From positions 13,321 to 77,320 of the IMG/VR virus record IMGVR_UViG_3300035204_001594: a stretch of 64,000 bases of DNA. One strand, 5' to 3'. Positions 1 to 64,000 of the stretch are shown here, one piece after another. The notes under the pieces are model-generated. The model was given only the letters and a program-made list of their open reading frames with translations. It made no database searches and was not told where the DNA came from. Both the position numbers and the translations under genes were made by a program. Position 1 is the stretch's first letter, and each line of letters starts with the position of its first letter. The stretch is from a virus.

Positions 1-1060
1 TGGCTGCATCATTGTACACCTGGGAAGCGCGTCCGAAACATAGATTTCCTGACTCCCCCACATGAGGGTGTATATACCCGTTGGCTGCAGATTCGTCCTC
101 TAGGTTTCCCAAGCGGTGTATGTTTATTGCAGTGTCACTGTATGTTCCTATACATTTAGTAAATTTGTTATAGTCCCAGGAAATCCATATATCTCTAAAG
201 GTGTGTGTAGTCTCTACCTCACCTTCCGTACCCCTATAGTGATTTAGGGTTATAGGTCTTAAGGCGTACCAAAAGGTTCGAGTTTTCGGGGAGTATAAGC
301 AGGCTCTACATAAAGGATTATAATAACCTTTTGTAGCGGCATACAGATCCCTAAACACACCGGTAGGTGCTTTAGCAATAGAGGCCTGTAATTGTTTGTA
401 GATTTCCGAGGTCTCAGAGCTGTTTTCGTAGAAGTTATCTGCTTGAAACCGACCATTCTCCAGAAATTTATCCACAGAATTACTGAGATTTGAAACAATA
501 TAATCCACATCTCTCCTAAATTGGCGACGGAAGACAGGGACGTAGAGCTCGTCTAGGCGTAGAGGGCAAGCTTTGCGGTTAGAGGTGTTTTGCCGAGTCC
601 AGTAGTCGTCTACAAGTTTATGGGCAACGTCATCGGGTGATCGATCTCCTAGTATCAGGTCCCTTACGAGGTCAGAACTAGGTCTATTCGGGTACGCTGC
701 AGCTATATACTGCCCAAGACTTTCTAGCATAACATATCGAGCTTTGCGGCCTATGTTTAGTAGTTCGTATATGTATTCCCTGTGGGCGTTAGCCCGCGAC
801 TCGCGTAGTCGTGAGGTTAGATTGGCTACCCCCTTCATGTGTAGGCGGCAAGCTAATCTATAAATAGATGTATCGGACATACCGCTTACCGACACCCAAC
901 TAGAAGGGCTATCGTCGTGAGAAGGCCTAATCTGATTGCTATACACTCCTCTAATCATGTCTTCACGAGCCGCTATGTCTTTCTCTACGCGTGCTTTTAA
1001 TATATCTGGTGCTAATGGGTTTTGTAAAAGATTTGTTACGATTTTATTGTGTTTGTTCAT
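1..1060 (-). CDS. E2 ubiquitin-conjugating-like protein (prokaryotic E2 family), C-terminus cut by window edge; absent from ORF track
   Basis: Hand translation from ATG at 1060 (AAGGA RBS upstream) is open for 353 codons to the edge. It ends ...NGYIHPHVGESGNLCFGRASQ; HPH-x7-C (38-70) matches the E2 HPN...C active-site motif. Directly downstream of a Ub-like gene. Confidence 0.8.
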   Translation of the reverse strand, partial: MNKHNKIVTNLLQNPLAPDILKARVEKDIAAREDMIRGVYSNQIRPSHDDSPSSWVSVSGMSDTSIYRLACRLHMKGVANLTSRLRESRANAHREYIYELLNIGRKARYVMLESLGQYIAAAYPNRPSSDLVRDLILGDRSPDDVAHKLVDDYWTRQNTSNRKACPLRLDELYVPVFRRQFRRDVDYIVSNLSNSVDKFLENGRFQADNFYENSSETSEIYKQLQASIAKAPTGVFRDLYAATKGYYNPLCRACLYSPKTRTFWYALRPITLNHYRGTEGEVETTHTFRDIWISWDYNKFTKCIGTYSDTAINIHRLGNLEDESAANGYIHPHVGESGNLCFGRASQVYNDAA

Positions 1061-1073
1061 AGCTTCCTTAGTC

Positions 1074-1103
1074 AAAGCGGGGGGTAGTCAGACCCCCCGC
1101 TTT
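1074..1103 (-). terminator. 12-bp perfect hairpin between Ub-like and E2-like genes (weak terminator or stability element)
   Basis: AAAGCGGGGGGT-agtcag-ACCCCCCGCTTT; only a short U run on the minus strand. Confidence 0.6.
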
Positions 1104-1121
1104 ACGTGTATCTAGGTTATA

Positions 1122-1430
1122 TTAGCAACCACCTTGGATTTTAGTAGGGGTTACTTGTACACTATCACCTGGGTTTAAAGTTTGCCCAGCTTCAGCATTC
1201 ATGCCATTAATTTTAACTATAAAGTTTTTAGGCGCTGCGTTGATTTTAAGATTATCTTTAAAGAACGAGTCAATAGTAGTTCCTGAAGGAATCACGTAGT
1301 CTTGACTAGTGTGGTTATATACGTCTAAGCAAGAGACGTTTATAGTAGAAGATGTGTTGGTATCTGTGCCGCCAAATGTAGTGTTGCAGGTTTGTGTTTC
1401 GGTTGCGCCGAATGTTGATTCAGGGTTCAT
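1122..1430 (-). CDS. Ubiquitin-like/ThiS-MoaD beta-grasp protein ending GG-C
   Basis: IPSGTTIDSFF...FIVKING...LNPGDSVQVTPTKIQGGC is the ThiS/MoaD/Ubl pattern, with a diglycine one residue from the end. Confidence 0.8.
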   Translation of the reverse strand: MNPESTFGATETQTCNTTFGGTDTNTSSTINVSCLDVYNHTSQDYVIPSGTTIDSFFKDNLKINAAPKNFIVKINGMNAEAGQTLNPGDSVQVTPTKIQGGC

Positions 1431-1434
1431 AGTG

Positions 1435-2262
1435 TTAGCTTCCTTCGAGTAGCTTACGTTGTTTTATCAAATGGTTATCCAAGTACTTACCTTTGCGCTT
1501 GAATATCTTGCCGGTATAGGGACATATCCAGCCTTCACCATATGTGAAAGCTTTCCATTCCATAATGGGAACATACAGATCCGGAGTCTCTGTAGCCGCT
1601 TTAATAATATTAGTAAACATGTATTTGCTAAGTGTCTGGTAAGTTTTATCTGTGATAGGACATACCCATAACCCGTCAGCATTTCGACGAGGGGAAGGCT
1701 GAGTAAGATTTTCCGTAGTTTCAGTACCGATTGGGCGCGCCTCACCTTCAACCTCTGTTACAAGGTCTTCGGGTAAGCCAATAATACTATCAACCCATTG
1801 GGGAAAATCTTCGCTAGCACAATCCAGTACATGAATCTCTCTATCCGGGTAACTTTTATTTATAAATTTCTTGGCAGCGGTTTTAGCCCACTTCCGAGCA
1901 GCGGTTAGTGTTCTCGACGAGTGATCCGGAGCCTTACGCTCCTTAGGCTTTTCGAACAAGAAAATACAAAACGGTTTAGATGCTGTAGGAGGCTTAAACT
2001 TATGCTGAAACCCGCCAGCGGTTACCTTAGAGCTTATCTCTTGTTGGTAAACCCGCTCCTCCTTTTCTTGCCTTTTTTCTGCTCTTTTAATGTACGAGAA
2101 CGGCCTAACTACCCACGCATCTTTAGGCCATAAGGCCTTAGCGCATTTAGTGGCTGCTCTTTCTGTATCAAAAAGGCTCGGTTTACCCGAGCCTTCTTCT
2201 ACATAGGAATCTAAATTTTTTAACCAAATTACGTATTTAGACGATTTCGACATCCAATTCAT
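1435..2262 (-). CDS. Hypothetical basic protein with two degenerate Zn-finger-like repeats
   Basis: WVCPITDKTY..KY and WICPYTGKIF..KYLDNHL. Confidence 0.6.
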   Translation of the reverse strand: MNWMSKSSKYVIWLKNLDSYVEEGSGKPSLFDTERAATKCAKALWPKDAWVVRPFSYIKRAEKRQEKEERVYQQEISSKVTAGGFQHKFKPPTASKPFCIFLFEKPKERKAPDHSSRTLTAARKWAKTAAKKFINKSYPDREIHVLDCASEDFPQWVDSIIGLPEDLVTEVEGEARPIGTETTENLTQPSPRRNADGLWVCPITDKTYQTLSKYMFTNIIKAATETPDLYVPIMEWKAFTYGEGWICPYTGKIFKRKGKYLDNHLIKQRKLLEGS

Positions 2263-2452
2263 TTAAGGGGACTACGGTAATCTGCCCTATGTTCGTAACT
2301 AAGTTACGTTTATAGAGTATATCGAAGGCCTCTTGTTTTTTCTGTTGTGCCTCCTCCTGGGAGGAAAACATAAACTCTGGGTCTTTAAGAAACCCTCCTA
2401 AAGTCCCTCCGTCTTTAGTAGTGTATGCTAGTACCCAAAGTATGCTGTTCAT
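2237..2452 (-). CDS. Hypothetical protein
   Basis: 71 aa ORF tiled in the minus-strand operon. Confidence 0.6.
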   Translation of the reverse strand: MNSILWVLAYTTKDGGTLGGFLKDPEFMFSSQEEAQQKKQEAFDILYKRNLVTNIGQITVVPLNELDVEIV

Positions 2453-2455
2453 AAA

Positions 2456-2923
2456 TTACGCTCCCCGAGCTTGCACCAACCCTTGTAGTAACTTTCTCGC
2501 CCTCTCTTGTAGGTTACGGAGTTGAAGCTCCGCGCCCTCAGGAGAAGAGGGTATCTCATGATCTTTAGAAGCGATTTCTCCTACCAGCTTAATGAGATCG
2601 AAAGTACTGGCGGTCGCAGTGGTTGTCTCGGTTGACAGTTCAATGTTTTCTTCCTCTATTTTATTTTGATCGAAGACAATGTCCAAAACGGTGAGGCCTA
2701 GTATATTAGGGTTATCCAGCCACCCACTCAACTCGTCATAAACGCAGTTAGCTACGCAGTTAACAGTAGGGAGCTTACCAAATACGTCCTCGCCTTGTAA
2801 GGTGTTACCGTGTTCTTTAATAATATACCGATTAAAAGCAGCTATATCGTCTATAACTAGTTTTAAATTAATAAGTGTTCCGTTGGATAGGTTAATTCGG
2901 GGTTGAGTAGTTTGAGAGGTCAT
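2456..2923 (-). CDS. Hypothetical protein
   Basis: 155 aa ORF, ATGA overlap with upstream gene. Confidence 0.65.
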   Translation of the reverse strand: MTSQTTQPRINLSNGTLINLKLVIDDIAAFNRYIIKEHGNTLQGEDVFGKLPTVNCVANCVYDELSGWLDNPNILGLTVLDIVFDQNKIEEENIELSTETTTATASTFDLIKLVGEIASKDHEIPSSPEGAELQLRNLQERARKLLQGLVQARGA

Positions 2924-3429
2924 AGTATAGTTAAAAATCCTGATAAAGTATCTACAACCACTCCCCCTTGACCAGACTTAGAGGCTCTTACGAGTCGGAA
3001 GTGCCCCGTAGGGTTCTCTGTAGCCACGCCTGTATGTATGACCATATCTTGACCTAAGGTAGAGTTATAGAAAAGAATTGCGGGTATGTGATCGGGGAAG
3101 GCTGCAAACAGCTCCCCGCCTTTAGAGACAAATGTTTGCCACACCTCACACTTAGTAGGGCGTAGAAATAAATCATTCATACCCCATGTGTTCATTCTGT
3201 GGCTCCGAACCGTAAACGGCTCAAATAATGACTGCATCTCTAAAAGCGGAGTTTCCGAACGTTTAATCCGAGTTTCCCAGAGAGAAAGGCTTTCTGCGTT
3301 ATCCTTAAACAGGTTTCGTAAGATCTTCTTACAAACCTTATTTTCATAAGCAGCTTGCCTATTCTCCTGGGATCGGTCTTTAAACTCCTTTAAATTTTCA
3401 AAGGGATTAGGACTTTTTCGAGGTTTCAT
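2920..3429 (-). CDS. Hypothetical protein (likely start MKPRK at 3429)
   Basis: In-frame ATG at 3429 shortens the overlap with the recA-like gene. Confidence 0.6.
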   Translation of the reverse strand: MKPRKSPNPFENLKEFKDRSQENRQAAYENKVCKKILRNLFKDNAESLSLWETRIKRSETPLLEMQSLFEPFTVRSHRMNTWGMNDLFLRPTKCEVWQTFVSKGGELFAAFPDHIPAILFYNSTLGQDMVIHTGVATENPTGHFRLVRASKSGQGGVVVDTLSGFLTIL

Positions 3430-4654
3430 CGTCACCGTCGCTGTCTGAAACTTTGTCGGCAGCGCCTGACTTGTGGTCCACCTTCGCTGCCGTAGATATT
3501 TCATATGCAGCTCGTTCTTCCGGGGTAATGTCTAACCTATCCCACAACCTACTCCTATTTACACCTAACCTGTCGGAAAGGAGTTCTCGAAGCTCTACGT
3601 TGTTTCGAATAGCGGCCCCTAGTTCTGAGTCCGTTACTTTTACAATATCCAAGGCACGGCAGCTATACTTATTAGCGCTTACCGTAACTAAACAGTCGTC
3701 TTTAATAAGCCTTTTCAATCCATGGGTGCCGTCATCCGCTAAAAGCATCGCTGTTGCTGCATCCCAGTCAAACCAGCATTTGTCAATCTGACCCGTTTCC
3801 GAGTCTTTAGTCCAACGGTATGGAATAGTAATTTGTCTCTGAGAGGCGCCTAAAGAGTTTTTAGCAGCCTTTACTTTAAGTATACGTTGGGTGTACCCTA
3901 AAGTCTTTTTAAAGTCAGGGGTACCTTTAACCACAGAAAACCACATGTCTAACACAGCATGGTAATCTTGTCCTGTGCCCCCCGGCTTACGCTTAGCTCC
4001 CTGTATAGGAGACATTATGTCGTCGCTAAGGTGGTTAACGTATAAAAACAAATAAGGTTTCATAAAGAGCTTCTCATTAATGTACTTAAAGAACTCGTTA
4101 TGAGACTTGGCTTTAACCATCCCTACAGTACTTCTTGCATTAACGGCCCCTTCTTTTCTAATTTTCTCCATGCCTTCGGAAGCGGTAACACCCCCCAAGG
4201 AGTCCACAATAAAAACAATGGGGACGTCCTTCATATTAGGGTCGTTAGAGGCGAATTCTATAGCGTCTAATACCTGAGACTGCCATTCTTCTGTGCTAAA
4301 GGCAACATAGTCTAATGTACGGTCTAAATGATTTTCGCCGACAATGGCACGATACAAAGACGGACTCTTTTTATTTTCCGTATCTATATACACACACACG
4401 CCGCCATAATCCATCCAAGTTTTTGCTAATGTCATGGCATAGGCTGATTTACAGGACTCCTTAACCCCCGCTAAGCCGATGACTCGGCCGCAGGGGTAGA
4501 AGTTCTGGTCTGCTATCCATCTATATGCGAGGTGATCACAAGGAAAACCCCACATTCTTTGTTCTGCCTCGGTACCCAAACAAACTTTTCCGTCGCTATT
4601 TTTAACAGCGTTGTCTAGCATGGCTTGAATACCTGGATGGGGACTAGATTTCAT
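3407..4654 (-). CDS. recA: RecA/UvsX-like recombinase
   Basis: GRVIGLAGVKESCKS (variant Walker A), YIDTE, IVFIVDSLG (Walker B), YVNHL, PGG, KNSLG. Confidence 0.85.
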   Translation of the reverse strand: MKSSPHPGIQAMLDNAVKNSDGKVCLGTEAEQRMWGFPCDHLAYRWIADQNFYPCGRVIGLAGVKESCKSAYAMTLAKTWMDYGGVCVYIDTENKKSPSLYRAIVGENHLDRTLDYVAFSTEEWQSQVLDAIEFASNDPNMKDVPIVFIVDSLGGVTASEGMEKIRKEGAVNARSTVGMVKAKSHNEFFKYINEKLFMKPYLFLYVNHLSDDIMSPIQGAKRKPGGTGQDYHAVLDMWFSVVKGTPDFKKTLGYTQRILKVKAAKNSLGASQRQITIPYRWTKDSETGQIDKCWFDWDAATAMLLADDGTHGLKRLIKDDCLVTVSANKYSCRALDIVKVTDSELGAAIRNNVELRELLSDRLGVNRSRLWDRLDITPEERAAYEISTAAKVDHKSGAADKVSDSDGDDETSKKS

Positions 4655-4662
4655 AAATAAGT

Positions 4663-6063
4663 TTAACCTTTATTTTGCTGGTCTTGAAGATTCTGTAAAC
4701 GGCTCATCATTTCCTGCATCTGAGTATCGAGGTTTCCCTCGTTTCCATCAGCCGGACTAGGAGTCGCAGGAGTAGGAGTCGTAGGAGTCGGTGTGGCAGA
4801 AGGAGCTGGGATTGCACCTGCTGGAGGCATCCCTGCCGCAGGGGGAGCTGCAGGAGCCGGAGGGGTTGTAGGAGCTGTAGGCTCTACCGGAGTAACTGAT
4901 GTGGGAGTAGGGGCAGCCGCTGTTGTTACAGGGGGCACACTGGGTACAGCTACCTGCGTAGGAGTGTCCTCCATAATACCTGCTCCGATTAGCGCCCACT
5001 CCGCGCCTACAAACAATTCCTTCATCCATTCAACCTGCTGACTCCACGTGCTCTTGTATAAGTAGTCGCCTATAGGCTTCACACTATCAAACAGCTCTTG
5101 AGGCATTTGGTAGTTAGCGTATACATCGGTTAAGTTATCTACCTGACTAGAGTAGGCGGTAATGCCCGCTGCTCCAGATGGCTTAGATGTAAACTCTACT
5201 AATTTTAGGTTCTTAGCGTAATCGTGATGTACAAATGTGTCTGCTTCCCATTTCCGACGAGCATCTACATCGTTTATAACATCTCCGTAATTTTCACGAA
5301 CATCTGTAGGGTTAGTTGTTCCTTCCCCAGATTTCATTAAAAATTTATCATAGAAACCTACTTTAGTATCCATGTGAGGAGCTGAGTTGATGGCGGTTAC
5401 CTGGTTGACCAAAAATACTCTATGCTGAGGCCACTGAGCTTCGCCGGTCTCGGCATTAACAAGATAGTTGGTACCAGCGTTTTCCATAACAAACCCTTGA
5501 ATAAGTAAGCATCTAGTGCCTCGGCGCATAGGAGCATCTATAGGGCTTCCGTACGGGAGAATACTCTCAGCGTCTGCATGAATCACAGGGCTGGTCGTTT
5601 CCACCTTATTGGCTCTTTTGTTAAATTTAGGGGAACCTGAGGCTTTCCATAGGTATTCCTGCAGTTTATACATAGGAGACTGATAACCACGCCCCCAAGA
5701 CTGCTCCGCTATAACTTTCTCTTCGCCAGTTTCCTCATCTACAACTGTATTGATTGCTAAAATGGACATACGCTGTGAGCTATCCCCTAGCCCTATGTTT
5801 TGGTAGATGTACACCCAATCTAAAGCATAGTCGCCTAGTACGGGGAGCATACCTGTATTACGTGCCTTGTCATCTACGAACATACCATACGTAAGGGTGT
5901 TATCTGACGTAGGTATATAGGGGATTATGAATTTAGAAGGACCTTTGTTTCCTCCTAAGTACGCGAGGGCCGGAGCATCGGGACTTAAAATTTTATTAAA
6001 TTTATATTCTGTTGTAGCATTATTCGCTTGATTAGCGATATCTAGTGCTGGGTTTTTAGACAT
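4663..6063 (-). CDS. Hypothetical replication protein, candidate SSB; Pro/Ala/Thr-rich C-terminal linker
   Basis: Likely start MSKNP at 6063 with AGGA upstream. Lies between polymerase and recombinase; low-complexity tail then a short helix. Function by context only. Confidence 0.5.
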   Translation of the reverse strand: MSKNPALDIANQANNATTEYKFNKILSPDAPALAYLGGNKGPSKFIIPYIPTSDNTLTYGMFVDDKARNTGMLPVLGDYALDWVYIYQNIGLGDSSQRMSILAINTVVDEETGEEKVIAEQSWGRGYQSPMYKLQEYLWKASGSPKFNKRANKVETTSPVIHADAESILPYGSPIDAPMRRGTRCLLIQGFVMENAGTNYLVNAETGEAQWPQHRVFLVNQVTAINSAPHMDTKVGFYDKFLMKSGEGTTNPTDVRENYGDVINDVDARRKWEADTFVHHDYAKNLKLVEFTSKPSGAAGITAYSSQVDNLTDVYANYQMPQELFDSVKPIGDYLYKSTWSQQVEWMKELFVGAEWALIGAGIMEDTPTQVAVPSVPPVTTAAAPTPTSVTPVEPTAPTTPPAPAAPPAAGMPPAGAIPAPSATPTPTTPTPATPSPADGNEGNLDTQMQEMMSRLQNLQDQQNKG

Positions 6064-6083
6064 GTTGTCGTAATTCCTGGGGG

Positions 6084-8957
6084 TTACTCTTTTATGTGTA
6101 TTCCGTGTTGTTCTAATTCTTTCTCCGTTAAAGGGCTTCCCCATCGAAGAGAAATTTCTGGGTCAATCTGTAGGGTTAGGTCGTATCCGGGGATGGTACA
6201 TCTATCGCACATACACACCTGTAATGCCTGTACGGTTTCCTGTACCTCCTCGATAGGACAAGTTGTTAAAATTTGGTCATGAACACTCATTAAAATTTTG
6301 TAGTTTAACGTAGGTTTATCTACGCGTCTATAGTCATATAGGTTAACTAGGGCTTTAGACATAAGATCGCCCACAGTACCTTGAATAGGCATGTTCATAG
6401 CTTGACGTTCTTGATGGGCTATAACCTCGTGGTCATTCGTCTTCTCGAAACGTCTCCTACGACCTAAAGCGTTGGTGACAAATCCTTGAGTTACTACTAA
6501 TGCTTTCTGATCCCCTAACCATTGAGTTAGTTGAGGATACGTAGCTTTAAATTTCTGAATAGCTTCCTGGGATTCCTCTACCGTAATATTGACGCCCTGT
6601 CTGTAAACTTCTTCCTTAATAGCGGCTGCTCCTCGACCATACGCAATACCAAATGTAATAGTTTTGGCTATAGTCCTTTTAGGAGATTCGTCTAGGTGCT
6701 TAATCCATGCCTTAGTGCCTTCAGTCCAGTTGTTAGGCATAGGTTCGAGTTGGAACATATCTAAAGCAGTTTCTGAGTGGAAATCTACACCAGGGGCAGA
6801 AAGACGTTCTTGCATATTAGTGTCCCCGCTTAGCCAAGCCATAACATATAACTCAGCTCCTACCCAATCGGCATCTACAAAGCACCACCCCGGCTCAGGC
6901 ACAAAACAAGAACGAATAGGCGGTACTTCTTCTTCAAATACATTAGATAGTACGGCCTCGGCGCTTTTAGGGATCTGGGCCATATTAGGATTAGAGTGGC
7001 CGTACCTGCCGGTCTCTACAGTCTGCCTAATACGACAGTGTACTCGTCCGTCTGGCCACACCTTGCTTAATATACCTTTAGTCATATCTACAGACTCCCC
7101 CTCATCTGCGTTAATATACTCTCCCGTAAATGTTTTCACAGCTTGACTGACTGCGCTGTAATACAAAACATTTTTAAGGAACGGGTCATCGGGATTTTCT
7201 ATAAGCAGAGTCTGAATACTTGCTTTATCTGTAGAGGGCCTACTTTCGGCAAGCAGCCCTTTCGATAAAACATCTACCCATTTCTTGCCGTCCCCTGTTC
7301 GTTTAACAGGAGTGTAGACCTTTAGGCGGGCGTCGTCAGGACTTTTAATAGTCACTACCCCCTGAGCATTAGGCTTCCCTACACTAAACAAAGCCTCTAC
7401 CTTTTGATCCGATGAGTCGGGATTGAATTCAGGCCAGTTAAGCTCGTCTCGTAACGCTTGCTTAAGCTTATTTTTACCTTCTGTATATAATTTGGCTAAT
7501 ACGATCATACGTTCGTGATCTACCCCTATCCCCTCTAACTCCATTTCTAGAATGGGAAGAGTTGCGGGCATGGATATATTCTCAAACAATGATAGCAGAT
7601 CTTCATGACCCTCGCTGCGCATTTCTGCGTACTGTTGTACAAATATTCTGAAAGTTGTATCTGCGTCTGCTGCAGCATAGGGAAGCAGTATCTCGGAAGG
7701 TACGTGTTGGAATCCATTCTCCTCAACATCTGCCTTATTTTCCTTAATCCATTGTTTAACGTCCTTATCGTACCTTCCCAAAGAGGTGTACCTAAGGGTG
7801 TAGACTTCTAAAGCCTGCTTCCAGTTTTCGTTTAGTAGGTGTCCCGCTAAGCCGGTGTCCCAGCCTTTCGTAACATTTACGCCCAGCTCTACGCCGTACT
7901 TATATAACCACGGGAGGTCTGCTCGTATAAAATGTCCTATTAACCGAGCCCTTTCATGCTCAAACAGCTTCCGTAAAATTGTCCAAGCTCTTTCAAGGTT
8001 TTGCTGCAGCTCGGAAGCATTACCGTCCTCGTCGGTAAATATAGGCACAATAACCTTTCCGGGAGACCAGGCAATTTGAATGGTCCTTAAGCATCCATCT
8101 AAGATTGTTTGCCCTGCCCACTCGCAATCGACCGCCAACCACCCGTGGTACTCGTCAATAATGGTATTCACCCAGGACTGCAGTGATTTTAAGTCGAGTA
8201 TATAGTGGTACTCTGGGGTAATGGTAGATGTTTTAAGGTCCGGTGTTTCCGCCTTGGCCATAGCTCGTTTAAGTGTACTCAGATCTAATCTTAATTGGTC
8301 CCTGTTTTCAGGCTTATGTATTAGGGAGCTCGGGTTTAGGCACGCTATGAATGTAATGCCTTCATATTCATCGCTGTCTACTGTAAAACTCATTCCTTGA
8401 TAGTCCGAAAGCTTAGCCTTAACTCCGCATATTGCTTTAAGAGCTTTGGCCCCTAGAAGGACTACGATCTCAGGGTTTACTAAAGATATTTCGGTAGATA
8501 TAAGTTCTTTAGACCAGTTTATCCAAGTTTTTGGGAGAGCGGCTTTTTTAATAAACATTCCGTGTTTAACCGCAGTGGTGTAATAAAAGTCTGTGCAATC
8601 TACCCCCTGATCTGAACAAGCTTCTGTGAACTCTTTAGTGTAATCTCCTAGCCAAAGTACCCCTAAGTCTTCTTCAATGGGGTTAACGCAATCTCCGATA
8701 ACCATAACTTTATGAGGACGGAGGGGTCCTCCTTTCTTATTAGACATCTGTCGAATCTGGGTTGCATCAGTTCGTTCAACAAATTTCATGGTGCGTCCCG
8801 GCAATGTTTTAACAATGTGAGTAGATCCCCCTTCTTCTACTGTAACTACCGTAGGCTCACATAGGAGTTTAGCGGTAGCGTCAGCTGTATTAAGAGATTG
8901 TTGAACTTGTAGTCGGGATACCAGGTAATTATCGGTAAGCGGCTCTATAGTTGTCAT
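6084..8957 (-). CDS. polA: Family A DNA polymerase with N-terminal family-4 UDG-like domain and 3'-5' exonuclease (SPO1-type architecture)
   Basis: UDG-like EISLVNPEIVVLLGAKA; exo DCE, GHFIRAD, YAAAD; pol TGRYGHSNPN, motif A DWVGAEL, motif B RTIAKTITFGIAYG, motif C VHDQ. Confidence 0.92.
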   Translation of the reverse strand: MTTIEPLTDNYLVSRLQVQQSLNTADATAKLLCEPTVVTVEEGGSTHIVKTLPGRTMKFVERTDATQIRQMSNKKGGPLRPHKVMVIGDCVNPIEEDLGVLWLGDYTKEFTEACSDQGVDCTDFYYTTAVKHGMFIKKAALPKTWINWSKELISTEISLVNPEIVVLLGAKALKAICGVKAKLSDYQGMSFTVDSDEYEGITFIACLNPSSLIHKPENRDQLRLDLSTLKRAMAKAETPDLKTSTITPEYHYILDLKSLQSWVNTIIDEYHGWLAVDCEWAGQTILDGCLRTIQIAWSPGKVIVPIFTDEDGNASELQQNLERAWTILRKLFEHERARLIGHFIRADLPWLYKYGVELGVNVTKGWDTGLAGHLLNENWKQALEVYTLRYTSLGRYDKDVKQWIKENKADVEENGFQHVPSEILLPYAAADADTTFRIFVQQYAEMRSEGHEDLLSLFENISMPATLPILEMELEGIGVDHERMIVLAKLYTEGKNKLKQALRDELNWPEFNPDSSDQKVEALFSVGKPNAQGVVTIKSPDDARLKVYTPVKRTGDGKKWVDVLSKGLLAESRPSTDKASIQTLLIENPDDPFLKNVLYYSAVSQAVKTFTGEYINADEGESVDMTKGILSKVWPDGRVHCRIRQTVETGRYGHSNPNMAQIPKSAEAVLSNVFEEEVPPIRSCFVPEPGWCFVDADWVGAELYVMAWLSGDTNMQERLSAPGVDFHSETALDMFQLEPMPNNWTEGTKAWIKHLDESPKRTIAKTITFGIAYGRGAAAIKEEVYRQGVNITVEESQEAIQKFKATYPQLTQWLGDQKALVVTQGFVTNALGRRRRFEKTNDHEVIAHQERQAMNMPIQGTVGDLMSKALVNLYDYRRVDKPTLNYKILMSVHDQILTTCPIEEVQETVQALQVCMCDRCTIPGYDLTLQIDPEISLRWGSPLTEKELEQHGIHIKE

Positions 8958-10099
8958 ATGGTTATTCCAAGGGTGTTTTCTATTAACTCTATGGTTTTAC
9001 TGAAGCCTAAATCGGCTGCATCACTTTTTGGAGGAAGATCTACTATGTAGCATCCTCCTTTAACTAACTTATTTAATGTGTACTGTGTCTGTGTGGGATC
9101 ATCCTCGCTCTCTCGGAGAAGTATAACCCTACCCTTACTAAAATGCTGAGCCAGTATGTCTATCTGAATGGGGCTTAATCGCATGCCGAAGGTGCACACA
9201 CCGCAAGGCCCTGAGGCCATTGCAGACAAGGGACCTTCGTTAACAAAGCAAAGTTTACCGTCTGTTAAAGCAGAGGCTCTTCCTACATTAAACACCGTAC
9301 TCTTAGCCATCATGCCTGGGGCCGTTAGGTATTTAGGTAGCAGTTCACATCCTTTAACAGAATCTTTAGGAACCTTATCCCATTTACTTATATCATCCGT
9401 ATACCTAAAGCCCCCTATCCACCGGGCCTGCCAACCTTGCCAAGACCCGTCTTTACCTAAATTAGGTAATATCAACCTATCTTCAGGTGTAACGTACCAC
9501 ACCTGACCAGAAGAATCCTTAACTGCAGTTTTCCAGTTACTGTAAGTGCAATAACTTGCCCCATAAATCTTTGATATAAACTGGGGGTCAAGTCCCCTAT
9601 AAGCGGTGTATAAAACAGCTGGGTGCTCTGGTTCCAATTCCGCTAAGTAACGTATGTGTTCAGGTTTGCCAGGCAGCTTCATGATTCTCGCAGGACGAGC
9701 CGCTGATTTATTTATATCAGACGGCTTAACCGGCTTTAAATCACCTAATAGTTTAGAGGCCTGTAAATGTTGATCTAAATCCTTCCAGTCGCAGTCTTCA
9801 TTAAAACACTTTACAAGCTGCTTTAGTACTAAGCCCGGCGCTAATTCTACATTCCACATATGACTAATATGCATCCTAAACCGGGTGTCCCCACACTTAG
9901 GGCAGCATACTGTATAGGTTTCCCCCCAGTCTCCGTACACCACATCGTATGGGTTAGAGGCTATCTGGATACTGGCGGCTCCGTGAAATATATTCTTTCG
10001 TGCTCGGATCCCCGACGCTATAGACTGTTTGGATATCTGAACCTCGTTGAAAACCTGTATAAGTTGTGAGTATAAGGCTTCGTTTAAGGGTTCTGCCAT
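8954..10099 (-). CDS. DNA primase (Zn finger + TOPRIM)
   Basis: CPKCGD...CFNEDC Zn ribbon, GWQAR, KYLT, FVNEGP, DAAD; adjacent to DnaB. Confidence 0.8.
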   Translation of the reverse strand: MAEPLNEALYSQLIQVFNEVQISKQSIASGIRARKNIFHGAASIQIASNPYDVVYGDWGETYTVCCPKCGDTRFRMHISHMWNVELAPGLVLKQLVKCFNEDCDWKDLDQHLQASKLLGDLKPVKPSDINKSAARPARIMKLPGKPEHIRYLAELEPEHPAVLYTAYRGLDPQFISKIYGASYCTYSNWKTAVKDSSGQVWYVTPEDRLILPNLGKDGSWQGWQARWIGGFRYTDDISKWDKVPKDSVKGCELLPKYLTAPGMMAKSTVFNVGRASALTDGKLCFVNEGPLSAMASGPCGVCTFGMRLSPIQIDILAQHFSKGRVILLRESEDDPTQTQYTLNKLVKGGCYIVDLPPKSDAADLGFSKTIELIENTLGITI

Positions 10100-10101
10100 A
10101 G

Positions 10102-11547
10102 TTAGTCCATATTCAATCGAGCGAACATATCAGAAAACTGAGATGTGTCTAAATCATTGCCTAAACCTGTTACGCCATCACAAGGCATCACTCCAGAACA
10201 ATCATGGGTTAGCGCAAATCCGTCAGCCATAACAAACCGGGATTTAGGGCCTTCCATTTTAATAAGATGCTTTCCAGTGGGGTCCCCGTTTCTTAACTTA
10301 GGAACTCCGCATATAGCTACATTGTGCTCTTTTTCGCGATTACTGACGGTAATAACCGTATCCATGTAGTGGTGAAGGGATCGACACTCAAACGCATCTG
10401 TAGGTTCCGGAACTTTTAGGGACCTAGAGGTTACGGCTTGAGTCCCCAGCTGGTGATATAACCAAATGTTTACACCAAGCTCTCCCCCAACCTTACGTAA
10501 ATCGTCAGATAGCTTAATCATAACTTGAGACTTATTGTTGTCTTTACTTCCTGAGGATGACATGTAATTATTTACCATGGGGCCAAACCAGTCTACACCT
10601 ACGTAACGAGGATTTTTACCTTCTCGTCTAACATCCTCTACTATAGACGCTATATCGCCAGGCCCCCCTATCCCGCCGTGCTGCTCCGCGTAGTCTAGCA
10701 TATCAATCACGTGTAGCTTTCCTTGTAGCTTCTCCCTAGCCTGTCTATACCTCTGTACAGTAGAGGAGCCCAGTTCATCTAAATTCTTACCCATAAATGT
10801 AGATATAGGTAAGCCGGTTGCAAAGGCGTAGATACGGTTATATACCGCTGGAAAAACATTTTGCTCATAAGATAGCATAATCGCATCTTCGCCATTCAGA
10901 GCGGCAGATGCAGCCATCTGAACATTAAGAAGTGTTTTACCCCCACCAGAGGGCGCTAATACTAAGGTTGTTTCGCCTGGTATGGATCCGCCTTGGGTAA
11001 TCCTGTCTACAAAGTCCACACCCCAAGCTTGTCGTTTAGGACCCCCCACCAGAGGGTCTTCAGTTTCAAACGGGTCGTAGATTTTAACTTTGGAAACAGA
11101 GGCGCCTTTGTAGGCGGTTTTTATATCCGCTAATCCTACCGACAAATCCGAGGCTACGGATAAATTTTGTATAGCCGGTCTTATTCGACGTTCATACAGA
11201 AATTCTTCTAATATTTTTAGTATAGAGTGTGTTTCATCCTCTGAATCGGGATTCACGTTATCGCTATACCCAAACTTAGCTACATGCTGAATGGTTTCAA
11301 ACTCTGCAGGTGTAACATACCCCTCATTTTTAAGCTCCAACAACTGGGTCTCGAAAAAGGGCTGCTTAATAGTGGTTCTATTTTGCTCATACCACTGGGT
11401 GGATATTAAAAGGATAATTTTTATATGATTTTCAGAAGGTAACAGTAGGTCATAAGATACCTTACCTATAGCCTGATTTAATACCCTAGGGTAGCGTAGT
11501 AGGCCTACTGTAAGCCAGAATAATTTTTCATTACTTATACCTGTCAA
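10102..11547 (-). CDS. dnaB: DnaB-like replicative helicase
   Basis: LAPSGGGKT, SYEQ, VGVDW, HQL, KLRNG. Confidence 0.85.
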   Translation of the reverse strand: MTGISNEKLFWLTVGLLRYPRVLNQAIGKVSYDLLLPSENHIKIILLISTQWYEQNRTTIKQPFFETQLLELKNEGYVTPAEFETIQHVAKFGYSDNVNPDSEDETHSILKILEEFLYERRIRPAIQNLSVASDLSVGLADIKTAYKGASVSKVKIYDPFETEDPLVGGPKRQAWGVDFVDRITQGGSIPGETTLVLAPSGGGKTLLNVQMAASAALNGEDAIMLSYEQNVFPAVYNRIYAFATGLPISTFMGKNLDELGSSTVQRYRQAREKLQGKLHVIDMLDYAEQHGGIGGPGDIASIVEDVRREGKNPRYVGVDWFGPMVNNYMSSSGSKDNNKSQVMIKLSDDLRKVGGELGVNIWLYHQLGTQAVTSRSLKVPEPTDAFECRSLHHYMDTVITVSNREKEHNVAICGVPKLRNGDPTGKHLIKMEGPKSRFVMADGFALTHDCSGVMPCDGVTGLGNDLDTSQFSDMFARLNMD

Positions 11548-11549
11548 TG

Positions 11550-12095
11550 TTAGTTTACCCAGTCTTTCAGTAGAGTTTGCATTTCGTGAAAATAATACGG
11601 CATTGTATCTGTAATCTTGGAAGCTAATTCTCGCCTATCCTCTGCCACAGGTACCTCTAATTTGTCAGCCATCTCTACCGCAAACACCGGATGAAACTCA
11701 TAGCGAGGGTCAAACAGTACATCCTTTGGCAGCGCGGGAGTGATCCCGTCCGCGGGGTTGAGTAAGCTTTTAAACCTATTTAACATTAGCTTCACGTGAA
11801 GAGCTACATCTTTTCTGATAGTAACAGGGGACCCCATTTGTACAAATGTGGTTAAGCTGCTTAGTAGTGTGTTTAAAAAGGGAAGTCCTGGAATAGCCTC
11901 TTTAAAACACCAGTCAAGGTAGTCGTCGGCATTAATATTCTCTTCATTAATCTTACTCGACACAAGAAACCATACATCTCTACCTCTATTATCAGCAGGT
12001 CGAGCCTTCCTAGTTATCGCTAACGCTACATCATCCCCTCTAAAGTAGGCTACCCTGTCGCAGTATTTTTGTTTAAACTCTGCGCTTGTGACCAT
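11550..12095 (-). CDS. Hypothetical protein
   Basis: 181 aa, TAATG-coupled to upstream gene. Confidence 0.65.
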   Translation of the reverse strand: MVTSAEFKQKYCDRVAYFRGDDVALAITRKARPADNRGRDVWFLVSSKINEENINADDYLDWCFKEAIPGLPFLNTLLSSLTTFVQMGSPVTIRKDVALHVKLMLNRFKSLLNPADGITPALPKDVLFDPRYEFHPVFAVEMADKLEVPVAEDRRELASKITDTMPYYFHEMQTLLKDWVN

Positions 12096-12433
12096 TACAA
12101 GATATTATCGTCATCTGATGTAAAGTCAAGATGTATCCTGAGTAAAGACGGATTTTCTAACAAACAATCCCTAGCTCCTTCTCCCGAACACTCAACTTCT
12201 GATACATCAACCTCAAAAGACGTCTGGCTCATACCAAGTGCAGTTAGTGCGTAATCCGCGGAGTACTCACCAAACACATCTTCAAGGAGGGAATTCTGGG
12301 CATCCCCACGCTTGGTTGGGTATAATTTAATTTCCTTATACGTAAATTTATCCGCACTATCGTGGGCAACCGTATCAAATAAGGGTTGTAATTGTTTATT
12401 TAAGTCATCGAAATTCGTGTTATAGTTCGACAT
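12095..12433 (-). CDS. Hypothetical acidic protein
   Basis: 112 aa in operon. Confidence 0.6.
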   Translation of the reverse strand: MSNYNTNFDDLNKQLQPLFDTVAHDSADKFTYKEIKLYPTKRGDAQNSLLEDVFGEYSADYALTALGMSQTSFEVDVSEVECSGEGARDCLLENPSLLRIHLDFTSDDDNIL

Positions 12434-13850
12434 GTTTTATAGTCCACCCCTTTGATTCATAGTTGCTAAGACGAGAACGAGCACGGCGAGCTGTCCACAC
12501 ATCAAATGTGTCAGTAAAATCCACTAACAATCCTCTGCTTTTACCTTCTGCCAATCTACACACACGGCCTGGCATTTGAACATCTTTAATAGTAGATGCA
12601 CCTCCGTCAGCCCGTATAATCACAGCAAGCTCAGGAAAATCGACACCCGTACTCCATATACTGGTAGCTATAACTCGTTTAACCTTACCCGCAGAGAAGT
12701 CGGTCTGTAGGGTCTCCACCTCTTTTTTAGTAATAGGGTCACCGTGGAGTAGCCCGTCGTTATGAAACTTTATAGCAGAGTCTTTAGACATAGGTCCGTG
12801 AGCTACCTGAAAATCGGGTAATTTCTGAAGTAAGCTTAAAGCATGTTCAACCTTGTCCACTAAAATTAGCATCTGAGGATCCTTTTCCTCAAGCTGAGGA
12901 GGTAAGAACTCATAAACTGTTTTAGCTATTAAGGTGTTACGAGCATCATTCTTCCAGTATCCGTGACGCTGACGGCCTATATCGTACGACATGTTTTGAA
13001 AGTAAGAACCTGTTTCTACTCCCTCAGCCCCTATAGCAAATACTTCTATAGGAACAACCAGTCCTAGGTCCACGCCGTCCTGATAATCAACCTTAATTAT
13101 CTTAGGGCCAAAAAACCCTTCTACAGCTAAGGCCGAATTATCTAATCTGTCGTCCGGGGTAGCTGAATAGGATATAAACTTACACCCCTTAAATTTTGGG
13201 TAAAACTGTAAAAATGAAGGTATTACTAGCTGGTGAACCTCGTCGAACTGGGCCACTTCTATTTTATCTAATTCAATATGCCCCATAGAACCTACGGTAC
13301 ATACTAAAGGATTGCCTTTTTTATGTATACCTGAGTTCCAGCATCCAGCGGAAGGGAATACGCTCGATAGGCGGTCGTAAAGCATGTTACACACACTTTT
13401 ACTTTTCGTGAACACCCCATGTACCTGATTAGGGTACATCTTTACAACCTTCTCTACCATAACGCCCTTACCAAACCCGGTAAGGGCGTCTACCACCCCA
13501 CAGCTACTAGAAGCCGTAGCCTCCAGTACCTTTAACTGCCCAGGGCGCAATTCCCCAAGATTCGACATGTCCGCCGGAGGAAGGGACATTTCAGCTACAA
13601 TCTTTGTAGTGTGGGGTACCTTTAAATCATCTAAAATACCCTTCACTCTCTGCTCAAATCCTCGGGGAAATAGTAAATAGCCGGAGTCGTCTGTGTATAA
13701 CTCTACCCGTTCCTGCTCGTATCGAACAGCCTTACCTGGTTCTCTTACCTGAACGGTTTTCATATAAACTAATTCATTTTTAACTTTATCGGAGTAAGTA
13801 CCCGGCGACAGGCGAATATACCTATCTATTATCTCTATAGTTGCAATCAC
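12420..13850 (-). CDS. Superfamily 2 helicase (UvsW-like)
   Basis: LRPGQ, TGFGKG, DEVH, SATP, STGVDFP, QMPGRVCR. Confidence 0.88.
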   Translation of the reverse strand: MIATIEIIDRYIRLSPGTYSDKVKNELVYMKTVQVREPGKAVRYEQERVELYTDDSGYLLFPRGFEQRVKGILDDLKVPHTTKIVAEMSLPPADMSNLGELRPGQLKVLEATASSSCGVVDALTGFGKGVMVEKVVKMYPNQVHGVFTKSKSVCNMLYDRLSSVFPSAGCWNSGIHKKGNPLVCTVGSMGHIELDKIEVAQFDEVHQLVIPSFLQFYPKFKGCKFISYSATPDDRLDNSALAVEGFFGPKIIKVDYQDGVDLGLVVPIEVFAIGAEGVETGSYFQNMSYDIGRQRHGYWKNDARNTLIAKTVYEFLPPQLEEKDPQMLILVDKVEHALSLLQKLPDFQVAHGPMSKDSAIKFHNDGLLHGDPITKKEVETLQTDFSAGKVKRVIATSIWSTGVDFPELAVIIRADGGASTIKDVQMPGRVCRLAEGKSRGLLVDFTDTFDVWTARRARSRLSNYESKGWTIKHVEL

Positions 13851-16018
13851 ATATAACCCTTTAAGTTTATTTGAACCTCACCGTAAGACGCTAGGGTCTC
13901 ACTGTGGGTAATTACAATGAACTGACGGTCAGTTCTTTTACTGATGGATACCAGTTTACTGAAAGTTTCAGCCACGTCTTTGGCGTTTTCTTCCTGCATA
14001 GATCCGGTAGGCTCATCTAAAGCCAACACACCTAGACTACTGGCGAATACATCGTTTACAGATAGTAAGTACGCTATGCTGACCTGCTGCTTCTGGCCAC
14101 CAGACAACCTACTAGCTCTGTGCTCTAGCCCATCTGATTTCTTCACCATAAATTGTAGATCGCTATCAACCCAAGCGCTGAAACTGGCGTCCACCATGGT
14201 TAAGTACTCGTCTAACTTAGCGTTAATTTCATTTAAATACTGAGCGGAGACCAATTTAGGGAGATTATTTTTATGTAGAATCTCTATAGCCTTCTCTAGC
14301 AACGAACGATACTGCTTAATAGGTTCTGCGGACGCTGCTCTATCTTGTAATATATCTAGCTTTTCCTGTGCTCTATTTAACTCCTCGGTTTTAGCTGAAA
14401 CGGCACCAAGTAGAGACGCGTGCTTTGTCTGTAAATCAACGATATGCGCTTGTTTGGACTCAAGCACCTTTAGTCGTGTGGCATCAGGCTCACCTGTTCC
14501 CCCCAATAGGTCAAGCGTACTGGTACCGTTAGTAATCCCAGAGTCGTAGGTTTGTAACCGGCTGTTAGCACTGCTTATGTTGCTCTCTAAGGTAGTCTTT
14601 GCCCTAACTAAGTCTTCGTGGCGGGTAATATCTTCATTGCACTTATCCGTCTCGTTCTGATCCACAGGACGGGCTTCTGCCAGCTGGGATACACGATCCT
14701 TGCATCTAGAGATATGTTCCTGTATTCGATTTACAGCTGAATTATGCCGTTCCTGCTCTAACTCGTAATCAGAAAACTCCTTTTGCTTTAAACTTACGGC
14801 GGTAAGAAGCTCTGTAATTTGGGTATAGACGAGGGTCAGTTCCGCCTCTTTCTCTTTAAGCTGAGGCAGGTCTACTTTATCAGTACGCTGACCGCACTCA
14901 GGACAGCAGCCTAGGTCGGCCAGCTTTATCTTCTTTTGAAGCTCTCTTAAAGACAGTTGAACATCCCCAGCTTTACCCCGCAATTCCTCTACCTGAGAGT
15001 CTGCGGGTTTGCTGCCCTCCGGAGCGACTGGCTCTATCAAGGAGCTTTTTCCTCGCTCATACTCCTCCAGTTCAGCCTTAGCTTCTGTTAGATCTTTCCA
15101 GGCCTGAATTCTATACTCAAGTGTCGCCAAAGACTCTTTTGCGGATGCGGCAGCTTGTTCGCTACTAGCCCATTTTGTTAAAATATCCTTTTCGTCCAGA
15201 CGCATCTGCTCTAAACGAGCTTCCATAGTAACTTTCTGGTCCTTAAAAGACTCTATCTCTGCTGCGACTCGCTGGTACTTAACCAAATTAGCCTCAGCCT
15301 CTTTTAATATAGCCACTTCGTTGTTTAGTGCTGAAATATCCGTACTCTCTACCTCCGCTTGAATTGTTTCCGCCTCATTTTCGCAAGTAGATCGCTCACT
15401 AAGTATTAGGTCTAGGTCCTTTTGAAGCAAATCGACTTCAGTACCTACATCGGGGACGGTATAGCTGGATAAGCTCTCCCGTAGTTTAGATCGAGATATT
15501 TCCATCTCATTAACCCTAGTGAGTACGTGGATAGTTTCCTGGAACTTCGCAGGGGTGGCGCTAGCCGGGTAGGTAATTTGATCTTGATCTATAATAAGAT
15601 GAGAATCAATTACCTTAGGCGATACAGGCAGCATCTTAAGCAAAAGCTCATTGGCCTCTCTGGCCGTATAGGCTTCTTCTATGATTTCACCTTCCTGAGT
15701 GGTAACCGCTATTCTAGGTATATCTAACTTCTTAAAGATTGCGTTATCCGCTAGGGGTTTGGTGATTTCTAGGATACGGCTGCCTAAGCTCCAACTAACG
15801 GTAAAGTAAGAGGGTTCTGCGCTGGGAGTACCCCAGGATACCCATGAGGAGCCGCTACCAGGAATATTGTTTGTTAAAGAAGACTTAATCATAGTGAGAA
15901 GTGTAGACTTCCCGCAGCCTATAGGCCCCGTAATTGTAGTTAATGTGTCTCCGAATAAAAACTCGAAGGAACCTTTCAATAGGCCTACGTTGGAGCCCTT
16001 AACTGATAATAGTTTCAT
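13847..16018 (-). CDS. sbcC: SbcC/Rad50/gp46-like SMC ATPase
   Basis: GPIGCGKST, coiled coils, CPECG zinc hook, LSGGQ, LDEP, ITH. Confidence 0.92.
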   Translation of the reverse strand: MKLLSVKGSNVGLLKGSFEFLFGDTLTTITGPIGCGKSTLLTMIKSSLTNNIPGSGSSWVSWGTPSAEPSYFTVSWSLGSRILEITKPLADNAIFKKLDIPRIAVTTQEGEIIEEAYTAREANELLLKMLPVSPKVIDSHLIIDQDQITYPASATPAKFQETIHVLTRVNEMEISRSKLRESLSSYTVPDVGTEVDLLQKDLDLILSERSTCENEAETIQAEVESTDISALNNEVAILKEAEANLVKYQRVAAEIESFKDQKVTMEARLEQMRLDEKDILTKWASSEQAAASAKESLATLEYRIQAWKDLTEAKAELEEYERGKSSLIEPVAPEGSKPADSQVEELRGKAGDVQLSLRELQKKIKLADLGCCPECGQRTDKVDLPQLKEKEAELTLVYTQITELLTAVSLKQKEFSDYELEQERHNSAVNRIQEHISRCKDRVSQLAEARPVDQNETDKCNEDITRHEDLVRAKTTLESNISSANSRLQTYDSGITNGTSTLDLLGGTGEPDATRLKVLESKQAHIVDLQTKHASLLGAVSAKTEELNRAQEKLDILQDRAASAEPIKQYRSLLEKAIEILHKNNLPKLVSAQYLNEINAKLDEYLTMVDASFSAWVDSDLQFMVKKSDGLEHRASRLSGGQKQQVSIAYLLSVNDVFASSLGVLALDEPTGSMQEENAKDVAETFSKLVSISKRTDRQFIVITHSETLASYGEVQINLKGYM

Positions 16019-16029
16019 GTACGTATATC

Positions 16030-16530
16030 CTAGCCCTTTTTCTGACGACCTCGACTGCGAATCTCTACCCCAGCTCGCCTCACAGTACTAGCCATACACG
16101 GTACGCTAACTCCGTATATTTCAGCCAAATCCTTCAGGGTTATCCCCTGGGAGTACTTCTCGGCAATCTCCTCCTCTAAACCGTACAGCTTAGGGGTGCG
16201 GCCTCTGATAGGCCGGGTGGTTTCCTTTACAGTAATTTTTTGAGTACTGGTATTACTATCATCCAGCTCAATCTCAATCTCAGTAACATGCCCTTGATTA
16301 GGCGTACCTTTCGGTTTGCCGTCAACTTCTTCTTTTGCCATATCGTTACTCTGCTGCACTGCGGTTTTCTGATCTATAGGTTCGACCGCCCGAGGTATAC
16401 CGTTTATTAAGGGGTTAGGGTCGGTAGACTTCTGCTTACGTTTGTACGTAGGCAGGTCGTCGTCCTCATCCGAATCCTTATTAACTTGAAGATGTAGGGG
16501 TTTAACATATTCGAACTCACCAACTTCCAT
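16030..16530 (-). CDS. Protein with C-terminal helix-turn-helix
   Basis: YSQGITLKDLAEIYGVSVPCMASTVRRAGV; acidic low-complexity N-terminus. Confidence 0.7.
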   Translation of the reverse strand: MEVGEFEYVKPLHLQVNKDSDEDDDLPTYKRKQKSTDPNPLINGIPRAVEPIDQKTAVQQSNDMAKEEVDGKPKGTPNQGHVTEIEIELDDSNTSTQKITVKETTRPIRGRTPKLYGLEEEIAEKYSQGITLKDLAEIYGVSVPCMASTVRRAGVEIRSRGRQKKG

Positions 16531-17627
16531 TATCCGACTCCTAGCTTTTTACGTAATTGTTCTGAGGCATGCTCTGCCCCAGACTCCAACACTTCGTTTA
16601 AAAAGGACCTTAAATCTTTATCCTCATCGCTAACAACATTTTTAACTATCTCTTTTGTGTCTACAATCCCTGACTCTAGAGATAACCTTTCCACTTCCAT
16701 AACTGTTCGTGAAGGTTTTAGTCTAACAAAAAGATGGGCGTTTTGCTTAAGAATTTCCAGCTCTTTATCAAAATTATCCTCTGCGTATATATCTACATGT
16801 ACTCGAGGCTTCTGTATGCCTGCGTACCCGGGGGTATCCGCTTTCAGCACCTCGGATAGCAGGGATGCCATATCCTTACCGTTATATATATTTGCCTTAA
16901 AAAAGGGCCTAGTCTGTAGAGGAACGTTGGTAACGGTTAAATCTGAGTCTATCCGAAAGAAGACTTTATCTGCGGGTTCATTAGACCTGTGCATCCACAT
17001 AGATCCTGGGTAATGGAAGTGAGTGGAATGCTCGGCTCCTACGAAGTGCATAGTTTGGTGAATGTCTCCCATAAGGCACAACTTACACTTACCGTCGAAC
17101 CAATTTAGGTCATAATCTCCTAAGTCTACCGCGGCCTCGGATAGGCCTAGTTCGGCCACAGCTTGGTCGGCGAATCCGTGAAGAATAAGTATATCTGAGT
17201 ACCGCTCATTACCGTTCGTACTCATCCATTCTTCCCACTCCCTTCTCGGCCGCCAGTTGTACCCTGTGACATCGAAGTCACCGAATAGAAAGGATTCCCC
17301 TTCTAGGTTGGTGGCCACACCGGCTTCTCCTCCCTCTAGCTCTAATCTACGGAATCCTCGTTCGTGGTTTCCGTCTATGTAGTACACAGGCGCTTGACAT
17401 TTTCTTAAAATTTGTCTTAATTTGATTACATGATCGTCTCCTATACGAGGGGAGTCCACTTGGTCTCCCCCTAGTATAAGAGCTTCACAAGGCACATCAG
17501 GAGAGTTACAGTAATCCACAACCTGCTCCAGGGCGACTAGATCGTCCCCCTTAAGCTCCTGGTTGTGTTTGTACACTGATTCTCTAGCCTGTAGGTCTGC
17601 GCAAAACACGAGACAGCTATTCGTCAT
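16530..17627 (-). CDS. sbcD: SbcD/Mre11/gp47-like metallophosphoesterase nuclease
   Basis: ADLQ, GGDQVD, GNHE, LHG, GDIH, YPGS; near SbcC. Confidence 0.85.
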   Translation of the reverse strand: MTNSCLVFCADLQARESVYKHNQELKGDDLVALEQVVDYCNSPDVPCEALILGGDQVDSPRIGDDHVIKLRQILRKCQAPVYYIDGNHERGFRRLELEGGEAGVATNLEGESFLFGDFDVTGYNWRPRREWEEWMSTNGNERYSDILILHGFADQAVAELGLSEAAVDLGDYDLNWFDGKCKLCLMGDIHQTMHFVGAEHSTHFHYPGSMWMHRSNEPADKVFFRIDSDLTVTNVPLQTRPFFKANIYNGKDMASLLSEVLKADTPGYAGIQKPRVHVDIYAEDNFDKELEILKQNAHLFVRLKPSRTVMEVERLSLESGIVDTKEIVKNVVSDEDKDLRSFLNEVLESGAEHASEQLRKKLGVG

Positions 17628-17935
17628 TCAAACGGTCCTATGAATTTTCGGGAGTATAAAACGAGGCTTACACAACAAGATACACACCAAGTTATAAGCC
17701 ATCGGTCAGGACCCCACACTAGAATAAGCGCAGGTACACTCACTGTAAGTAGTGATGTGTGGTAAGTTAAACAAATAGGGCAGGCAATGAGTCTTTTTAT
17801 AAAGGTATCGCTCATCTCTGCCCATGCGATTAAGTTTTCAAAAATAGAGGTGTGGTGTATGGTCCACACCATAAAATACGAAACGAGCCCGTATAAAAGC
17901 CCGTTTAAAAATAAACTGATTATTTCCATGTTCAC
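17624..17935 (-). CDS. Small membrane protein with CPxC (DUF1360-like)
   Basis: Three hydrophobic segments, LIACPICLTY. Confidence 0.6.
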   Translation of the reverse strand: MNMEIISLFLNGLLYGLVSYFMVWTIHHTSIFENLIAWAEMSDTFIKRLIACPICLTYHTSLLTVSVPALILVWGPDRWLITWCVSCCVSLVLYSRKFIGPFE

Positions 17936-17948
17936 TCTTTATTACTGA

Positions 17949-18095
17949 TTAGGATTGATTTAGTACCCTGCTGGCGGCGAACCCGCAAGCTAGGACACAA
18001 ACTAAGCCTAACCAAAACGATATGTAAAATACAAATACGGTGGTCCCCACTAAAAAGGCTAAATCTGAAAATGTAGATTGATCGTCACTGATCAC
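17949..18095 (-). CDS. 48-aa membrane peptide, not in ORF track
   Basis: GAGGAG RBS then GTG: MISDDQSTFSDLAFLVGTTVFVFYISFWLGLVCVLACGFAASRVLNQS. Confidence 0.6.
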   Translation of the reverse strand: MISDDQSTFSDLAFLVGTTVFVFYISFWLGLVCVLACGFAASRVLNQS

Positions 18096-18181
18096 GGTTC
18101 TCCTCATCTCGAACATATACCCAACACGAATAACGGTAAATTTTATGTCTAGGGGAGTTTTATAGGGGTTCTACGGGAGTT

Positions 18182-18427
18182 TTATAATAGTGGTTTTTGT
18201 TTTTTAGGATGAGCTTGGTCTGAGTCGCTATGGGCGGGCTCTCTTGGGTCTATAGGATCCGGTGTAATGGTAGTGCTTTCTTTCGTTTGGTACAGGGTGT
18301 CTAGATCCCCAACGCTCTTAACAGGCATATTACCTGTGGGTTCTGTTGAGGCGTCCGCACCCATCATATTCCTGCGTCTGAGGAATGCGTCCGGGCTTGT
18401 TGATTTTACTGAGTCGGGGGTTGTCAT
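18182..18427 (-). CDS. Hypothetical protein
   Basis: 81 aa, ATGA overlap with upstream ORF. Confidence 0.55.
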   Translation of the reverse strand: MTTPDSVKSTSPDAFLRRRNMMGADASTEPTGNMPVKSVGDLDTLYQTKESTTITPDPIDPREPAHSDSDQAHPKKQKPLL

Positions 18428-18645
18428 TGTGAGGAGTCATCCGATTCTGCTATGGGAGCCGATGTCTCGAGCTCCCGGGTTATAGAGGCTATCGCTACCG
18501 TAAAGCAGTCTTTACAGCACCGCATAATAGCCTCCATTATAGCACAGAGGTGTTTCCCCACGTATAATATAACTACTATTAACTGTAAAAGTAGTCTATA
18601 TAAAGTTGCTAAGTATTGAGTTTTGGTGGATAATTCTGTATCCAT
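18424..18645 (-). CDS. Hypothetical protein, one hydrophobic segment
   Basis: 73 aa, AGGAG upstream. Confidence 0.5.
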   Translation of the reverse strand: MDTELSTKTQYLATLYRLLLQLIVVILYVGKHLCAIMEAIMRCCKDCFTVAIASITRELETSAPIAESDDSSQ

Positions 18646-18671
18646 ATAGGTTATAGTTCTCCTAGGTATTT

Positions 18672-21662
18672 ATGGCAGATTCAAAAAAAGAAAAATTTAA
18701 AGAAGAAGGTAAGTCGGTTTCATCCTTTATCGATCAATTACCCGACTGGGCAAAAGATACGGTTCAGTCCTGTCAGCACTACAGAGACATAGATAAGATC
18801 GACGATAAAGTATTTTCCCTACCTACAGATCAGGTAAAGGCGCTAAACGATGCTATTCCGGAGGGTCTGTACGAATCTTTCGTTAAACAGATGGTGTCCC
18901 AGAAAAAGTGGGACGAGTCCCCTATAAAGTTAACGTCAATGTTGAGGCTAAACGGCAAGCCCTTCACGCTGTCTAAGCATAGGTTTTTTGAACCCATGTT
19001 TTACTCAGATCTACCCCCCAGGATGCTTTTGGTCTGCGCTCGGCAGGTGGGTAAGGCGCTGGCGTTAAGTACGCCTATCCCTACACCTACAGGTACTGCC
19101 TGTATAGAAAGCCTTCGAGTAGGGGACTTTGTACTAGGCCCGGATGGGGAGCCCACAGAAGTTATAGCGACATCCGATGTAATACCTGACGCAACAGCCT
19201 ACAAAGTGTGTTTTAATGACGGTACTTCAGTATCCGCTTGCGAGGATCACCAATGGACCGTATATCAATCTGTTAAAAGGCGCGGAGGCAACGAGAAAGA
19301 CTACCTAGAGTGGAGAGAGCAGACCTTAACTACCAAACAGTTATCTGATAGGGGTTTACGTAAACCCGGAGGTGAGTATAGATTTTCACTACCTCAAGTA
19401 CACCCTGTTCAACTTCCCGAAGCGGACCTGCCCATAGAGCCTTACGCTTTTGGGGTTTGGTTGGGCGACGGTCACTCAGCAGGGGGAAGAGTATCCTCCA
19501 GTGTTGAAGACTCAGCTATATCTGACAGAATTAAAGAATCTTATAAGGTATCTGGCCCAAATTTGATACCCTCCTCCTCAAAAGCTACATGGTTCTCAAT
19601 ACACGGCATAAGAAAGCACTTGGTAGCTCTAAGTGTATTTAATAATAAACACATACCCCTCGCATACTTACGCTCCAGCCTTATCCAGAGGCAGGCGCTT
19701 CTACAAGGAATTATGGATACCGATGGAACTGTTTCTAAAAAGGGGCTGTGTAGTGTGGGCTTCTCCAATAAACGTCTCGCAGATGATACGGCCCAATTAC
19801 TAAACAGTTTGGGCTTTATTGTAAAGAGGCGGACTAAGCAACCTAACTACCCTGGATCCAAACTTCACTACCTGATGAGCTTTACAGCTAGAGCAGACTT
19901 CCCTGTATTTCATCTACCTCGAAAATTTGCTAGACAGAAAACAAAAGAAGAGGCTAGAGGTAAACCTCGCCAAACCCTACATAAGAAAATTACATCCATC
20001 GAGCCTGTAGATTCGCAGCCTATGTGCTGTATAGAGGTATCTAATGAAGATAACCTATATCTGTGTGGAGAAGGGTGGATTCCTACGCATAACAGCACCC
20101 ACATGGCAGCACAGGGTGTACTACAGGCAGCTGCACTAGATCGATTTAAGGTTCTGTTCTTGGCTCCGCAGTTCGAGCAAATTAGAAGGTTTTCTCATCA
20201 ATATATAAAGCAGTTTGTTCAAGAATCGTTTTTAAAGGACATGATCACAGACCGAACCACTATGGATTCTGTGCTTCAAAAGACTTTTAAAAACAAGTCA
20301 GAGCTATTCTTTTCCTTTGCTTTACTTAGCGTAGAGAGGGTTAGGGGTTTGGCAGTAGACGCTATACGGCTGGATGAGATTCAGGACCTTCAACCAGACT
20401 TTCTCGATATTATTCGTGAATGTATGTCAGCTTCGTCTAGGCGGTCTGAGATGTACACAGGTACTAGTAAAACTGTAGATAACCTAATAGAGCAACTAAG
20501 GCTCCAGTCTTCTCAAGCAGAATGGTTTATGAAGTGCGAGGCCTGCAATCACTGGAACATCCCTACCGTAGAGGGCTCAGGCCCAGGCTTAGGAGTAGGG
20601 GCCATGTTAGGACCAGAAGGTCTTTGCTGTGCCAAATGTAAACGATTAATTAACCCTGAAAAGGGAGTGTGGATACACAAGTTCCCGGAGCGTGTGGGTT
20701 TCTTCCCCAGTTACCATATTCCTCAAGTTGTAGCCCCTATACATTACGCCAATCAGAAAAACTGGAAATCTCTACTCTATAAAAAGGAAGAGATGGCTCC
20801 CGCCAGATTTATTAATGAAATTTTAGGGGAAGCGTGTGACGAGGGGCAGCGCTTAGTTAGTAAAACGGAACTAGAAACGGCGTCCTGCCTTAACGTAAAC
20901 ACCTTGGAAGAGGCTTTGAAGGTCAGGGGCAGATATACCGACGTCATACTGGGGGTAGACTGGGGCGGTAAGGGAGAACGTATGCAATCCTTTACAGCAG
21001 TGGCTGCCATGGGTCTGAGACCCGACAGTAATCGACTCGAGGTATTCTTTGCAAAGGTATACCCTGCACTTATGGATCCCGTAGAAGAGACTAAAAGTGT
21101 GGTGGGTTTATTCTCTGCCTTAAAGGGTAGTGGTATCGCACACGATGTGGCCGTAGCGGGCGAGATTCGCCGTAGTCTTATGCGTGAAATAGGCCTTAAT
21201 GAGCAGAACCTATTTAACTGTAGGTACTCGCCGGGAATGATTTCAAAGCACTTTATAGAATTTAAACCCGCTAGCGACGTTAATCCCGTTAGTTACTACA
21301 ATATCGATAGAAATAGGTTACTAGCTGCCGTGTGTCTATCTATAAAAGGCAAACAATTGCTTTTTCCCGACTATGAATCCATGGGTAATGAAGCGGGTAA
21401 GAACATCATGGACCATTTTTTAGCCATCTACGAAGAGACAACCGAAACTGCTCACGGCAGGGAGCAGAAATTCATTAAACGTAACCCCGGTATGCCTGAC
21501 GACTTCTTACATGCCTGCGGTTTCGCATGCGCTACTATGTGGTCTCGTTACGAGCATACCATGCCTCGTCTAGATGAGGTGTTTATGGACCCTATGACGT
21601 CAGAGGAGATCGATTTAATAGAGCCTCCGCGTTTTGATAGCAATGATTTTTGGGCGGATTAG
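18672..21662 (+). CDS. terL: Terminase large subunit (GpA-like), intein-containing; about 650 aa after splicing
   Basis: Walker A ARQVGK/S split by intein, RLDEIQD Walker B, CEAC..CAKC Zn motifs, GVDWG nuclease motif, PDDFLHA. Confidence 0.9.
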   Translation: MADSKKEKFKEEGKSVSSFIDQLPDWAKDTVQSCQHYRDIDKIDDKVFSLPTDQVKALNDAIPEGLYESFVKQMVSQKKWDESPIKLTSMLRLNGKPFTLSKHRFFEPMFYSDLPPRMLLVCARQVGKALALSTPIPTPTGTACIESLRVGDFVLGPDGEPTEVIATSDVIPDATAYKVCFNDGTSVSACEDHQWTVYQSVKRRGGNEKDYLEWREQTLTTKQLSDRGLRKPGGEYRFSLPQVHPVQLPEADLPIEPYAFGVWLGDGHSAGGRVSSSVEDSAISDRIKESYKVSGPNLIPSSSKATWFSIHGIRKHLVALSVFNNKHIPLAYLRSSLIQRQALLQGIMDTDGTVSKKGLCSVGFSNKRLADDTAQLLNSLGFIVKRRTKQPNYPGSKLHYLMSFTARADFPVFHLPRKFARQKTKEEARGKPRQTLHKKITSIEPVDSQPMCCIEVSNEDNLYLCGEGWIPTHNSTHMAAQGVLQAAALDRFKVLFLAPQFEQIRRFSHQYIKQFVQESFLKDMITDRTTMDSVLQKTFKNKSELFFSFALLSVERVRGLAVDAIRLDEIQDLQPDFLDIIRECMSASSRRSEMYTGTSKTVDNLIEQLRLQSSQAEWFMKCEACNHWNIPTVEGSGPGLGVGAMLGPEGLCCAKCKRLINPEKGVWIHKFPERVGFFPSYHIPQVVAPIHYANQKNWKSLLYKKEEMAPARFINEILGEACDEGQRLVSKTELETASCLNVNTLEEALKVRGRYTDVILGVDWGGKGERMQSFTAVAAMGLRPDSNRLEVFFAKVYPALMDPVEETKSVVGLFSALKGSGIAHDVAVAGEIRRSLMREIGLNEQNLFNCRYSPGMISKHFIEFKPASDVNPVSYYNIDRNRLLAAVCLSIKGKQLLFPDYESMGNEAGKNIMDHFLAIYEETTETAHGREQKFIKRNPGMPDDFLHACGFACATMWSRYEHTMPRLDEVFMDPMTSEEIDLIEPPRFDSNDFWAD
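19056..20093 (+). mobile_element. Class 3 (Ala1, WCT) intein with LAGLIDADG homing endonuclease, 346 aa
   Basis: Starts ALALSTPIPTPTG; block B EDHQW; block F MCCIEV; block G PTHN/S; endonuclease GVWLGDG and QGIMDTDG. Confidence 0.92.
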
Positions 21663-21708
21663 ATCCTAAATAGCTAAACTTTTAGGGGGGCGGCACCTAC
21701 TAACTTAA

Positions 21709-21742
21709 CTTATGGTCAGGAAGGGCCGAGCCTGACCATAAG
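21709..21742. terminator. 12-bp perfect inverted repeat between convergent genes
   Basis: CTTATGGTCAGG-aagggccgag-CCTGACCATAAG; no clear U-tract. Confidence 0.5.
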
Positions 21743-21839
21743 AGGGGGGTGTTAAGATAAATATAGAGAAAAATAGGTATAAAAAGACGGCCTGCAGTAC
21801 TAAAGCTTACCATCATTTAATTATAACACACCAGAAACC

Positions 21840-24527
21840 CTATTTTAACGACTCTTTTGCGTAAGTTTGATTCCGAATACCCTGAGTGTGCCTGAGGCGT
21901 CTAACGGCGTGTACTAGCCTCTGCCATACCTTAAAAGACCCCTTATATTTCACCTCTGCAGAGTCTTCTACTGCCTCAAACCCAAAGGTTTTAAGCTGAT
22001 TTCGAATGTCCCACCTCCTAGCGTACAGGCGTGCTCTACGAGCAGTTTTATGTATTAGGTTTATGTTAATAATCACCTCATCTCGGTCTTCACAAACCTT
22101 AACTTCTGCTCTTGTACCCAAAATACCCTGCTCAGACATCTCATCTAACATATTTATAAAGCAGGCTAACTCGGATCGAGAGTTAATATAGCCTCTATGG
22201 GAAGTTATCCTCCTAGCTCTCTCTATAGTCTGGTCCCCTACCTCTACATTACGGGCAATTTCCGCACACCCTTCAAAAGAATCCTCTAAGCTCTGTGGTT
22301 GAGTGATTAACATATACTGTAATATCGAGGGGATAGCGACCTCGGTTCCCGCCAGTATAGTGTCGCCCCCTAAAGGCTTCTCTTCGGCACGAATAAATAC
22401 CCAATCGGGATCTGGCCCCATAGAACCGGCGTACAGCGGATCTGCCAGTAAAAGCGTGTTAGGGCTTTCTGTTTTATCAATCCAGTTTCTTAGGCCTGTC
22501 TTCTGGCACCTTAAACCATCTACCGCTAAAGGTAGATCGTGCTCCCCAGACTCAAAAGCCCTTTTATTGGCTGTAAATGTATTTAGGTTGCTTTTTAGCA
22601 AATCCATATCGTACCTGAATATATTGAACAGGTGTTCGGCTAGTGAGCCTTTATCCCCTACTAAAACTACTCCGGTAGACGGCTTGCCTTGTACCTTAGA
22701 AAAGATGGCATACATCAGAGATGCTACGGCAGCCCAATAACCTACGCATTCATAGTGAGGGGTTAGCCAACTCTTTAACATAGAGGGGTTAAACTCTAAC
22801 TCACTTCTAGGCCCTTTCTCTAACTGGCAGCCTACTTTGTTTCCTGGTAGATCAGGTGCAGGGTATACGTACTGACCCCCTGCCTCTATACTGGATGAGC
22901 TAATTAGAGTTTGAGGTAGGTAGAACTTACCTGTAAGGCTATCAAACCCTACAGTGTCTCTCACTTTTACCACCTCTGGAGGCCTAAATAACTCAGCCGC
23001 TTTAATTAGGTTTTGCCTTCCCCAGTCTGATATGTAGGGTAGTACCTCTACTCCAGCATGGGCGCATATTAACTCCACGTAATCTCTCGGATTCTTTTGC
23101 AGCTCCCTGGCACTTACTACGAACTGAATCTTAAGGTTTTTGTACAAAATATGCCCCGCGTAGCTACTGGCGCTTAAGTCGTAGTTTCTGTACACGGTCT
23201 CTATTACGAGGATTACTTCCGATACCACTTCATCCATATCCTCCCGTCGATGCCTTCGGTTTCGAGCCCACCACTTCCCTTGCTTTTCGTATATTAAGTT
23301 TCCCTTAATCTGTATGGTTTCCTGGAAATCTATATCCTCAAACAGATTAGTTAAACGCCTTTTTTGGTAACTTAAGCACTTAGACAGCAACAGATACTTT
23401 GTCTGTACAGTAGGGCTTAGCCTCTCTAAATACTCGGGGGCCTTTGTTTTTTTACTGAAAATAGTATCGATACAGTATTTTAAGGTAGACCTTCTTCCTC
23501 GGGTGGACTCTAGGGACCTAACTACCTTAGGGCCTATGGTGTCCTCCCACGCAGCCATCCGTTTTTTATCAGTAACCCATATAGGCGGACAATCTATTGG
23601 AATTATTTGACTGTTTCCTGCCACCAGATACCTACGCAACTCTTCTGGTGGGGGATCGTCGTGCCAATATACTAGTGTTCCGTATAGAGAGCCCCAGTCC
23701 ACAATTTGGCTAGAGTGAGGGGATACTATGGTAGGAAACTTTACCCCCTCTATGCCACCCTTCAGCATAGTTCGTAGGATTTGAATAGGGCTGTCGACTG
23801 CAAAAGTCGCCTTAGCCTTAACAAAACTATTTGTTAAGTTAAAGAATCCTCCAAAATAGTCCGGCAGGGTTGAGATGTAGTGAATATGATCGTTACTCCC
23901 CAACAGGGCGAAGCCGGTTATAAACCCCGGCACCCAGTAATAAGGCATAACAAGCATTCTGATAAAGGGCTGCCTTCGTATCCCTAAGGGCTCCTCCCCT
24001 AGTATTTCGGTTAATTGACCCCTATGGACCATTCCAACAGAATTAGCCATGTGCTTATTAAACGTATTTTGGTCTCTCCACAGGCCTAGGTCATATAGGC
24101 GGCGGGCGTGATAATTCTGCCCGTAGTTAGAGGCGTTACGTTTGGCGGCCTTCCATAACTTTTCCACCCCTTGATAATACCCCCTATAAAAATCGTAGTA
24201 TAGCTCCCAATCCTCATCAAACGACCCCCCGCTCCTAAACTCCTCCTCTAAGGCATCCCTCAGCTTAGCAAACGACTTGATTCTGTATACCTGCTCGTAT
24301 ACTCGTATAGGATCTCCCGTAAGGCCGCAGCTTTCGCAGTTTAACCATCCGCCAAACGGCATAATTCCATGAATCCAGCAAGTTTCCCTACACTTAGGGC
24401 ACGCCACCGCTGTAGGCGGGTTCTTCTTGTTGCAGGTTATCCCTAATACGTTTAAAATATGTATGTAACTATACTTCTGAAAAAATTTCTGAGAAGGAAT
24501 TCCACTTATGGTGCTTACTACGGACAT
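21840..24527 (-). CDS. Zn-finger primase-helicase-like protein (DUF927-like), apparently degenerate; start uncertain (24527-24560)
   Basis: CPKC..CESCGLTGD Zn finger, VGFDSLTGKFYLP, GVVLVGDKGSLA (broken P-loop), DLPLAVDG. Confidence 0.55.
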   Translation of the reverse strand: MSVVSTISGIPSQKFFQKYSYIHILNVLGITCNKKNPPTAVACPKCRETCWIHGIMPFGGWLNCESCGLTGDPIRVYEQVYRIKSFAKLRDALEEEFRSGGSFDEDWELYYDFYRGYYQGVEKLWKAAKRNASNYGQNYHARRLYDLGLWRDQNTFNKHMANSVGMVHRGQLTEILGEEPLGIRRQPFIRMLVMPYYWVPGFITGFALLGSNDHIHYISTLPDYFGGFFNLTNSFVKAKATFAVDSPIQILRTMLKGGIEGVKFPTIVSPHSSQIVDWGSLYGTLVYWHDDPPPEELRRYLVAGNSQIIPIDCPPIWVTDKKRMAAWEDTIGPKVVRSLESTRGRRSTLKYCIDTIFSKKTKAPEYLERLSPTVQTKYLLLSKCLSYQKRRLTNLFEDIDFQETIQIKGNLIYEKQGKWWARNRRHRREDMDEVVSEVILVIETVYRNYDLSASSYAGHILYKNLKIQFVVSARELQKNPRDYVELICAHAGVEVLPYISDWGRQNLIKAAELFRPPEVVKVRDTVGFDSLTGKFYLPQTLISSSSIEAGGQYVYPAPDLPGNKVGCQLEKGPRSELEFNPSMLKSWLTPHYECVGYWAAVASLMYAIFSKVQGKPSTGVVLVGDKGSLAEHLFNIFRYDMDLLKSNLNTFTANKRAFESGEHDLPLAVDGLRCQKTGLRNWIDKTESPNTLLLADPLYAGSMGPDPDWVFIRAEEKPLGGDTILAGTEVAIPSILQYMLITQPQSLEDSFEGCAEIARNVEVGDQTIERARRITSHRGYINSRSELACFINMLDEMSEQGILGTRAEVKVCEDRDEVIININLIHKTARRARLYARRWDIRNQLKTFGFEAVEDSAEVKYKGSFKVWQRLVHAVRRLRHTQGIRNQTYAKESLK

Positions 24528-25602
24528 TACTGATGACATTTCCAAAACTATGTACGCCAATCTTATCGATAAGGTTGACGTACCAGACTACGTAAAATCA
24601 GCTGAAGTTGAGACGGAAAAGAGTGTTAAGCACTTAGATCCCAGGGCTTTCGCCGATACTATCCAATGTAAGCTACCCCTTAATACTAAGGCGAGCTGTT
24701 GGACTTCTGCTTTATATTTGTACGGCCATCCGGACAATAATGCAAGTTCTAGGCCCAGTCGAATTGAAACAAATCTGTTTAAGCATGCAGAAATATGGGG
24801 GATAGAAGAAGATATTAACCTTATTAAGCAAGCATTTGCTCCTGTAGATACCCCTGTCGAGTATGCCCTATCTTTCGACCATAGAGGTACTCGGATAGAT
24901 AGATGCCCTTGCCATACCCCTGAATTAGCCAAAAAATCATGTGACTGGTTACAAGACCACCGAAACCATTTTCCAATTAATGCACAGATTAAAGCTGCGC
25001 ATATTTTAATAAATAAAGCGGGTGGTTATGATTCAGTCCCTGATGCTAGCCGTGATTATTTAGGCGCTCTTTCCGAAGCGGATACATTCGCTACAGCGCC
25101 TAATATAACCATAGCTGGAGCTATAAAAGAGAGGCTGGTTTCCGTTAAAAAATCTCAGTGGGGGGACCTAGGCAACGAGTTACTAAAAGTAGCTAACGAT
25201 CTTACTGAAAACCCTTATAGCCTGGTTAAGGGCGCTAAAACTATACAAGACGCCTTAGAGGCTTTTGATGTTCAGTTTAATTTGCAGCAGAAATGGGGAG
25301 AATCTTTAACTCACCCTGTCGATGCGTGTTTTACCGTTACTAGACAAAAAGCAGCGAAAGCTACAGCAGGGCTTGTTAAGCTTATGAACGGTAACTACTT
25401 TGATCTAAATAAGGCTGCCTTATCAGACCTTGAAACAGGTTTAAAGCAAGCTGGTGATGATTTCTTAGCTTACGCCAAGCCTGATGGTCTAAATTTAGAT
25501 ATAGATAAAGTTAAAGAAATACTACCTACTATTCCCGCCCCTGATGCAAATCGGTTTCAAAGGGCATTTCCTACAACTACCTTTAATGAGGACATACTGT
25601 GA
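24508..25602 (+). CDS. Hypothetical protein, possibly head-associated, with internal repeat and many K-x-A motifs
   Basis: AGAAGGA RBS; AFAD..KLPLNT.. and YAL..RCPCHT.. repeat. Confidence 0.65.
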   Translation: MVLTTDITDDISKTMYANLIDKVDVPDYVKSAEVETEKSVKHLDPRAFADTIQCKLPLNTKASCWTSALYLYGHPDNNASSRPSRIETNLFKHAEIWGIEEDINLIKQAFAPVDTPVEYALSFDHRGTRIDRCPCHTPELAKKSCDWLQDHRNHFPINAQIKAAHILINKAGGYDSVPDASRDYLGALSEADTFATAPNITIAGAIKERLVSVKKSQWGDLGNELLKVANDLTENPYSLVKGAKTIQDALEAFDVQFNLQQKWGESLTHPVDACFTVTRQKAAKATAGLVKLMNGNYFDLNKAALSDLETGLKQAGDDFLAYAKPDGLNLDIDKVKEILPTIPAPDANRFQRAFPTTTFNEDIL

Positions 25603-26039
25603 AAGACAACCTAAAAACATTTTATGCTGTGAAAACAGCTACCATCAATGAATTACTCTATTCAAATACCAAAGAAGCTGCTATTAAACGAGCTACGCTT
25701 AGCGAAGAGGAGTTAGCGGCTCTAGTCCTTCTTGCTAAACAGCAAGAAGAGGCTGGCAAAAAGAAGAAAGGCCCTGGTTACGGAAAACGCTTCCGCAGAG
25801 GCGCCTTAGCGGGCGGTCTATACGGCGGTTTGCTGGGAGCACCCTATGGCGGCCTAGTAGGAGGTGTACTAGGGCATGACATGCCCGGGGGCCTTAATGC
25901 CACAGGCGGAGCACTTTTAGGCGCAGGTATTGGTGGCTTAGGCGGCGCAGGTCTTGGCGCACTGGGCGGAGGCCTCGGCAATATGCTTAAAGCTTACCTA
26001 CAGGGTGACTTATACGACGCTATTTACGACTCAAAGTAA
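25599..26039 (+). CDS. Glycine-zipper protein
   Basis: GALAGGLYGGLLG...GALLGAGIGGLGG. Confidence 0.7.
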   Translation: MKDNLKTFYAVKTATINELLYSNTKEAAIKRATLSEEELAALVLLAKQQEEAGKKKKGPGYGKRFRRGALAGGLYGGLLGAPYGGLVGGVLGHDMPGGLNATGGALLGAGIGGLGGAGLGALGGGLGNMLKAYLQGDLYDAIYDSK

Positions 26040-26042
26040 TCT

Positions 26043-26762
26043 ATGCCCGTAAAAACCTTAGCAGCCTCCCAGGTTTATAAATCACTTATCGCTAGCCCTG
26101 ACACCAGCGGCACGGCTTTACTTGCTCTATGCCTAGACGAGTTTGGCCAAGAGGGCCTCAATGGGGACCCTCTTGGCTTAGCTGAGGATATTAAAAGTGC
26201 TTTTGGGGTATCAGATATCCCCCAGGTTAACTTTGATAAGATTCAGTCCTTATGGACATCCCTTACTACCGATTTAGTACATACAGACCCCAGCACCTTC
26301 ATACAGGCCTGTAACGCCCTGAATGGCTCTCCTATCAGTTTCGACATCTTTGACCCCGCAGACCCCTACGAGTGCGCCTGGGCCATTACAGAGCTCTCAT
26401 TGCTTGATTCAGAGACTCCGGACAGGTTGAGTCCAAATGTAAAGCGTTATATAGGAGAGGCCTGTAAGGAATTTGGCCTTGTTAAAGTACCTTCTGTACT
26501 CAGCGACGTGGCTGATTTCGGGGAAGATGACTACTTTGAGTTAGCCGCTATTCAAACCGAAAACCTCGATGACTCTCAGGTGTTCCTGGCTAACCAGGCT
26601 GCCTTTAAAGAAGAAATTGAGAATTACGTGGAGGATAGTATGAGGTCCCTTATCCACGAGTTAAATATCCTGCCCCTTCAGAACAGAGAGGCAGGATGGG
26701 CAGATTTCTATAAGGTTATGGAAAAGAAACTTCCCTCACTCCAGATGTATTCTGGCTCCTAA
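26043..26762 (+). CDS. Hypothetical protein
   Basis: 239 aa, acidic, in the plus-strand cluster. Confidence 0.7.
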   Translation: MPVKTLAASQVYKSLIASPDTSGTALLALCLDEFGQEGLNGDPLGLAEDIKSAFGVSDIPQVNFDKIQSLWTSLTTDLVHTDPSTFIQACNALNGSPISFDIFDPADPYECAWAITELSLLDSETPDRLSPNVKRYIGEACKEFGLVKVPSVLSDVADFGEDDYFELAAIQTENLDDSQVFLANQAAFKEEIENYVEDSMRSLIHELNILPLQNREAGWADFYKVMEKKLPSLQMYSGS

Positions 26763-27005
26763 CCTATACAGTATTTTAGCTAGATCTTGCGCAGATTCGC
26801 TAACTGACTCTTCGCTCAAATCCCATACTAAACCGTGAAGACACTCGTGAATAACAACTTCGAGCAGCTCTTCGGTTTCATCCTCTACCTTATTACTTAT
26901 TCTAATCTTTTTAGCTTTTGTACTCGGATTATCTATATCGCCCCTGGCGCTCATATTAATAGATCTTACCAGTTCCCAATATTTTCCCCTTAGGCGAATA
27001 TTCAT
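26736..27005 (-). CDS. Minimal HExxH zincin-like protein
   Basis: VVIHECLHG..WDLSEE. Confidence 0.65.
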   Translation of the reverse strand: MNIRLRGKYWELVRSINMSARGDIDNPSTKAKKIRISNKVEDETEELLEVVIHECLHGLVWDLSEESVSESAQDLAKILYRLGARIHLE

Positions 27006-27008
27006 ACT

Positions 27009-27332
27009 CTATATCCAAAATGTTAGGGCCATCAGCTTACGTATTCCAGCGCCTTCATCGGACCCTAAATACGCGCCTTGCGATAAGTCGTACACCCTAA
27101 CGGCAGGTATAACAATAAATCTATTATTAACAATAGAAAAGTGGGAGGGTAGACCGTCCTCGCCCTGAATCAGCTTAATAATTATAAGTATGGTGGCGAA
27201 ATCATACCCAGAAGCCTTTAAGGCCTCTGCGATAGACATAATCGCCTCAGCCTTTTTGTGATCTGGGCCAACAAAGCCCTGGTCCCACAACAGGGACTGT
27301 TCAGCAGGGCTTAAACCCTGAAGGGCGGTCAT
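27009..27332 (-). CDS. Hypothetical protein
   Basis: 107 aa in operon. Confidence 0.6.
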   Translation of the reverse strand: MTALQGLSPAEQSLLWDQGFVGPDHKKAEAIMSIAEALKASGYDFATILIIIKLIQGEDGLPSHFSIVNNRFIVIPAVRVYDLSQGAYLGSDEGAGIRKLMALTFWI

Positions 27333-27333
27333 T

Positions 27334-27603
27334 TTATAGACCTGCCCTTAAGTACCAGTATCCGGTACTTACAGAAGAGTCGTTACCTACGGGAGGGGTG
27401 TAAGCAGGCTCAAACTTATTTAAACCCATGTGAGATGCCCCTATAGTGTGACGGTATTCGTATACGGCTCTTTTAGTGGCAGGATCTGTTAGCTGGGCCT
27501 GTGTATGTGCCTGAACCTCAATCTTACATACGTCTCCTGAGAATTCATATCCAATAATTTTAGCTTTAGGGGCGCTTAGAGGTGTGGGGGTGTCTTCCAT
27601 CAT
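27334..27603 (-). CDS. Hypothetical protein
   Basis: 89 aa in operon. Confidence 0.6.
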   Translation of the reverse strand: MMEDTPTPLSAPKAKIIGYEFSGDVCKIEVQAHTQAQLTDPATKRAVYEYRHTIGASHMGLNKFEPAYTPPVGNDSSVSTGYWYLRAGL

Positions 27604-27628
27604 GATTAGTTACCTTATTTTTGTATGG

Positions 27629-27919
27629 CTATACCTGATAGCCTTGACCGAAGTTTAGGATTGTTGCGTTGACGTAATTCTTTAAAATTGTTAATTTGTC
27701 TACATCTAAAGCTTTGAGCTGAGACAGAACATCCGTGTATATAACTTGACGTTTAGGTCCTTTTTTACAGCTACAGCCTCTCGCGTCATTTACTGCTTGC
27801 AATCTGCTGCGAGCTCCATTTAAAATAACACCTACCGGATGATTTAGGTTGTCTGCCAGAGGCGACGTAATTAGTTCTCGTACCTTTGGCTTATTCATAA
27901 GTACGGTTTTACCGGACAT
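27629..27919 (-). CDS. Hypothetical protein with CxC
   Basis: GCSCKKG. Confidence 0.6.
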   Translation of the reverse strand: MSGKTVLMNKPKVRELITSPLADNLNHPVGVILNGARSRLQAVNDARGCSCKKGPKRQVIYTDVLSQLKALDVDKLTILKNYVNATILNFGQGYQV

Positions 27920-28439
27920 GTACTCGGCCGTTTCGAATACCGACCTGTAATGTTGTGGTACGAAGAGCTTCTTTAATGGTCTGGATTTCCGTATCCAATA
28001 CTACAGTATCATCTCCAAAATCTTCAATAAGCTGCTTAGCAAACCGAGCTCTATACGGATTTAGGGCACATCCCGTACATTTTTTACCTTCCGCCCCCAA
28101 CTGTTTAGATATTTCAGCTAACTCATCTTGATAGCCTTTAATAGCGCCGCACATACCTCCCCACTTCTCCTCTACCAAAAACTTACGTACCATAGCTGTG
28201 CTCAGTACCTTTAGATCTTTAACGGACGTATTGCCCTCTTCTGCATCGATAATAGCAGCTCTGGCAGTTCGTGCGTGGGTTCTGTCTTGTTTCCACTCCT
28301 TTAACCTAGTTGCCCGCTCTTCTGCGGTCAAGCCCGCTAGTTTATTTAAAAAACGCGCTCCTCTGCGGGTATAGGTTGTCTGATCTGCTTGCTCATTTTG
28401 CTCATTATTTGTATCGGATTTAGAGGGGTTATCGCTCAT
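27909..28439 (-). CDS. Hypothetical protein with CxxC
   Basis: AAGGAG RBS; KKCTGC. Confidence 0.65.
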   Translation of the reverse strand: MSDNPSKSDTNNEQNEQADQTTYTRRGARFLNKLAGLTAEERATRLKEWKQDRTHARTARAAIIDAEEGNTSVKDLKVLSTAMVRKFLVEEKWGGMCGAIKGYQDELAEISKQLGAEGKKCTGCALNPYRARFAKQLIEDFGDDTVVLDTEIQTIKEALRTTTLQVGIRNGRVHVR

Positions 28440-28456
28440 ATAGGCTCTCCTTTAGC

Positions 28457-28873
28457 TTAGTAGTCTTGCTCAAATACAACAGTAGATGAGTTATCGGGGT
28501 TTTGGAAGCTTCCCACTTCTTTAGCTAACTTTGTTGTGTCTAGTTTTAGCATAGTTATAGCTTCTTCGCGTGTAAGTGAGCTGCCAAACACCAGCGTCCA
28601 CTCATCTGTAAGGTAAAAATGTTCTTTAGAATTTGGTTCCCCTACCCCTAACGTAGATATATCCACATACCTACATATACCCCAAAACTCATCTCGACTA
28701 GCTCCACCTGGGGTAGTAGCCTCGACAGGAGAGCTGCGCCTTATTACCAGCAGCTCATTTTGAATAAGGGGGTCTGTGGCAAGAATACTAATGTTAAGTC
28801 TATACTGGGTATTGTTACTTACCTGAGAATCAGATTTTGTTAATGTTAGCTGTATTTTCTCGTTAGAGGACAT
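28457..28873 (-). CDS. Hypothetical protein; first gene downstream of the permuted intron
   Basis: 138 aa; AGGGACGGA upstream. Confidence 0.7.
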   Translation of the reverse strand: MSSNEKIQLTLTKSDSQVSNNTQYRLNISILATDPLIQNELLVIRRSSPVEATTPGGASRDEFWGICRYVDISTLGVGEPNSKEHFYLTDEWTLVFGSSLTREEAITMLKLDTTKLAKEVGSFQNPDNSSTVVFEQDY

Positions 28874-28900
28874 ATTTTTGTTCCGTCCCTTTATCGGGTT

Positions 28901-29218
28901 AAAACGGTGTCAAGCACAAACCTTGGGCTTAGCATCACTAGTCTTTTACAACATCGTTTGGATTACTTACGGCTTCATGTTACCGACAGTTTTGTTATCG
29001 CAAACTTCTTTAAAGCTTGCATCTACACGTCTCCGTATAGCTCGGACTATATCATCGCCTTGCGGCGCTGGGCGCTCATGGATCAAATTATTGTTGGGAC
29101 TCATCGATCTAGTCTCTGCACCTTCTGTAAAACCTTTGCCCTTTACAGCTTGGCTCAGGATTGTCCTCGGCTACGCCCGTTAGGAGTTTCCCTGAATTCA
29201 CCCAGTTTATACCGTTCT
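28901..29218 (-). ncRNA. Group I intron ribozyme (P7.1-containing), apparently circularly permuted
   Basis: P GAAUUCAGGGAAAC, Q AAUCCUGAGC, R GUGCAGAGACUA, S AUGAUAUAGUCC. P3 CUGGGUG/CGCCCAG; P8 CGCC-GCAA-GGCG; P9 CUAUACG-GAGA-CGUGUAG; P9.1; end GAUAACAAAACUG (28987). Candidate 5' splice site GCU/AAG (28931/28930) and P2 partner ACCGUUUU lie downstream. Confidence 0.88.
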
Positions 29219-29224
29219 ACTACA

Positions 29225-29253
29225 ATTATAGGGTAGGGGGGTCTGAGGGGCAA
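29225..29253 (-). promoter_or_regulatory. Sigma70-type promoter driving the ribozyme
   Basis: TTGCCC-N17-TATAAT; predicted start near 29218 coincides with the 5' P2 strand. Confidence 0.75.
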
Positions 29254-29263
29254 GTAGGTATAT

Positions 29264-30379
29264 TTAAAATATGGAGATACTTTCTCCACCTTCTGCTCTC
29301 CACTTATTCAACCCAATATCATCAGCAGTTGAACCGAACCACTGATATTGTGTCGGTATCCCTGCACCTATGATTGTGGATGTTCCGTCTGGTGTGAAAT
29401 CGAAATTAGCGGCATCTGTGTAACTTGGGTCTGTTGCAGAGATGTAGTCGTACATCGAAAGGTGGTCTGTACCAGCCATTGGTACATATATCTCTCCACC
29501 GTTTCCATAGAATGCATTATTATAGTGTCGTGTTTCGCAACTGCTCCCGACTCTTAATCCTTTGTTTGTATTGTTTGTGTGTAAATTGTTGACCCATACA
29601 CTCTGACCAGAACCTGAAATATATACACCATCATCATTTGAGTCAAATACACAGTTACAAACAACCGCACCATTATTGCCCACATATAAACCATCGTCAC
29701 CATTGTTGTAAAACGCACACTCTGCAATTCTTGCGGCTGTACCACATCGCAATCCGTCCCCTGTGTTATTATCAAACAAACATTTGTAATACATCGCAAA
29801 TTGTGTGGATTGGGTTTCACAACCAGAGTCACCATTATTGTCAAAACGACAATTTACAAAGTTCCAATAGTTTGCTGTGTTATTTGTATACACTCCGTGG
29901 GATGTTGCTTGTGTAAATTGGCAATTCATCCAATGAATATTGTTACTACTTGCAACAGTTGCCTCTAAACAATGCTGTGCTGTATCATTTGCATCAAATT
30001 TAAGGTGGGAAAATGCACTACCATCGGCAGTTGCTACTGATATTTCTACCATTGGTGTTGTACCATTTAGTCCTGTACCTAAAATATTGACAATAGTTCC
30101 ATCCACAACACCAGAATCATTCGCACCGTTGATTACAACTTCTCTGCTATTCCAAGTAATTGTGAGTTTTGCTGTGAGATTGTAGTATGTCGCATCATCA
30201 GATGTTTTCATAATGCGGAGTTCGTCACCATCATTTAATATACTTGCACCCGCAATTTCATCAAATCCTTTTTGGATTGTTTGCCACGCCGCACCAGTGG
30301 ATGTCCCGGCATTTGCATCGTCCCCGTTTTCGCCGTCCACATAGTAGATATTTACACTTGCACCATCGTATGAGGCCAT
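29264..30379 (-). CDS. Right-handed beta-helix (pectin-lyase-fold) tail-associated protein
   Basis: YYVDGENGDDANAGTS..AWQTI start; repeated NCxFDNNxxG rungs. Confidence 0.8.
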   Translation of the reverse strand: MASYDGASVNIYYVDGENGDDANAGTSTGAAWQTIQKGFDEIAGASILNDGDELRIMKTSDDATYYNLTAKLTITWNSREVVINGANDSGVVDGTIVNILGTGLNGTTPMVEISVATADGSAFSHLKFDANDTAQHCLEATVASSNNIHWMNCQFTQATSHGVYTNNTANYWNFVNCRFDNNGDSGCETQSTQFAMYYKCLFDNNTGDGLRCGTAARIAECAFYNNGDDGLYVGNNGAVVCNCVFDSNDDGVYISGSGQSVWVNNLHTNNTNKGLRVGSSCETRHYNNAFYGNGGEIYVPMAGTDHLSMYDYISATDPSYTDAANFDFTPDGTSTIIGAGIPTQYQWFGSTADDIGLNKWRAEGGESISIF

Positions 30380-33300
30380 TAGACTGTCCTCCTAATTCTA
30401 ACCGAAAGAGTAGCATTAGTTACCGTAGGAGTAGATCCAGTTTGTACTCGAAACTCCAATATATCTCCTGCGCTAAATTGGTACGTATTCCACTCACTGG
30501 GCGTAATTGTTCCGCTAGTTGCTTTATTTGCTGAAGATAAGGCAGGGGAGTAAGTATGGTGATAGTGGGCAGATGCTGTTGTAGGAAAGTTGGCATAGGT
30601 ACACCAAAATATCTCAAAGTCAACATTGCCTGTATCTGTTGAAGTTAATGTCCACTCCACTATTTCGCAATCGTAAGGTAAAACTCTGTGCCCTTTGATA
30701 CCTGTAGTTAGATTTGATGTTCCATTATCAATTCTAATACCTATAACCTCTGTTGAGGTGCTGTCTAGCTGTGTGCCGTCTGGAAACTGTAAATAATTAC
30801 CTGTGCCAGATATTTCAGCCACACCGGCTACCTCTAGGTCCGAGTCAGGGGTCTCAGTCCTAATTCCTAGTCGCTCATTTATATGATCGAAACACACATA
30901 TGGAGAGGAAGACGGGGAGTCGCCTTCTGTGAAATCAGCGACTTCTATAAGAGCCCCGCTTTCTGCCGTTCCCGTAATCTTATCTCCATTACCGGAAGTT
31001 CCGGCATCGTCCATTACAAGTAGTAGGGATCCGTCTAAGTAATCTTCCGAGCTCATATCTATGTCTCCATTAGCCTGGGCTAAATTGATAGATACACCCA
31101 CCTGTTTAGCTATATCCACAGCTGTCTCGAGCCCCTGCACCCCTATAGTAGTGTTTGTACTGGTACTCGTACTGTCACTGTACGTTAAAGTATGGGTATT
31201 AGAAGACGCATCCTCCAATATGATAGTAGTTCCGTCCAAAGCCGTTCCTACATCATACCCTCCCGTGAAAGCAGAAGGCATTCCAGGGGAGCTCTCTACG
31301 TTACTAGCATCGTCAAAATCGGGAGAGCTGCTGATGGTAATAGATGTATTACCAGAGGTTCCCGTTGTCGCCTGCTCTAACTCAACTAATCCCGGGGTGC
31401 TATTCACGCTAATATCTAAACGCTTTGTAGCTGAAGAGCCTCCACTAAAGTCACTAACATTTGTTGACGTGAGAGAATCGAAGGTATTAAAGGTAAAGTT
31501 AGAATCCATAGGACTATCTAGAAGAGCATCCCAGTTAACGCTCTTCAGTATAGACGTACCACCTCCTGCACCTTCCCCTGTATGGGTTATGATTACCTTA
31601 GCTCCTAGGGCTACAGCCAGCAACGTTCCGTTGTGCCCATCTGAAGAGTTAATAATAGCGGCGAGGTTAGTTGCAGCATCCGAAGCCGATGAGCCTCTAT
31701 TAAATTCCTGACTGGCGGCCACAGCTCCAGAAGCTTTAATGGTATAGGTTTTCGAAGTGCCTGTAAAATCCATCAGTGTTAGAGTCTCGTCGGCGTAGTC
31801 GTCGTATTCCGCTGTACCAAACTGCAACCCTGTGGACGCCTCCCCTTCCCCGCCTGTTAGCGCTGTAAGGGCTGAGCCTCCTTCAACAACATTGTCCCAT
31901 TGTAGATTACCTATGGTCGTATTTCCTTTAACACCCCCTACAGACTGCTGTATGTGTACACTTCCTGCAGTAGTATTTGTTGTAATTTCAAGTTTTCTCT
32001 CCCCTCCTGTAAACGAGGCGGGAGGATTAACAGAACAAAGTGTATTCCAGTCCCAGCTACCAGCAGATACCTTTATATCAGTGTTGCCCCCTGTACCTGT
32101 ATCTCCTTGCGTCATAGTAGCTTGAGCGGAAGACACTGACACATCTATAGTTGTAGGCGCGCCTCCGCTAAAGGCGGATGGAGGAGCCTCTAAACACAGT
32201 GCATCCCAATTAGAGGAGTGGTTTATGGTAGTATTACCAGGGGTTCCTACAGCGTCCGCAACTAAAAGCACCTCTTGGCCGCTATAGCTTGCGGTAATTC
32301 CTCCGGCATTATCGTTAACTAGCTCTGCGAAATTTCTAGCGGTAGCTGACGCGGTTGTGCCTGCGTTAAACTCTTTATTGTTTGCATCTGCCGTACCGTC
32401 GTTCTTGATTTTATATGTTACGCTACTTGAACCTAGTAGTGTAATGGTCTCGTCCGGGTATTGTTTATGGGTACTACCATTAAAGGTAAATTCGGCTCTT
32501 GCCGATGTACCAAAACCTGCGTCACTCTCTACTATAGTTTTAAAATTAGTTGCTGTGTCGTCCGCAGTTGCTCCGGTGTTAAACTCCCTGTAGGATGCGT
32601 TAGCGCTACCGTCGTTTTTTATTGTAAATACTTTCGATAACCCGTATGCATCTATTATCTCAATATTAGCGCTATTAACATCCGCAAAAGTAGATCCAAA
32701 GGTAAAGGTGGCTGTAGCTTTTACCCCATGTCCATTATCCCCCTCAACTATTTCTTTAAACTGATCTGCTGTGGAAGACGCGTCATTCTCAGCATTAAAC
32801 TCTCTATTGTTTGCATTTGCTGTACTGTCGTTTTTAATCTTATACGTGTAGCTGGTCCCATCATGACTCTCCAGAGTTATGGTAGCGTTATTCTGGCTAT
32901 TGTATTCAGTATCCCCAAATATAAATGAGCCTGTGGCCGGAGTCAGGGTATATGAGTTTTCTGTACTTACCGAGGTGTTGCCCTCGGTTCCAGGGGTTGC
33001 CTGGGTTAGGGTTACCTGTCCGTCTGTGCCACTAGAAGTAGCTGTAAGTAAATTTCCGTGCCCTCTTTGCACAGCCGCTATAAAATTTGAGGCCGCCTCT
33101 ATATCAGAATCCCCTAAATTAAATTCGTAAACACCTCCACCCGTATAGGTAGTGAGAGGATCGGGGTGGGTACTATCTGTAAAATCATATCCTGTAGTTA
33201 TATCTGAGTTACCGGACTCCCCTCCGCCGGGCTGGGTTATTGTAACTTTGCCTGCAGCAACCTCAACGTTTAAGAATCCGTCGTGCCCGTTACTGTGATC

Positions 33301-34974
33301 TAGGGCTTCTTTAAGGTTACTGGCAGAATTGGAGGCCCCGGATCCTGAAAGGAAAATAGTATGCCCCCCGTGTATAAAGGAAGTTGGCATGGTTCCAGAT
33401 ACACTACTTGTGAAGTTGGAACCCGTGGTTATAGCGGTATTTCCTGAAACCCCAGATCCTTTCTGAGCTAGGGTTAATTCATTCGTGGATACAGATACCT
33501 CAATCTCGCCATCGTGTCCATTAACGTGCTCTACAGCAGTTTCAATATTGCTTGCAAATTGAGACGCAGAAAGTCCTGTGTTTATAGCAGTAGCGCCCCC
33601 TGTGAATGCCGAGGGAGGTGCGGTAGAGGTAGAGGTATTAAATAATTCTCCTATCTTTATATACGTATTACCCGCTGTGCCTCCTGAGGCTTGAGTAAGT
33701 GTAATTTGAGCTCCGGTCCGCGCGACAGATATACGACCGTTATGGCCGTTAGCGGATTCTATAGCTGTTTCTAGATTAGTAGCTGAGTCTGTTGCGTTAC
33801 TGCCCGCTAAGAATATTATATGCTCTGGATTACTGCTCGCAATACTTCCTGTAGTGCCTGCGGCTCTGGCTACATATGTACGAACTACTCCGTCAGTACT
33901 CTGTAAAAGTATAGTGCTATCGAGCTTTGCAGCTGCGTCAAAGGTAAAGGCATCGGCTGTAGCCGCGATAAGGGCCCCGCTCGATAGAAATGCATCAACA
34001 ATATAGTCCACCGATGTTCCATCGTCACTAATTAAATTCAGTGTACCTCCATCTGTACCCGTGCCACTTAGTGTAATTGTAGGAGAAGCTGCAGTAGATA
34101 TATCTCCGTTACTGCCTGATGATTTAGCTATGTAGGTAATAGCTCCCAGCTGTAAAGTACTATTAGACTTAGCCGAGGTTGTAAATGTAAAAGTTGTTGA
34201 GGCACTGTGGTTCCGAGGGTCTATATCCGCTGTTCCGTCGTTTTTTGCTCTATATACCTTAGTTATCTGATTGGTACCATCATGAGATGTAAGGGTAAGT
34301 GACGTATCGTTTTTACTATTATAATTAATGCTGTGAAACGTGAATGTGGTGGAGGCGGCTTCGGCTGAAGTGTTGTGCCCATTATTAGAGTCTATGGCTT
34401 GTTTTAGATTATTAGCCGCCCATATAGCTTTTTCGTCTGCCGTACTTCCCGACCCAATATTAAACTGAACGTTGTTACTCCCGTCTAGATCTCCGTTAGT
34501 AACGGTACCATCTGTCTTCCCTATGTAGGTTTTAGATGTGGTATCAGAGGATACTAACGTGATGGTAGCGTCTGCCACCGCTGTGTTTATAAACTGGAAT
34601 GTAGCTGTACCAGGTACGGATTCGGCACGTTGAAACAACGTGGTAGCCGCCGCTGTATTAGATCCTTTGATCATCTGTACGTATCCGGAGAACTTTTTAC
34701 CGACCGGTATAGTAGAACTCACCGTTGAGGAAACGTAACTACGAGAGTCTCCCAACTCCCTCCACGTGGTATACTCGACGGCATTATAGTACTTTAAAAC
34801 ATGGTCAGTTTCGTCGTACCAAAGATCTCCAACCTTACTTATATCATCTGTTGGAGCCTGCGTCCCATAATGAATGCGGACATACGGAGCCGCAGCGGTT
34901 TTATCCGGGCTAATCGTCGTATACTGAGGAGCGTTTAATAGCTGTTGTAGGTGTCTGGTCCAATTTTTGGACAT
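30379..34974 (-). CDS. Large tail fibre/appendage protein with about 10 nested copies of one domain
   Basis: N-term APTDDISKVGDLWYD; repeats ATFTF..ITL..TY / FNxG..AxN..GH / VTLTQ..GNT..FTGG; C-term LGIRTETP..LEVAG, LQFPDGT. Confidence 0.8.
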   Translation of the reverse strand: MSKNWTRHLQQLLNAPQYTTISPDKTAAAPYVRIHYGTQAPTDDISKVGDLWYDETDHVLKYYNAVEYTTWRELGDSRSYVSSTVSSTIPVGKKFSGYVQMIKGSNTAAATTLFQRAESVPGTATFQFINTAVADATITLVSSDTTSKTYIGKTDGTVTNGDLDGSNNVQFNIGSGSTADEKAIWAANNLKQAIDSNNGHNTSAEAASTTFTFHSINYNSKNDTSLTLTSHDGTNQITKVYRAKNDGTADIDPRNHSASTTFTFTTSAKSNSTLQLGAITYIAKSSGSNGDISTAASPTITLSGTGTDGGTLNLISDDGTSVDYIVDAFLSSGALIAATADAFTFDAAAKLDSTILLQSTDGVVRTYVARAAGTTGSIASSNPEHIIFLAGSNATDSATNLETAIESANGHNGRISVARTGAQITLTQASGGTAGNTYIKIGELFNTSTSTAPPSAFTGGATAINTGLSASQFASNIETAVEHVNGHDGEIEVSVSTNELTLAQKGSGVSGNTAITTGSNFTSSVSGTMPTSFIHGGHTIFLSGSGASNSASNLKEALDHSNGHDGFLNVEVAAGKVTITQPGGGESGNSDITTGYDFTDSTHPDPLTTYTGGGVYEFNLGDSDIEAASNFIAAVQRGHGNLLTATSSGTDGQVTLTQATPGTEGNTSVSTENSYTLTPATGSFIFGDTEYNSQNNATITLESHDGTSYTYKIKNDSTANANNREFNAENDASSTADQFKEIVEGDNGHGVKATATFTFGSTFADVNSANIEIIDAYGLSKVFTIKNDGSANASYREFNTGATADDTATNFKTIVESDAGFGTSARAEFTFNGSTHKQYPDETITLLGSSSVTYKIKNDGTADANNKEFNAGTTASATARNFAELVNDNAGGITASYSGQEVLLVADAVGTPGNTTINHSSNWDALCLEAPPSAFSGGAPTTIDVSVSSAQATMTQGDTGTGGNTDIKVSAGSWDWNTLCSVNPPASFTGGERKLEITTNTTAGSVHIQQSVGGVKGNTTIGNLQWDNVVEGGSALTALTGGEGEASTGLQFGTAEYDDYADETLTLMDFTGTSKTYTIKASGAVAASQEFNRGSSASDAATNLAAIINSSDGHNGTLLAVALGAKVIITHTGEGAGGGTSILKSVNWDALLDSPMDSNFTFNTFDSLTSTNVSDFSGGSSATKRLDISVNSTPGLVELEQATTGTSGNTSITISSSPDFDDASNVESSPGMPSAFTGGYDVGTALDGTTIILEDASSNTHTLTYSDSTSTSTNTTIGVQGLETAVDIAKQVGVSINLAQANGDIDMSSEDYLDGSLLLVMDDAGTSGNGDKITGTAESGALIEVADFTEGDSPSSSPYVCFDHINERLGIRTETPDSDLEVAGVAEISGTGNYLQFPDGTQLDSTSTEVIGIRIDNGTSNLTTGIKGHRVLPYDCEIVEWTLTSTDTGNVDFEIFWCTYANFPTTASAHYHHTYSPALSSANKATSGTITPSEWNTYQFSAGDILEFRVQTGSTPTVTNATLSVRIRRTV

Positions 34975-35008
34975 ATACTATCTCCGAGAAAATGGGCGGT
35001 ACCTGTAT

Positions 35009-35037
35009 ATTTTACCTTAAATACCTAATACGTGTAA
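35009..35037 (-). promoter_or_regulatory. Possible promoter upstream of the fibre gene
   Basis: TTACAC-N17-TAAAAT in a 72-bp intergenic gap; weak -35. Confidence 0.35.
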
Positions 35038-35046
35038 GGTATACGA

Positions 35047-38000
35047 TCACCTTTGTATTGGGGAGCTGTTTGCGCGTCTTTGACGTTCACCTATACTTTT
35101 TAAATAATCGAATACACTAGAGAACCCTCCTGCGGAAGCTGTGTCTCTTATGTTTCCGGATGCAAAATAATACTCAGCGTTACAGTTTTCCAGTATTTGT
35201 TGTATATCATCAGCGTGTAGGCAGTCTCCGAGTTCCGGAAAAGCAACCACTGCTACAAATATAGACGGTACATCCTCCCACCCCCCGTCGTAACCTCCTT
35301 GACATGGGTCGTGCCAAGGAACAGCGGGTAGGCATTCCTCGTCCATAGGAGGGTAGTAAAACATAGTTTCCCCTCCGGAGGGGTTAGAGCCATGGGTATC
35401 TATAAAGTCACCTATAGTGAAGTCTGGGGCATCTGCAGGCCGCCCGCAGATATCGTGGCAGGCTGGGGAGGGAGGTATAGGTTCTCCGTTTTTTAGACAC
35501 TTGGGGTATAGCTCTGAGCTCATCGCCTCTGATATATCACACTCCTCCCCCGTCTCTATATTATAATCCCACGCTTTTGGCATAGTGGAGGGTCCGCCAG
35601 AGGACTCCAGACCCAGCAAGATTCCTAATAAGGCGCTAATGCGGTCTGCTCGTTGGTTTATATAGGTTAAGTACACAGGTAGCTCCACCGCAGTCGAGTA
35701 ATCGATGATGGTAGCCCTATTCTTCTCGTTTGCGTTAGGCACGACACCGGACGATTTATAGCCCCTTATTCGAGACATAAAATTATAATTTATAATTGCG
35801 TCGTAATAAGCGGTGGCTACCGCCATAGCCTGGTATTGGGTTAAGTTTAGGGCGGCTAGCGCGCCCCCTCCAAAATTACTTAAAACTAAATTGGCCTCAT
35901 CTAAGAGTGTTTGTATGTGGTAACTCACACTCTCAACAATACAGGTTTTACTAAAGGGATTAAACGTTAACGCCGACTTTTGGCTGAAATCTGGGGTAGC
36001 TCCGTCTACAGGCATGGAAGAGGATTCTGGTGAATAATCTCCCCAATACCCTTGAAGGTTACATTCGTACTCCCCGCTACCCCAAGCAGTACTTAAAAAT
36101 ACTTTAGCATTTTGGCTTAACTTTGCTAGCTCATCGCCAGCGATAGTAATACAGCACCCCCCTACAGGCGTTTCGCACTCCTCACATATCTCATCTGCGA
36201 ACCCTGTATTTCCTGCGTTATCACCGTCCCCTGATCCGAACAACAAATCACCTTGTATGTTGGATGTGTTAAACCCGCAGCATTCGATTCCATGCAGTCT
36301 GTATGCTTCTTTGTTTAATATCTGCAAGTATCCCGAGTCGCTATACCAGTATGGGTCAAAAACACACGAATAGGTATAAGACCATAGACAAGATGTAGAT
36401 GCACCGCCTGTATCTTCGTCCGGACTCGTACAGTTACACCCGAACTCCTCTCCTATAACTCCTGAGTGGGTACAGCATCCGTAGTCTTCCTGCCCTCCTT
36501 CACACGCTGGACCCGCTGGACCGTCTTCCCAGGACTTTACACAGTCTACAGACTCTGTACGCCCAAAGGATGCCGCTACAGCTCCGTAGTGTTCGGAATC
36601 ACACATATTGCAGGTAAAAGTACCTTCGTACAGATTGTTAGATCCATAACATCTACATTCGTCAGCACACTGCCTTTGTTCGCAGGTGTTATATCCATTT
36701 TCTCCGCATTTAAGGTAGTACGGGCCTACTTGGTTATCGCACATTTGAGCACCCTCTTCTATAGAGTATTCTCTAGCGTGTGCTTCACACTCATCATACC
36801 TACACCAACTATCGTCGCACCCTGGTATCTGCCCTCCGCCGTGGCCCGATACTATATTACACCTAATACCATCTTTGAAGCAATCTAACTTTCTTTGATT
36901 ATTGCACTCCTCTGTCTGACAATCTGGTGTATCGTCGCCGCCGCCCGAGGCTTCTCTAGCACACTCGCAGTCGAAAAGTTGTTTACAGGTGCAGTGTGTG
37001 TGGATACCCGCATCCTCAGGGTATAGCATAAACCCGCAGGGGCTACATTGTCCCCCTATATCGCAGTCCTCCGGATCACACGGAACTAAATACCGAGTCT
37101 CATGCTCTCCCGAGGCTCCGACAATTGCAGAAGGATCTCTGGTAAAGGCAGTTGTGTCATAGGAATAAGCTTCTGAGTAGGTAATAGATTTGTCCGCAGC
37201 AGCTAATCCCCCAAATTTATGGTCTACGCCTCTGGCTAAACGAAGGGCTTCATATCTTCCCTCCCTATAGTCTGTAGGGCAACACCCTACACAACAACAA
37301 TTAGAGTTATCCCAGCAAGAGCAACAGCAGCAGCACCAGCCGGCGCCTTGAGCTTGGGCGCAGGTATAATCTACTCTTATGGAACCATTGCCGGAGCTGC
37401 CCATCCCAGAGGCCGCATCCATACACTCGCAGATATTCATGTCCTCAAGGCATACAGAACAGCCGCAGTAGTCTGCGGAGGGATCATCAAAAGGAACACA
37501 GCAGGCTCCCCTTGCAGCCACCGCACTATCACAAGGAGAGCTGCTACAACTCTCGCAACTGTGCCAAGATACTCCAAAGCCGTGCCAATCTAAATCGTGG
37601 CACTCTGCGGATGTGAGGCCATCCTGGCACATTACTTCGCAAGTCTCTGTGCTTGTATGACAACATCGGCCTACGGAAGGGAATGTATATCCGCAGCTAC
37701 ACTCTCCTTGAACTACGTTACAAGTCCAGTTCGCTATAAATTCTCCGGAGCAGTCAGCAGGACTATCTACGTCTATACACTCATAAGGGGATAGGCAGCA
37801 GGATCCTGGTTGACTCTCCTCAGGACACGATGTTTCGTACGCATAGGTTGAGCAGTCGGGGTAGGCCGCCTCGCACTCACACTCAGACTCCTGCCCCATC
37901 CATATTCCGTTGGCCTGATCACAGTGACATCTTTCTATATTCTCAAAACACTCCCAGGGGTCTCCCGGCTCGTTCTGCCCACAGCAAGCCCCATACGCCT

Positions 38001-38325
38001 CGGGAGGGCCATCACCAGGCCACGGATCCTGCCCGCAGGGTATACAGCAGGCGTCGCTAAAATATATACTTAAATAATCACAAGTCCATATATCACAAGT
38101 AGGGCATTGGCCATCTTGGGAGCTCGTAAAGCAGCACGCCTTAGGCTCATACTTATACCACATAATATCTATAGTACCGGCTAGGCCTTGCTCTCCGAAT
38201 AAATCTCGATATTCTTCGGTATTAAGGTCCCCGGCCTCAGAGAAGGGGTAGACCGGAAATGTTTTTTGATACCAACCCTCCCACCGAAGTAGGGATGCCT
38301 GTTTGCGGTAGCCTGCGGTGGTCAT
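35047..38325 (-). CDS. Very Cys-rich protein with GACC-type repeats, probably virion-associated
   Basis: GACC, GSCC, GRCC, GACC, GWCCCCCSC, YGCC, GGCC; within tail cluster. Confidence 0.7.
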   Translation of the reverse strand: MTTAGYRKQASLLRWEGWYQKTFPVYPFSEAGDLNTEEYRDLFGEQGLAGTIDIMWYKYEPKACCFTSSQDGQCPTCDIWTCDYLSIYFSDACCIPCGQDPWPGDGPPEAYGACCGQNEPGDPWECFENIERCHCDQANGIWMGQESECECEAAYPDCSTYAYETSCPEESQPGSCCLSPYECIDVDSPADCSGEFIANWTCNVVQGECSCGYTFPSVGRCCHTSTETCEVMCQDGLTSAECHDLDWHGFGVSWHSCESCSSSPCDSAVAARGACCVPFDDPSADYCGCSVCLEDMNICECMDAASGMGSSGNGSIRVDYTCAQAQGAGWCCCCCSCWDNSNCCCVGCCPTDYREGRYEALRLARGVDHKFGGLAAADKSITYSEAYSYDTTAFTRDPSAIVGASGEHETRYLVPCDPEDCDIGGQCSPCGFMLYPEDAGIHTHCTCKQLFDCECAREASGGGDDTPDCQTEECNNQRKLDCFKDGIRCNIVSGHGGGQIPGCDDSWCRYDECEAHAREYSIEEGAQMCDNQVGPYYLKCGENGYNTCEQRQCADECRCYGSNNLYEGTFTCNMCDSEHYGAVAASFGRTESVDCVKSWEDGPAGPACEGGQEDYGCCTHSGVIGEEFGCNCTSPDEDTGGASTSCLWSYTYSCVFDPYWYSDSGYLQILNKEAYRLHGIECCGFNTSNIQGDLLFGSGDGDNAGNTGFADEICEECETPVGGCCITIAGDELAKLSQNAKVFLSTAWGSGEYECNLQGYWGDYSPESSSMPVDGATPDFSQKSALTFNPFSKTCIVESVSYHIQTLLDEANLVLSNFGGGALAALNLTQYQAMAVATAYYDAIINYNFMSRIRGYKSSGVVPNANEKNRATIIDYSTAVELPVYLTYINQRADRISALLGILLGLESSGGPSTMPKAWDYNIETGEECDISEAMSSELYPKCLKNGEPIPPSPACHDICGRPADAPDFTIGDFIDTHGSNPSGGETMFYYPPMDEECLPAVPWHDPCQGGYDGGWEDVPSIFVAVVAFPELGDCLHADDIQQILENCNAEYYFASGNIRDTASAGGFSSVFDYLKSIGERQRRANSSPIQR

Positions 38326-38328
38326 GGT

Positions 38329-39342
38329 TTACGTTAACGCCTTTGTAGATTGAATAACGGGTAGTACCCACTGGGAGGAACTTTCTAGTAATTCTTTAAA
38401 ATAGGGGTATGTTTCTAAGTGATCTTCTATAACCGGTTTTATTACGTCCGGTCGGCTTTTTGCATCCATAAGGTGGAGTATTCCGGCATCGGTAAATCCT
38501 TTATGAAGATGGGTCATATTCGCATCTACATAGCCGCTTCCAGGGATAACCTGGTATGGAGAGTAGTTATTATCCAAAAGCATAGAGGCTAATAAAGCTC
38601 GTTCAATAACTTTATTAATTATACCCATATCCAAGCGAAGATATGTCAATTCCTTGAAGTATTTTTGATTCTCCTCATGCTCCACAAACTTACGGGCTAA
38701 GCTACAAAAACGTTTAATAAAGTCTAAATCTCTGCCCCCAAAAATCCCTAAATGGGCAACTATCTTTAAATGAGCCTGATTCTTTAAAGGCTCAGGGATG
38801 TATGGAGCCCGTGTAAGCATAGTGTATGCGTAGGAGTAGTCTCCCCACCCGGGAGTATACCCACAGCCGGCGTCCCAGCGAGATTCCGGGGTTTCGAGGT
38901 AATCGCCTTCGAGGTTCTGTATAACCACACCTGACTGTATAGCCTGAGGCGGTAAAGGTTTAAACATCACCAAATCCATATCTATATGTAGGAAGGGCTC
39001 TTGCATATACTCGTATGCAAGAATTTTAGGGTAATGGTAAAAATCGGTAAACTCGAAATCGTCAAGCTGATCCAACATAGTAGACACATGACCGTACTTA
39101 AAGCCAAGTCTTTCTACAAAAAGCTCTTTACCAAAAGAGTCCGTCACCAGGACCAGATTCTCTTCTCCGTATAGCTTAAGGGCTTGGGTATAGCTCCAGT
39201 GTGTATACGCAATGAGGGATTCTAAATCAGGCCATCCCGATTTGGTGACTTCTGCTGGAGCCGCAAATATACTGGATTCTTCGCTAAAATGCTCAAGCCT
39301 AGTTTTGAGGGTTTTGGTCCAAAATGAGTGTACTATCTTCAT
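38329..39342 (-). CDS. GT-A glycosyltransferase-like protein (DUF6734-like)
   Basis: MKIVHSFWTK, LVTD, KILAY, EPFLHIDMD (DxD), GIFGG. Confidence 0.7.
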   Translation of the reverse strand: MKIVHSFWTKTLKTRLEHFSEESSIFAAPAEVTKSGWPDLESLIAYTHWSYTQALKLYGEENLVLVTDSFGKELFVERLGFKYGHVSTMLDQLDDFEFTDFYHYPKILAYEYMQEPFLHIDMDLVMFKPLPPQAIQSGVVIQNLEGDYLETPESRWDAGCGYTPGWGDYSYAYTMLTRAPYIPEPLKNQAHLKIVAHLGIFGGRDLDFIKRFCSLARKFVEHEENQKYFKELTYLRLDMGIINKVIERALLASMLLDNNYSPYQVIPGSGYVDANMTHLHKGFTDAGILHLMDAKSRPDVIKPVIEDHLETYPYFKELLESSSQWVLPVIQSTKALT

Positions 39343-39370
39343 ATGCTAGTATCATACCTTCATCCGGTAG

Positions 39371-40546
39371 TTATGTACAGGTTAGGTCGTGGGCATTTTC
39401 CGTAGTAAACCAGGTTGCTAGTGCGTTAGGACTTCCTACTGTCCCGTTCCCTAAACAAGTCCCTACATATAGACCCAAAGTTCCTGTCCTGTCAGAGGGG
39501 GGCGCCCCTCTAGAGGCCATTACCCCGTATCCAGAACCGTTAAAGGCGGCATTAGTCATACCCATAACTGTGACAGCGGTTCCGGGGCATACCCGCTGAG
39601 GTTTAAAACTAGCGGGATATGAAGGGTTTACGGCTGAGCCCGCCACTCCGGGTTGATATCTACCATCAGTACACATACCCCACCCTCCGCCTCCCATATT
39701 ATCCTCTGCCGCATTAAAGCAGTAAACATCCTGTACACGTCCAGAAAGCTCGTACCCTCCTACCCCAGGGGCTAAGTATACGTCTAAAGTATACCAAGTT
39801 CCTATGTCGTCCTCGTCCCCGTCTGTAATAACCCCTATCCCTAAAGCTTGCGGAGACTCGAAACGGGTTCTGGCGCGATCGCAGCAGCACTGGTGAGACC
39901 CCCCTGAATTAGGGTCACACATACTACACGGAGTGTCTCCTGCTACCCATCTAACCCCTACTCCCTCCGCACATCCCACGCTACCATACTGAGCGCAGCA
40001 TTCGGAGCCTGTAAAATCCCTACCTATACACTGACCTATAGTTCCGTCGTACACCGAGCAGCCCGTGGATGCCCAACCGCCGTACTCTGTACAGCAGCAT
40101 CCTAGCGAAGGGGATGTATTTATGGTTCCGCCGCCACCGGGTACGATAATACCCATCACATCAGTAACGATTGGCTTAATATTTAGTTTGATGTCTAAAA
40201 TTGGAAAACATTTCCCAGGAGAGGGATTGTCTACAAAGGTAGCTGTAATACCAGCAGGATCATCATCATCGGAAAGCGTTTGGGCTCTTGCCCGTAAAGG
40301 ATAACATCCAGTGGTAACCGGTGGGGGTGTGGGCCACGGGTGGTCTATTACAGGGTTGTTAATAATAGGTGGTTTATTAAAACAATCAAAATCGTAAAGG
40401 TTTTCGTGTATAGTGTCTGGGTGTAAGAAACTGTTCGGGTTGTACGCACGATCAAAGTCATAGCACCTACCGCCCTGAGTTGTTAGGGTGTTGATAGGCG
40501 AATCGTTATCTGCCGCAGTGTTAATAAAAGGATTAGAGGTAGCCAT
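39371..40546 (-). CDS. Cys/Gly-rich tail-associated protein
   Basis: GCCC, ECC, QCCC, Pro-rich linker; tail cluster. Confidence 0.6.
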   Translation of the reverse strand: MATSNPFINTAADNDSPINTLTTQGGRCYDFDRAYNPNSFLHPDTIHENLYDFDCFNKPPIINNPVIDHPWPTPPPVTTGCYPLRARAQTLSDDDDPAGITATFVDNPSPGKCFPILDIKLNIKPIVTDVMGIIVPGGGGTINTSPSLGCCCTEYGGWASTGCSVYDGTIGQCIGRDFTGSECCAQYGSVGCAEGVGVRWVAGDTPCSMCDPNSGGSHQCCCDRARTRFESPQALGIGVITDGDEDDIGTWYTLDVYLAPGVGGYELSGRVQDVYCFNAAEDNMGGGGWGMCTDGRYQPGVAGSAVNPSYPASFKPQRVCPGTAVTVMGMTNAAFNGSGYGVMASRGAPPSDRTGTLGLYVGTCLGNGTVGSPNALATWFTTENAHDLTCT

Positions 40547-40558
40547 TTGGGTGTACTA

Positions 40559-41698
40559 TTAGGGGGAACACGGTAGTGGACACGGCAGGTCCCCGTTTTC
40601 GCCCCAATTTCCTATTCTAAATATTAATGAGTGAGTCCAAAAATTCTCTGTACTGATTAAGTTCTCTGCAGGAAAGCTTAACCCCTCTGTGTAGTCGGGC
40701 GTGGGATCCTCTGCCGTAAAGGTAGGGTCTCCTTGAAATATTTGTAGAGGGGCTACGCCTGAAAACTGAATAGCTCCATTAGAAGACCTAACTCCATTTA
40801 TAGAGTAAATAAAATCGCTGCAGGCCTCCTCACCTTCACTAGGGTCAGATTCATTGCAGGGATTGCCTTGACCGGCCCCTAAAGCAGGGATGATAGTAAC
40901 TGTATCGGTTTGAGGATCTACGTCTATTCGACAATTAAAGCCCTCTTCTAGAGATACCTCTCCTTGAAATACTTCAGCATTAAAGTCTTCATCTAATACT
41001 ACGGACACATCTCTAGTCTCTACGGTAGCGCCTGTTGCGCTTATGGGGTCTAGATTTGCAATATGTAACTTTCGTACCAACTGATTCCCTAGGAAAGTAA
41101 CAACCCCGTCCTCTAAAATAGGGGCATCCTCTTTAAAAGCTAAGAGAGCGTTTCCGTGCTCATCGAGCCCATCACTGTACATCCACGTCTCTTGTATAGT
41201 GGGGGTAGGGGGATTCCTCAATACCTCAGTATCTAGTACTATGTATCCCGTAACATGAATATCCGATCCTGTGTATATATCCGGATCCTGTTTATCAAAA
41301 TCGGGAGAAGAATCGCTAACCCATAGGTAGGTATATTTACTATCTTCACTCCCCGTGCTGCCTGTTGTTAGCTGTACGGGGGGCACATTATACTGTTTTC
41401 GAGGGGTGTGCTCTCCACGTAAGGGATTATCATTGGCGTCCCTTAGACCAAATCCTACAGATACTTCTAAGGTTAGGGAGTACGAGTCGTCACCGTCTAG
41501 CTGATAGGAGAGACCGGCTATACTGACCAACGGTGGAGTTTCTAACTTATCTCTAACTCGATCGCAGAAAATATCAAACTGTGCGTCTACTATAGTGTCT
41601 GATAGAAACTTTAAAGGAACAGTTACACCTCCGCTGTCATCAAAGCGTCTGAAGGGGTAATTACGGAAGCTATTAGCGTTTCTGAATTCGACGGTCAT
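40559..41698 (-). CDS. Baseplate/tail protein, NxxRxYP paralogue family
   Basis: EFRNANSFRNYPF, EEGFN, IYSINGV. Confidence 0.65.
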   Translation of the reverse strand: MTVEFRNANSFRNYPFRRFDDSGGVTVPLKFLSDTIVDAQFDIFCDRVRDKLETPPLVSIAGLSYQLDGDDSYSLTLEVSVGFGLRDANDNPLRGEHTPRKQYNVPPVQLTTGSTGSEDSKYTYLWVSDSSPDFDKQDPDIYTGSDIHVTGYIVLDTEVLRNPPTPTIQETWMYSDGLDEHGNALLAFKEDAPILEDGVVTFLGNQLVRKLHIANLDPISATGATVETRDVSVVLDEDFNAEVFQGEVSLEEGFNCRIDVDPQTDTVTIIPALGAGQGNPCNESDPSEGEEACSDFIYSINGVRSSNGAIQFSGVAPLQIFQGDPTFTAEDPTPDYTEGLSFPAENLISTENFWTHSLIFRIGNWGENGDLPCPLPCSP

Positions 41699-42543
41699 TG
41701 TAGTCTCTTAGCCATTCCGGCAATCTCGAAGTAAAGTTGGCCCCCTTTTGAATATATACGTAAAGAAGGTTTGTCTCCACTATACATATCCTCAGCGTCT
41801 CCCGTGTTATAATTAGAGGGCATAATAGTGAAATTGCCTTGATCGTCTGCCTCAACTACGGGACCCACCTCTACAGTTCCATTATTTGATAGCACACACG
41901 GCACTATCGCTTTAAGTTCATCTTGTGTGTAAGCTGTCTGCTCTGGTTCGCAGTCGTGTCGGGCATAGTTAGGGTCCCCAACGATATCTACCCTAATAGT
42001 GTTGTCTTCCGGATCCGGGCGCGATAAGGTAACCCCTTCTCCTCCTACTAGATAAGCCTCGCCCACTAAAGCGTCTCCTCCCTCCGCTGCCACAATCGAC
42101 GATACAGAAGGGTAGGGAATAGGGTGTACGACCCCGGCTGTGAAAATAGCTCCTCCCGCATTTATTCTAGTCTCTCCGTTAGGTAGTGCCCCGAGAGCCA
42201 CGTTATACGAGGGATCTACAATCATACTTCCTGAGTACCTGCCCCCAGACAGGGTATAGAACTTGATATGGGTGGCAGAAGATTTTATATCAAATCGTGC
42301 CGAAGCCACCTCTCCTTTATCTGAACTAAGCACCAGAGACACTAGGTTTTCCTCTTTTATCACCTTAGATAGGCGGTGGTAAGAATCTGAGCTGCTGGTA
42401 GAGGATCCGGGAATAATAATAGCGTCCAATACCCACTCCTTAGGAACACTAACAGAGCCTATACGCATACTGGAAGCGTCCGTAAAAGGGTAGTTCCGTC
42501 TTCTATTAAGGTCTGCCCACTGAAACTCGTTTATACTGGCCAT
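41695..42543 (-). CDS. Baseplate/tail protein, NxxRxYP paralogue family
   Basis: QWADLNRRRNYPFTD, ADDQGNF. Confidence 0.65.
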   Translation of the reverse strand: MASINEFQWADLNRRRNYPFTDASSMRIGSVSVPKEWVLDAIIIPGSSTSSSDSYHRLSKVIKEENLVSLVLSSDKGEVASARFDIKSSATHIKFYTLSGGRYSGSMIVDPSYNVALGALPNGETRINAGGAIFTAGVVHPIPYPSVSSIVAAEGGDALVGEAYLVGGEGVTLSRPDPEDNTIRVDIVGDPNYARHDCEPEQTAYTQDELKAIVPCVLSNNGTVEVGPVVEADDQGNFTIMPSNYNTGDAEDMYSGDKPSLRIYSKGGQLYFEIAGMAKRLQ

Positions 42544-42545
42544 GA

Positions 42546-44822
42546 TTAGCAGCCTCCTAAAGATTCAAGATCAGAGTAAATAGTACCGGTATATGTATCG
42601 CCTTCGTAAGTAAAACTCACTGTACCTGAATCTAGTCGAGGTGCGGGTTTAGGATTTTCTGAGGAGTTGTCCTCAGCAACAGAAGTTATTTCGAAGTGGT
42701 CTGACACTAATTCAGCCTTAATACCTCGTGTAGAGTCCGTGTAATACAAGGTAAACGGGTACATGTTAGTACCTATATTTAAGGGATCTGCGTAGGGGGT
42801 TACCTCTAATCTGTAATTAGCGGGACCTGTATATACCCCATACTCTTTCTCACAATAATACCCTGCGGGATCTGCTATAGTAGAGCTTCCTCCTCCGGCA
42901 TATACAAGGTCTACAACTGGGGTGTGGAGCGCAGATGCTACACTTCCGAATACAGATTTATTGGCGACCGTTAGGTCAATTACATAGTTTGTCTCGTCTA
43001 CGTATACTATATCGCCGCTGCGGCATGCATCGGTCCTCATCCCACCCTTTATACCTAATTTAACATTATTCTCTATAACTCTCAGAGCTCCTGTCTGGGC
43101 GCTGACGTAAATAACCAAATTTGACTCTAAGTCTGCGGGGCTCTGAGCATATATATACTCTCCTTTTAAACTACCCGCAAAGGTTAAAAATGTACGGGAG
43201 ACCCCATCAAGATCTCGGTTATACTCATGGGCAACCATTGTATCTGTACCCAAACAGATATGTACATGCTTAGAGGATCTGTCAATTTCTTCATATAGCG
43301 ACCTAACTGTTTGGGCGGTACCTACCCCATCTGTGCAATCTTCTTCACAATCATCATCGTAGTCGGACCCCTCATTACAGCAACTCTCGGTTCCTATATT
43401 ACCACTGTCATCTACCTCGGGGAAGGGGGAAGGACATACCTTACTTATAGAAATATCCTCCGACGCTACCAATATACCTACATCTTGATCTGTGGTTGCC
43501 GATATATCTATCCCTACATATGTATCTATACTGTCTGCTATTTTGTCTGCTATGGCTTGAGCAGAGGTTAATCCGCTTAGACCTATCGTGGTGCCGGTAT
43601 CTGTAGAAGAGGTGTCATAAGTAAATGTGGTCTCTACGTCTCCGCTGTCGGTTATAGTAAATGATGTACCATTTAGATTAGCTGAGTCTACGGTTGACTT
43701 TACCACAAAACTAGCTGTAGCGTATAGTTTCAAGGCCCCTCCTACAAAGCTACTATCGTACTCTATATCCGTTACAGATTCGTAGGTATTGGTAATAGCT
43801 GTATTTCCGACTAAGCCCGTGGTATTCTGGGTTAAATTAATAACACTATTGCCCACTGTGTCTGCAAGATGACCCCATGCGAATACGTATGGATTAAGCT
43901 CTTCGGGAAATATTAAGAATAGTGCGTTATCGTACACGCTTTCGGTAGGGGGGACCGGCTTAACTCCATTAATGGATAGTATGGGCTCACCTCTATAACA
44001 GGATGCGGCGTCAGGTCTGCCCCCGCAAGGACCTATGTATTTTTCTAAGTTAGCTTTAAGCAAATCTCCAGAGAATCCTACAGATAAAGTATCTCTACTT
44101 ATCGTCTCCTCTACTCCGTCACCTTTTACCAGTAAGTTAGTTCCACTGTTCTGGGTAATGGCGATTCCGTTTTCTCCGTCTATAGTTACCGCCCCCTGTA
44201 CAGCACTCTGCTCCCCTGCCTTTTTTATGGTTTTAACCCGTGAAAAATTAAGGAAGTGTATGCTTCGTCTCGATACTGAAGACTGAGAAACACTACTAAA
44301 TGTCCAGGTACCTCCGATGTGTTGTCTAAGTTCTTTGCCAAACACTACCCAACCCCCTACCCCGTCTGTAAGAGGCTCTACCCGTATCGGTAGCCCTTTT
44401 ACCGCATCCTTTAAAGATGCGGTTACTACAGCTAAGGGAATTATTGGGGAGGACGTACCAGTCCCGGCAAAAGTGGGAGATGTATTACTTAGAAAGTCTT
44501 CGTCTTGGTCTGAGTTAAAGTAAGGGCTATTGTTTGGGTCCTCGTATTCATTGTTGCCGTAAGTCTCTTGGGCAAGAGCCGTGGGTTTAAACTGGACCTC
44601 ATCTGTAACCACAAGGGTCAGATTAATTAACTCGTCGCTAACAACCACAGAAGCTACAAAAACAGACTGACCTAAAGAAGGGTCTAGGGTAAGGCGGGCA
44701 TCTGCCAAAATAGAATTAGGTAGTGTGGTGCCCTGGTCTGATAAACCGGTTGCAGACTCGTCTAAAGGAAAGCTTCGCTCTTCTGCCAAGTCTAAAAATT
44801 CTCTATTAATTAATTCTGGCAT
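42546..44822 (-). CDS. Baseplate/tail protein, NxxRxYP paralogue family, with an inserted permuted fibre domain
   Basis: EFLDLAEERSFPLDESAT, ILSINGVKP. Confidence 0.65.
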   Translation of the reverse strand: MPELINREFLDLAEERSFPLDESATGLSDQGTTLPNSILADARLTLDPSLGQSVFVASVVVSDELINLTLVVTDEVQFKPTALAQETYGNNEYEDPNNSPYFNSDQDEDFLSNTSPTFAGTGTSSPIIPLAVVTASLKDAVKGLPIRVEPLTDGVGGWVVFGKELRQHIGGTWTFSSVSQSSVSRRSIHFLNFSRVKTIKKAGEQSAVQGAVTIDGENGIAITQNSGTNLLVKGDGVEETISRDTLSVGFSGDLLKANLEKYIGPCGGRPDAASCYRGEPILSINGVKPVPPTESVYDNALFLIFPEELNPYVFAWGHLADTVGNSVINLTQNTTGLVGNTAITNTYESVTDIEYDSSFVGGALKLYATASFVVKSTVDSANLNGTSFTITDSGDVETTFTYDTSSTDTGTTIGLSGLTSAQAIADKIADSIDTYVGIDISATTDQDVGILVASEDISISKVCPSPFPEVDDSGNIGTESCCNEGSDYDDDCEEDCTDGVGTAQTVRSLYEEIDRSSKHVHICLGTDTMVAHEYNRDLDGVSRTFLTFAGSLKGEYIYAQSPADLESNLVIYVSAQTGALRVIENNVKLGIKGGMRTDACRSGDIVYVDETNYVIDLTVANKSVFGSVASALHTPVVDLVYAGGGSSTIADPAGYYCEKEYGVYTGPANYRLEVTPYADPLNIGTNMYPFTLYYTDSTRGIKAELVSDHFEITSVAEDNSSENPKPAPRLDSGTVSFTYEGDTYTGTIYSDLESLGGC

Positions 44823-47404
44823 TAGCCTCCTCCCGGTTCTCTACAAGTTGCCCCTGCGGATTCGTCACAGTGGTAGAATACTGTTGGTGGTTGTTTAGTT
44901 GCATTTATAGACGTTCCAAAGTCTTCAATGGGGTCCAATGCGTGCGTCTCGCCGGCACAAGTGTAAGTAGGGTTACCTGTGGAGTTTAGCGTAAATTGTA
45001 TAGAAGAGGCGTAAGCTGGATACGCGCAATCCTCGCAGTTTGCAGGACTACCCTCATCCGGATTGCAGTCATCGCAGGTACAGTAAATCTCTATCGAGTC
45101 CGCTACATCCTCTCCCCACATATCGTCCGGCAGACCTCCCGTAGGGAGTCCTAAAGAAGTTAGCTCCACAGAATCCGTGTCCGATTCGGCAGCAAAGGTA
45201 AAGGTGTGGCTCATAGAGCTTCCCGCCTGGCCGTGAGGAGCCTCGTAGCTTATAGTATTGCCGCAGACATCTAAGCCGTCGTTACCAGGCACCCAGTCTT
45301 CCCAATCATATTCATGTGCAATAGTGGTGGCTATAGATGTTGCGGCCTCGAACGGGTCTGTGAATTTAATGTACAGAGATCCGTCCTGAACCCACATAAC
45401 AGATATGATAGGGGGAGTACATGGGGTATCCAAAAACAGAGTGCTCAAACACTCATAGAAATTACTGTCTGAATTATTAGCTATAAGGCCGTCTGCGTTA
45501 CGCATATTAGATACCTTGGCTGTTAGTGTTTTGGTAGACTCTCCGGCTTCGCACGCGTCAGTCTCTGCAAGGGTTTGTAAGTATCCAACAACCCCTATAA
45601 GCATGTACCTGCCTCGATCTATCTGGCGTCCGCCCCTTAAGTCGAGAAAACCCCCACTTAAGGTGATTTTACTGCTGCCTGGGTCGTCGTCTATAGTCAC
45701 CCCTAATGACTCTAGCGGCTGTGCGGGGTTGAAATCATCGTCGTCTATGTTATCTTCGTCTAGGTTAGCGTAAGAGGTATTTTCTACATAAACCACCTTG
45801 GCGTCGAAATCAAACTCAACCTCGAGGCTTCCTGTAAGAGGGCTTTCTCCGTGATTCTGTATTAATACCTGAGCGCTAACTAGGTAGCCGTAATGGCCCC
45901 ATCCTGCGGCAGATACAACTGCGGGGTGATCCTTAAAGCATTCATATATGTCGTTATATTGGTTTAGTACACACTGATAACTTATCGCAGTGGCATTAGC
46001 TTTATGGAGCAAGCCGGCGTTACTCCAGGGGGAGGATAAGGGGGTATTATTAATTTCCCATAAAGGTGCAGCAACTTTCTCTAAAGCTCTGTGAACGTTT
46101 TCATACTGATTACAAGGGCAGCACTGTGAGCAGAACCCGGATATCATTAAATCCGGGTTTACTAATGTGTTAATCCCGTTGAATACCCCTGGGTTACCTG
46201 AAAACATTCTATAACTGTGAATAGGGGTTCCTGTGTCATCCTGATTTGATTCTATTGCTCCGGAATCCGTATCGGGACCTACCATAATACATTTATCCCC
46301 GCCTATATAAACGTTACCTACATCATCAGGCCCTACGTTATTCAAATGTCTTACAACCGCATCAGGTTGTTGTGTATCATCGTCTTCGCAATCGGGTCCT
46401 AAACCTGCTCCTGCTCCTGCAAAAGCATTGAAAGTCAGTACCGGAGAATTAGTTTCAATGTCTACGTTAAACCCTTCGGATAAAAGAACATCGTCCCTAT
46501 AGTCTGAGGTTAAATATGTATATATTTCCGTATCGGTATCCGAGATAGCCCACGGGCAGTTCACATCTCCGGATATTCCGGATAGGTATGGCGGAGTGTA
46601 CTCCGACCCCAGTCCCTGAACCCCCGCTGGATCGTTTTTACAAAAGATAATATTTTGGTAATGATCTCCGGGATCGGAGAACATGCTTGCTAGCTCTCCC
46701 GATATAGCGGTATCTGTTATGGAATCAAAAGAAGGTATCGCCTCTTCTGGCATAGCTTCGTATATGTCTATGGCCAGCAAGGATTGGAGATTGTCCGCCT
46801 GAGGAGAAAGGGTATTGGGCGCTAGTCTAGTTTCGCTTAGTTGATTGGTAGAAGTGTAGTACTCGGCGAGTCTGTCGGTGAAGCTGCTGTAATACCCTGT
46901 AGAGCTAAAAAATTCGTAAAAAGTAGGGTAATGGATTATGTAGGTCAAGAAGTAGCTATCTTTTTGTGCGAATCCATGAACATACTCGCCTCTAAGGATC
47001 TCTTCCCTACGCCACCCTGTAGATCTGCTCAAAGCGGGTGAACCTGAGTTTTTATTTGTTATATCATTTGTGTCTAAAAGCTCGCTACCCTGAGTGTCGG
47101 ATAATACAAATCTCACCAAACCCTTACCGGTTTCGGAATAACCTTGAACAGCGCTTTCTGTAAGGGTAGAAGGAGATGGAAGTGCTGTAGTTCCAAGTGC
47201 AGACCCAAAGCCTTTTATACAGGCACTTAAAATACTTGTGCCGTCTGTAACCCCTCTTCCTTGAAAAGAAAGTCCACAAATCGCCCTAAACTCAGAATCC
47301 CCATCTGGAGTTTCTGTAAAGTTAGGTATACCTAATGCCGGGTAACTGGTTTTAGAGTTCCCTGCGAGGTACGAGTAATCAAGGGCAATGTTGTCTAAAG
47401 TCAT
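44822..47404 (-). CDS. Baseplate/tail protein, NxxRxYP paralogue family
   Basis: NSKTSYP, SEGFN, LNNVGPDDVGN, CSQCCPC. Confidence 0.65.
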   Translation of the reverse strand: MTLDNIALDYSYLAGNSKTSYPALGIPNFTETPDGDSEFRAICGLSFQGRGVTDGTSILSACIKGFGSALGTTALPSPSTLTESAVQGYSETGKGLVRFVLSDTQGSELLDTNDITNKNSGSPALSRSTGWRREEILRGEYVHGFAQKDSYFLTYIIHYPTFYEFFSSTGYYSSFTDRLAEYYTSTNQLSETRLAPNTLSPQADNLQSLLAIDIYEAMPEEAIPSFDSITDTAISGELASMFSDPGDHYQNIIFCKNDPAGVQGLGSEYTPPYLSGISGDVNCPWAISDTDTEIYTYLTSDYRDDVLLSEGFNVDIETNSPVLTFNAFAGAGAGLGPDCEDDDTQQPDAVVRHLNNVGPDDVGNVYIGGDKCIMVGPDTDSGAIESNQDDTGTPIHSYRMFSGNPGVFNGINTLVNPDLMISGFCSQCCPCNQYENVHRALEKVAAPLWEINNTPLSSPWSNAGLLHKANATAISYQCVLNQYNDIYECFKDHPAVVSAAGWGHYGYLVSAQVLIQNHGESPLTGSLEVEFDFDAKVVYVENTSYANLDEDNIDDDDFNPAQPLESLGVTIDDDPGSSKITLSGGFLDLRGGRQIDRGRYMLIGVVGYLQTLAETDACEAGESTKTLTAKVSNMRNADGLIANNSDSNFYECLSTLFLDTPCTPPIISVMWVQDGSLYIKFTDPFEAATSIATTIAHEYDWEDWVPGNDGLDVCGNTISYEAPHGQAGSSMSHTFTFAAESDTDSVELTSLGLPTGGLPDDMWGEDVADSIEIYCTCDDCNPDEGSPANCEDCAYPAYASSIQFTLNSTGNPTYTCAGETHALDPIEDFGTSINATKQPPTVFYHCDESAGATCREPGGG

Positions 47405-47417
47405 AAACGTTCCCTAG

Positions 47418-48386
47418 TTATAAATTACACGCATTATTGGTTACTACAGACCCAAAGGCACTTGATCTAATACTTTCTACGGCTCCAGCTAAAGCGGTAA
47501 TATAACTGTCTAGCCTATCAAATCCGTTTTGAAGATCTCGTAAATCACTTACCACTATGTCTAGCTGGTCGCACCCACAACAAGGCTCAGAACAGGTTTC
47601 AGATAACAGTATAGAGTTCGAGCCGGCGTTATTTTGAATATCTACGCAGGTGCCAGGCACCAAATCTAAGTTACCGGAAGAATCCGGGCTTAGCTGATTA
47701 ATGGTTCTAATACAAGGACCTAAATCTATCTCGCCTTCGCATGTACAATCAGAGGAGAGTCCTAATCCGTCTAGCGCAGAAAAAGTAAAGGAATTCTCTA
47801 ACGGGGATGTTTGTATTCCAAAATTAGTTCTAGGCCGCATGATAACGTGGCCGGTCAAGGCTACACCAGCGGATAATACATCTTTTCCTACCCGTAGGGA
47901 TGATACCCCAGCTGTATTCATAGAGATAACCGTGGTTTCAATATATGCGTCTGTGCTGAAGTCCACCCGCCCCGGAGGGTTCTCCTGCAGTTGCTCGAGA
48001 TTACCTATTGTGATGGACCCAATAACGTTAGAAAAATCGTAATCGCTATTGGTAGCCACCCCTGTGAGGGTGTAGGAAGAGGGGTTGGTGTGGGTGTCTG
48101 CGGCAATAGCTTCTGATATGGCTGCAGTTGCCTTTTCACTGCTTACATCCGGGCTATAGTAGCCTATCTCTACGATTAGCCCGTGGGTGTAGGAAGATAT
48201 AGATTTTAGGTAAAAATTAAAAGGTTTGATGGTGGGATCGTAGGGTACACTTAAACGCATATCCACAATGAGATCATCAGGAAGATTAAATCCGTCTCCC
48301 AAAGGGGAGAGTGTAGCTTCTTGGCTTATGGGGTAGTTTCTGGTGGCGTTAGTGTTAAGCCACCCTAGCCCTACAATACTGGACAT
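47418..48386 (-). CDS. Baseplate/tail protein, NxxRxYP paralogue family
   Basis: GWLNTNATRNYPI, IRTINQLSPDSSGN, CSEPCCGC, C-terminal coiled coil. Confidence 0.65.
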   Translation of the reverse strand: MSSIVGLGWLNTNATRNYPISQEATLSPLGDGFNLPDDLIVDMRLSVPYDPTIKPFNFYLKSISSYTHGLIVEIGYYSPDVSSEKATAAISEAIAADTHTNPSSYTLTGVATNSDYDFSNVIGSITIGNLEQLQENPPGRVDFSTDAYIETTVISMNTAGVSSLRVGKDVLSAGVALTGHVIMRPRTNFGIQTSPLENSFTFSALDGLGLSSDCTCEGEIDLGPCIRTINQLSPDSSGNLDLVPGTCVDIQNNAGSNSILLSETCSEPCCGCDQLDIVVSDLRDLQNGFDRLDSYITALAGAVESIRSSAFGSVVTNNACNL

Positions 48387-48401
48387 TGGAGCACCCTATC
48401 G

Positions 48402-48761
48402 TTATTCGAGGTATAGTTGACGAAAATCATTCTTAGTAAGCTTTTGGGCCGTATTAGCATTATATAGCCTCATAAGATCCTTGTAAAGTATATCATCTTC
48501 GTCCTCTAAGGAATCGAGATAGGAATCAGGGTGTTCTAACTTAATGGAGCTATCGGGGGACGTAAGTAAGGCGCCTATAAGGGCACCTGGAATGGCGGAT
48601 AGTAACCCAAATCGGGTGGATCCGCCTAATGTATTTTGATTGAGAGTTCCGTGGGATACGTTATACGCAGCAGGTATACCAAATCCTACGCCTCCTCCTA
48701 TAAGGGCGCCTTTAAGCGCGCCTTTAGACATTCGTCGCATTATATCGGAAAACTCACCCAT
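48402..48761 (-). CDS. Glycine-zipper protein
   Basis: GALKGALIGGGVGFG..GALIGA; similar in type to 25599-26039. Confidence 0.65.
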   Translation of the reverse strand: MGEFSDIMRRMSKGALKGALIGGGVGFGIPAAYNVSHGTLNQNTLGGSTRFGLLSAIPGALIGALLTSPDSSIKLEHPDSYLDSLEDEDDILYKDLMRLYNANTAQKLTKNDFRQLYLE

Positions 48762-48764
48762 ATG

Positions 48765-51101
48765 TTAAGCCTTCGATATCTGGTATCTTACGTCTAGAAT
48801 ACCCACTTTGGGGTCTGATAAACTGCTACTAGATCTTGTGAGCTTAAATACAAATAGGTCCCCAGGTGTCACAGTTACGGCCCCGTTCATCACACTAAAC
48901 ACTTTATAGTTGTATTGTGTACTGAAAGTACCTAGCGATACAGAGTGGTTGGTGTAAGTTAGGCCTGTTATTGTACCTGTTGCCCCTGCATAAGAACCTG
49001 CGTTTAGTGTGGTGTCTACCACCTTGTAGTCCGATGACAAGCTCCCTAAGTTATTAGAGCCTGCGCTAGGGGATATAATTTGAGCGAGTATATCTACGCT
49101 ATACGTCTCCCCATTAGATGTGGGGAGGAAGGTTGGTATAAATACTTTACCTGTAACGGAGCTGGTACGCCCCGCAGGGAATACTTTATAGAAGACGTCC
49201 TCGTGGCGCTCTAATAGAATATCGTCGGCGAAGAACATATCCGGTTCGCTTTCACGAACCCCTCCGAAGTCGGCGGCGGATATAGTTACTATACCTTGAC
49301 CTCCAACTACTGTAGAGCTAACGTCGATAAGGGGCCCTGATTGAATAGCTTCGACTACGTGCCCCTTTTTAACAGCAAAGGCGTCGAAATCCTTTACCAC
49401 ATAGCTTCCGTCTACAGGACTGTCGTCCGATACGGTAAACTCCGCGTCTATAACTAGTCGACCAGATGCGGCTGTTTCGCCGTTCTCATCGGTTACCTTA
49501 ATCATAGACCCTTCTTTTGGGGTTAGGCTTTGAACAACTGCCTCGTCAGTTTTGGATGCGAGTATGGTGTAATAAAGAAGAGCTTCTTTAGGGAGTATCT
49601 CTCCGTTGTAATTTGTGGTCCATTCGGTTCCTTCTGGCCCATTAACCTCAGGAAAGCGGTATCCAAAAGGGGTACCGTCTTCGGTAAGATCAAACCAGAA
49701 AATACCTTCAGTATCTATGGTTAGCTGGGATGTGTGAGGGGCTGCTCCGTCAATATAAAGAACTGAGGATTGTACGGGATAAGGGGGCCACACTGCACTG
49801 AGGGTGGCATCTCCATCTACGTTATAGAAAAACTTGGCTCCCTCGCCGGGGCCTCCGCTAGCACAAGTGGTGCCATCGCACTGCATCCACCCTGCAATAT
49901 CAGTGTTGTGGTAGTCGGAGTTAATCCGATACTCAATCGTATTGGTCGTAGAGTTAGTGATTCTGTATAAAGGAGAGTCTCCTGCAGACTCTAAACTGCT
50001 GAGACCGCTGTTCTGAAATATAGAAATACCTGTAACGGTTGCCGGGTCGTCGTCTTTAGCGACCGCTTCCCCGCCCCTATCCCAAACGGCAAGAAACGCC
50101 TCAAAAGAATCATCGGGATTGGAGCCTCCTTGACTAATACACTCTGCATCCTCTAGGATCATTCGTGTGTAAGCGTCATTACCTTTAAAGGAATGAATCA
50201 TTCCCCCGGCTGTGCCGTTTCCTGCGTAAATAGCCGTACCCACTTTAGTGAGTGTGGTATCTAACGTGTAAGGACAGTTGGCTGGCGTTCCATTATTGGT
50301 ATATTCATATAAATAAACATCTAATTCGGTGGTATCGGCTACCCAGTTTGCGTCCCCGTCGCTGTTAGTTCCGTTAGCGTTATACCCTATGGGTAGATTC
50401 GTAGCGGGTTCGTTAACCAGCCTGAAAGAGTAGTGACGATGCGCTAGCATAAGGTCGTGTAAGACTGGTCGAACAGTAACCAAGTAGTGGCCTGTGTTAT
50501 TATCATCCGGCGTAACAAAGCAAATAGGGACCCCTAGGGCCGGTTTATTTTTGGTAACTTTTCCAGCGGTTAGGGAATCCATAGACAGGTACATCTGACC
50601 TACCTTAGATGCGCTTGTTAGGTTAGCGTAGTCTAATAGTAAGTTATCTAATAAACCTGAGGTGTAATTACTGGTACTAAACTGTCCGCTAATACATACA
50701 ACATTGTCAGTACCTGCCTCGACTACTACGCCGAAGGGGTAGGACGAATCCTCAATACCTGAGTCTAGTGTCCATGTATCGCAGCTTTCGTTGTCGTAAA
50801 TATCCCGTCCTTTAATAGCCACAAACGCTTTTTTATACGAGTTTGTGGTGGCGTCGTAGTAGACTACGTCTCCCAACGCCACCTCTGAATCAAAGGTGAC
50901 ATCCTTAACAAAGTGAGCTTGACCTATTTCAAGAGACTCTAAAAAGCAGCGTAAGTATTCGGTACGGCTACTTAAATCATTAATAGGAGCGTTTGTAGTA
51001 CTTGCATCAACGGAGTCTCCGTCGGCAATATTGGGGATATCGCAAGGATATGTAGGAGATCCTGGCCAGCTGTTACATTCATTACATCCTGAATCAGGCA
51101 T
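48765..51101 (-). CDS. Tail fibre/baseplate attachment protein
   Basis: IADGDSVDASTTNAPINDLSSRTEYLR resembles a tail-fibre N-terminal anchor. Confidence 0.65.
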   Translation of the reverse strand: MPDSGCNECNSWPGSPTYPCDIPNIADGDSVDASTTNAPINDLSSRTEYLRCFLESLEIGQAHFVKDVTFDSEVALGDVVYYDATTNSYKKAFVAIKGRDIYDNESCDTWTLDSGIEDSSYPFGVVVEAGTDNVVCISGQFSTSNYTSGLLDNLLLDYANLTSASKVGQMYLSMDSLTAGKVTKNKPALGVPICFVTPDDNNTGHYLVTVRPVLHDLMLAHRHYSFRLVNEPATNLPIGYNANGTNSDGDANWVADTTELDVYLYEYTNNGTPANCPYTLDTTLTKVGTAIYAGNGTAGGMIHSFKGNDAYTRMILEDAECISQGGSNPDDSFEAFLAVWDRGGEAVAKDDDPATVTGISIFQNSGLSSLESAGDSPLYRITNSTTNTIEYRINSDYHNTDIAGWMQCDGTTCASGGPGEGAKFFYNVDGDATLSAVWPPYPVQSSVLYIDGAAPHTSQLTIDTEGIFWFDLTEDGTPFGYRFPEVNGPEGTEWTTNYNGEILPKEALLYYTILASKTDEAVVQSLTPKEGSMIKVTDENGETAASGRLVIDAEFTVSDDSPVDGSYVVKDFDAFAVKKGHVVEAIQSGPLIDVSSTVVGGQGIVTISAADFGGVRESEPDMFFADDILLERHEDVFYKVFPAGRTSSVTGKVFIPTFLPTSNGETYSVDILAQIISPSAGSNNLGSLSSDYKVVDTTLNAGSYAGATGTITGLTYTNHSVSLGTFSTQYNYKVFSVMNGAVTVTPGDLFVFKLTRSSSSLSDPKVGILDVRYQISKA

Positions 51102-51122
51102 TAGTCGCTACTCCTGGTCATG

Positions 51123-52034
51123 TTATGCGCCTCCTGTGAAACTAGTTACAGTTAGGTTGGCGTCAGAATCATCGTCTGTAATTGTTGTATCTCCTATAGA
51201 ATTACAGTAGTTTTGAGTAAGTTCAACCTTGCCTGCGACCGTTGCGCTGTCCACTGCTGTTACTTCGAACCCTGAGGTGCCGTTGATCGCAGACGTCAAT
51301 CGAGCAGACGTGCCCGTTCCGGTAACACCGCTGGTTCCTACGCATATGTTGGTGGTGCTACCAGATCCGGTAGCTTCGTTGATCGTACTTCCGTCCGCTG
51401 TCGTAACAGTGGAGTTAAACTCAAAAACTTTAGTTACCGGGGTGGCTGCATTATCGATTATTGTCACAGTATTCCCGGATGTTGGAACAGCCGTAAACGT
51501 TACATCTCCGGTGGCGAAAGCAGTGCAAGCGCCGTCGTTTACTAGATTTAGAATCACTTGAACACTAGCGCCTTTGGATGTAGATACCGTTATATGATCG
51601 GCAGTGTCAAAATAAGAACGGGCTATGATAATATCATTTGCAACCGTGTTTACCGAAGTATCAGATACTACAACTGCGGCTCCGTAAATATCTTTTGAGG
51701 ATATGGTGGTCCCTTTTTCTCCTGTGGAGCCTCCGTCAGAGGTAAACCCTGTAAATGTAATTTTATTGTTGGTATAGTCTAAAGTGCTTAAACCTTGGTA
51801 GTGTCCGGACGCAACCACACGGGAAAACTTGGCAACGTCTACTCTAAGAAAGTCGGCGCCTGTAAGTCCTGTATAGTAGGCGTTGTGGTCGCCAGTACCC
51901 TGTACTGTAGCCTGCGTCGGGGCGCTGGGGGACGCGGCATATTCAATGTACATCTTAACCGCTACCGTCTCTTTCTGTTGTAGAAGAAGTGCGGTAGCTT
52001 CGTGAAAAGCTTCTGTTAGTACTGTAAAGGCCAT
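51123..52034 (-). CDS. Tail protein with one C-terminal copy of the fibre repeat domain
   Basis: ATGDVTF..VTIID..KVFEF..SARLTSAIN..KVELTQ..GDT..FTGG. Confidence 0.65.
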   Translation of the reverse strand: MAFTVLTEAFHEATALLLQQKETVAVKMYIEYAASPSAPTQATVQGTGDHNAYYTGLTGADFLRVDVAKFSRVVASGHYQGLSTLDYTNNKITFTGFTSDGGSTGEKGTTISSKDIYGAAVVVSDTSVNTVANDIIIARSYFDTADHITVSTSKGASVQVILNLVNDGACTAFATGDVTFTAVPTSGNTVTIIDNAATPVTKVFEFNSTVTTADGSTINEATGSGSTTNICVGTSGVTGTGTSARLTSAINGTSGFEVTAVDSATVAGKVELTQNYCNSIGDTTITDDDSDANLTVTSFTGGA

Positions 52035-52035
52035 A

Positions 52036-53274
52036 TTATCGGGTACTCATCTTAAGTTTACTGGTACTCTTATTGCTATCTGTAGAGGTAGTAGCTTCTA
52101 TTATAACAGTTTCTATAGCAAGAGGGTCATTATTTCGGTCGGGGTCAACATTACTGTACAGAGGGTTCGCTTGTACTCCAAAAATTATAATCATTTTTGT
52201 ATTTTTCGCCAGTACGGCTTCAAATACATCTATAAGTTTAGCCGCTTCGTTATCGGACAGCCCCGGGGCTAGCTCTATTAAAATAAGGTTTTCGGGTAGT
52301 AAGTATAGGGTAGATCCTTCTTCTGTGATAGCGCCGTATGCTTGTGTACTGTCTCCGTTATCAGGTAGATCCGTTACGCCAGGTATATCGTCTTCAAAGA
52401 CACCTTCTAGTTCATGCAGTACATCTATGTCTGTAGACACGGGATACCCGTAGTAGAGGGTGGTATCTACCGAAGCCGGGCTGGAGGACGTAATATACGT
52501 GTTGTTTTGCGTTATTACCACGTTCCCGTAGGGTGTCCCTGTCTTGGTCGCTATAACAACCTCTTTCTTAGTTCTAATAACGTCGCTTCCGAGGGCGCGA
52601 CACAGGGTGTACATGGTCCAATACCAGCTGGGGCCGAAGGTAAATAGTTTCCAAAGTCCCTTAAATACGTCTTGCCCTGATGTGGTAGGGGGTGCACTAA
52701 TTCCAAAGATATACCCAAACTGCCTACTTATATCCTGCCTGTCTCTGCGAACATTGTGCCCTATCAGCTTGAAATCAGGCTCATCGATTAATCCGTCTGC
52801 ATCCGCATCCTGTAACTGAGGGAACAGAGTAGAAGCATCCGTTACAAAGACCAGTAATCCGTTGTCTACGAAAAAGTCTATGCCTTCCGTATAGATGTAG
52901 GTTGGGTTATTTACGCCGTCCGCCACATAACCTACTGATTTTATGGATCTATCTCCTAGGTCGTATATGCCATATACTGAGGAAGCTTGATCTCCGTAGT
53001 CTACGTCTGTGTCTCCGTAATCTATACCAGAACCATAGGTTATGCTGGTACGAGCCGATTTGGTCAAGTGTAGGGTTTCTGTAACTGTTGTGTGTAAGGG
53101 CTCTGCTTCTGCGACTGAAGAGAATTCCGCATTTCTTACGGAATCCTTCGATGCTTGCATCTGAATGAGATCGACACCCTGAAGAACTTTATTTAATACA
53201 TCTTGTTCTTTAAATACATCTGTGTAAAAAGAGGGTATTAATGTAGTGTAGGTTGTGTAGGTGTCCGCTTTCAT
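52036..53274 (-). CDS. Baseplate wedge-like protein
   Basis: Follows baseplate J; YTEGIDFFV, FGYIFG. Confidence 0.55.
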   Translation of the reverse strand: MKADTYTTYTTLIPSFYTDVFKEQDVLNKVLQGVDLIQMQASKDSVRNAEFSSVAEAEPLHTTVTETLHLTKSARTSITYGSGIDYGDTDVDYGDQASSVYGIYDLGDRSIKSVGYVADGVNNPTYIYTEGIDFFVDNGLLVFVTDASTLFPQLQDADADGLIDEPDFKLIGHNVRRDRQDISRQFGYIFGISAPPTTSGQDVFKGLWKLFTFGPSWYWTMYTLCRALGSDVIRTKKEVVIATKTGTPYGNVVITQNNTYITSSSPASVDTTLYYGYPVSTDIDVLHELEGVFEDDIPGVTDLPDNGDSTQAYGAITEEGSTLYLLPENLILIELAPGLSDNEAAKLIDVFEAVLAKNTKMIIIFGVQANPLYSNVDPDRNNDPLAIETVIIEATTSTDSNKSTSKLKMSTR

Positions 53275-54959
53275 TAAACCTCAGCTACCACAATATCTAT
53301 TGCATAAGGATTAAGGAAAAATGCAACAGTTTTATCGCTAACTCCTCTATTAGGGTGATTAGGTGGTCTTAGGGTGTCAGAGGTTCTAAGCTGTAAAACA
53401 TCTGGGGCACCTGTGTCGTAGTTTTCATCCCCAAACGAGTAACCGGTATTATCTATGTCTGCAAACGCCGGCTTATCCGGGTAGTAAAGATTTCCGTGTA
53501 GTTTAATTGGAAAATCTATAAAAGCGTTTTCGGGTAAATAAGAGTGCACTGTATGTGCGATTAAACTAACAGGAATAGGCTTACCGAAAGGGACGCCGTT
53601 TACTGCGTTAGCAACGGCTAGCTGAATCTCTAAGGTATCTATATCTGGGGCAGCCTTAGGCTTAACAACCTTAATATTACAGCCGCAGAAAATAGGTACG
53701 GCTGCCTTAACTACCATGTCAGCGGCTACGGATCTATTTTCACCGTAGGTTACGTAATCCTGAAGAACGTCTATATAGGGAAGCTTTAGTAGTTTTACAG
53801 AATACTCAACCGACGAGGATATTAGTGCAGATGTGGCAGGGTCATTAACCCTAATCCTTACTTTTTGATAAGTGCTAAAACCTAGGTCTAGCCCGGTTAC
53901 TATACTTGGTACAGGTCCTGATGTAGGTAAGTCTACTGTACGATCGTATTCCACTATACATAAAGTTCCGCTGTTTGCGGATGTGGGTAGGTTGACCTGT
54001 GCAACGGCGTACAGGCCGTTACATTGCTCTCGGGTAAGGGTAAACTCGTAGTAATCTGTAGATGGTACTTCATCGGCTACCACAGAAATAGTTTCTACTA
54101 AAGGGTAGTGAGCGGTACGGGCATGAATATCTACGGTACCCCCTCTGTGGGTGGCTGCGCTGTCCGTCTGAATCACATCTCGGGTCATCTCGGGATCGCC
54201 AAAACCTGTCGCGCCTACGCTGATCACGTAAGGGAACTCGTCCTTTAGCTTAGCCTCAATGTGGGCCCGACCTCCTAGTATCTTACCTAAAACGCCTTGC
54301 TGTAGTTTTGTTACCAGTTCGGCATTGGTCTCCGCGTCTTTACCTCCTAAGAGTGTTTGAGCAGCTTCCACAGAAACTACCTTGGATACCTTAGGGGTCA
54401 TATTACTTGCTTTAGACCCTTCCTTCACGTTATACTTCGCCCCAACCTCAGCCGCCACTACAGGCACGTTAACAAAATACACTCCGCCAGTACCCTTAAC
54501 CAAGGCTATATCACCTGTTTGCAGCAGTGTCTCGGTTGAGCTAATAGCTCGTACAGATGCCGATACCTTGAACTCCAAGGAGTCTAGGGTCATCTTTGTA
54601 CCTTCTGGTATAAGAGTAGTGGAGTCTGAGCTGATAGTGACTCTGACGTACCCCGAAGCTTTCGCTCCGTTAGAGCGGGTTATGTTATAGTTAGAGAGTA
54701 CTCGATCTACTTGAGCATCGTCGGCTACTGTAGGATCTTTAGTTATCTCCAGCAAGCTGTTAGACTTTAGAGACGCTTCTAGCTCATCGCGGATACGCTG
54801 CTCTAGAGCTGCGTACAGATTAACTATAATATCTCGTTGGACAGACCCTGGTGTAAGGTCTAGGTCTGGAAACGACTCGTTAATATAATCGGCCAATAGT
54901 TGCTCAGTATTTAAGACTGAGGTTGATGATAGTTCGCTTAGTTTAGAATTAAATGCCAT
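53274..54959 (-). CDS. Baseplate J-like wedge protein
   Basis: DLTPGSVQRD, AAEVGAKYN, GGKDAETNAEL. Confidence 0.85.
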   Translation of the reverse strand: MAFNSKLSELSSTSVLNTEQLLADYINESFPDLDLTPGSVQRDIIVNLYAALEQRIRDELEASLKSNSLLEITKDPTVADDAQVDRVLSNYNITRSNGAKASGYVRVTISSDSTTLIPEGTKMTLDSLEFKVSASVRAISSTETLLQTGDIALVKGTGGVYFVNVPVVAAEVGAKYNVKEGSKASNMTPKVSKVVSVEAAQTLLGGKDAETNAELVTKLQQGVLGKILGGRAHIEAKLKDEFPYVISVGATGFGDPEMTRDVIQTDSAATHRGGTVDIHARTAHYPLVETISVVADEVPSTDYYEFTLTREQCNGLYAVAQVNLPTSANSGTLCIVEYDRTVDLPTSGPVPSIVTGLDLGFSTYQKVRIRVNDPATSALISSSVEYSVKLLKLPYIDVLQDYVTYGENRSVAADMVVKAAVPIFCGCNIKVVKPKAAPDIDTLEIQLAVANAVNGVPFGKPIPVSLIAHTVHSYLPENAFIDFPIKLHGNLYYPDKPAFADIDNTGYSFGDENYDTGAPDVLQLRTSDTLRPPNHPNRGVSDKTVAFFLNPYAIDIVVAEV

Positions 54960-55441
54960 TAAACACCTACTGGGATTCCTACAGGAATGATAATATTTGC
55001 GTCATTGTCTATAAACGTGAATGTAAACGTAGCTCGGATGGTTTCAAGACGTATATCTAGACTGTATATGTTTACATCTTTAATCATCTCGTCATCTAAA
55101 AACCGGGGGTCTCTTCTCCCACCCACTAGTTTAGAGGTATAAATAAACGCCAACGCCTTGGCTTTTGCTGATGCGAAATAGGCTCGAAATTGCGCTTCGT
55201 TCAATATAGCACCTTGGGCTAGTTTTTTAAAGAAGCCTGTGCCGTATGTTGTCTCTCCTAACAGTGTTCCTCTATCCGAAAGCAGCACTCTTAGAAATTT
55301 CTGAGCCTCTTTGTAGGGCCCTGCAACCACGTTACCACTACCAAAGGTTAAGGTAACCTCCTGTAAATCGGGGTCTTCACTAGGACCGAAAATATCAATA
55401 TCGGTAATTCGTCCTATGTAATCTGTGGATAACTCAGCCAT
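54959..55441 (-). CDS. gp25-like baseplate/sheath initiator
   Basis: QKFLRVLLSDRGT..YGT; immediately upstream of baseplate J. Confidence 0.6.
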   Translation of the reverse strand: MAELSTDYIGRITDIDIFGPSEDPDLQEVTLTFGSGNVVAGPYKEAQKFLRVLLSDRGTLLGETTYGTGFFKKLAQGAILNEAQFRAYFASAKAKALAFIYTSKLVGGRRDPRFLDDEMIKDVNIYSLDIRLETIRATFTFTFIDNDANIIIPVGIPVGV

Positions 55442-55857
55442 TAGTCTTCTCGCGCCTTAAGGGACTCGAATAACTCCATAGCTGCTTTTCGCTTTGGGTG
55501 CACATTAACGCTATGGTTTTTACGTCTGTGGGCTTCGGCTATAAATCTTCGGATACGATTGGTATGCCTTAAAAATACGTCTCGATGTACCCCCGCCACA
55601 ATGTCATTCTTTAGAGTGGGAACCATCATATCTTTGTGCATATTTTTGGTTTCGTCGGAGTTTACGGCTTCTTCGTACTTATCCTCAAACTCCTTACGGT
55701 CGAATAAAGATAACATAGATTCTTCTGTGTAATCTTCTTCCGGCTCAGGCAGCGCAAACGGCCGCATAGCCCCCGCTTCCTCAAATCCTTTTATAGTCTC
55801 TTCGCACTGCTTGATTAGAAAATCAAACATATTTTCAAAGCCATTACCACCTGCCAC
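55441..55857 (-). CDS. Hypothetical protein
   Basis: 138 aa, coupled at both ends. Confidence 0.6.
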   Translation of the reverse strand: MAGGNGFENMFDFLIKQCEETIKGFEEAGAMRPFALPEPEEDYTEESMLSLFDRKEFEDKYEEAVNSDETKNMHKDMMVPTLKNDIVAGVHRDVFLRHTNRIRRFIAEAHRRKNHSVNVHPKRKAAMELFESLKARED

Positions 55858-56723
55858 TATAGCACCTCCTCGGCAATTGATTTAAACTCGTCCAACCTAT
55901 CTGCTAAAGTACTAGAGATCTGACTGACTCGAGCGGGGCTTAATTTAACTTTTAAAGCCACTGCAGAGTTAGGTATGGGTTTCCGACCCCTTAGCCCTAA
56001 TCGGTGTTCGATAATAGTTTGCTCTAACGGACTTAGACTGTCATAGAATAGGTCTATTATCTCCTCTGTCTTATCGGGCATTGTTCCTGTAATTTCAGAA
56101 GCAGTAGCGGATTCTTCAGGATTTGCACCAAATTGCTGTAACTCGTGGACCCTAGCTTTACTAAACTTGCGTATACGGGCTAACTGCTCTTTGGAGATCT
56201 TCATTAAATCAGACAGCTCTCTATCTGAAGGATAGCGATTGTGGTTGTCATAAAACTCTTCTTCGAATTTAAACAACTCTGCCTGCTGTCTTGCCATACG
56301 CTCAGATACCGGTACAGGACCTGACTGCTGAGCATACCGTTTAAGGGGCTGTAGCTGGGTAAATACCCAGGACGTAAGTTTTGCGTCGCCACTCGGCTCA
56401 TAGGTTTTAACCGCTTTTATAGCCAATAAACGGGCTCTGGAGTTTACAGCCGATGTAGGCTTAGGTACCAATGCCGAGATACTTTTGTTTATTTGAGGCT
56501 GTAGATTGGTAATCAGTGTGTTTAGGTTCTCGTTGGAAGGATCCTTTGCCCATACGTCGTAAAGGGCCTCTGTATCTGTGGGTTGTACTTTATCCTTATC
56601 TGCCTTAATGGATCTGGGGACGGGGTTAATATTTTCGATAGATACAGGGTTGCCTGTTGCTTTGAGCACTTTACTACCCGTTGGGTTACCTAGATTTAGT
56701 TGATTTAAGTTACTTACAGGCAT
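55857..56723 (-). CDS. Phage sigma70-family sigma factor (regions 2-4)
   Basis: KAVKTYEPSGDAKLTSW, RYPSDRELS, LSPLEQTII..GL..AVALKVKLSPARVSQI. Confidence 0.85.
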   Translation of the reverse strand: MPVSNLNQLNLGNPTGSKVLKATGNPVSIENINPVPRSIKADKDKVQPTDTEALYDVWAKDPSNENLNTLITNLQPQINKSISALVPKPTSAVNSRARLLAIKAVKTYEPSGDAKLTSWVFTQLQPLKRYAQQSGPVPVSERMARQQAELFKFEEEFYDNHNRYPSDRELSDLMKISKEQLARIRKFSKARVHELQQFGANPEESATASEITGTMPDKTEEIIDLFYDSLSPLEQTIIEHRLGLRGRKPIPNSAVALKVKLSPARVSQISSTLADRLDEFKSIAEEVL

Positions 56724-58345
56724 TATATGTTACCTAATGTGTTTTGTAGCGGTTTATACAGCTGTTGGGTGCCATAGCTTACCTCAAAAAGAGGGTTATC
56801 GTCCGCTCCTTGAATTTTTGCCAATTCCGCATCTTTTTCCGACTTTAAATATTTTACCAAAATAACGGTAGAAATCGAGTTTGAGTCAGCTGACATAGAA
56901 TAAACAATCTTCTCAGCCATGCCGTAGATAACATTGCCTGCAAATCCCGGCATGGATGCAGCACCTGACCCGGCTACAGAAGCCTGGGCTATATCAACTT
57001 TAACTATAGTGCCTGGGGTTATATCGAACCGCAAAACACTATTTACAGCTTGTTGTCGTCTGGCGTATACGTAGTTCCAGTAGTAGTTCTTGCACCAATC
57101 ATCTGCAAACACGTACTTAGGGGTCTCGTCAGGCTCGTCAATCTGAGGGCCTTCAGGTTCTTCGCTATCGGCCATGATCTGTAGTTTGTCTACCCCTTCG
57201 CTTTCTCCTGCCTCCGACCCCATAACGAAGTTAATGTTAAATATCTTAGGAGGGGGGATAACGTCTATAGGGCCTTCGGGGTTTTCTGGAGCGTCAGGTA
57301 CCACGTACTGCCCCACCGTTTGTACAGCTAGTCCCTTACCTTCAGCAGGTAGGGTACCTTTAGGGGTCATCAGATGAGGACCCATCATGACAACGCCTCT
57401 GGGTAGATGCACCTCAAACCCAGAACCCTGCCCCAGATCTATCTCATTATTACCAATCTCTATCGCAAAATCCGTAGAACCCGGGTCTATAGGAGCTATG
57501 TACGCATCCTCAACTGCGGGAATAATGGCTAGCTGAAATATATTACAAAAGGCTAAAACTTTAGTCCAGGCTGTAGAGCCTCCGGCTTTATTGTGAGCAA
57601 TAGCTCCCATTTGCTCTAAAACCGCTCCTTCGTTTAAAGGTTTACTATCCTCCGAAACCTCGGCTGATAGCTGACACCCTAGATTCTCTATCCTCTCTAA
57701 AGCATCTAAAGCCTTGTCTGGCAAGGGTTTAGGTTTAGGTGAGTCTCCTGAGGATCTAAAAGGATCAACGTCACTATTATTGCCGTCCTCTAAAGAAAAC
57801 TTTAATCCATCAAAAAACATGTCCGCTAAGTCGTCTGTGTATATTTCTTTAAAATCAACTTGCGTGTGTTCGCTCTTAAACAAAAAATTAGGCATACCTT
57901 TTACGTTTATAAGGGGGCGTGTTTTAAATATATCCCACGGGGTTCTGGGGGTAAAGGCAGCAAATCCGAAATGACTAGTATTTAGGTCGGATAACCAATG
58001 ATATAAAGTAATACTTACCCCTGCCCCGGAAGTGGTTCTAGTGGGACGAACACTGTGAAGATACCCTTCAAATATAACTCCCCCTCCTGGCCAAGATTTT
58101 CCAGCCGATTGCTCACCTTCTAGTTCAATGTTTACGGTAGCTTTTGCCCGCCTTAAAACGCTGTCTCCAGCATTGTGTACTTCCGCCAGCGCAGAGGTAA
58201 AAGCGTTGTAGCCGACAGCAACACTAACTTCGCAAGCTGGGATAGCGTTTATCTCCCATGTGGATGCTAAGGAGGCTACCTTAAAGGTAGCTCCGTTTAC
58301 GTCCAGGGTAAGGGACTTTATTCCAGATGCAACAATGTTTGCCAT
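56723..58345 (-). CDS. Baseplate hub-like protein
   Basis: WEINAIPACEV, IFEGYL, FDITPGTIVKV; between tape measure and wedge genes. Confidence 0.55.
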   Translation of the reverse strand: MANIVASGIKSLTLDVNGATFKVASLASTWEINAIPACEVSVAVGYNAFTSALAEVHNAGDSVLRRAKATVNIELEGEQSAGKSWPGGGVIFEGYLHSVRPTRTTSGAGVSITLYHWLSDLNTSHFGFAAFTPRTPWDIFKTRPLINVKGMPNFLFKSEHTQVDFKEIYTDDLADMFFDGLKFSLEDGNNSDVDPFRSSGDSPKPKPLPDKALDALERIENLGCQLSAEVSEDSKPLNEGAVLEQMGAIAHNKAGGSTAWTKVLAFCNIFQLAIIPAVEDAYIAPIDPGSTDFAIEIGNNEIDLGQGSGFEVHLPRGVVMMGPHLMTPKGTLPAEGKGLAVQTVGQYVVPDAPENPEGPIDVIPPPKIFNINFVMGSEAGESEGVDKLQIMADSEEPEGPQIDEPDETPKYVFADDWCKNYYWNYVYARRQQAVNSVLRFDITPGTIVKVDIAQASVAGSGAASMPGFAGNVIYGMAEKIVYSMSADSNSISTVILVKYLKSEKDAELAKIQGADDNPLFEVSYGTQQLYKPLQNTLGNI

Positions 58346-58354
58346 AAACTTGTT

Positions 58355-58963
58355 TTAAGCCTCTTTAGTGTCTTTGTAAAACGTATCCATAAACGCCTCG
58401 ATATAATAAGCCAGCCTGAAAGGGATTACAGGATTATTGTCATACTGATCTCGAGCCTCGTCGGAGAACATAGGGGCGGTGTAGGAGAGGGTGGATACCG
58501 TATTGTTATATATGCTGTTTATATCTCCAACATACCTAGTGCCTGTGCCTAGCCATGTTGTATTACCAAATATTCCAGAATCATTATCAACAGGAAGCGT
58601 AGTGTATTCGAGGTACTGAGAGCACAGCCCCGCCTCTCTGACACATTGAGCTAAGTGTATTATACGAGCCCCTGTATCGTGAAGCTTAGCGGTGCTCGCA
58701 TTTGTGTAGTTATCTCCCCCTATACCGTCTATGGGAGAAGGCTGCCCTAATAATGCCGCTCGGGCGTGTATTAGCGTAGTCTGGCTTATAGAGGATGCTA
58801 CCCCTTGATTTACGTTTACAGGTAGTCCAGGGATGTTATCAGTATAGGCTGTGGCATATATATACTCTCCTGCAAGCGCTAGTCCAAATCGATCTAGTAC
58901 AGGTACGAGAGGGGTGCTACTGGGTTTAGGTGGGCCATAGCCTCTTTCTGTGTATACTGTCAC
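58355..58963 (-). CDS. Hypothetical tail-region protein
   Basis: 202 aa in operon. Confidence 0.55.
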   Translation of the reverse strand: MTVYTERGYGPPKPSSTPLVPVLDRFGLALAGEYIYATAYTDNIPGLPVNVNQGVASSISQTTLIHARAALLGQPSPIDGIGGDNYTNASTAKLHDTGARIIHLAQCVREAGLCSQYLEYTTLPVDNDSGIFGNTTWLGTGTRYVGDINSIYNNTVSTLSYTAPMFSDEARDQYDNNPVIPFRLAYYIEAFMDTFYKDTKEA

Positions 58964-58964
58964 A

Positions 58965-59441
58965 CTAATCTCCTGACCTTGGGGCTACTCTAAATAGTAG
59001 ATCAAATCCAAAAATTCTATTCTGAGGGTCTACCCCAGAAACAGACAGACTCTCTAGATAACATTTTTCGGTGAAGTTAGATAGGCCGGGTAAGGTGATG
59101 CTTATAGGATTTTGTACATTCTTTACCGAAGCGGCTTTCCTGTCTTCGTAATATTGAGCTAGCTTTGTGAACCCGTCCCCTGTACCTCCGTCACACATAT
59201 CAAAAGCTACAATGCCTGATATCTGCACAGCTCCCATCTCATTACCCAGCGGATATACGTAGATGTCTCCCCCAAGTACGGACTTATACTGCACTTTAGA
59301 TTTTTGAGCAAAACTGTATTTAGTCACTATTAACGTATCTTCCGGTATTAACCCGTCTACCTCTATAAGCGCTGTACCTGATCCGCTCCCTCCGCCAATT
59401 TTAGCGTAAGTACCGGGCTCACTTGGAAATAAAGAAGGCAT
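58965..59441 (-). CDS. Tail tube-like/tube initiator protein
   Basis: LGGDIYVYPLG..VQISG; follows tape measure. Confidence 0.5.
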   Translation of the reverse strand: MPSLFPSEPGTYAKIGGGSGSGTALIEVDGLIPEDTLIVTKYSFAQKSKVQYKSVLGGDIYVYPLGNEMGAVQISGIVAFDMCDGGTGDGFTKLAQYYEDRKAASVKNVQNPISITLPGLSNFTEKCYLESLSVSGVDPQNRIFGFDLLFRVAPRSGD

Positions 59442-59443
59442 GA

Positions 59444-62362
59444 TTATTGGTTCTCCTCAATTGGTACCTGGTCCTCCGTAAAGGGTACATCTGTTTCAAC
59501 TACGTGAACTTTAATAACTTTCCCTACCGCCGCACTCAGCACCTTAACCTCTTCTGTGAGTGTAGCCACCTGGGTCTCTAAATTTTCTGTATTTATATTT
59601 ACTGTAGTAGGCTTATCCGAGGGCTCTGCGTCTCCTGGCTTATCCCCCTCCTCAGGTGCATCGCCCTCCGCATCCCCTGTGGCCTCTTCTTCTGCGTCTT
59701 CCTCGGCAGGATCCTCAACACTTTTCTGCAATCCTGCATCTAGGTTTTTCACCAGATCTAATAGAATGTCGCCGTCTATACCCTCATTAAATTGGAATTT
59801 CCCGTCAACCATCTTACCTATATCGCTAAATTGGGCTAAGACAGATTCGTCTAGCGACGTTATCTCCCCGGTCTCAGGGTCCCGAACTCCTAGCTCTCCA
59901 GTCACAAGCTTTCTAATCTCATGACGATTCATACCGAATAGTTCACTCGCTAAATTCTGAAGAGAAGCGAGTTCCTCAACTCCTATGACCCCGCTTTCGC
60001 CCGAAGTGGATAATATTGCCCCTACTTTCTCTGCCATATTCTGCTGATCCGCCGACGGGCCTGACTGCAATCGTCTTAATCTGTCCGTCCCTGTCCGTAA
60101 TTTAGCTGCCTGAGCCTCTTTCTCTTTCGCCGCATTAACCTGACCACTTTCCCTTAATTTGGCTGCCTCTTCGTCTAAAGCATCGGCATCGGCGTCTCTC
60201 TTATCCAGTAGCTCTTTCAACTTCTCTTTATCGCCAGCTACCTTAGGATCATATCCCAGCGCTTGTAGTGTTTTACGGGTCTGGCTCTGTCGAGCTAGCG
60301 TAGTTATAGTATCCTGGAATGCTAACTGCGAAGATGCAGCAGCCTCTTGCTGCGCCCTAATTTCTGGGTCTTCTGATAGCAAGGATAACCTTACGTTGCC
60401 TACCCTAGGGTCGTACATAGCTCGTTGGTTAGCCTCATTCTCTATAATTGCCCCGAACTGCTGTGCTCTCTCTAAAGCCTCTCCTGTGAGGCCTAATTCG
60501 GCTATCTGACCAGCTACTCCGCCTACCCCGCCTTTGAGTCCTCGGAATATAGCTTCGCGTATAGCGTCGCCCTGAACTCCCTGTGCTGCAGCCAGAGCTG
60601 CCATCTCAGCTCCTCTGCCTGTACCCATCTGGGAGACCATTTCTCGCCTCATTGTACCTGTGAAATTATAAGTCTCATCGAATACATTGGCCTCAACAAC
60701 GGCTCTACTAACTTCAGGGTTATTTAAAGCATGCTGCACACCTACGTCTGTAGTAAGCTGAGCTATCTGCCCGCTGTCTAGTCCCTGTGCTTGAAGGATG
60801 GAGTGTACTTGTTGGAAATCCATCTGACCTGTAGTTTTGAATTTCTTCATAGCTGCGGCTACCGCAGGGTCATCGGGGTTTATAACCCCGGTCAGGGCAG
60901 CATTAAGTAATACCGCCCCTGCCCGACCTTCTCGGGTGTGGGTAGCCATGGCTACTTGGCCGGTTGCCATCTGCATCATGGTCTGCTGATTAGCGCCTGT
61001 GCCCTGAGCCAATCCGGTAAGAGCTGTCAGCTCCTTAAGCATAGCGCCTTGGGTGCCTGCAATGCCCATACCTTCAAGCTTCGCAGAACCCATTGAAGCC
61101 ATAGCCAGTAAGGAAGGTAGATCTGAACCCGCTAATTCCGCGGCGATACTAGCTTCTCTAAACTCTTTTGCTGTTACTTCTGATGTTTGTCTTCTCGCCT
61201 CGCGCACAGCTTCATCAACACTACCATAGGGGCTACCGCCTCTAGAGTACTGGCGAATAGCCTGTTGTTCTGCGCGGCTCATACGATCTGACAAGTCGCC
61301 GCCTGTAAATGCCTGGAATGCAGTTAGAGTCTGATCTACCGTAAGGCCTATTTCTTTACCCGCCTCAAAAATAGCGGCAATGTCTTCTACTTGCTCAACA
61401 GCGCGTTTCTTTAGCTCATCAGTCTTACCTTTATCTAAAGCCCCATATAAATTTATACCCCCGATATCTAACATGTTCCTAGAGCCCAGCTGCTCCAAGA
61501 CCTGGCCTGTGGCCTCAAAACCTAAACCGGATAGAGGAGATGTTATATCACTTACCCTGCCAGCTAAATCTGTTGCTAACTCCGATCCAAAAGATTGCTT
61601 AATAGGGTTGCCGTTTTTATCGTACACCATATTACCAGCGGCGTCACGCTTAAAGTTGCTCTGAAATCTTGCCCGACCCAAATATTGATTAGCTACGTTG
61701 GTTACGGATGGTACCAGATCTCTTTCTGTCTGTATACCAAAAGGCTTAAGAGCTTGTCGTGCCAGTCCTGCAAATTGGTCATTACTACGCAGGAAATTAG
61801 TTATTTCACCTGCGGTCTGTGCTGCAAGAATTTGACCCTCTTCAGGATCATCTAAGTTTTGAAATCTAGAAAACCCCGATGTCACAGCCTCTACGCTACG
61901 GAATAGTCGGTCCGCCCTACGACGCGCATTAATTGAAGTTAGTGCGTCATTAGGATTGTTCACATTCCAGGCCTGCGTGTTTATGGAGGGAATCATCGGA
62001 GCAGCTGAAGAAACCATGCCTCCGGTTATAAACCTACCTGGATTATAGGTTTGCCCAAATGGGGGAAGGTTAGATGGGTGTGTCCCAAATATCCCAGAGG
62101 CCATCTGGGTTACGTAAGGGGCCAGCATCTGTCCCATAGGGCCAAAGCTCCCCATAGTATTATATATTTGACTGCCAAAGGTGGGGTTTCGCATAGGCCC
62201 AAAGGATTGCCTAAACGCCCCAAACTGAGGGGTAAGGGCAGCGAATGCTTGCTGCCTCTGGGCTTGAAGAATCGGGTTATTCATATCCCAAGCATTAAAG
62301 CCAGGGGGGTACCCTTGGTTAGGCTGCATCTGGTTTTGGATGTCAAACGGATCGGTTGCCAC
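59444..62362 (-). CDS. Tape measure-like protein
   Basis: 972 aa Ala/Gly/Gln/Met-rich, helical-looking; after chaperone-like genes. Confidence 0.6.
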   Translation of the reverse strand: MATDPFDIQNQMQPNQGYPPGFNAWDMNNPILQAQRQQAFAALTPQFGAFRQSFGPMRNPTFGSQIYNTMGSFGPMGQMLAPYVTQMASGIFGTHPSNLPPFGQTYNPGRFITGGMVSSAAPMIPSINTQAWNVNNPNDALTSINARRRADRLFRSVEAVTSGFSRFQNLDDPEEGQILAAQTAGEITNFLRSNDQFAGLARQALKPFGIQTERDLVPSVTNVANQYLGRARFQSNFKRDAAGNMVYDKNGNPIKQSFGSELATDLAGRVSDITSPLSGLGFEATGQVLEQLGSRNMLDIGGINLYGALDKGKTDELKKRAVEQVEDIAAIFEAGKEIGLTVDQTLTAFQAFTGGDLSDRMSRAEQQAIRQYSRGGSPYGSVDEAVREARRQTSEVTAKEFREASIAAELAGSDLPSLLAMASMGSAKLEGMGIAGTQGAMLKELTALTGLAQGTGANQQTMMQMATGQVAMATHTREGRAGAVLLNAALTGVINPDDPAVAAAMKKFKTTGQMDFQQVHSILQAQGLDSGQIAQLTTDVGVQHALNNPEVSRAVVEANVFDETYNFTGTMRREMVSQMGTGRGAEMAALAAAQGVQGDAIREAIFRGLKGGVGGVAGQIAELGLTGEALERAQQFGAIIENEANQRAMYDPRVGNVRLSLLSEDPEIRAQQEAAASSQLAFQDTITTLARQSQTRKTLQALGYDPKVAGDKEKLKELLDKRDADADALDEEAAKLRESGQVNAAKEKEAQAAKLRTGTDRLRRLQSGPSADQQNMAEKVGAILSTSGESGVIGVEELASLQNLASELFGMNRHEIRKLVTGELGVRDPETGEITSLDESVLAQFSDIGKMVDGKFQFNEGIDGDILLDLVKNLDAGLQKSVEDPAEEDAEEEATGDAEGDAPEEGDKPGDAEPSDKPTTVNINTENLETQVATLTEEVKVLSAAVGKVIKVHVVETDVPFTEDQVPIEENQ

Positions 62363-62739
62363 TAATTATCCTCTTGGTTCGTCTCGGTATCATCGCTACT
62401 GGCCGACTCGGTGTCCTTGGTTGGCCATGGCTTACCCATTACCTGCTCCCAAAGATGCCTTACGTCCTCTGGGGACTCTACTCTTTTACGGCTGCTATCA
62501 TCTATATTGTACAATATATCCCTGAATTGCTCAGTAGACTGATTTACCAGATCTTGAGAATTAGTGTATGCGGCCCCTGCACTCATGGCAGCTACGTATT
62601 TTGAGTGAGCGAACTCAGAGTAACGTAGAGATTTATCCCTACTCAACAGGTGAGCCGCTACCGCTTCTCTAGACCTACCCATAAGGGTGGTGTCCGATGC
62701 ATCTAAACTATTAAGTAAAGCACCCCTGTAGATCTCCAC
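62362..62739 (-). CDS. Putative tail assembly chaperone
   Basis: Position directly upstream of tape measure. Confidence 0.45.
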   Translation of the reverse strand: MEIYRGALLNSLDASDTTLMGRSREAVAAHLLSRDKSLRYSEFAHSKYVAAMSAGAAYTNSQDLVNQSTEQFRDILYNIDDSSRKRVESPEDVRHLWEQVMGKPWPTKDTESASSDDTETNQEDN

Positions 62740-63551
62740 TAAAGTGAGGAGACTTCCGTGGGTGCTGTAAAATTTTTTTGGTATAGTTCCGACGCTAGCG
62801 CATTAACTTCATTATCAAACCTTGAGTAGGTATTGAGGAGAACGTTGTAAAGAGTTGAGTTTACCTCATTAAACCTTACCTCATGGGCCTCTATAATTCG
62901 ATCTGCATCAGTAATAGGAACTGTGACGGTTTTAGACTTAGTTGTGCCGTCTAACTGCTTGATCTCCATCACCTTTTCTTTATGGGTAGCTGCATCCTCT
63001 GTGAGGGGGGATCCGTAGTTAAATATCTGAATATTACCTTCTTCATCCTTAGTCTCAATTGTAGTAATAGAGCTGGATACGGTATACCTAAAATTTATAA
63101 ACTTTAGGTGGTTAGCATTAACAAATCCTGATTCTTGGCTTAACTGACCTACAGCGTCTGCAATAGCATCGTATTCCTTTACTGTAAGCGTTCTGAATGT
63201 AATAGACAGGTCGTTGTCGTGAATAGGATATGTCTGTTGATAAGGAGTGTTGGACATAAGAGATCTCATAAAAGACTCTCTCATATCATCGGTTATATCT
63301 ACCTTATTGGCCTCGTTCATTAGTTTAAAGACACCTTTAATAGTATCTTCATCTATATCGACATCCTCGTCTGTGTTATTACCTGCCGCCGTAAACTCAG
63401 CGTACTCATCCTTTTTATCTTCAGGCAAATCATTAACATCCACAACATGCTGCTCAAAGTTTATTGCATCTGCTGTATCAGGAGGGGTATCAAACTGACT
63501 AGGGTTAATAGGGGGATTTTTAAAGTCGTTTGGATCAAATGTGTCAGTCAT
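62739..63551 (-). CDS. Putative tail/baseplate assembly chaperone
   Basis: LSITFRTLTVKEYD motif; acidic. Confidence 0.5.
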   Translation of the reverse strand: MTDTFDPNDFKNPPINPSQFDTPPDTADAINFEQHVVDVNDLPEDKKDEYAEFTAAGNNTDEDVDIDEDTIKGVFKLMNEANKVDITDDMRESFMRSLMSNTPYQQTYPIHDNDLSITFRTLTVKEYDAIADAVGQLSQESGFVNANHLKFINFRYTVSSSITTIETKDEEGNIQIFNYGSPLTEDAATHKEKVMEIKQLDGTTKSKTVTVPITDADRIIEAHEVRFNEVNSTLYNVLLNTYSRFDNEVNALASELYQKNFTAPTEVSSL

Positions 63552-64000
63552 TAGCTACCAGGCTCCTTATTCTCGGTGTTGATCAAGTATTCAGCTAAAG
63601 ATGCCGAAGACAGTTTCGGTATCTTCTCTTTATACTTATCTCCTCCCGCCCTGTCAACTGCGGCCCCTGTTTCCATGTTAATAAATTTTAGTTCCGTTTC
63701 GGTGTACGCTGTCTCAAAAGCGTCTGCTCCTGGCCAACAACTGGTAATATCACTACTTACCTCAGGGGAGGATCCTACCTCTTCCGAGGGGTCTACTCCT
63801 ATAAATTTTAGTTTTTCACCAGATCCGCTTTCACGGTATCTCATCTGCCAGGATGCCTCCGGTAACAAAGCAGAGACTTCTTCTTCGCCAGACTCTTTAG
63901 GTAGCCCTCTTTCTTCTGTTTTCGGGTAGGCAAAAGTGATTTTCTTTAAATCCTCTTCGACTCGTAAAACAGACTCTTCTAATTGGTTTAGGAACTCTCC
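63551..64000 (-). CDS. C-terminal part of a gene entering from beyond the right edge
   Basis: Frame of the 63551-63868 ORF stays open to 64000 (GEFLNQLEESVLRVEED...). Confidence 0.7.
   Translation of the reverse strand, partial: GEFLNQLEESVLRVEEDLKKITFAYPKTEERGLPKESGEEEVSALLPEASWQMRYRESGSGEKLKFIGVDPSEEVGSSPEVSSDITSCWPGADAFETAYTETELKFINMETGAAVDRAGGDKYKEKIPKLSSASLAEYLINTENKEPGS

What the first reader, a model, noticed from the sequence alone, without database searches (positions are those of the whole stretch)
28901..29253. Natural circularly permuted group I intron with its own promoter, predicted to make an RNA circle
Seen (minus strand): promoter TTGCCC-N17-TATAAT (29253-29225), then AGAACGGU-AUAAA and a full group I core. 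Helices: P3 CUGGGUG/CGCCCAG, P4 UCAGGG/UCCUGA, P5, P6 with CUGUAAAG/UUUUACAG, P7 GAGACUA/UAGUCC (G-binding site), P7.1 GAUCGA/UUGAUC, P8 and P9 with GNRA loops, P9.1, then GAUAACAAAACUG (28987). There is no room for a 5' exon or P1 upstream and no gene is interrupted. Instead, 56 nt after that G comes GCU/AAGCC-CAA-GGUUUG, a P1-like hairpin with a U.G wobble at 28931. Next comes ACCGUUUU (28908-28901), which pairs 8/8 with the first nucleotides of the transcript to rebuild P2. The order is 3' intron half - exon - 5' intron half, opened in loop L2. Established: this is the topology of engineered permuted intron-exon (PIE) constructs, and natural permuted group II introns that make circles are known. 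Inference: the phage transcribes a stand-alone ribozyme to circularise a small RNA. I know of no described natural group I example, but could not check the literature. P1 pairing on the exon side is imperfect, so the exact splice site is less certain than the core.
Basis: partly seen in the sequence, partly recalled or inferred. Interest (0 to 1): 0.96.

Follow-up and report, generated by a model that had tools for sequence, protein, structure and literature searches.

The report
Stand-alone rearranged group I ribozyme
A marine phage carries a complete self-splicing-type (group I) RNA enzyme that interrupts no gene, has its own promoter and has its parts in a rotated order; this arrangement has not been described in nature for stand-alone group I RNAs, but what reaction it performs is still unproven.

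Summary
The core observation holds. Window 29218-29001 (minus strand) is a genuine group I ribozyme core (Rfam RF00028, 71 bits). It lies between two complete genes and directly behind a promoter. That promoter keeps its hexamers and its 17-nt spacing in five sequence variants, while the spacer sequence itself drifts.

Nineteen conventional relatives all have a local P2 hairpin where this RNA has only the 3' strand (AGAACGGU). Its partner, ACCGUUUU, lies about 310 nt downstream inside a 19-nt block that is as conserved as the core. So the RNA is circularly permuted at P2.

A second full copy (L013) comes from a phage whose flanking genes are only 65-69% identical in DNA. It shows 7 compensatory pair changes and no broken core pair, so the fold is under selection.

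The P1-like hairpins fold no better than shuffled sequence. A small RNA circle is therefore possible in this phage, but it is not the conserved function.

My best reading is a promoter-driven, permuted ribozyme leader of the downstream operon that probably cuts itself off the mRNA. First readers noted the same stretch in an overlapping window of this genome; nobody had followed it up.

The parts
29264..30379 (-). Upstream gene: complete 371-aa right-handed beta-helix (tail-fibre/spike-like) protein. It is not an exon.
   Evidence: PF13229, E = 1.2e-17. 77 homologues, nearly all of 345-390 aa and covering about the full query; all 15 aligned end in a conserved E-x-[IV]-x-x-F.
29271..29289 (-). 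Weak terminator-like hairpin plus U-run overlapping the last codons of the upstream gene. This is the stretch that Rfam's global alignment forced into 'P1'.
   Evidence: In L013 the forced P1 falls on a different, non-homologous stretch with low posterior probability.
29225..29253 (-). Sigma-70-type promoter TTGCCC-N17-TATAAT. The predicted transcript start is at about A29218.
   Evidence: The hexamers and the 17-nt spacing are kept while the spacer varies in L013, L007, L029 and contig X19 record 2. Ribozyme-less relatives have TTGACT...TATAAT at the same spot.
29211..29218 (-). P2 3' strand AGAACGGU, the first nucleotides of the predicted transcript.
   Evidence: It occupies the position of the P2 3' strand in 19 conventional relatives. 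It is invariant in 4 DNA copies, while the 6 nt before it vary.
29000..29210 (-). J2/3 (AUAAA) and the group I core. P3 29205-29199/29074-29068. P4 29195-29190/29160-29155. P5 29185-29182/29167-29164. P6a 29148-29141/29132-29125. P7 29114-29110/29049-29045. P7.1 29109-29104/29086-29081. P8 29067-29064/29059-29056 (GCAA loop). P9 29040-29034/29029-29023 (GAGA loop). P9.1 29020-29014/29006-29000.
   Evidence: RF00028. RNAalifold with L013 shows compensatory changes in P6a, P8, P9 (two) and P9.1 and no broken pair. DNA identity is 94% from P2 to P7, against 65-69% in the flanking genes.
28976..28999 (-). Linker GAUAACAAAACUGUCGGUAACAUG holding two candidate terminal guanosines, G28987 and G28976.
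   Evidence: 71% identical to L013. CU before G28987 can pair with AG of J7/9 (29042-29041); L013 has UU and AA at the same positions, which is one covariation. Relatives follow the same P9.0 rule. G28976 is followed by AAGCC, which can pair with the guide region.
28919..28975 (-). 57-nt segment specific to the window.
   Evidence: Absent from L013. It has no match elsewhere in the window.
28909..28938 (-). Hairpin at the position P1 would take, stacked directly on P2. Its 3' strand UGCUUGAC (28916-28909) is the conserved guide-like strand.
   Evidence: Present in the minimum-free-energy fold but no better than shuffles (z = -1.28). UGCUYGAC is conserved 7 of 8 in L013.
28901..28908 (-). P2 5' strand ACCGUUUU, which pairs 8/8 with 29218-29211 (G29217.U28902 is a wobble pair).
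   Evidence: It lies inside the 19-nt block 28916-28898, which is 95% identical to L013, while the rest of the leader is 42% identical.
28457..28900 (-). Rest of the leader (ribosome-binding site AAAGGGA at about 28892-28886), start codon 28873-28871 and the complete 138-aa gene, the first of six small genes.
   Evidence: 20 other homologues of 116-159 aa, most 135-143 aa. The scan finds no promoter between the ribozyme and the ATG.

Best explanation
This is a functional, stand-alone group I ribozyme that is circularly permuted at P2 and forms the 5' leader of a phage operon mRNA.

Shown:
- Transcription from a conserved sigma-70-type promoter would start at about 29218, which is the 3' strand of P2.
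- A full catalytic core follows (P3 to P9.1).
- The 5' strand of P2 (28908-28901) comes only after the core. Pairing of the transcript's first 8 nt with this strand closes the whole ribozyme.
- The place normally taken by the substrate helix P1 then lies at the 3' side, directly next to a conserved guide-like strand UGCUYGAC.

Inferred:
- The ribozyme uses guanosine to cut in this P1-position helix. In the window this would be after U28931. The cut would sever the ribozyme from the mRNA of the six downstream genes and leave that mRNA starting with the added G.
- In this phage, a terminal G (28976 or 28987) and a P10-type pairing (AAGC(C) after G28976 with GCUU/GGUUU) would also allow the second step. 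That step would join U28931 back to 28975 or 28986 and release a 45- or 56-nt circle, as in engineered permuted intron-exon constructs.
- The only other full copy lacks that segment, so the circle is at most a lineage-specific by-product. The conserved role is more likely processing or control of the operon leader.
For: - Core: RF00028 at 71 and 65.9 bits.
- No gene is interrupted on either side.
- Promoter hexamers and spacing are conserved across five variants with a drifting spacer, and conservation starts exactly 7 nt after the -10. Relatives without the ribozyme have a promoter at the same spot.
- All 19 conventional relatives with the identical P3-P4 23-mer have a local P2 hairpin just before J2/3. 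The window and L013 have only its 3' strand.
- An 8/8 partner lies downstream. It is invariant in L013, formed in both minimum-free-energy folds, and reached by about 2% of shuffles.
- The partner sits in a block that is 95% conserved, next to leader sequence that is 42% conserved.
- Selection on the fold: 7 pairs changed on both sides, 8 on one side, and none broken in core helices. Flanking genes are 65-69% identical, the core 94%, and P9+P9.1 64% but fully compensated.
- The scan finds no other promoter before the operon.
- Relatives of the core occur in several marine metagenomes.
Against: - Only two full-length copies exist, and the closing helix never varies between them, so it has no covariation support.
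- The P1-position hairpins of the window and L013 are not homologous and are no more stable than shuffles.
- L013 lacks the proposed exon and 5' splice site, and I could find no canonical 5' and 3' splice-site pair in it.
- The two candidate terminal G's are each supported by a different single argument: P9.0 covariation for 28987 and P10 for 28976.
- The near-identity of the first 170 nt could partly reflect recent transfer between phages and not long-term constraint.
- The transcript start is predicted, not measured.
- There is no evidence of catalysis.
Confidence: 0.5

Rival explanations
1. The RNA is a permuted intron-exon element whose conserved purpose is to make a small RNA circle.
For: In the window all the parts can be drawn: a terminal G (28976 or 28987), a 45- or 56-nt segment, U28931 in a U.G pair, AAGCC repeated after both G28976 and U28931 so that both can pair with the same guide, and then P2.
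Against: - L013 lacks 57 nt, including the exon and the P1 5' strand, yet keeps a selected core.
- The hairpin is no better than shuffles.
- The 'cargo' has no open reading frame and no match elsewhere in the window.
Confidence: 0.15
2. The RNA is a 5'-truncated group I intron that no longer catalyses anything. It would be either a decaying relic or a fold kept as a stable structured leader, for example to protect the mRNA 5' end or to bind a protein or guanosine.
For: - There is no convincing P1 in either copy.
- L013 has no usable splice-site pair.
- The ribozyme always sits at the very 5' end of an operon mRNA.
- Promoters inside phage introns that give P1-less transcripts are known from T4 (from my own knowledge).
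Against: - A decaying relic is contradicted by 15 substitutions in stems with no broken pair, and by unchanged joining regions and G-binding P7.
- A mere stabilising leader would not need the catalytic junctions conserved at about 100%.
- The conserved 3' partner of P2 and the guide-like strand are unexplained by simple truncation.
Confidence: 0.22
3. The closing helix is P1 itself, not P2. AGAACGGU at the 5' end would be the guide, and ACCGUUU|U (the U.G pair is G29217.U28902) the cleavage site. This is the layout of engineered self-targeting circularising ribozymes. The cut would release the mRNA at 28901, and the segment from the terminal G to 28902 (85 or 74 nt in the window, 28 nt in L013) could circularise.
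For: - All the needed elements are present and invariant in both copies.
- The only wobble pair of the helix is the transcript's second nucleotide, as in 5'-shortened Tetrahymena ribozymes (from my own knowledge).
- An engineered Tetrahymena design with the target inserted downstream of the ribozyme exists (PMC10415121, abstract seen).
Against: - By position, the strand is the P2 3' strand in all 19 relatives, followed by the same J2/3.
- In the canonical fold P2 points away from the active site, so a U.G pair 6 bp down that helix would be far from the G-binding site (inference from published structures).
- This reading leaves the conserved UGCUYGAC unexplained.
Confidence: 0.1
4. The RNA is a conventional group I intron whose P1 lies in the last codons of the beta-helix gene, as the Rfam global alignment draws it.
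For: Rfam aligns model positions 1-25 to 29294-29270, and the full-length score is 5 bits higher than the truncated one.
Against: - The gene is complete and ends as in all aligned homologues.
- The aligned 'P1' has several non-pairs. In L013 it falls on a different stretch with posterior probability 0.3-0.5.
- The 45 nt between the stop codon and the ribozyme are not conserved except for the promoter hexamers, and they contain no 5' strand for P2.
Confidence: 0.03

Closest known systems
Engineered permuted intron-exon (PIE) group I constructs (T4 td, Anabaena, Tetrahymena; reviewed in PMC4344496)
   Same: The order is 3' part of the ribozyme, then an insert, then the 5' part. The ends are created in a peripheral loop. 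The predicted products are a circle plus two linear intron halves.
   Different: This one is natural. It is opened in L2, and it is fused to an operon mRNA that would be released by the first step. The insert is not conserved and is absent from L013.
[quoted passage not shown] 2019, PMC6545197)
   Same: A natural group I ribozyme acting on a permuted intron-exon transcript.
   Different: In the coral case a normal gene in a circular genome is restored, and the permutation comes from where transcription starts. Here no gene is restored, and the DNA itself encodes the permuted order behind a dedicated promoter.
Natural circularly permuted group II introns of bacteria (Roth et al. 2021, PMC8637638)
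   Same: Stand-alone, never interrupting an open reading frame, conserved, and with a permuted domain order.
   Different: They belong to a different ribozyme class and use different chemistry. Their circles were shown experimentally; here nothing has been shown.
c-di-GMP-dependent group I ribozyme in a Clostridium difficile 5' UTR (summarised in PMC3984707)
   Same: A group I ribozyme domesticated as an mRNA leader, whose processing decides the 5' end of the message.
   Different: That one has the canonical order with an upstream P1 and aptamer. Here there is no room upstream and no riboswitch match.
Lariat-capping (GIR1) ribozyme
   Same: A group I-derived ribozyme without a 5' exon that sits directly upstream of an mRNA. 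It is closed by pairing of its 5' end with sequence beyond the cleavage site, and its product is the mRNA's new 5' end (from my own knowledge and PMC8637638).
   Different: GIR1 has a remodelled core and forms a branch. This RNA scores as an ordinary group I core, and no other Rfam family matched it.

Membership tests
Group I intron ribozyme (Rfam RF00028) | Conserved catalytic core: P3-P8 with the G-binding P7, and the J3/4, J6/7 and J8/7 joining regions | tested here: met
   71 bits against a gathering score of 50. 65.9 bits without any upstream sequence. The helices are recovered with compensatory changes.
Group I intron ribozyme (Rfam RF00028) | P1 with a U.G 5' splice site, and P2, both 5' of P3 | tested here: not met
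   There is no conserved sequence or P2 partner between the stop codon and 29218. The P1 drawn by Rfam is forced and inconsistent. All 19 relatives have a local P2.
Group I intron ribozyme (Rfam RF00028) | Interrupts a host gene that splicing restores | tested here: not met
   Both neighbouring genes are complete.
Group I intron ribozyme (Rfam RF00028) | Terminal guanosine with P9.0 pairing | tested here: inconclusive
   CU/AG in the window against UU/AA in L013, before G28987: one covariation. A second candidate, G28976, has P10 but no P9.0.
Permuted intron-exon (circle-forming) group I RNA | One peripheral helix formed by the transcript's 5' end and a strand 3' of the core | tested here: met
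   P2: positional homology; 8/8 pairing, invariant, in both folds; about 2% of shuffles reach it; it lies in a conserved block. There is no covariation, because it never varies.
Permuted intron-exon (circle-forming) group I RNA | 3' splice site, then exon, then a 5' splice site in a P1 helix, conserved among homologues | tested here: not met
   This can be drawn in the window only. The exon and the P1 5' strand are absent from L013. The hairpins are not above chance.
Permuted intron-exon (circle-forming) group I RNA | A circular RNA product | not testable with these tools
   Only assembled contigs were available for the runs. This needs in vitro splicing or raw RNA reads.
Lariat-capping ribozyme (GIR1) | A GIR1-type core (P15 pseudoknot and lariat fold) | tested here: not met
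   No Rfam family other than RF00028 matched at the gathering threshold or at E <= 0.01 on the stretch.
Allosteric riboswitch-ribozyme (C. difficile type) | A ligand aptamer upstream of the ribozyme in the same leader | tested here: not met
   The transcript would start at P2, and there is no riboswitch match in the window.

The most novel reading that the evidence does not exclude
Marine phages encode a natural, promoter-driven, circularly permuted group I ribozyme that is catalytically active. It would remove itself from the operon mRNA by guanosine attack at a 3'-located P1, giving the message a G-initiated 5' end. In some lineages it would also back-splice a short segment into an RNA circle. 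This would be the first stand-alone permuted group I ribozyme and a second, independent case (after the lariat-capping ribozyme) of a group I intron turned into an mRNA 5'-end processing device.
Probability: 0.35. Interest if true: 0.9.

Novelty: new variant of a known kind. Interest (0 to 1): 0.8.

Why it matters
Natural circular permutations are listed for hammerhead, twister, 5S rRNA and group II introns, but not for group I (PMC10085705). The one natural permuted group I precursor on record restores a mitochondrial gene (PMC6545197).

A stand-alone permuted group I ribozyme that is under selection in phages would show three things:
- Group I introns can be domesticated into gene-less RNA devices.
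- It would provide a natural counterpart of the PIE scaffolds used to make circular RNA.
- It would open the question of what a phage gains from putting a 300-nt ribozyme in front of an operon. Possibilities are timing, mRNA 5'-end chemistry, sensing of the guanosine pool, or a small circle.

The claim is directly testable with one in vitro transcript.

Tried and rejected
The contigs of the closest beta-helix relatives (P0001-P0005) and of the 20 dn138 homologues could therefore not be fetched. This is the main gap.
- Viral-contig searches found no further copy. I tried the core 23-mer, a P7 23-mer, the 3' block, the dn138 protein, the dn138 alignment and the beta-helix alignment. The genome-contig scan gave only conventional introns, mostly in tRNA genes.
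- Read laying on 2 DNA and 2 RNA-library runs returned assembled contigs only. It showed no joints and no ends that could be read as RNA ends. One RNA-library contig runs across the promoter, which could be read-through transcription or DNA carry-over. I draw no conclusion on expression, cleavage or circles.
- The promoter pattern alone is not significant in the window: 1 match found, 0.96 expected. Its support comes from comparison only.
- RNAalifold proposed a helix CAUG/UGUG, which becomes UAAG/CUUG in L013. I rejected it because the two strands are adjacent in L013, leaving no loop.
- The guide-like strand GCUUGAC could pair with a conserved 16S rRNA stretch recalled from memory (GUUAAGU). 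I dropped this idea because about 2 such matches are expected by chance in rRNA, and L013's guide differs.
- TTGACA within 28913-28908 cannot be a second promoter, because no -10 follows it in either copy.
- The 45/56-nt segment has no similar or complementary stretch elsewhere in the window beyond 10-mers.

Full report
**What is there**

On the minus strand, Rfam finds one family in the whole 64-kb window: the group I intron model RF00028 at 29294-29023, with 71 bits against a gathering score of 50. The window is part of a 77-kb IMG/VR virus record and this is its only group I hit.

RNAalifold recovers them on an alignment with a second copy: P3, P4, P5, P6/P6a, P7.1, P8 (GCAA loop), P9 (GAGA loop) and P9.1. 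P7 and the joining regions align to the Rfam consensus with high posterior probability.

**No gene is interrupted**

- The upstream ORF (30379-29264) is a 371-aa right-handed beta-helix protein (PF13229).
- It has 77 homologues, nearly all of 345-390 aa and covering about the full query. All 15 that I aligned end in the same conserved E-x-[IV]-x-x-F C-terminus.
- The downstream ORF (28873-28457, 138 aa) has 20 other homologues of 116-159 aa, most of them 135-143 aa.
- The 'P1' that Rfam draws in the last codons of the upstream gene is a by-product of global alignment. It contains several non-pairs. In the second copy it falls on a different, non-homologous stretch with posterior probabilities of 0.3-0.5. 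Removing all upstream sequence costs only 5 bits.
- That stretch is also a weak terminator-like hairpin with a U-run.

**Related copies**

- A scan of metagenome contigs with the beta-helix alignment gave 56 loci.
- One, L013, has the same layout in full: beta-helix gene, RF00028 hit of 77 bits, then homologues of the 138-aa and 176-aa genes.
- Two more, L007 and L029, carry the first 143 and 55 nt of the ribozyme directly after the stop codon, before the contig ends.
- About 30 other relatives have no ribozyme. Many of them have a strong TTGACT...TATAAT promoter and a dUTPase-like gene at the same spot, and others a short spacer and a different gene.
- Contigs from several marine metagenomes and two RNA libraries hold relatives of the core.

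**The promoter**

TTGCCC-N17-TATAAT (29253-29225) is found by the scan. By itself it is what chance gives: one match, 0.96 expected.

Comparison makes it convincing. The window, L013, L007, L029 and one metagenome contig all have ACTTGCxx, a 17-nt spacer of unrelated sequence, TATAAT, six variable bases, and then the invariant AGAACGGTATAAAC. A sixth partial variant keeps TATAAT at nearly the same distance.

Conservation therefore begins exactly where a transcript from this promoter would begin, at about A29218. The scan finds no other promoter between the ribozyme and the operon's start codon. Every operon mRNA would therefore carry the ribozyme as its leader.

**The permutation**

I collected 19 conventional relatives that share the exact 23-nt P3-P4 sequence. 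Three come from viral contigs and 16 from prokaryote genomes, mostly introns in tRNA genes.

Every one of them has a local P2 hairpin immediately before J2/3 and P3. At that place the window and L013 have AGAACGGU followed by AUAAA, with no partner upstream.

The partner, ACCGUUUU (28908-28901), lies about 310 nt downstream in the window and about 250 nt downstream in L013.
- It pairs 8/8, with one G.U pair.
- Both minimum-free-energy folds and the consensus fold form it.
- Dinucleotide shuffles of the 3' region reach it in 2.1% and 2.6% of trials.
- It sits in a 19-nt block (UGCUYGACACCGUUUUAAC) that is 95% identical between the two phages. The adjacent leader is 42% identical and the flanking genes 65-69%.

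So the RNA has the order: P2 3' strand, core, linker, [P1 position], P2 5' strand. The helix never varies between the two copies, so it has no covariation support.

I considered that this helix could be P1 itself, with the wobble pair G29217.U28902 at a cleavage site. I think this less likely, for two reasons: the positional homology just described, and the fact that P2 points away from the active site in the canonical fold (inference).

**Selection**

Between the window and L013, 70 predicted pairs include 7 with changes on both sides and 8 with a change on one side that keeps pairing. The only pair lost lies in the non-core helix that I reject below.

P9 plus P9.1 are only 64% identical, yet every pair is kept. 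The P2-to-P7 part is 94% identical. This is the signature of a fold under purifying selection. It argues against a decaying relic, although part of the near-identity could come from recent exchange between phages.

The proposed exon (28986-28931, or 28975-28931) and the 5' strand and loop of the proposed P1 lie in a 57-nt stretch (28975-28919) that L013 simply lacks.

L013 has its own small hairpin (GUUGA...UCGAC) stacked on P2. It is not homologous to the window's hairpin. Neither hairpin folds better than shuffled sequence: z = -1.28 for the window and -0.38 for L013.

In the window a coherent set can still be drawn.
- AAGC(C) follows both U28931 and G28976, so both can pair with the same guide, as P1 extension and P10 do in real introns.
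- For G28987 there is one P9.0 covariation: CU/AG in the window against UU/AA in L013. The conventional relatives follow the same rule.

A 45- or 56-nt circle is therefore possible in this phage. It cannot be the function that keeps the ribozyme conserved.

**Most likely mechanism**

- Shown: a selected, promoter-driven, P2-permuted group I core that forms the leader of a six-gene operon.
- Inferred: guanosine attacks in the helix at the P1 position, next to the conserved UGCUYGAC. This separates the ribozyme from the mRNA and leaves the message with the added G at its 5' end. In the window lineage a second step could close a small circle.
Each is given its own odds.
- A conventional intron is practically excluded.

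**Comparison with what is known**

- Reviews of natural RNA permutations list hammerhead, twister, 5S rRNA and group II introns, but not group I (PMC10085705).
- The only natural permuted group I precursor I found is the coral mitochondrial ND5-717 intron, which restores a gene (PMC6545197; cited in PMC8637638).
- A group I ribozyme used as a 5' leader is known from C. difficile, but in the canonical order and behind an aptamer (PMC3984707).
- The lariat-capping ribozyme is the closest functional analogue. It is group I-derived, has no 5' exon, sits in front of an mRNA and is closed by pairing of its 5' and 3' ends. Its core is remodelled, however, and no such family matched here.
- I therefore class this as a new variant of a known kind.

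**Limits**

- There are only two full-length copies.
- The read data were assembled contigs only.

Noticed in passing
L003, L005, L006, L008-L011, L015, L016, L020, L023, L034 (first ~60 nt after the beta-helix stop codon): Relatives without the ribozyme carry a near-consensus TTGACT...TATAAT promoter and a gene starting MKKLKYFKLHDD...FATDGSA (dUTPase-like by eye) at the same position. The end of the beta-helix gene is therefore a conserved boundary between transcription units in this phage group.
   Followed up: partly
window 29271-29289 (-): A terminator-like hairpin plus U-run lies inside the last codons of the beta-helix gene. It might end upstream transcripts just before the ribozyme's promoter.
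   Followed up: no
L058:4998-5117 and L058:6163-6457 (the L075 sequences printed are identical): A viral contig has a tRNA gene with a 51-nt insertion. About 1 kb further on it has a group I intron (97 bits) with an unusually long ~90-nt insertion between P1 and P2. The same intron sequence, at least over the ~245 nt printed, also occurs in a contig binned as a Spirochaetaceae MAG.
   Followed up: no
L064, L066, L068-L070, L072-L074, L076, L078, L079: Prokaryote genome contigs from many phyla have tRNA genes split in the anticodon loop by group I introns. These introns share an identical 23-nt P3-P4 sequence with the phage ribozyme, so the phage element belongs to this widespread intron lineage.
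   Followed up: partly
L062:1152-1375 (Ralstonia phage BOESR1, OR367448.1): The DNA polymerase gene is annotated as two separate CDS, 'DNA polymerase' and 'DNA polymerase I'. A group I intron (91 bits) lies between them, so the record appears to miss a spliced gene. Its post-P9.1 segment (GUAACACAAAGGUAC) resembles the linker of the window ribozyme.
   Followed up: partly
window 28886-28908 (-): The P2 5' strand CCGUUUU could instead pair with GGGACGG in the ribosome-binding region, as another first-reader note points out. In L013 the equivalent pairing needs a bulge, and a different 3-bp hairpin is predicted there. A switch linked to translation is therefore possible but weakly supported.
   Followed up: partly

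What the first reader, a model, noticed from the sequence alone, without database searches (positions are those of the whole stretch)
28931..28986. Cargo of the permuted intron: a 56-nt or 45-nt non-coding circle with two candidate 3' splice sites
Seen: exon UCGGUAACAUGAAGCCGUAAGUAAUCCAAACGAUGUUGUAAAAGACUAGUGAUGCU. AAAACUG (28987) gives a 56-nt circle. A second candidate, UAACAUG (28976), is followed by AAGCC, identical to the start of the 5' intron half and so able to form P10 with GGUUU; this gives 45 nt. Every AUG meets a stop within a few codons, so it is not a coding circle. It can fold (GUAACAU/AUGUUGU; CGGU/GCCG). Inference: an exonuclease-resistant decoy, sponge or guide RNA, for example against host defence. 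Function unknown.
Basis: partly seen in the sequence, partly recalled or inferred. Interest (0 to 1): 0.7.

Follow-up and report, generated by a model that had tools for sequence, protein, structure and literature searches.

The report
Variable cargo of back-to-front phage ribozyme
A marine phage carries a self-splicing-type RNA enzyme built back to front, so it should cut itself off the message behind it and close a short spacer into a ring; related phages show that the spacer's content is not conserved, and the ring is probably 85 bases, not 56 or 45.

Summary
It lies behind a real group I ribozyme (Rfam 71 bits) that interrupts no gene and starts at its own promoter. Four metagenome contigs from related marine phages keep promoter and ribozyme in the same place; two of them reach the 3' end.

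- **5' splice site:** his site (U28931), his P1 strand and his whole 45-nt option lie in a 55-nt insertion (about 28975-28921) that both complete homologues lack.
- **Guide sequence:** his 'P2' strand AGAACGGU has the register of the guide sequence in a validated P2-less relative (L106). Its conserved partner ACCGUUU|UA puts a U.G pair at U28902.
- **Revised model:** the ribozyme is permuted in the P1 loop. The 3' splice site follows G28987 and the 5' splice site follows U28902. The ring is 85 nt here, and 28 and 30 nt in the homologues.

The cargo has no unusual fold, no Rfam match and no complementarity in the 77-kb record. It is more likely a tether or by-product of a self-cleaving operon leader than a decoy or guide. 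No RNA data exist, so cleavage and ring are untested. The scan had noted similar permuted phage ribozymes on other DNA.

The parts
29225..29253 (-). Promoter TTGCCC-N17-TATAAT; predicted transcript start at A29218
   Evidence: scores it 10 of 12. In all five family members TTGC and TATAAT are invariant, the spacer keeps 17 nt while its sequence varies, and unbroken invariance starts at 29219.
29211..29219 (-). Guide sequence (3' strand of P1), UAGAACGGU; G29217 is the wobble partner of the splice-site U
   Evidence: Same register as the validated canonical relative L106: G plus 6 nt, then AUAAA, then CUGGGUG. The wobble G lies 18 nt before the GAAUU motif, against 17-19 nt in eight P2-less canonical relatives.
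28987..29210 (-). Ribozyme body: J1/3 AUAAA, P3-P9.1 with P7.1, tail CGAUAACAAAACUG, terminal G at 28987
   Evidence: Rfam RF00028, 71 bits, E 5e-16. In 5 sequences 99.1% of cells are paired and 4 pairs change on both sides (P6, P8, P9, P9.1), reached by 0 of 500 shuffles. Tail consensus from 117 relatives.
28902..28986 (-). Predicted exon, the RNA circle: 85 nt (revised cargo)
   Evidence: It runs from the base after G28987 to the U of the U28902.G29217 pair. The equivalent stretches are 28 nt in L021 and 30 nt in L024. Circle formation is inferred, not shown.
28931..28986 (-).
   Evidence: Sequence confirmed. Its 3' boundary is not supported.
28921..28975 (-). Insertion of 55 nt (placement +/-3 nt) specific to this lineage
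   Evidence: Absent from L021 and L024. No similar or complementary sequence in the 77-kb record or in 1.15 Mb of related loci.
28914..28933 (-).
   Evidence: It forms in the minimum-energy fold. Its 5' strand lies in the insertion and only its 3' strand has a counterpart in the homologues.
28900..28908 (-). Substrate strand of P1, ACCGUUU|UA; predicted 5' splice site between 28902 and 28901
   Evidence: It lies in a 13-nt block, ACACCGUUUUAAC, that is invariant in the window, L021 and L024 while the flanks vary. The 9-bp helix with 29219-29211 forms in the unconstrained minimum-energy and centroid folds of the whole RNA (z -3.2).
28874..28901 (-). Leader of the mRNA that the first step would release, 28 nt and starting UAAC
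   Evidence: Follows from the model. The ribosome-binding region AAGGGA/GGA precedes the ATG at 28873.
28457..28873 (-). First gene behind the ribozyme (P0001, 138 aa, unknown function)
   Evidence: It has 20 homologues, none with a family match. The same gene follows the ribozyme in L021 and L024.
29264..30379 (-). Gene in front of the ribozyme (P0002, beta-helix, tail-fibre-like); it is complete and not interrupted
   Evidence: Pfam Beta_helix, 1.2e-17. The ribozyme-less homologue L002 ends with the same C-terminus...ESISVF.

Best explanation
The 56 nt are the first two-thirds of the spacer ('exon') of a natural group I ribozyme of subgroup IA that lacks P2 and is circularly permuted in the loop of P1.

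Proposed mechanism (inferred, not shown):
- The RNA starts at its own promoter, at about A29218, with the guide sequence AGAACGGU.
- The ribozyme body runs to the terminal G at 28987. The strand that the guide binds, ACCGUUU|UA, lies 85 nt further on.
- Step 1: a free guanosine or GTP cuts after U28902. This releases the downstream operon mRNA with a 28-nt leader.
- Step 2: the new 3' end of U28902 attacks behind G28987. This closes 28986-28902 into an 85-nt circle and frees a 232-nt ribozyme.

The cargo itself is mostly a lineage-specific 55-nt insertion. In related phages the spacer is only 28-30 nt and consists of little more than the two conserved ends. The selected function is therefore probably the cut in cis, that is a self-cleaving operon leader. 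The circle would then be a tether or by-product rather than a sequence-specific decoy, sponge or guide.
For: Shown here:
- **Ribozyme core:** Rfam 71 bits.
- **No host gene:** P0002 ends where its ribozyme-less homologue ends, and all frames behind G28987 close at once.
- **Conserved layout:** four metagenome contigs from related phages (L021-L024) keep promoter, spacing and ribozyme. The two that reach the 3' end also keep the downstream gene. Four pairs show compensatory changes, reached by 0 of 500 shuffles.
- **3' splice site:** 117 relatives end in CGAUAACA plus 2-6 nt plus G, as at 28987.
- **Guide register:** L106 is a canonical P2-less relative, 65% identical. Its splice junction is confirmed by the uninterrupted sequence in L067. 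It reads G-CGCUCU-AUAAA-CUGGGUG where the window reads G-AACGGU-AUAAA-CUGGGUG.
- **Substrate strand:** it has a U.G pair at the right place and sits in a 13-nt invariant island. The helix appears in the unconstrained fold.
- **Homologues:** L021 and L024 have no room for any other P1, with only 18-21 nt before the strand.
- **Cargo:** no unusual fold, no complementarity, no RNA family.

From the literature: engineered constructs of the same order (guide, ribozyme, cargo, target site) circularise with P1 alone and need no P10 (PMC10457212).
Against: - No RNA data exist, so neither the cut nor the circle is shown.
- P1 is invariant in the three complete sequences, so it has no covariation support.
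- A site with 6 bp plus a U.G pair arises in 6-9% of shuffled spacers. The site alone is weak evidence; the weight rests on its register and its conservation.
- No P10 can form, because the RNA starts one base before the wobble G.
- P2-containing relatives with the same P3 also exist, so position alone does not prove that the strand is P1 rather than P2.
- A conserved tail-like motif at the start of the spacer could be a second 3' site.
- The function 'leader processing' is inference only.
Confidence: 0.55

Rival explanations
1. The ribozyme is permuted in the P2 loop. The hairpin 28933-28914 is P1, with the splice site after U28931 and GGUUUG as guide. The 9-bp terminal helix is P2. The circle is 56 nt, or 45 nt if G28976 is used.
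For: The hairpin has a U.G pair (U28931.G28917) and forms in the predicted folds. Many relatives of the subfamily do have a P2 just before an A-rich junction and P3.
Against: The 5' strand of the hairpin and the splice site lie in an insertion that L021 and L024 lack, yet their ribozymes stay under structural selection. The nearest validated relative is P2-less and has its guide in exactly this register. The P10 argument falls with the guide.
Confidence: 0.1
2. Cleavage only. The ribozyme makes the first cut after U28902, or hydrolyses at G28987, and so matures the 5' end of the operon mRNA. The second step is inefficient and no circle accumulates.
For: There is no P10 to align the 3' site. 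Spacers of 28-30 nt in the homologues leave little beyond P1 and the tail-like motif. The cargo is not conserved.
Against: Engineered constructs of this order circularise with P1 alone (PMC10457212). The terminal G and its tail are strictly kept, which matters mainly for the second step.
Confidence: 0.2
3. The circle is the point. In this lineage the 55-nt insert gives a stable small circular RNA that binds a protein or an RNA of the host or the phage, as decoy, sponge or guide.
For: The insert is kept in the population sampled by two runs. Circles resist exonucleases. The function of the comparable circles of permuted group II ribozymes is also unknown (PMC8637638).
Against: The insert is absent from the homologues. 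It has no unusual fold, no complementarity in the 77-kb record (the record is estimated 43% complete and the host is unknown), no Rfam match and no relative in 1.15 Mb of loci or in cultured phages. A half-frequency variant breaks its longest helix.
Confidence: 0.1
4. An inactive relic of an ordinary intron that lost its 5' exon and P1 strand in a rearrangement.
For: No host gene. Activity is untested.
Against: The core is intact. Compensatory changes occur in four helices across diverged phages. Promoter, guide and substrate strand are all conserved.
Confidence: 0.05

Closest known systems
[quoted passage not shown]
   Same: Same order on one RNA: guide sequence at the 5' end, ribozyme, terminal G, cargo, then a target site ending in U. 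P1 alone sufficed for circle formation and P10 was not needed.
   Different: This one is natural, from a phage, of the P2-less IA type with a 232-nt ribozyme. Its target site is followed by an operon mRNA instead of the RNA end, and its cargo is tiny (28-85 nt). Activity is untested here.
Engineered permuted intron-exon (PIE) constructs (T4 td, Anabaena); reviewed in PMC4344496
   Same: The 3' splice site comes before the 5' splice site, so splicing closes the exon into a circle.
   Different: PIE constructs put the 3' intron half in front of the exon and the 5' intron half behind it. Here almost the whole ribozyme is in front and only the substrate strand of P1 is behind.
Back-splicing of the giant ND5-717 group I intron in mushroom-coral mitochondria (PMC6545197; described as a permuted group I precursor in PMC8637638)
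   Same: A natural group I RNA whose layout leads to back-splicing.
   Different: It is a mitochondrial, giant intron with protein-coding exons. It is not a free-standing ribozyme with its own promoter and a non-coding spacer.
Circularly permuted group II ribozymes of bacteria (PMC8637638)
   Same: Free-standing permuted self-splicing ribozymes with the splice sites in reverse order. Their small non-coding circles are predicted at 15-86 nt, with variable linker content and unknown function.
   Different: A different ribozyme class with different chemistry (branching). No group II signal was found here.
Canonical P2-less phage group I introns of the same subfamily, such as L106 (IMG/VR contig)
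   Same: 65% identical ribozyme, with the same J1/3-P3 sequence, the same P7.1/7.2 motif and the same 3' tail.
   Different: L106 has its 5' exon and substrate strand in front, with a 10-nt L1 loop, and it restores a protein-coding gene.

Membership tests
Group I intron/ribozyme (Rfam RF00028) | Catalytic core P3-P9 with the guanosine-binding P7 | tested here: met
   71 bits against a cut-off of 50. Helices P3-P9.1 are 99% paired in 5 sequences, with 4 compensatory pairs.
Group I intron/ribozyme (Rfam RF00028) | Terminal G at the 3' splice site | tested here: met
   G28987 fits the tail CGAUAACA plus 2-6 nt plus G seen in 117 relatives. It is conserved in L021 and L024.
Group I intron/ribozyme (Rfam RF00028) | P1 helix between guide sequence and substrate, with a U.G pair at the 5' splice site | tested here: met
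   UAGAACGGU pairs with ACCGUUUUA, with U28902.G29217, in the register of canonical relatives. The strands are in permuted order, there is no covariation, and cleavage is untested.
Group I intron/ribozyme (Rfam RF00028) | Interrupts a host gene that splicing restores | tested here: not met
   P0002 is complete. The promoter abuts the guide sequence. All frames behind G28987 close within 24 nt. It is a ribozyme of the group I kind, not an intron in the usual sense.
Group I intron/ribozyme (Rfam RF00028) | Guanosine-dependent self-splicing | not testable with these tools
   No RNA run holds the locus.
Subgroup IA (phage type) | Extra helices P7.1/P7.2 between P7 and P3' | tested here: met
   About 40 nt are inserted there, with the helix GAUCGA/UUGAUC. 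The motif GAGUCCCAACAAUAA is shared with L008 and L106.
Circularising permuted group I layouts (PIE / STS) | The 3' splice site lies upstream of the 5' splice site on one transcript | tested here: met
   G28987 lies 85 nt upstream of the U28902 site. The same order holds in L021 and L024. Both sites are predicted from sequence.
Circularising permuted group I layouts (PIE / STS) | A covalently closed exon with the head-to-tail junction | not testable with these tools
   Only DNA contigs were available.
Known small regulatory RNA families (CRISPR repeats, antitoxin RNAs, sRNAs in Rfam) | Match of the cargo to a curated family | tested here: not met
   The only hit is a snoRNA model at E 7.7, which is chance.
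Circularly permuted group II ribozyme | Group II domains D5/D6 in front of D1-D4 | tested here: not met
   No group II family match in the window. The likeness is one of layout only.

The most novel reading that the evidence does not exclude
A family of marine-phage operon leaders is the natural counterpart of the engineered STS design. In it a group I ribozyme begins with its guide sequence, cuts itself off the message behind it and closes a tiny spacer of 28-85 nt into a ring. The spacer can take up new sequence, as the 55-nt insert here shows, so phages would have an evolvable way to make small circular RNAs.
Probability: 0.45. Interest if true: 0.8.

Novelty: new variant of a known kind. 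Interest (0 to 1): 0.62.

Why it matters
In the paper library, natural permuted self-splicing ribozymes appear for group II introns and for one coral mitochondrial group I intron. I found no free-standing phage group I ribozyme of this layout there. If the model holds, it has three consequences.
- Phages would use a group I ribozyme as a self-cleaving leader and circle maker, not as an intron.
- Nature would have arrived at the same design that RNA engineers now use to make circular RNA.
- The family offers a compact ribozyme (232 nt, no P2, no P10) with very short natural cargoes to test.

For this finding in particular, the comparison corrects the cargo's boundaries and shows that its content is not what selection keeps.

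Tried and rejected
**Readings considered and rejected**
- Ordinary intron in P0002. Rfam aligned its P1 to a hairpin at the gene's end. That hairpin is terminator-like and has no U.G pair. Splicing there would remove the conserved C-terminus.
- An upstream 6-bp partner, UAUACC (29260-29255) with GGUAUA. It is not conserved in the homologues and it spans the promoter.
- A conserved partner for the spacer's first 10 nt. Duplex searches gave none.
- A small peptide in the spacer. The AUG is absent from the window and the frames differ between L021 and L024.
- The competing helix CCGU/ACGG noted by another reader. It is present in the window and L024 but not in L021.

**Searches that found no further homologues**
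- Five of the seven viral-contig scans gave no further family member. The two core and tail patterns gave only relatives of ordinary layout.
- The genome-contig scan gave three chance hits.
- Cultured phages share only the core.

**Other blanks**
- No RNA holder is listed among the sequencing runs.
- The cargo has no similarity or complementarity in the 77-kb record or in 1.15 Mb of loci.
- My automated search for other downstream-substrate ribozymes among the 117 relatives gave mostly chance hits.
- One search shows that it breaks it.

Full report
**What is there**

The window is part of a 77-kb marine phage record from IMG/VR, estimated 43% complete. On the minus strand the order is as follows.
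- A beta-helix, tail-fibre-like gene (P0002, 29264-30379).
- A promoter-like site, TTGCCC-N17-TATAAT (29253-29225).
- A group I ribozyme core. Rfam RF00028 scores it at 71 bits for 29294-29023.
- The tail CGAUAACAAAACUG, ending in G28987.
- A further 57 nt, then the ATG of a 138-aa gene (P0001, 28873).

The quoted sequence, both candidate G sites and the two AAGCC copies are exact. All AUGs in the 56- and 45-nt versions stop within 2-5 codons, even when read round the circle.

**It is not an ordinary intron**

A relative of P0002 on another viral contig (L002) has no ribozyme and ends with the same C-terminus (...ESISVF against ...ESISIF). P0002 is therefore complete. The 'P1' that Rfam aligned inside its last codons is a terminator-like hairpin without a U.G pair.

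**Homologues**

One metagenome scan with a 20-mer from the junction and P3 region gave four contigs from related marine phages. Two are complete across the element (L021, L024) and two are cut by contig ends (L022, L023).
- All four have the same gene in front and a promoter with invariant TTGC and TATAAT. The spacer keeps 17 nt while its sequence varies, and six variable bases follow. Unbroken conservation starts at U29219/A29218, which is the predicted transcript start.
- The ribozyme is under selection for structure. Of the cells in 66 pairs, 99.1% pair. Four pairs (in P6, P8, P9 and P9.1) change on both sides, and 0 of 500 shuffles reach that.

**The 3' splice site**

A pattern built on P7' and the tail retrieved 117 distinct relatives from viral contigs. 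They end in CGAUAACA plus 2-6 nt plus G, usually UG. G28987 fits this, and L021 and L024 keep it. G28976 has no such support as the main site. However, the spacer's first bases (CGGUAACAUG here, UGGUAAYAAG in the homologues) look like a second copy of the tail. I therefore cannot exclude that it serves as an alternative site.

**The 5' splice site**

In L021 and L024 only 18-21 nt separate the terminal G from a block, ACACCGUUUUAAC, that is identical in all three sequences. The window has 55 extra bases there (about 28975-28921). The short forms cannot build his P1, yet they keep an intact and still co-evolving ribozyme.

All three do share a 9-bp helix between the RNA's first bases (UAGAACGGU, 29219-29211) and ACCGUUUUA (28908-28900). 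It contains a U.G pair, U28902.G29217. I checked it against canonical relatives.
- Among subfamily members whose P1 has a U.G pair and whose reading frame stays open across the junction, eight lack P2. Their wobble G lies 17-19 nt before the GAAUU motif of J3/4. In the window it lies 18 nt before it.
- The best case is L106. Its ribozyme is 65% identical to the window's. Its splice junction (...PER|FNMDRRV...) is contiguous in the related gene of L067. It reads G-CGCUCU-AUAAA-CUGGGUG where the window reads G-AACGGU-AUAAA-CUGGGUG.
- The strand is therefore best read as the guide sequence, and the helix as P1. The ribozyme is P2-less and permuted in the P1 loop.
- The unconstrained fold of 29219-28874 forms this helix in both the minimum-energy and the centroid structures (z -3.2).

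There are caveats. P1 does not vary, so it has no covariation. A site with 6 bp plus a U.G pair turns up in 6-9% of shuffled spacers. Relatives with a P2 at this position also exist.

**Predicted chemistry (inferred)**

Guanosine or GTP attacks after U28902. This releases the operon mRNA with a 28-nt leader that starts UAAC. U28902 then attacks behind G28987. The result is an 85-nt circle (28986-28902) and a free 232-nt ribozyme that begins with its guide sequence. The circles would be 28 nt in L021 and 30 nt in L024. No P10 can form, because the RNA starts one base before the wobble G. Engineered constructs of the same order circularise with P1 alone (PMC10457212).

**The cargo**

- It folds no better than shuffles.
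- It has no Rfam match.
- Its best match or complement in the rest of the 77-kb record is 10 nt, which is less than shuffled controls reach.
- It has no relative in 1.15 Mb of fetched loci or in cultured phages.
- Only the spacer's ends are conserved.

I conclude that what selection keeps is the ribozyme with its two sites, not the cargo. The most likely role is a self-cleaving leader of the downstream six-gene run. None of the five genes tested has a clear family match; the sixth was not tested. The circle would be a tether or by-product. That role is inference.

**What is known**

Natural permuted ribozymes in print are the CP group II class, whose circles are predicted at 15-86 nt and whose function is unknown (PMC8637638), and back-splicing of a giant coral mitochondrial group I intron (PMC6545197). 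Four searches of the paper library found no natural phage group I ribozyme of this layout. Earlier unchecked notes of this scan describe similar phage elements on other DNA.

**Limits**

No RNA run holds the locus. The family has only three complete sequences.

Noticed in passing
L008:393-700 (identical in L009, L012, L017, L020): The relative nearest in its P7.1/7.2 motif and tail sits in the 5' leader of a capsid-like gene, behind a strong promoter (TTGACA-N18-TATACT). The gene's ATG follows the terminal G at once. A strand next to P3 (ACUUUUG) pairs with CAAAAGU just before a decoy ATG. Splicing there would bring a ribosome-binding site next to the real start. I could not settle its P1, because no clean U.G pair is present.
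   Followed up: partly
window 28976-28986; L021 and L024 just behind the terminal G: The first bases of the spacer (CGGUAACAUG; UGGUAAYAAG in the homologues) resemble the intron's own 3' tail (CGAUAACA..UG). This could be a duplicated or alternative 3' splice site. It is conserved, and its role is unexplained.
   Followed up: partly
window 28950: An A/G polymorphism on the plus strand occurs at about half depth in two seawater runs. It is the only variant inside the element in this phage population.
   Followed up: yes
window 28955-28959 against 28902-28906: The insertion holds AAACG, which mimics the guide sequence. It pairs with the substrate strand CGUUU in the minimum-energy fold of the linear 85-mer. 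It might compete with P1.
   Followed up: no
window 29042-29221 (contigs of runs X3 and X4): Another seawater sample holds a copy 97% identical over the 5' 180 nt of the ribozyme but with a different P9 and downstream part. It is a further family member that I could not fetch.
   Followed up: no
window 29271-29289: A terminator-like hairpin overlaps the last codons of P0002, just before the ribozyme's promoter. Rfam mistook it for P1.
   Followed up: yes
L051, L061, L071, L070 (viral contigs): Group I introns of the same subfamily occur in tandem or closely spaced within one gene, separated by exons of only about 9-35 nt. In L070 a guide-like strand also matches a site ending ...CCUU|UAAC about 180 nt downstream.
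   Followed up: no
L002:259-330: The related phage that lacks the ribozyme also lacks the P0001 gene behind the tail-fibre-like gene. Promoter, ribozyme and operon may therefore travel together as one module.
   Followed up: no

What the first reader, a model, noticed from the sequence alone, without database searches (positions are those of the whole stretch)
30925..34612. Russian-doll protein: one domain recursively inserted into itself
Seen: split the repeat into A (ATFTF..ITL..TY), B (FNxG..AxNL..GH) and C (VTLTQ..GNT..FTGG). The order is A1B1 A2 A3 A4 A5 B5C5 B4C4 B3C3 B2C2' A6B6 A7B7 A8B8C8 C7 C6 A9B9C9 C2'' C1, then a tenth copy. The parts balance like nested brackets, about five deep, using three different insertion loops. 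An intact ABC copy is in 51123-52034. Inference: a branched fibre in which each link is two antiparallel strands, grown by insertion of the domain into its own loops rather than by tandem duplication. Pairing of the halves is inferred from order.
Basis: partly seen in the sequence, partly recalled or inferred. Interest (0 to 1): 0.72.

Follow-up and report, generated by a model that had tools for sequence, protein, structure and literature searches.

The report
Self-nested domain tree, phage fibre protein
A 1531-residue tail-fibre-like protein of an uncultured marine phage builds its middle 1100 residues from nine copies of one small surface domain, each spliced into a loop of another copy (five levels deep, with one branch point); this way of growing a protein is rare but already described.

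Summary
A profile built from the wider family finds every piece. A contiguous A-B-C folds as one compact 118-residue domain (AlphaFold2 pLDDT 93.8, pTM 0.89). That domain has the fold of the outer insertion domains of phage tail sheaths, T7-type nozzles, the flagellar cap FliD and flagellins.

The nested reading is well supported but not shown in 3D:
- The split pieces are complementary in profile coordinates at three fixed sites.
- The three closest homologues differ from this protein by exactly one whole A-B-C unit, sitting between B7 and C7.
- All 25 count-balanced multi-unit relatives obey the bracket order.
- A4 docked on B4C4 with only weak support (ipSAE 0.57, best control 0.00).
- The 1131-residue model was poor, so the pairings and the fibre geometry remain inferred.

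The protein occupies the place of a collagen-like fibre in related phages.

This is not a new principle. Cyanobacterial RNA polymerase Si3 has six-level self-insertion, and Geovibrio flagellin has a solved one-level self-nest of this same fold. This scan has already reported similar nests in at least eight other phage genomes. The use of three sites, giving a branched tree, is what is particular here.

The parts
34615..34974 (-). N-terminal region, aa 1-120, with a GDLWYDE..LKYY..W motif; presumed attachment part
   Evidence: Conserved in P0002-P0004. Only a marginal PHROG tail-fibre hit, E = 0.012.
34363..34614 (-). D1, first part (A1B1, aa 121-204): outermost host domain
   Evidence: Family profile positions 4-76.
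34207..34362 (-). D2, A2 (aa 205-256): guest in the B|C loop of D1 and the branch-point domain
   Evidence: A profile.
34096..34206 (-). D3, A3 (aa 257-293)
   Evidence: A profile.
33964..34095 (-). D4, A4 (aa 294-337)
   Evidence: A profile. Docks on B4C4 with weak support.
33595..33963 (-). D5 (aa 338-460): intact contiguous ABC, innermost of the first branch
   Evidence: Profile positions 2-122, E = 1e-32.
33367..33594 (-). D4, B4C4 (aa 461-536)
   Evidence: Profile positions 49-122. Complex test.
33136..33366 (-). D3, B3C3 (aa 537-613)
   Evidence: Profile positions 47-122.
32941..33135 (-). D2, B2 and C2' (aa 614-678); C is cut at profile position 31
32725..32940 (-). D6, A6B6 (aa 679-750): first guest inside C of D2
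   Evidence: Profile positions 2-74.
32509..32724 (-). D7, A7B7 (aa 751-822)
   Evidence: Profile positions 2-72. Contiguous with C7 in P0002-P0004.
32158..32508 (-). D8 (aa 823-939): intact ABC, absent from the three closest homologues
   Evidence: Single contiguous gap in P0002-P0004. Profile positions 1-122, E = 6e-36.
32002..32157 (-). D7, C7 (aa 940-991)
   Evidence: Profile positions 75-122.
31849..32001 (-). D6, C6 (aa 992-1042)
   Evidence: Profile positions 76-113.
31492..31848 (-). D9 (aa 1043-1161): intact ABC, second guest inside C of D2; this is the unit that was folded
   Evidence: AlphaFold2 pLDDT 93.8, pTM 0.89. Fold matches.
31435..31491 (-). D2, orphan C tail C2'' (aa 1162-1180)
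   Evidence: C-profile positions 31-47, complementary to C2'.
31255..31434 (-). D1, C1 (aa 1181-1240): closes the outermost domain about 980 residues after B1
   Evidence: Profile positions 71-122.
30925..31254 (-). D10 (aa 1241-1350): divergent contiguous copy
   Evidence: Family profile E = 0.045. Motif pattern conserved in the homologues.
30382..30924 (-). C-terminal domain (aa 1351-1531), shared with collagen-like fibres of other phages
   Evidence: phrog_35197 E = 7e-13 and phrog_10330 E = 3e-10. 45% identity to the C-termini of the fibres in L001 and L002.
29264..30379 (-). Downstream beta-helix protein (371 aa), conserved partner gene of the fibre
   Evidence: Pfam Beta_helix E = 1e-17. 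56.5% identical orthologue directly after the fibre gene in L001 and L002.
51123..52034 (-). 303-aa protein with one intact ABC domain at its C-terminus
   Evidence: Family profile positions 4-122, E = 1.9e-5.

Best explanation
The gene encodes a tail-fibre-type virion protein. Its central 1120 residues (121-1240) are nine copies of one ~120-residue beta/alpha domain. The secondary structure is b1-b2-b3 | b4-helix | b5-b6-b7-tail, which corresponds to segments A | B | C.

Only three copies are contiguous (D5, D8, D9). Each of the other six is interrupted by one or more complete copies at one of three surface points:
- the A|B linker (D3 in D2, D4 in D3, D5 in D4);
- the B|C junction (D2 in D1, D7 in D6, D8 in D7);
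- the loop before the C tail (D6 and D9 in D2).

The result is a rooted tree: D1 > D2 > {D3 > D4 > D5; D6 > D7 > D8; D9}. It is five levels deep, and every parent-child link consists of two chain crossings.

Because the two halves of D1 must pack together, the N-terminal part, D10 and the C-terminal domain stay next to each other, and the tree projects sideways. Inserting a domain whose two ends lie side by side adds surface without disturbing the host fold. That is how the same fold is used on sheaths, nozzles and flagella.

Shown: the segment order, the single-domain fold, the precise complementary cut points, and whole-unit differences between homologues.

Inferred: 3D reunion of the halves, inside-out folding, and a role as a multivalent surface or adhesion appendage on a probably trimeric fibre.
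For: (1) Order and counts of A, B and C, found with family-wide profiles.

(2) The contiguous unit D9 folds as one compact domain: pLDDT 93.8, pTM 0.89, with a 39-row alignment.

(3) Its best fold matches are domains that are themselves inserted in host proteins:
- sheath of cyanophage A-1(L), 8kee: Z 9.4, rmsd 2.6, 91 aligned;
- PhiTE sheath, 9cb9: Z 8.9;
- P-SCSP1u and T7 nozzles: Z 7.4-8.2;
- FliD D3: Z 6-7.8;
- P. aeruginosa FliC: Z 7.0;
- Geovibrio flagellin, 9au6: Z 5.0, with 97 residues aligned across chain range 176..589.
Foldseek returned the same set at E of 2e-3 or weaker.

(4) This protein differs from P0002-P0004 (42-49% identity) by one contiguous gap that equals exactly A8B8C8, placed between B7 and C7.

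(5) P0037 and P0068 (55% identity) differ by two whole nest levels.

(6) C2' covers profile positions 3-31 and the orphan tail covers 31-47.

(7) Among the 168 family proteins held, 68 have a single ABC. Of 58 multi-unit words, 25 are count-balanced, and all 25 obey the prefix rule. This includes 10 of 10 non-tandem words, such as AAABCBCBC, AABCBC (four times), ABABCC and ABABCABCCABC. The transitions the nesting grammar forbids are rare (AC 17, BB 8) compared with CC 72, AA 66, CB 56 and BA 33.

(8) Complex test of B4C4 with A4: weak support.
- ipSAE 0.57, best of 3 controls 0.00.
- The mark was reached by 58 of 80 solved complexes and 2 of 110 mismatched pairs. At 0.60 or under it was reached by only 7 of those 80, and by both mismatches that passed.
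- The runs agree in at least 95% of contacts, and the partner's pLDDT is at least 67.
- B4C4's own pLDDT was 73-74 with A4 and 37-42 with unrelated partners.

(9) Context. The gene lies in a baseplate/tail gene block (phrog_6 baseplate wedge at 53274-54959). In L001 and L002 the same C-terminal domain and the same downstream beta-helix gene follow a collagen-like (GAT)n fibre.
Against: - No confident 3D model of any nested part exists. The 1131-residue AlphaFold2 model had pLDDT 50.5 and pTM 0.27 with a 4-row alignment, and coordinates could not be inspected.
- The complex score is in the weak band.
- Tests that could have confirmed which A belongs to which BC gave no signal: congruence of similarity matrices and conservation levels.
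- 33 of 58 multi-unit words are not count-balanced. This is plausibly due to missed divergent pieces and truncated metagenomic proteins, but I did not check them one by one.
- Function is not tested at all.
Confidence: 0.8

Rival explanations
1. The pieces do complement each other, but not in the strict nested intramolecular order. Either neighbouring copies exchange strands (an interdigitated, domain-swapped arrangement, as reported for parts of Si3), or A pieces of one chain of a trimer pair with B/C pieces of another chain.
For: [quoted passage not shown]
- The positional homologue in L001 is a collagen-like fibre, and hence trimeric.
- My pairing tests gave no signal.
- The long model was poor exactly over D3 and D4.
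Against: - The innermost units are contiguous with canonical linkers.
- Linkers at every return point are 0-3 residues long (FTGG directly followed by the host's next strand). This fits closure by a guest whose two ends lie together.
- The whole-unit gap leaves a contiguous A7B7C7 in the homologues.
Confidence: 0.12
2. A, B and C are independent, sequentially folding mini-modules: beads of A-type hairpins and BC-type units in runs. Under this reading, the balance of counts is coincidence or a by-product of unequal crossing-over.
For: - Runs of like pieces (AAAA, BCBCBCBC, CCC) look superficially like tandem arrays.
- 33 of 58 multi-unit family words were not count-balanced as detected.
Against: - A contiguous ABC is one compact domain with pTM 0.89.
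- B4C4 alone is modelled poorly (pLDDT 37-42) and better with A4 (73-74).
- 25 of 25 balanced words obey the bracket rule.
- Differences between homologues are whole balanced sets.
- The C2'/C2'' split is complementary at profile position 31.
- Pieces of 30-50 residues are too small to be stable alone (general knowledge).
Confidence: 0.05

Closest known systems
Si3 insertion of cyanobacterial RNA polymerase beta' (recursively inserted HABAS / sandwich-barrel hybrid motif domains)
   Same: One small domain is inserted into copies of itself several levels deep, with hosts that carry more than one guest. Six levels and 'bifurcating nodes' are reported (PMC13114784; PMC11515920).
   Different: The fold is different and unrelated. 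Si3 sits in a cellular enzyme and is integrated in the trigger loop, whereas this is a virion surface protein. Here three distinct insertion points within the domain are used.
Geovibrio thiophilus flagellin outer domains D4/D5 (PDB 9au6; PMC11532411)
   Same: Same fold as the ABC domain (Z 5.0, 97 residues aligned across chain range 176..589). [quoted passage not shown] This is a solved one-level self-nest.
   Different: One level rather than five. It occurs in a flagellin rather than a phage protein. There is no detectable sequence relationship.
Outer insertion domains of contractile tail sheaths (A-1(L) 8kee residues 92-184, PhiTE 9cb9 residues 84-176, Mu, Milano) and of T7-type nozzle proteins (gp12 residues ~146-248)
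   Same: These are the best fold matches, Z 7.4-9.4. Each is a single peripheral domain inserted in a host protein. Family members P0014 (a sheath) and P0011 (a nozzle, PF25675) carry the ABC sequence domain itself.
   Different: The solved examples have one copy each. The nozzle homologue P0011 has about five nested copies, and the protein studied here has nine.
Flagellin and FliD hairpin architecture (D0-D1-D2-D3-D2-D1-D0)
   Same: Domains are nested by insertion, with the innermost domain contiguous (PMC8306008). FliD D3 and P. aeruginosa FliC D2 share the fold.
   Different: In flagellin and FliD most nested domains are unlike one another, and the depth is 3-4.

Membership tests
Recursive self-insertion of a domain (architecture class, as in Si3) | The repeated unit is an autonomous domain when contiguous | tested here: met
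   AlphaFold2 of D9: pLDDT 93.8, pTM 0.89. 68 of the 168 family proteins carry a single contiguous ABC.
Recursive self-insertion of a domain (architecture class, as in Si3) | Host copies are split into pieces that are complementary in profile coordinates and flank complete guest copies | tested here: met
   Profile ranges 2-74 / 76-113, 2-72 / 75-122 and 4-76 / 71-122. C2' covers 3-31 and the tail covers 31-47.
Recursive self-insertion of a domain (architecture class, as in Si3) | Homologues exist with and without the guest, differing by a whole unit | tested here: met
   A8B8C8 is absent as one contiguous gap in P0002-P0004. P0037 and P0068 differ by two levels.
Recursive self-insertion of a domain (architecture class, as in Si3) | The split halves reunite in three dimensions | tested here: inconclusive
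   B4C4 + A4: ipSAE 0.57 against best control 0.00, which is weak support. The long AlphaFold2 model was poor and no coordinates could be read.
Sheath / nozzle / FliD-D3 / flagellin outer-domain fold | Structural similarity over most of the domain | tested here: met
   Z 9.4, 8.9 and 8.2 for sheath and nozzle domains, with 86-98 of 118 residues aligned. The top 14 rows are all of this theme. The Z values are only just above the usual background of 7-8.
Pfam Flagellin_IN (PF07196) or any other Pfam, NCBIfam or PHROG family for the ABC domain | Profile match above threshold | tested here: not met
   No Pfam hit at E <= 0.1 except a spurious HTH_48. No NCBIfam hit. PHROG hits for D9 are only marginal, E = 0.0056. 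No PDB sequence hit at E <= 1.
Phage tail fibre | Gene lies in the tail/baseplate module and is positionally equivalent to a known fibre type | tested here: met
   Baseplate wedge phrog_6 at 53274-54959. In L001 and L002 a collagen-like fibre has the same C-terminal domain and the same downstream beta-helix gene.
Phage tail fibre | Trimeric, attached to the baseplate, binds the host | not testable with these tools
   No virion structure, and no host is known.

The most novel reading that the evidence does not exclude
The ABC domain is a general 'plug-in' building block of phage surfaces. It has three permissive loops, which let a single polypeptide grow as a branched tree of domains rather than a chain. 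Such a tree would keep the fibre's two ends in register while displaying several terminus-free tips, and it would fold from the inside out. If the branch at D2 is real in 3D, this would be a rare example of a dendritic single-chain protein built from one fold.
Probability: 0.5. Interest if true: 0.7.

Novelty: new variant of a known kind. Interest (0 to 1): 0.6.

Why it matters
Tandem duplication is the textbook route to repeat proteins. Growth by repeated self-insertion is documented in detail for essentially one system (RNA polymerase Si3), and at one level for a flagellin.

This protein and its family (394 cluster representatives) show that phages use the same route routinely on virion proteins, including fibres, nozzles and sheaths. 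Here three insertion points give a branched topology.

Practical consequences:
- Domain annotation: profile searches see only fragments, and Pfam has no model for this domain.
- Structure prediction of discontinuous domains.
- Folding studies: a domain whose halves are made about 1000 residues apart.
- Design of display scaffolds that add modules without moving the termini.

Tried and rejected
- tblastn of the protein against 50,697 phage records: no match. The terminase finds only relatives at about 30% identity, so the phage cannot be placed.
- PDB sequence search: nothing at E <= 1. Pfam and NCBIfam: nothing for the repeat.
- Pairing test by congruence of the A, B and C similarity matrices: not significant (A-B r = 0.29, p = 0.06; A-C r = -0.12).
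- Pairing test by per-segment conservation among four orthologues: uninformative, because only three units have A and B separated.
- AlphaFold2 of residues 115-1245 with a 4-row alignment: pLDDT 50.5, so unusable for contacts. Model coordinates are not given to scripts, so no contact map could be drawn.
- In a second look at that poor model, two low-Z rows (3.8 and 3.0) spanned model ranges 637..873 and 561..927. These coincide with A7..C7 and A6..C6, but they are too weak to use.
- DNA repeats inside the gene are only 65-75% identical over 80 nt, so there is no recent duplication.
- The search for related loci in viral contigs found only relatives of the C-terminal domain.
- ESM Atlas: only unnamed viral clusters. 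The crAss001 auxiliary capsid protein scored 0.89, which is a lead only. A structural match to 7qof_a at Z 6.1 agrees with it.


Full report
**The gene and the observation.**
The span corresponds to residues 121-1350.

I aligned the A, B and C pieces by eye and built profiles from them. I then rebuilt the profiles from 129 contiguous domains taken from the 168 proteins held, which include this protein's own three intact units. Both sets find the same pieces and no others:
- nine A pieces, plus a weak tenth;
- nine B pieces;
- nine C pieces, one of them truncated.

The order is AB A A A A BC BC BC BC' AB AB ABC C C ABC c'' C, then a divergent tenth copy.

The truncated C (aa 643-675) covers C-profile positions 3-31. 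A short orphan segment at aa 1164-1179 covers positions 31-47. The two are therefore complementary halves of one C.

A random shuffle of 9A+9B+9C satisfies the bracket (prefix) rule with probability 0.0018 (my calculation).

**What the repeated unit is.**
A profile of the three contiguous units found 394 cluster representatives at E <= 0.001 among 1.84 billion proteins. Many of them match the whole profile in one piece.

I folded unit D9 (aa 1044-1161) with a 39-row alignment. It gave pLDDT 93.8 and pTM 0.89: one compact domain with the pattern b1-b2-b3, b4-helix, b5-b6-b7, short helix, last strand. A, B and C are therefore thirds of one domain, not modules.

Pfam, NCBIfam, PHROGs and PDB sequences do not recognise the domain.

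By structure, its neighbours are a coherent set of peripheral domains that are themselves inserted in host proteins:
- tail sheaths of cyanophage A-1(L) (Z 9.4, rmsd 2.6, 91 aligned), PhiTE (Z 8.9), Mu and Milano;
- nozzle proteins of T7-type phages (Z 7.4-8.2);
- FliD D3 (Z 6-7.8);
- P. aeruginosa FliC (Z 7.0);
- the crAss001 auxiliary capsid protein (Z 6.1);
- Geovibrio flagellin (Z 5.0).

The Z values are only a little above the background quoted by the tool. The consistency of the list, and the fact that family members P0014 and P0011 are a sheath and a nozzle by Pfam, make the relationship credible.

BFVD matches show the domain in many uncharacterised phage proteins. Some of these are annotated as major tail, capsid, sheath or baseplate J proteins.

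**Is it nested?**
Four lines of evidence say yes.

First, the cut points are precise and recurrent:
- After strand b3 and half of the A-B linker (KNDGTA...), the next copy begins, and the host resumes exactly at its b4 (..EFN) directly after the guest's FTGG.
- After GH(N)G at the end of B.
- Between b7 and the NWDAL..SAFTGG tail.

Second, natural variation. The three closest homologues (P0002-P0004, 42-49% identity) align along the whole length with a single long gap that equals exactly A8B8C8. In those homologues A7B7C7 is a contiguous domain; in this protein it is split by D8. In an unrelated branch of the family, P0037 and P0068 (55% identity) differ by two whole nest levels.

Third, the grammar of the family:
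- 68 of the 168 proteins held have one ABC.
- Of 58 multi-unit proteins, 25 have equal counts of A, B and C, and all 25 obey the prefix rule. This includes 10 of 10 that are not plain tandem arrays (AAABCBCBC, AABCBC four times, ABABCC, ABABCABCCABC).
- Shuffles of these words pass the rule in 0.3-5% of trials.
- The two transitions that nesting forbids (A to C, B to B) are the rarest.
- The unbalanced words are mostly fragments or contain gaps of the right size for a missed piece. I did not resolve each one.

Fourth, a modelling test. B4C4 (aa 459-538) with A4 (aa 290-334) as separate chains gave ipSAE 0.57, against 0.00 for the best of three controls.
- The tool rates this as weak support.
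- The mark was reached by 58 of 80 solved complexes and 2 of 110 mismatched pairs. At 0.60 or under it was reached by only 7 of those 80, and by both mismatches that passed.
- The runs agree in at least 95% of contacts, and the partner's pLDDT is at least 67.
- The confidence in B4C4's own fold was 73-74 with A4 and 37-42 with unrelated partners.

**What is missing.**

Two attempts to confirm which A goes with which BC, from similarity and from conservation, gave no signal. The pairing rests on order, on the contiguity of the innermost units and on the very short return linkers. An interdigitated or inter-chain swapped arrangement is not excluded.

**The parse.**
- D1 = A1B1 (121-204) + C1 (1181-1240), hosting D2 at B|C.
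- D2 = A2 (205-256) + B2C2' (614-678) + C2'' (1162-1180). It hosts D3 at A|B, and D6 and D9 in tandem before its tail.
- D3 = A3 + B3C3, hosting D4.
- D4 = A4 + B4C4, hosting D5 (338-460, intact).
- D6 = A6B6 + C6, hosting D7.
- D7 = A7B7 + C7, hosting D8 (823-939, intact).
- D9 is intact (1043-1161).

The depth is five on two paths, and D2 is a branch point with three children. D10 (1241-1350) follows as a divergent contiguous copy.

**The protein as a whole.**
The gene sits at the end of a block of minus-strand structural genes. This block includes a baseplate wedge homologue. The gene is followed by a 371-aa beta-helix protein.

The record is an IMG/VR contig of 77,320 bp, estimated 43% complete, so the phage is large.

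In two other viral contigs (L001, L002), an orthologue of the beta-helix gene (56.5% identity) is preceded by a 1358-aa protein. That protein has long (GAT)n collagen-like repeats and a C-terminal 120 residues 45% identical to those of P0001, and it has no ABC units. The C-terminal domain plus the beta-helix gene is thus a conserved cassette, and the shaft is exchangeable: collagen-like in one phage, a nested domain tree in this one. This places P0001 as a fibre-type, probably trimeric, tail appendage.

**How it most likely works (inference).**
The guest domain's two ends lie together. This follows from its being an insert in sheaths, nozzles and FliD. Each insertion therefore adds a bead without separating the host's halves.

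The 980 residues between B1 and C1 therefore do not lengthen the path from the N-terminal part to the C-terminal domain. Instead they form a side tree with three terminus-free tips (D5, D8, D9).

Folding is expected to proceed from the contiguous innermost units outwards, with each closed guest bringing its host's pieces together.

By analogy with the outer domains of sheaths and flagella, the likely role is surface decoration or weak multivalent adhesion. Nothing here tests that.

**Comparison with what is known.**
- Recursive insertion of one domain into itself is described for the HABAS domains of cyanobacterial RNA polymerase Si3. Six levels and bifurcating hosts are reported (PMC13114784, PMC11515920).
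- For this very fold, the cryo-EM study of Geovibrio flagellin states that D5 is a duplication of D4 inserted in one of its loops (PMC11532411).
- Flagellin and FliD are nested hairpins in general (PMC8306008).
- My full-text searches found no paper describing deep self-nesting in phage virion proteins.
- This scan has already reported comparable cases in at least eight other phage genomes, up to ten levels deep.

I therefore class this as a new variant of a known kind. It uses the same principle as Si3 and the same fold as the flagellin case. Its particular features are depth five, use of three insertion points, and a branched topology in a fibre.

Noticed in passing
window 42546-44822 (-), aa ~320-460 of the 758-aa protein: A clear C segment is present (family C profile positions 7-47, E = 5.5e-11). 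By eye it is followed by A-like (ATASFVV..TSFTITD..TFTYD) and B-like (TIGLSGLTSAQAIADKIADSI) stretches. This could be the circularly permuted C-A-B copy noted by another reader. The A and B profiles did not reach significance (best E = 0.03).
   Followed up: partly
window 1125-1463 (-): A small ORF (113 aa, stop to stop) has a partial match to the ABC profile: positions 5-90, E = 3e-4.
   Followed up: no
G000:C1:7274-7636 (-), outside the window (about 6 kb before its start): Another intact ABC domain (profile positions 3-122, E = 3e-43) lies inside a 1526-aa open frame of the same phage record. The domain therefore sits in at least four genes of this phage.
   Followed up: no
L001:2281-6354 (+) and L002:2-673 (+): A collagen-like fibre protein with long (GAT)n / (GxD)n runs carries the same C-terminal domain as P0001. 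It is followed by an orthologue of the beta-helix gene. This is an example of shaft swapping between fibres.
   Followed up: partly
P0011 (1828 aa, public metagenome protein): This is a T7-type nozzle protein (PF25675, E = 7e-62, profile positions 301-789). Its N-terminal half carries about five nested ABC units, at the place where T7 gp12 has a single domain of this fold.
   Followed up: partly
P0013, P0018-P0020 (852-857 aa): These proteins have a single ABC in which the C tail lies about 75 residues after the rest of C. This suggests that a non-ABC insert occupies the same third insertion point used in D2.
   Followed up: no
window 32002-32508 (-), aa 927 and 980: The only two Cys residues in the nested region sit at equivalent positions in the tails of C8 and C7 (NWDALC / WNTLC), that is, in a guest and in its host. 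Homologues have Cys in the tails of C9 and C2''. A disulfide staple at guest-host junctions is possible.
   Followed up: no
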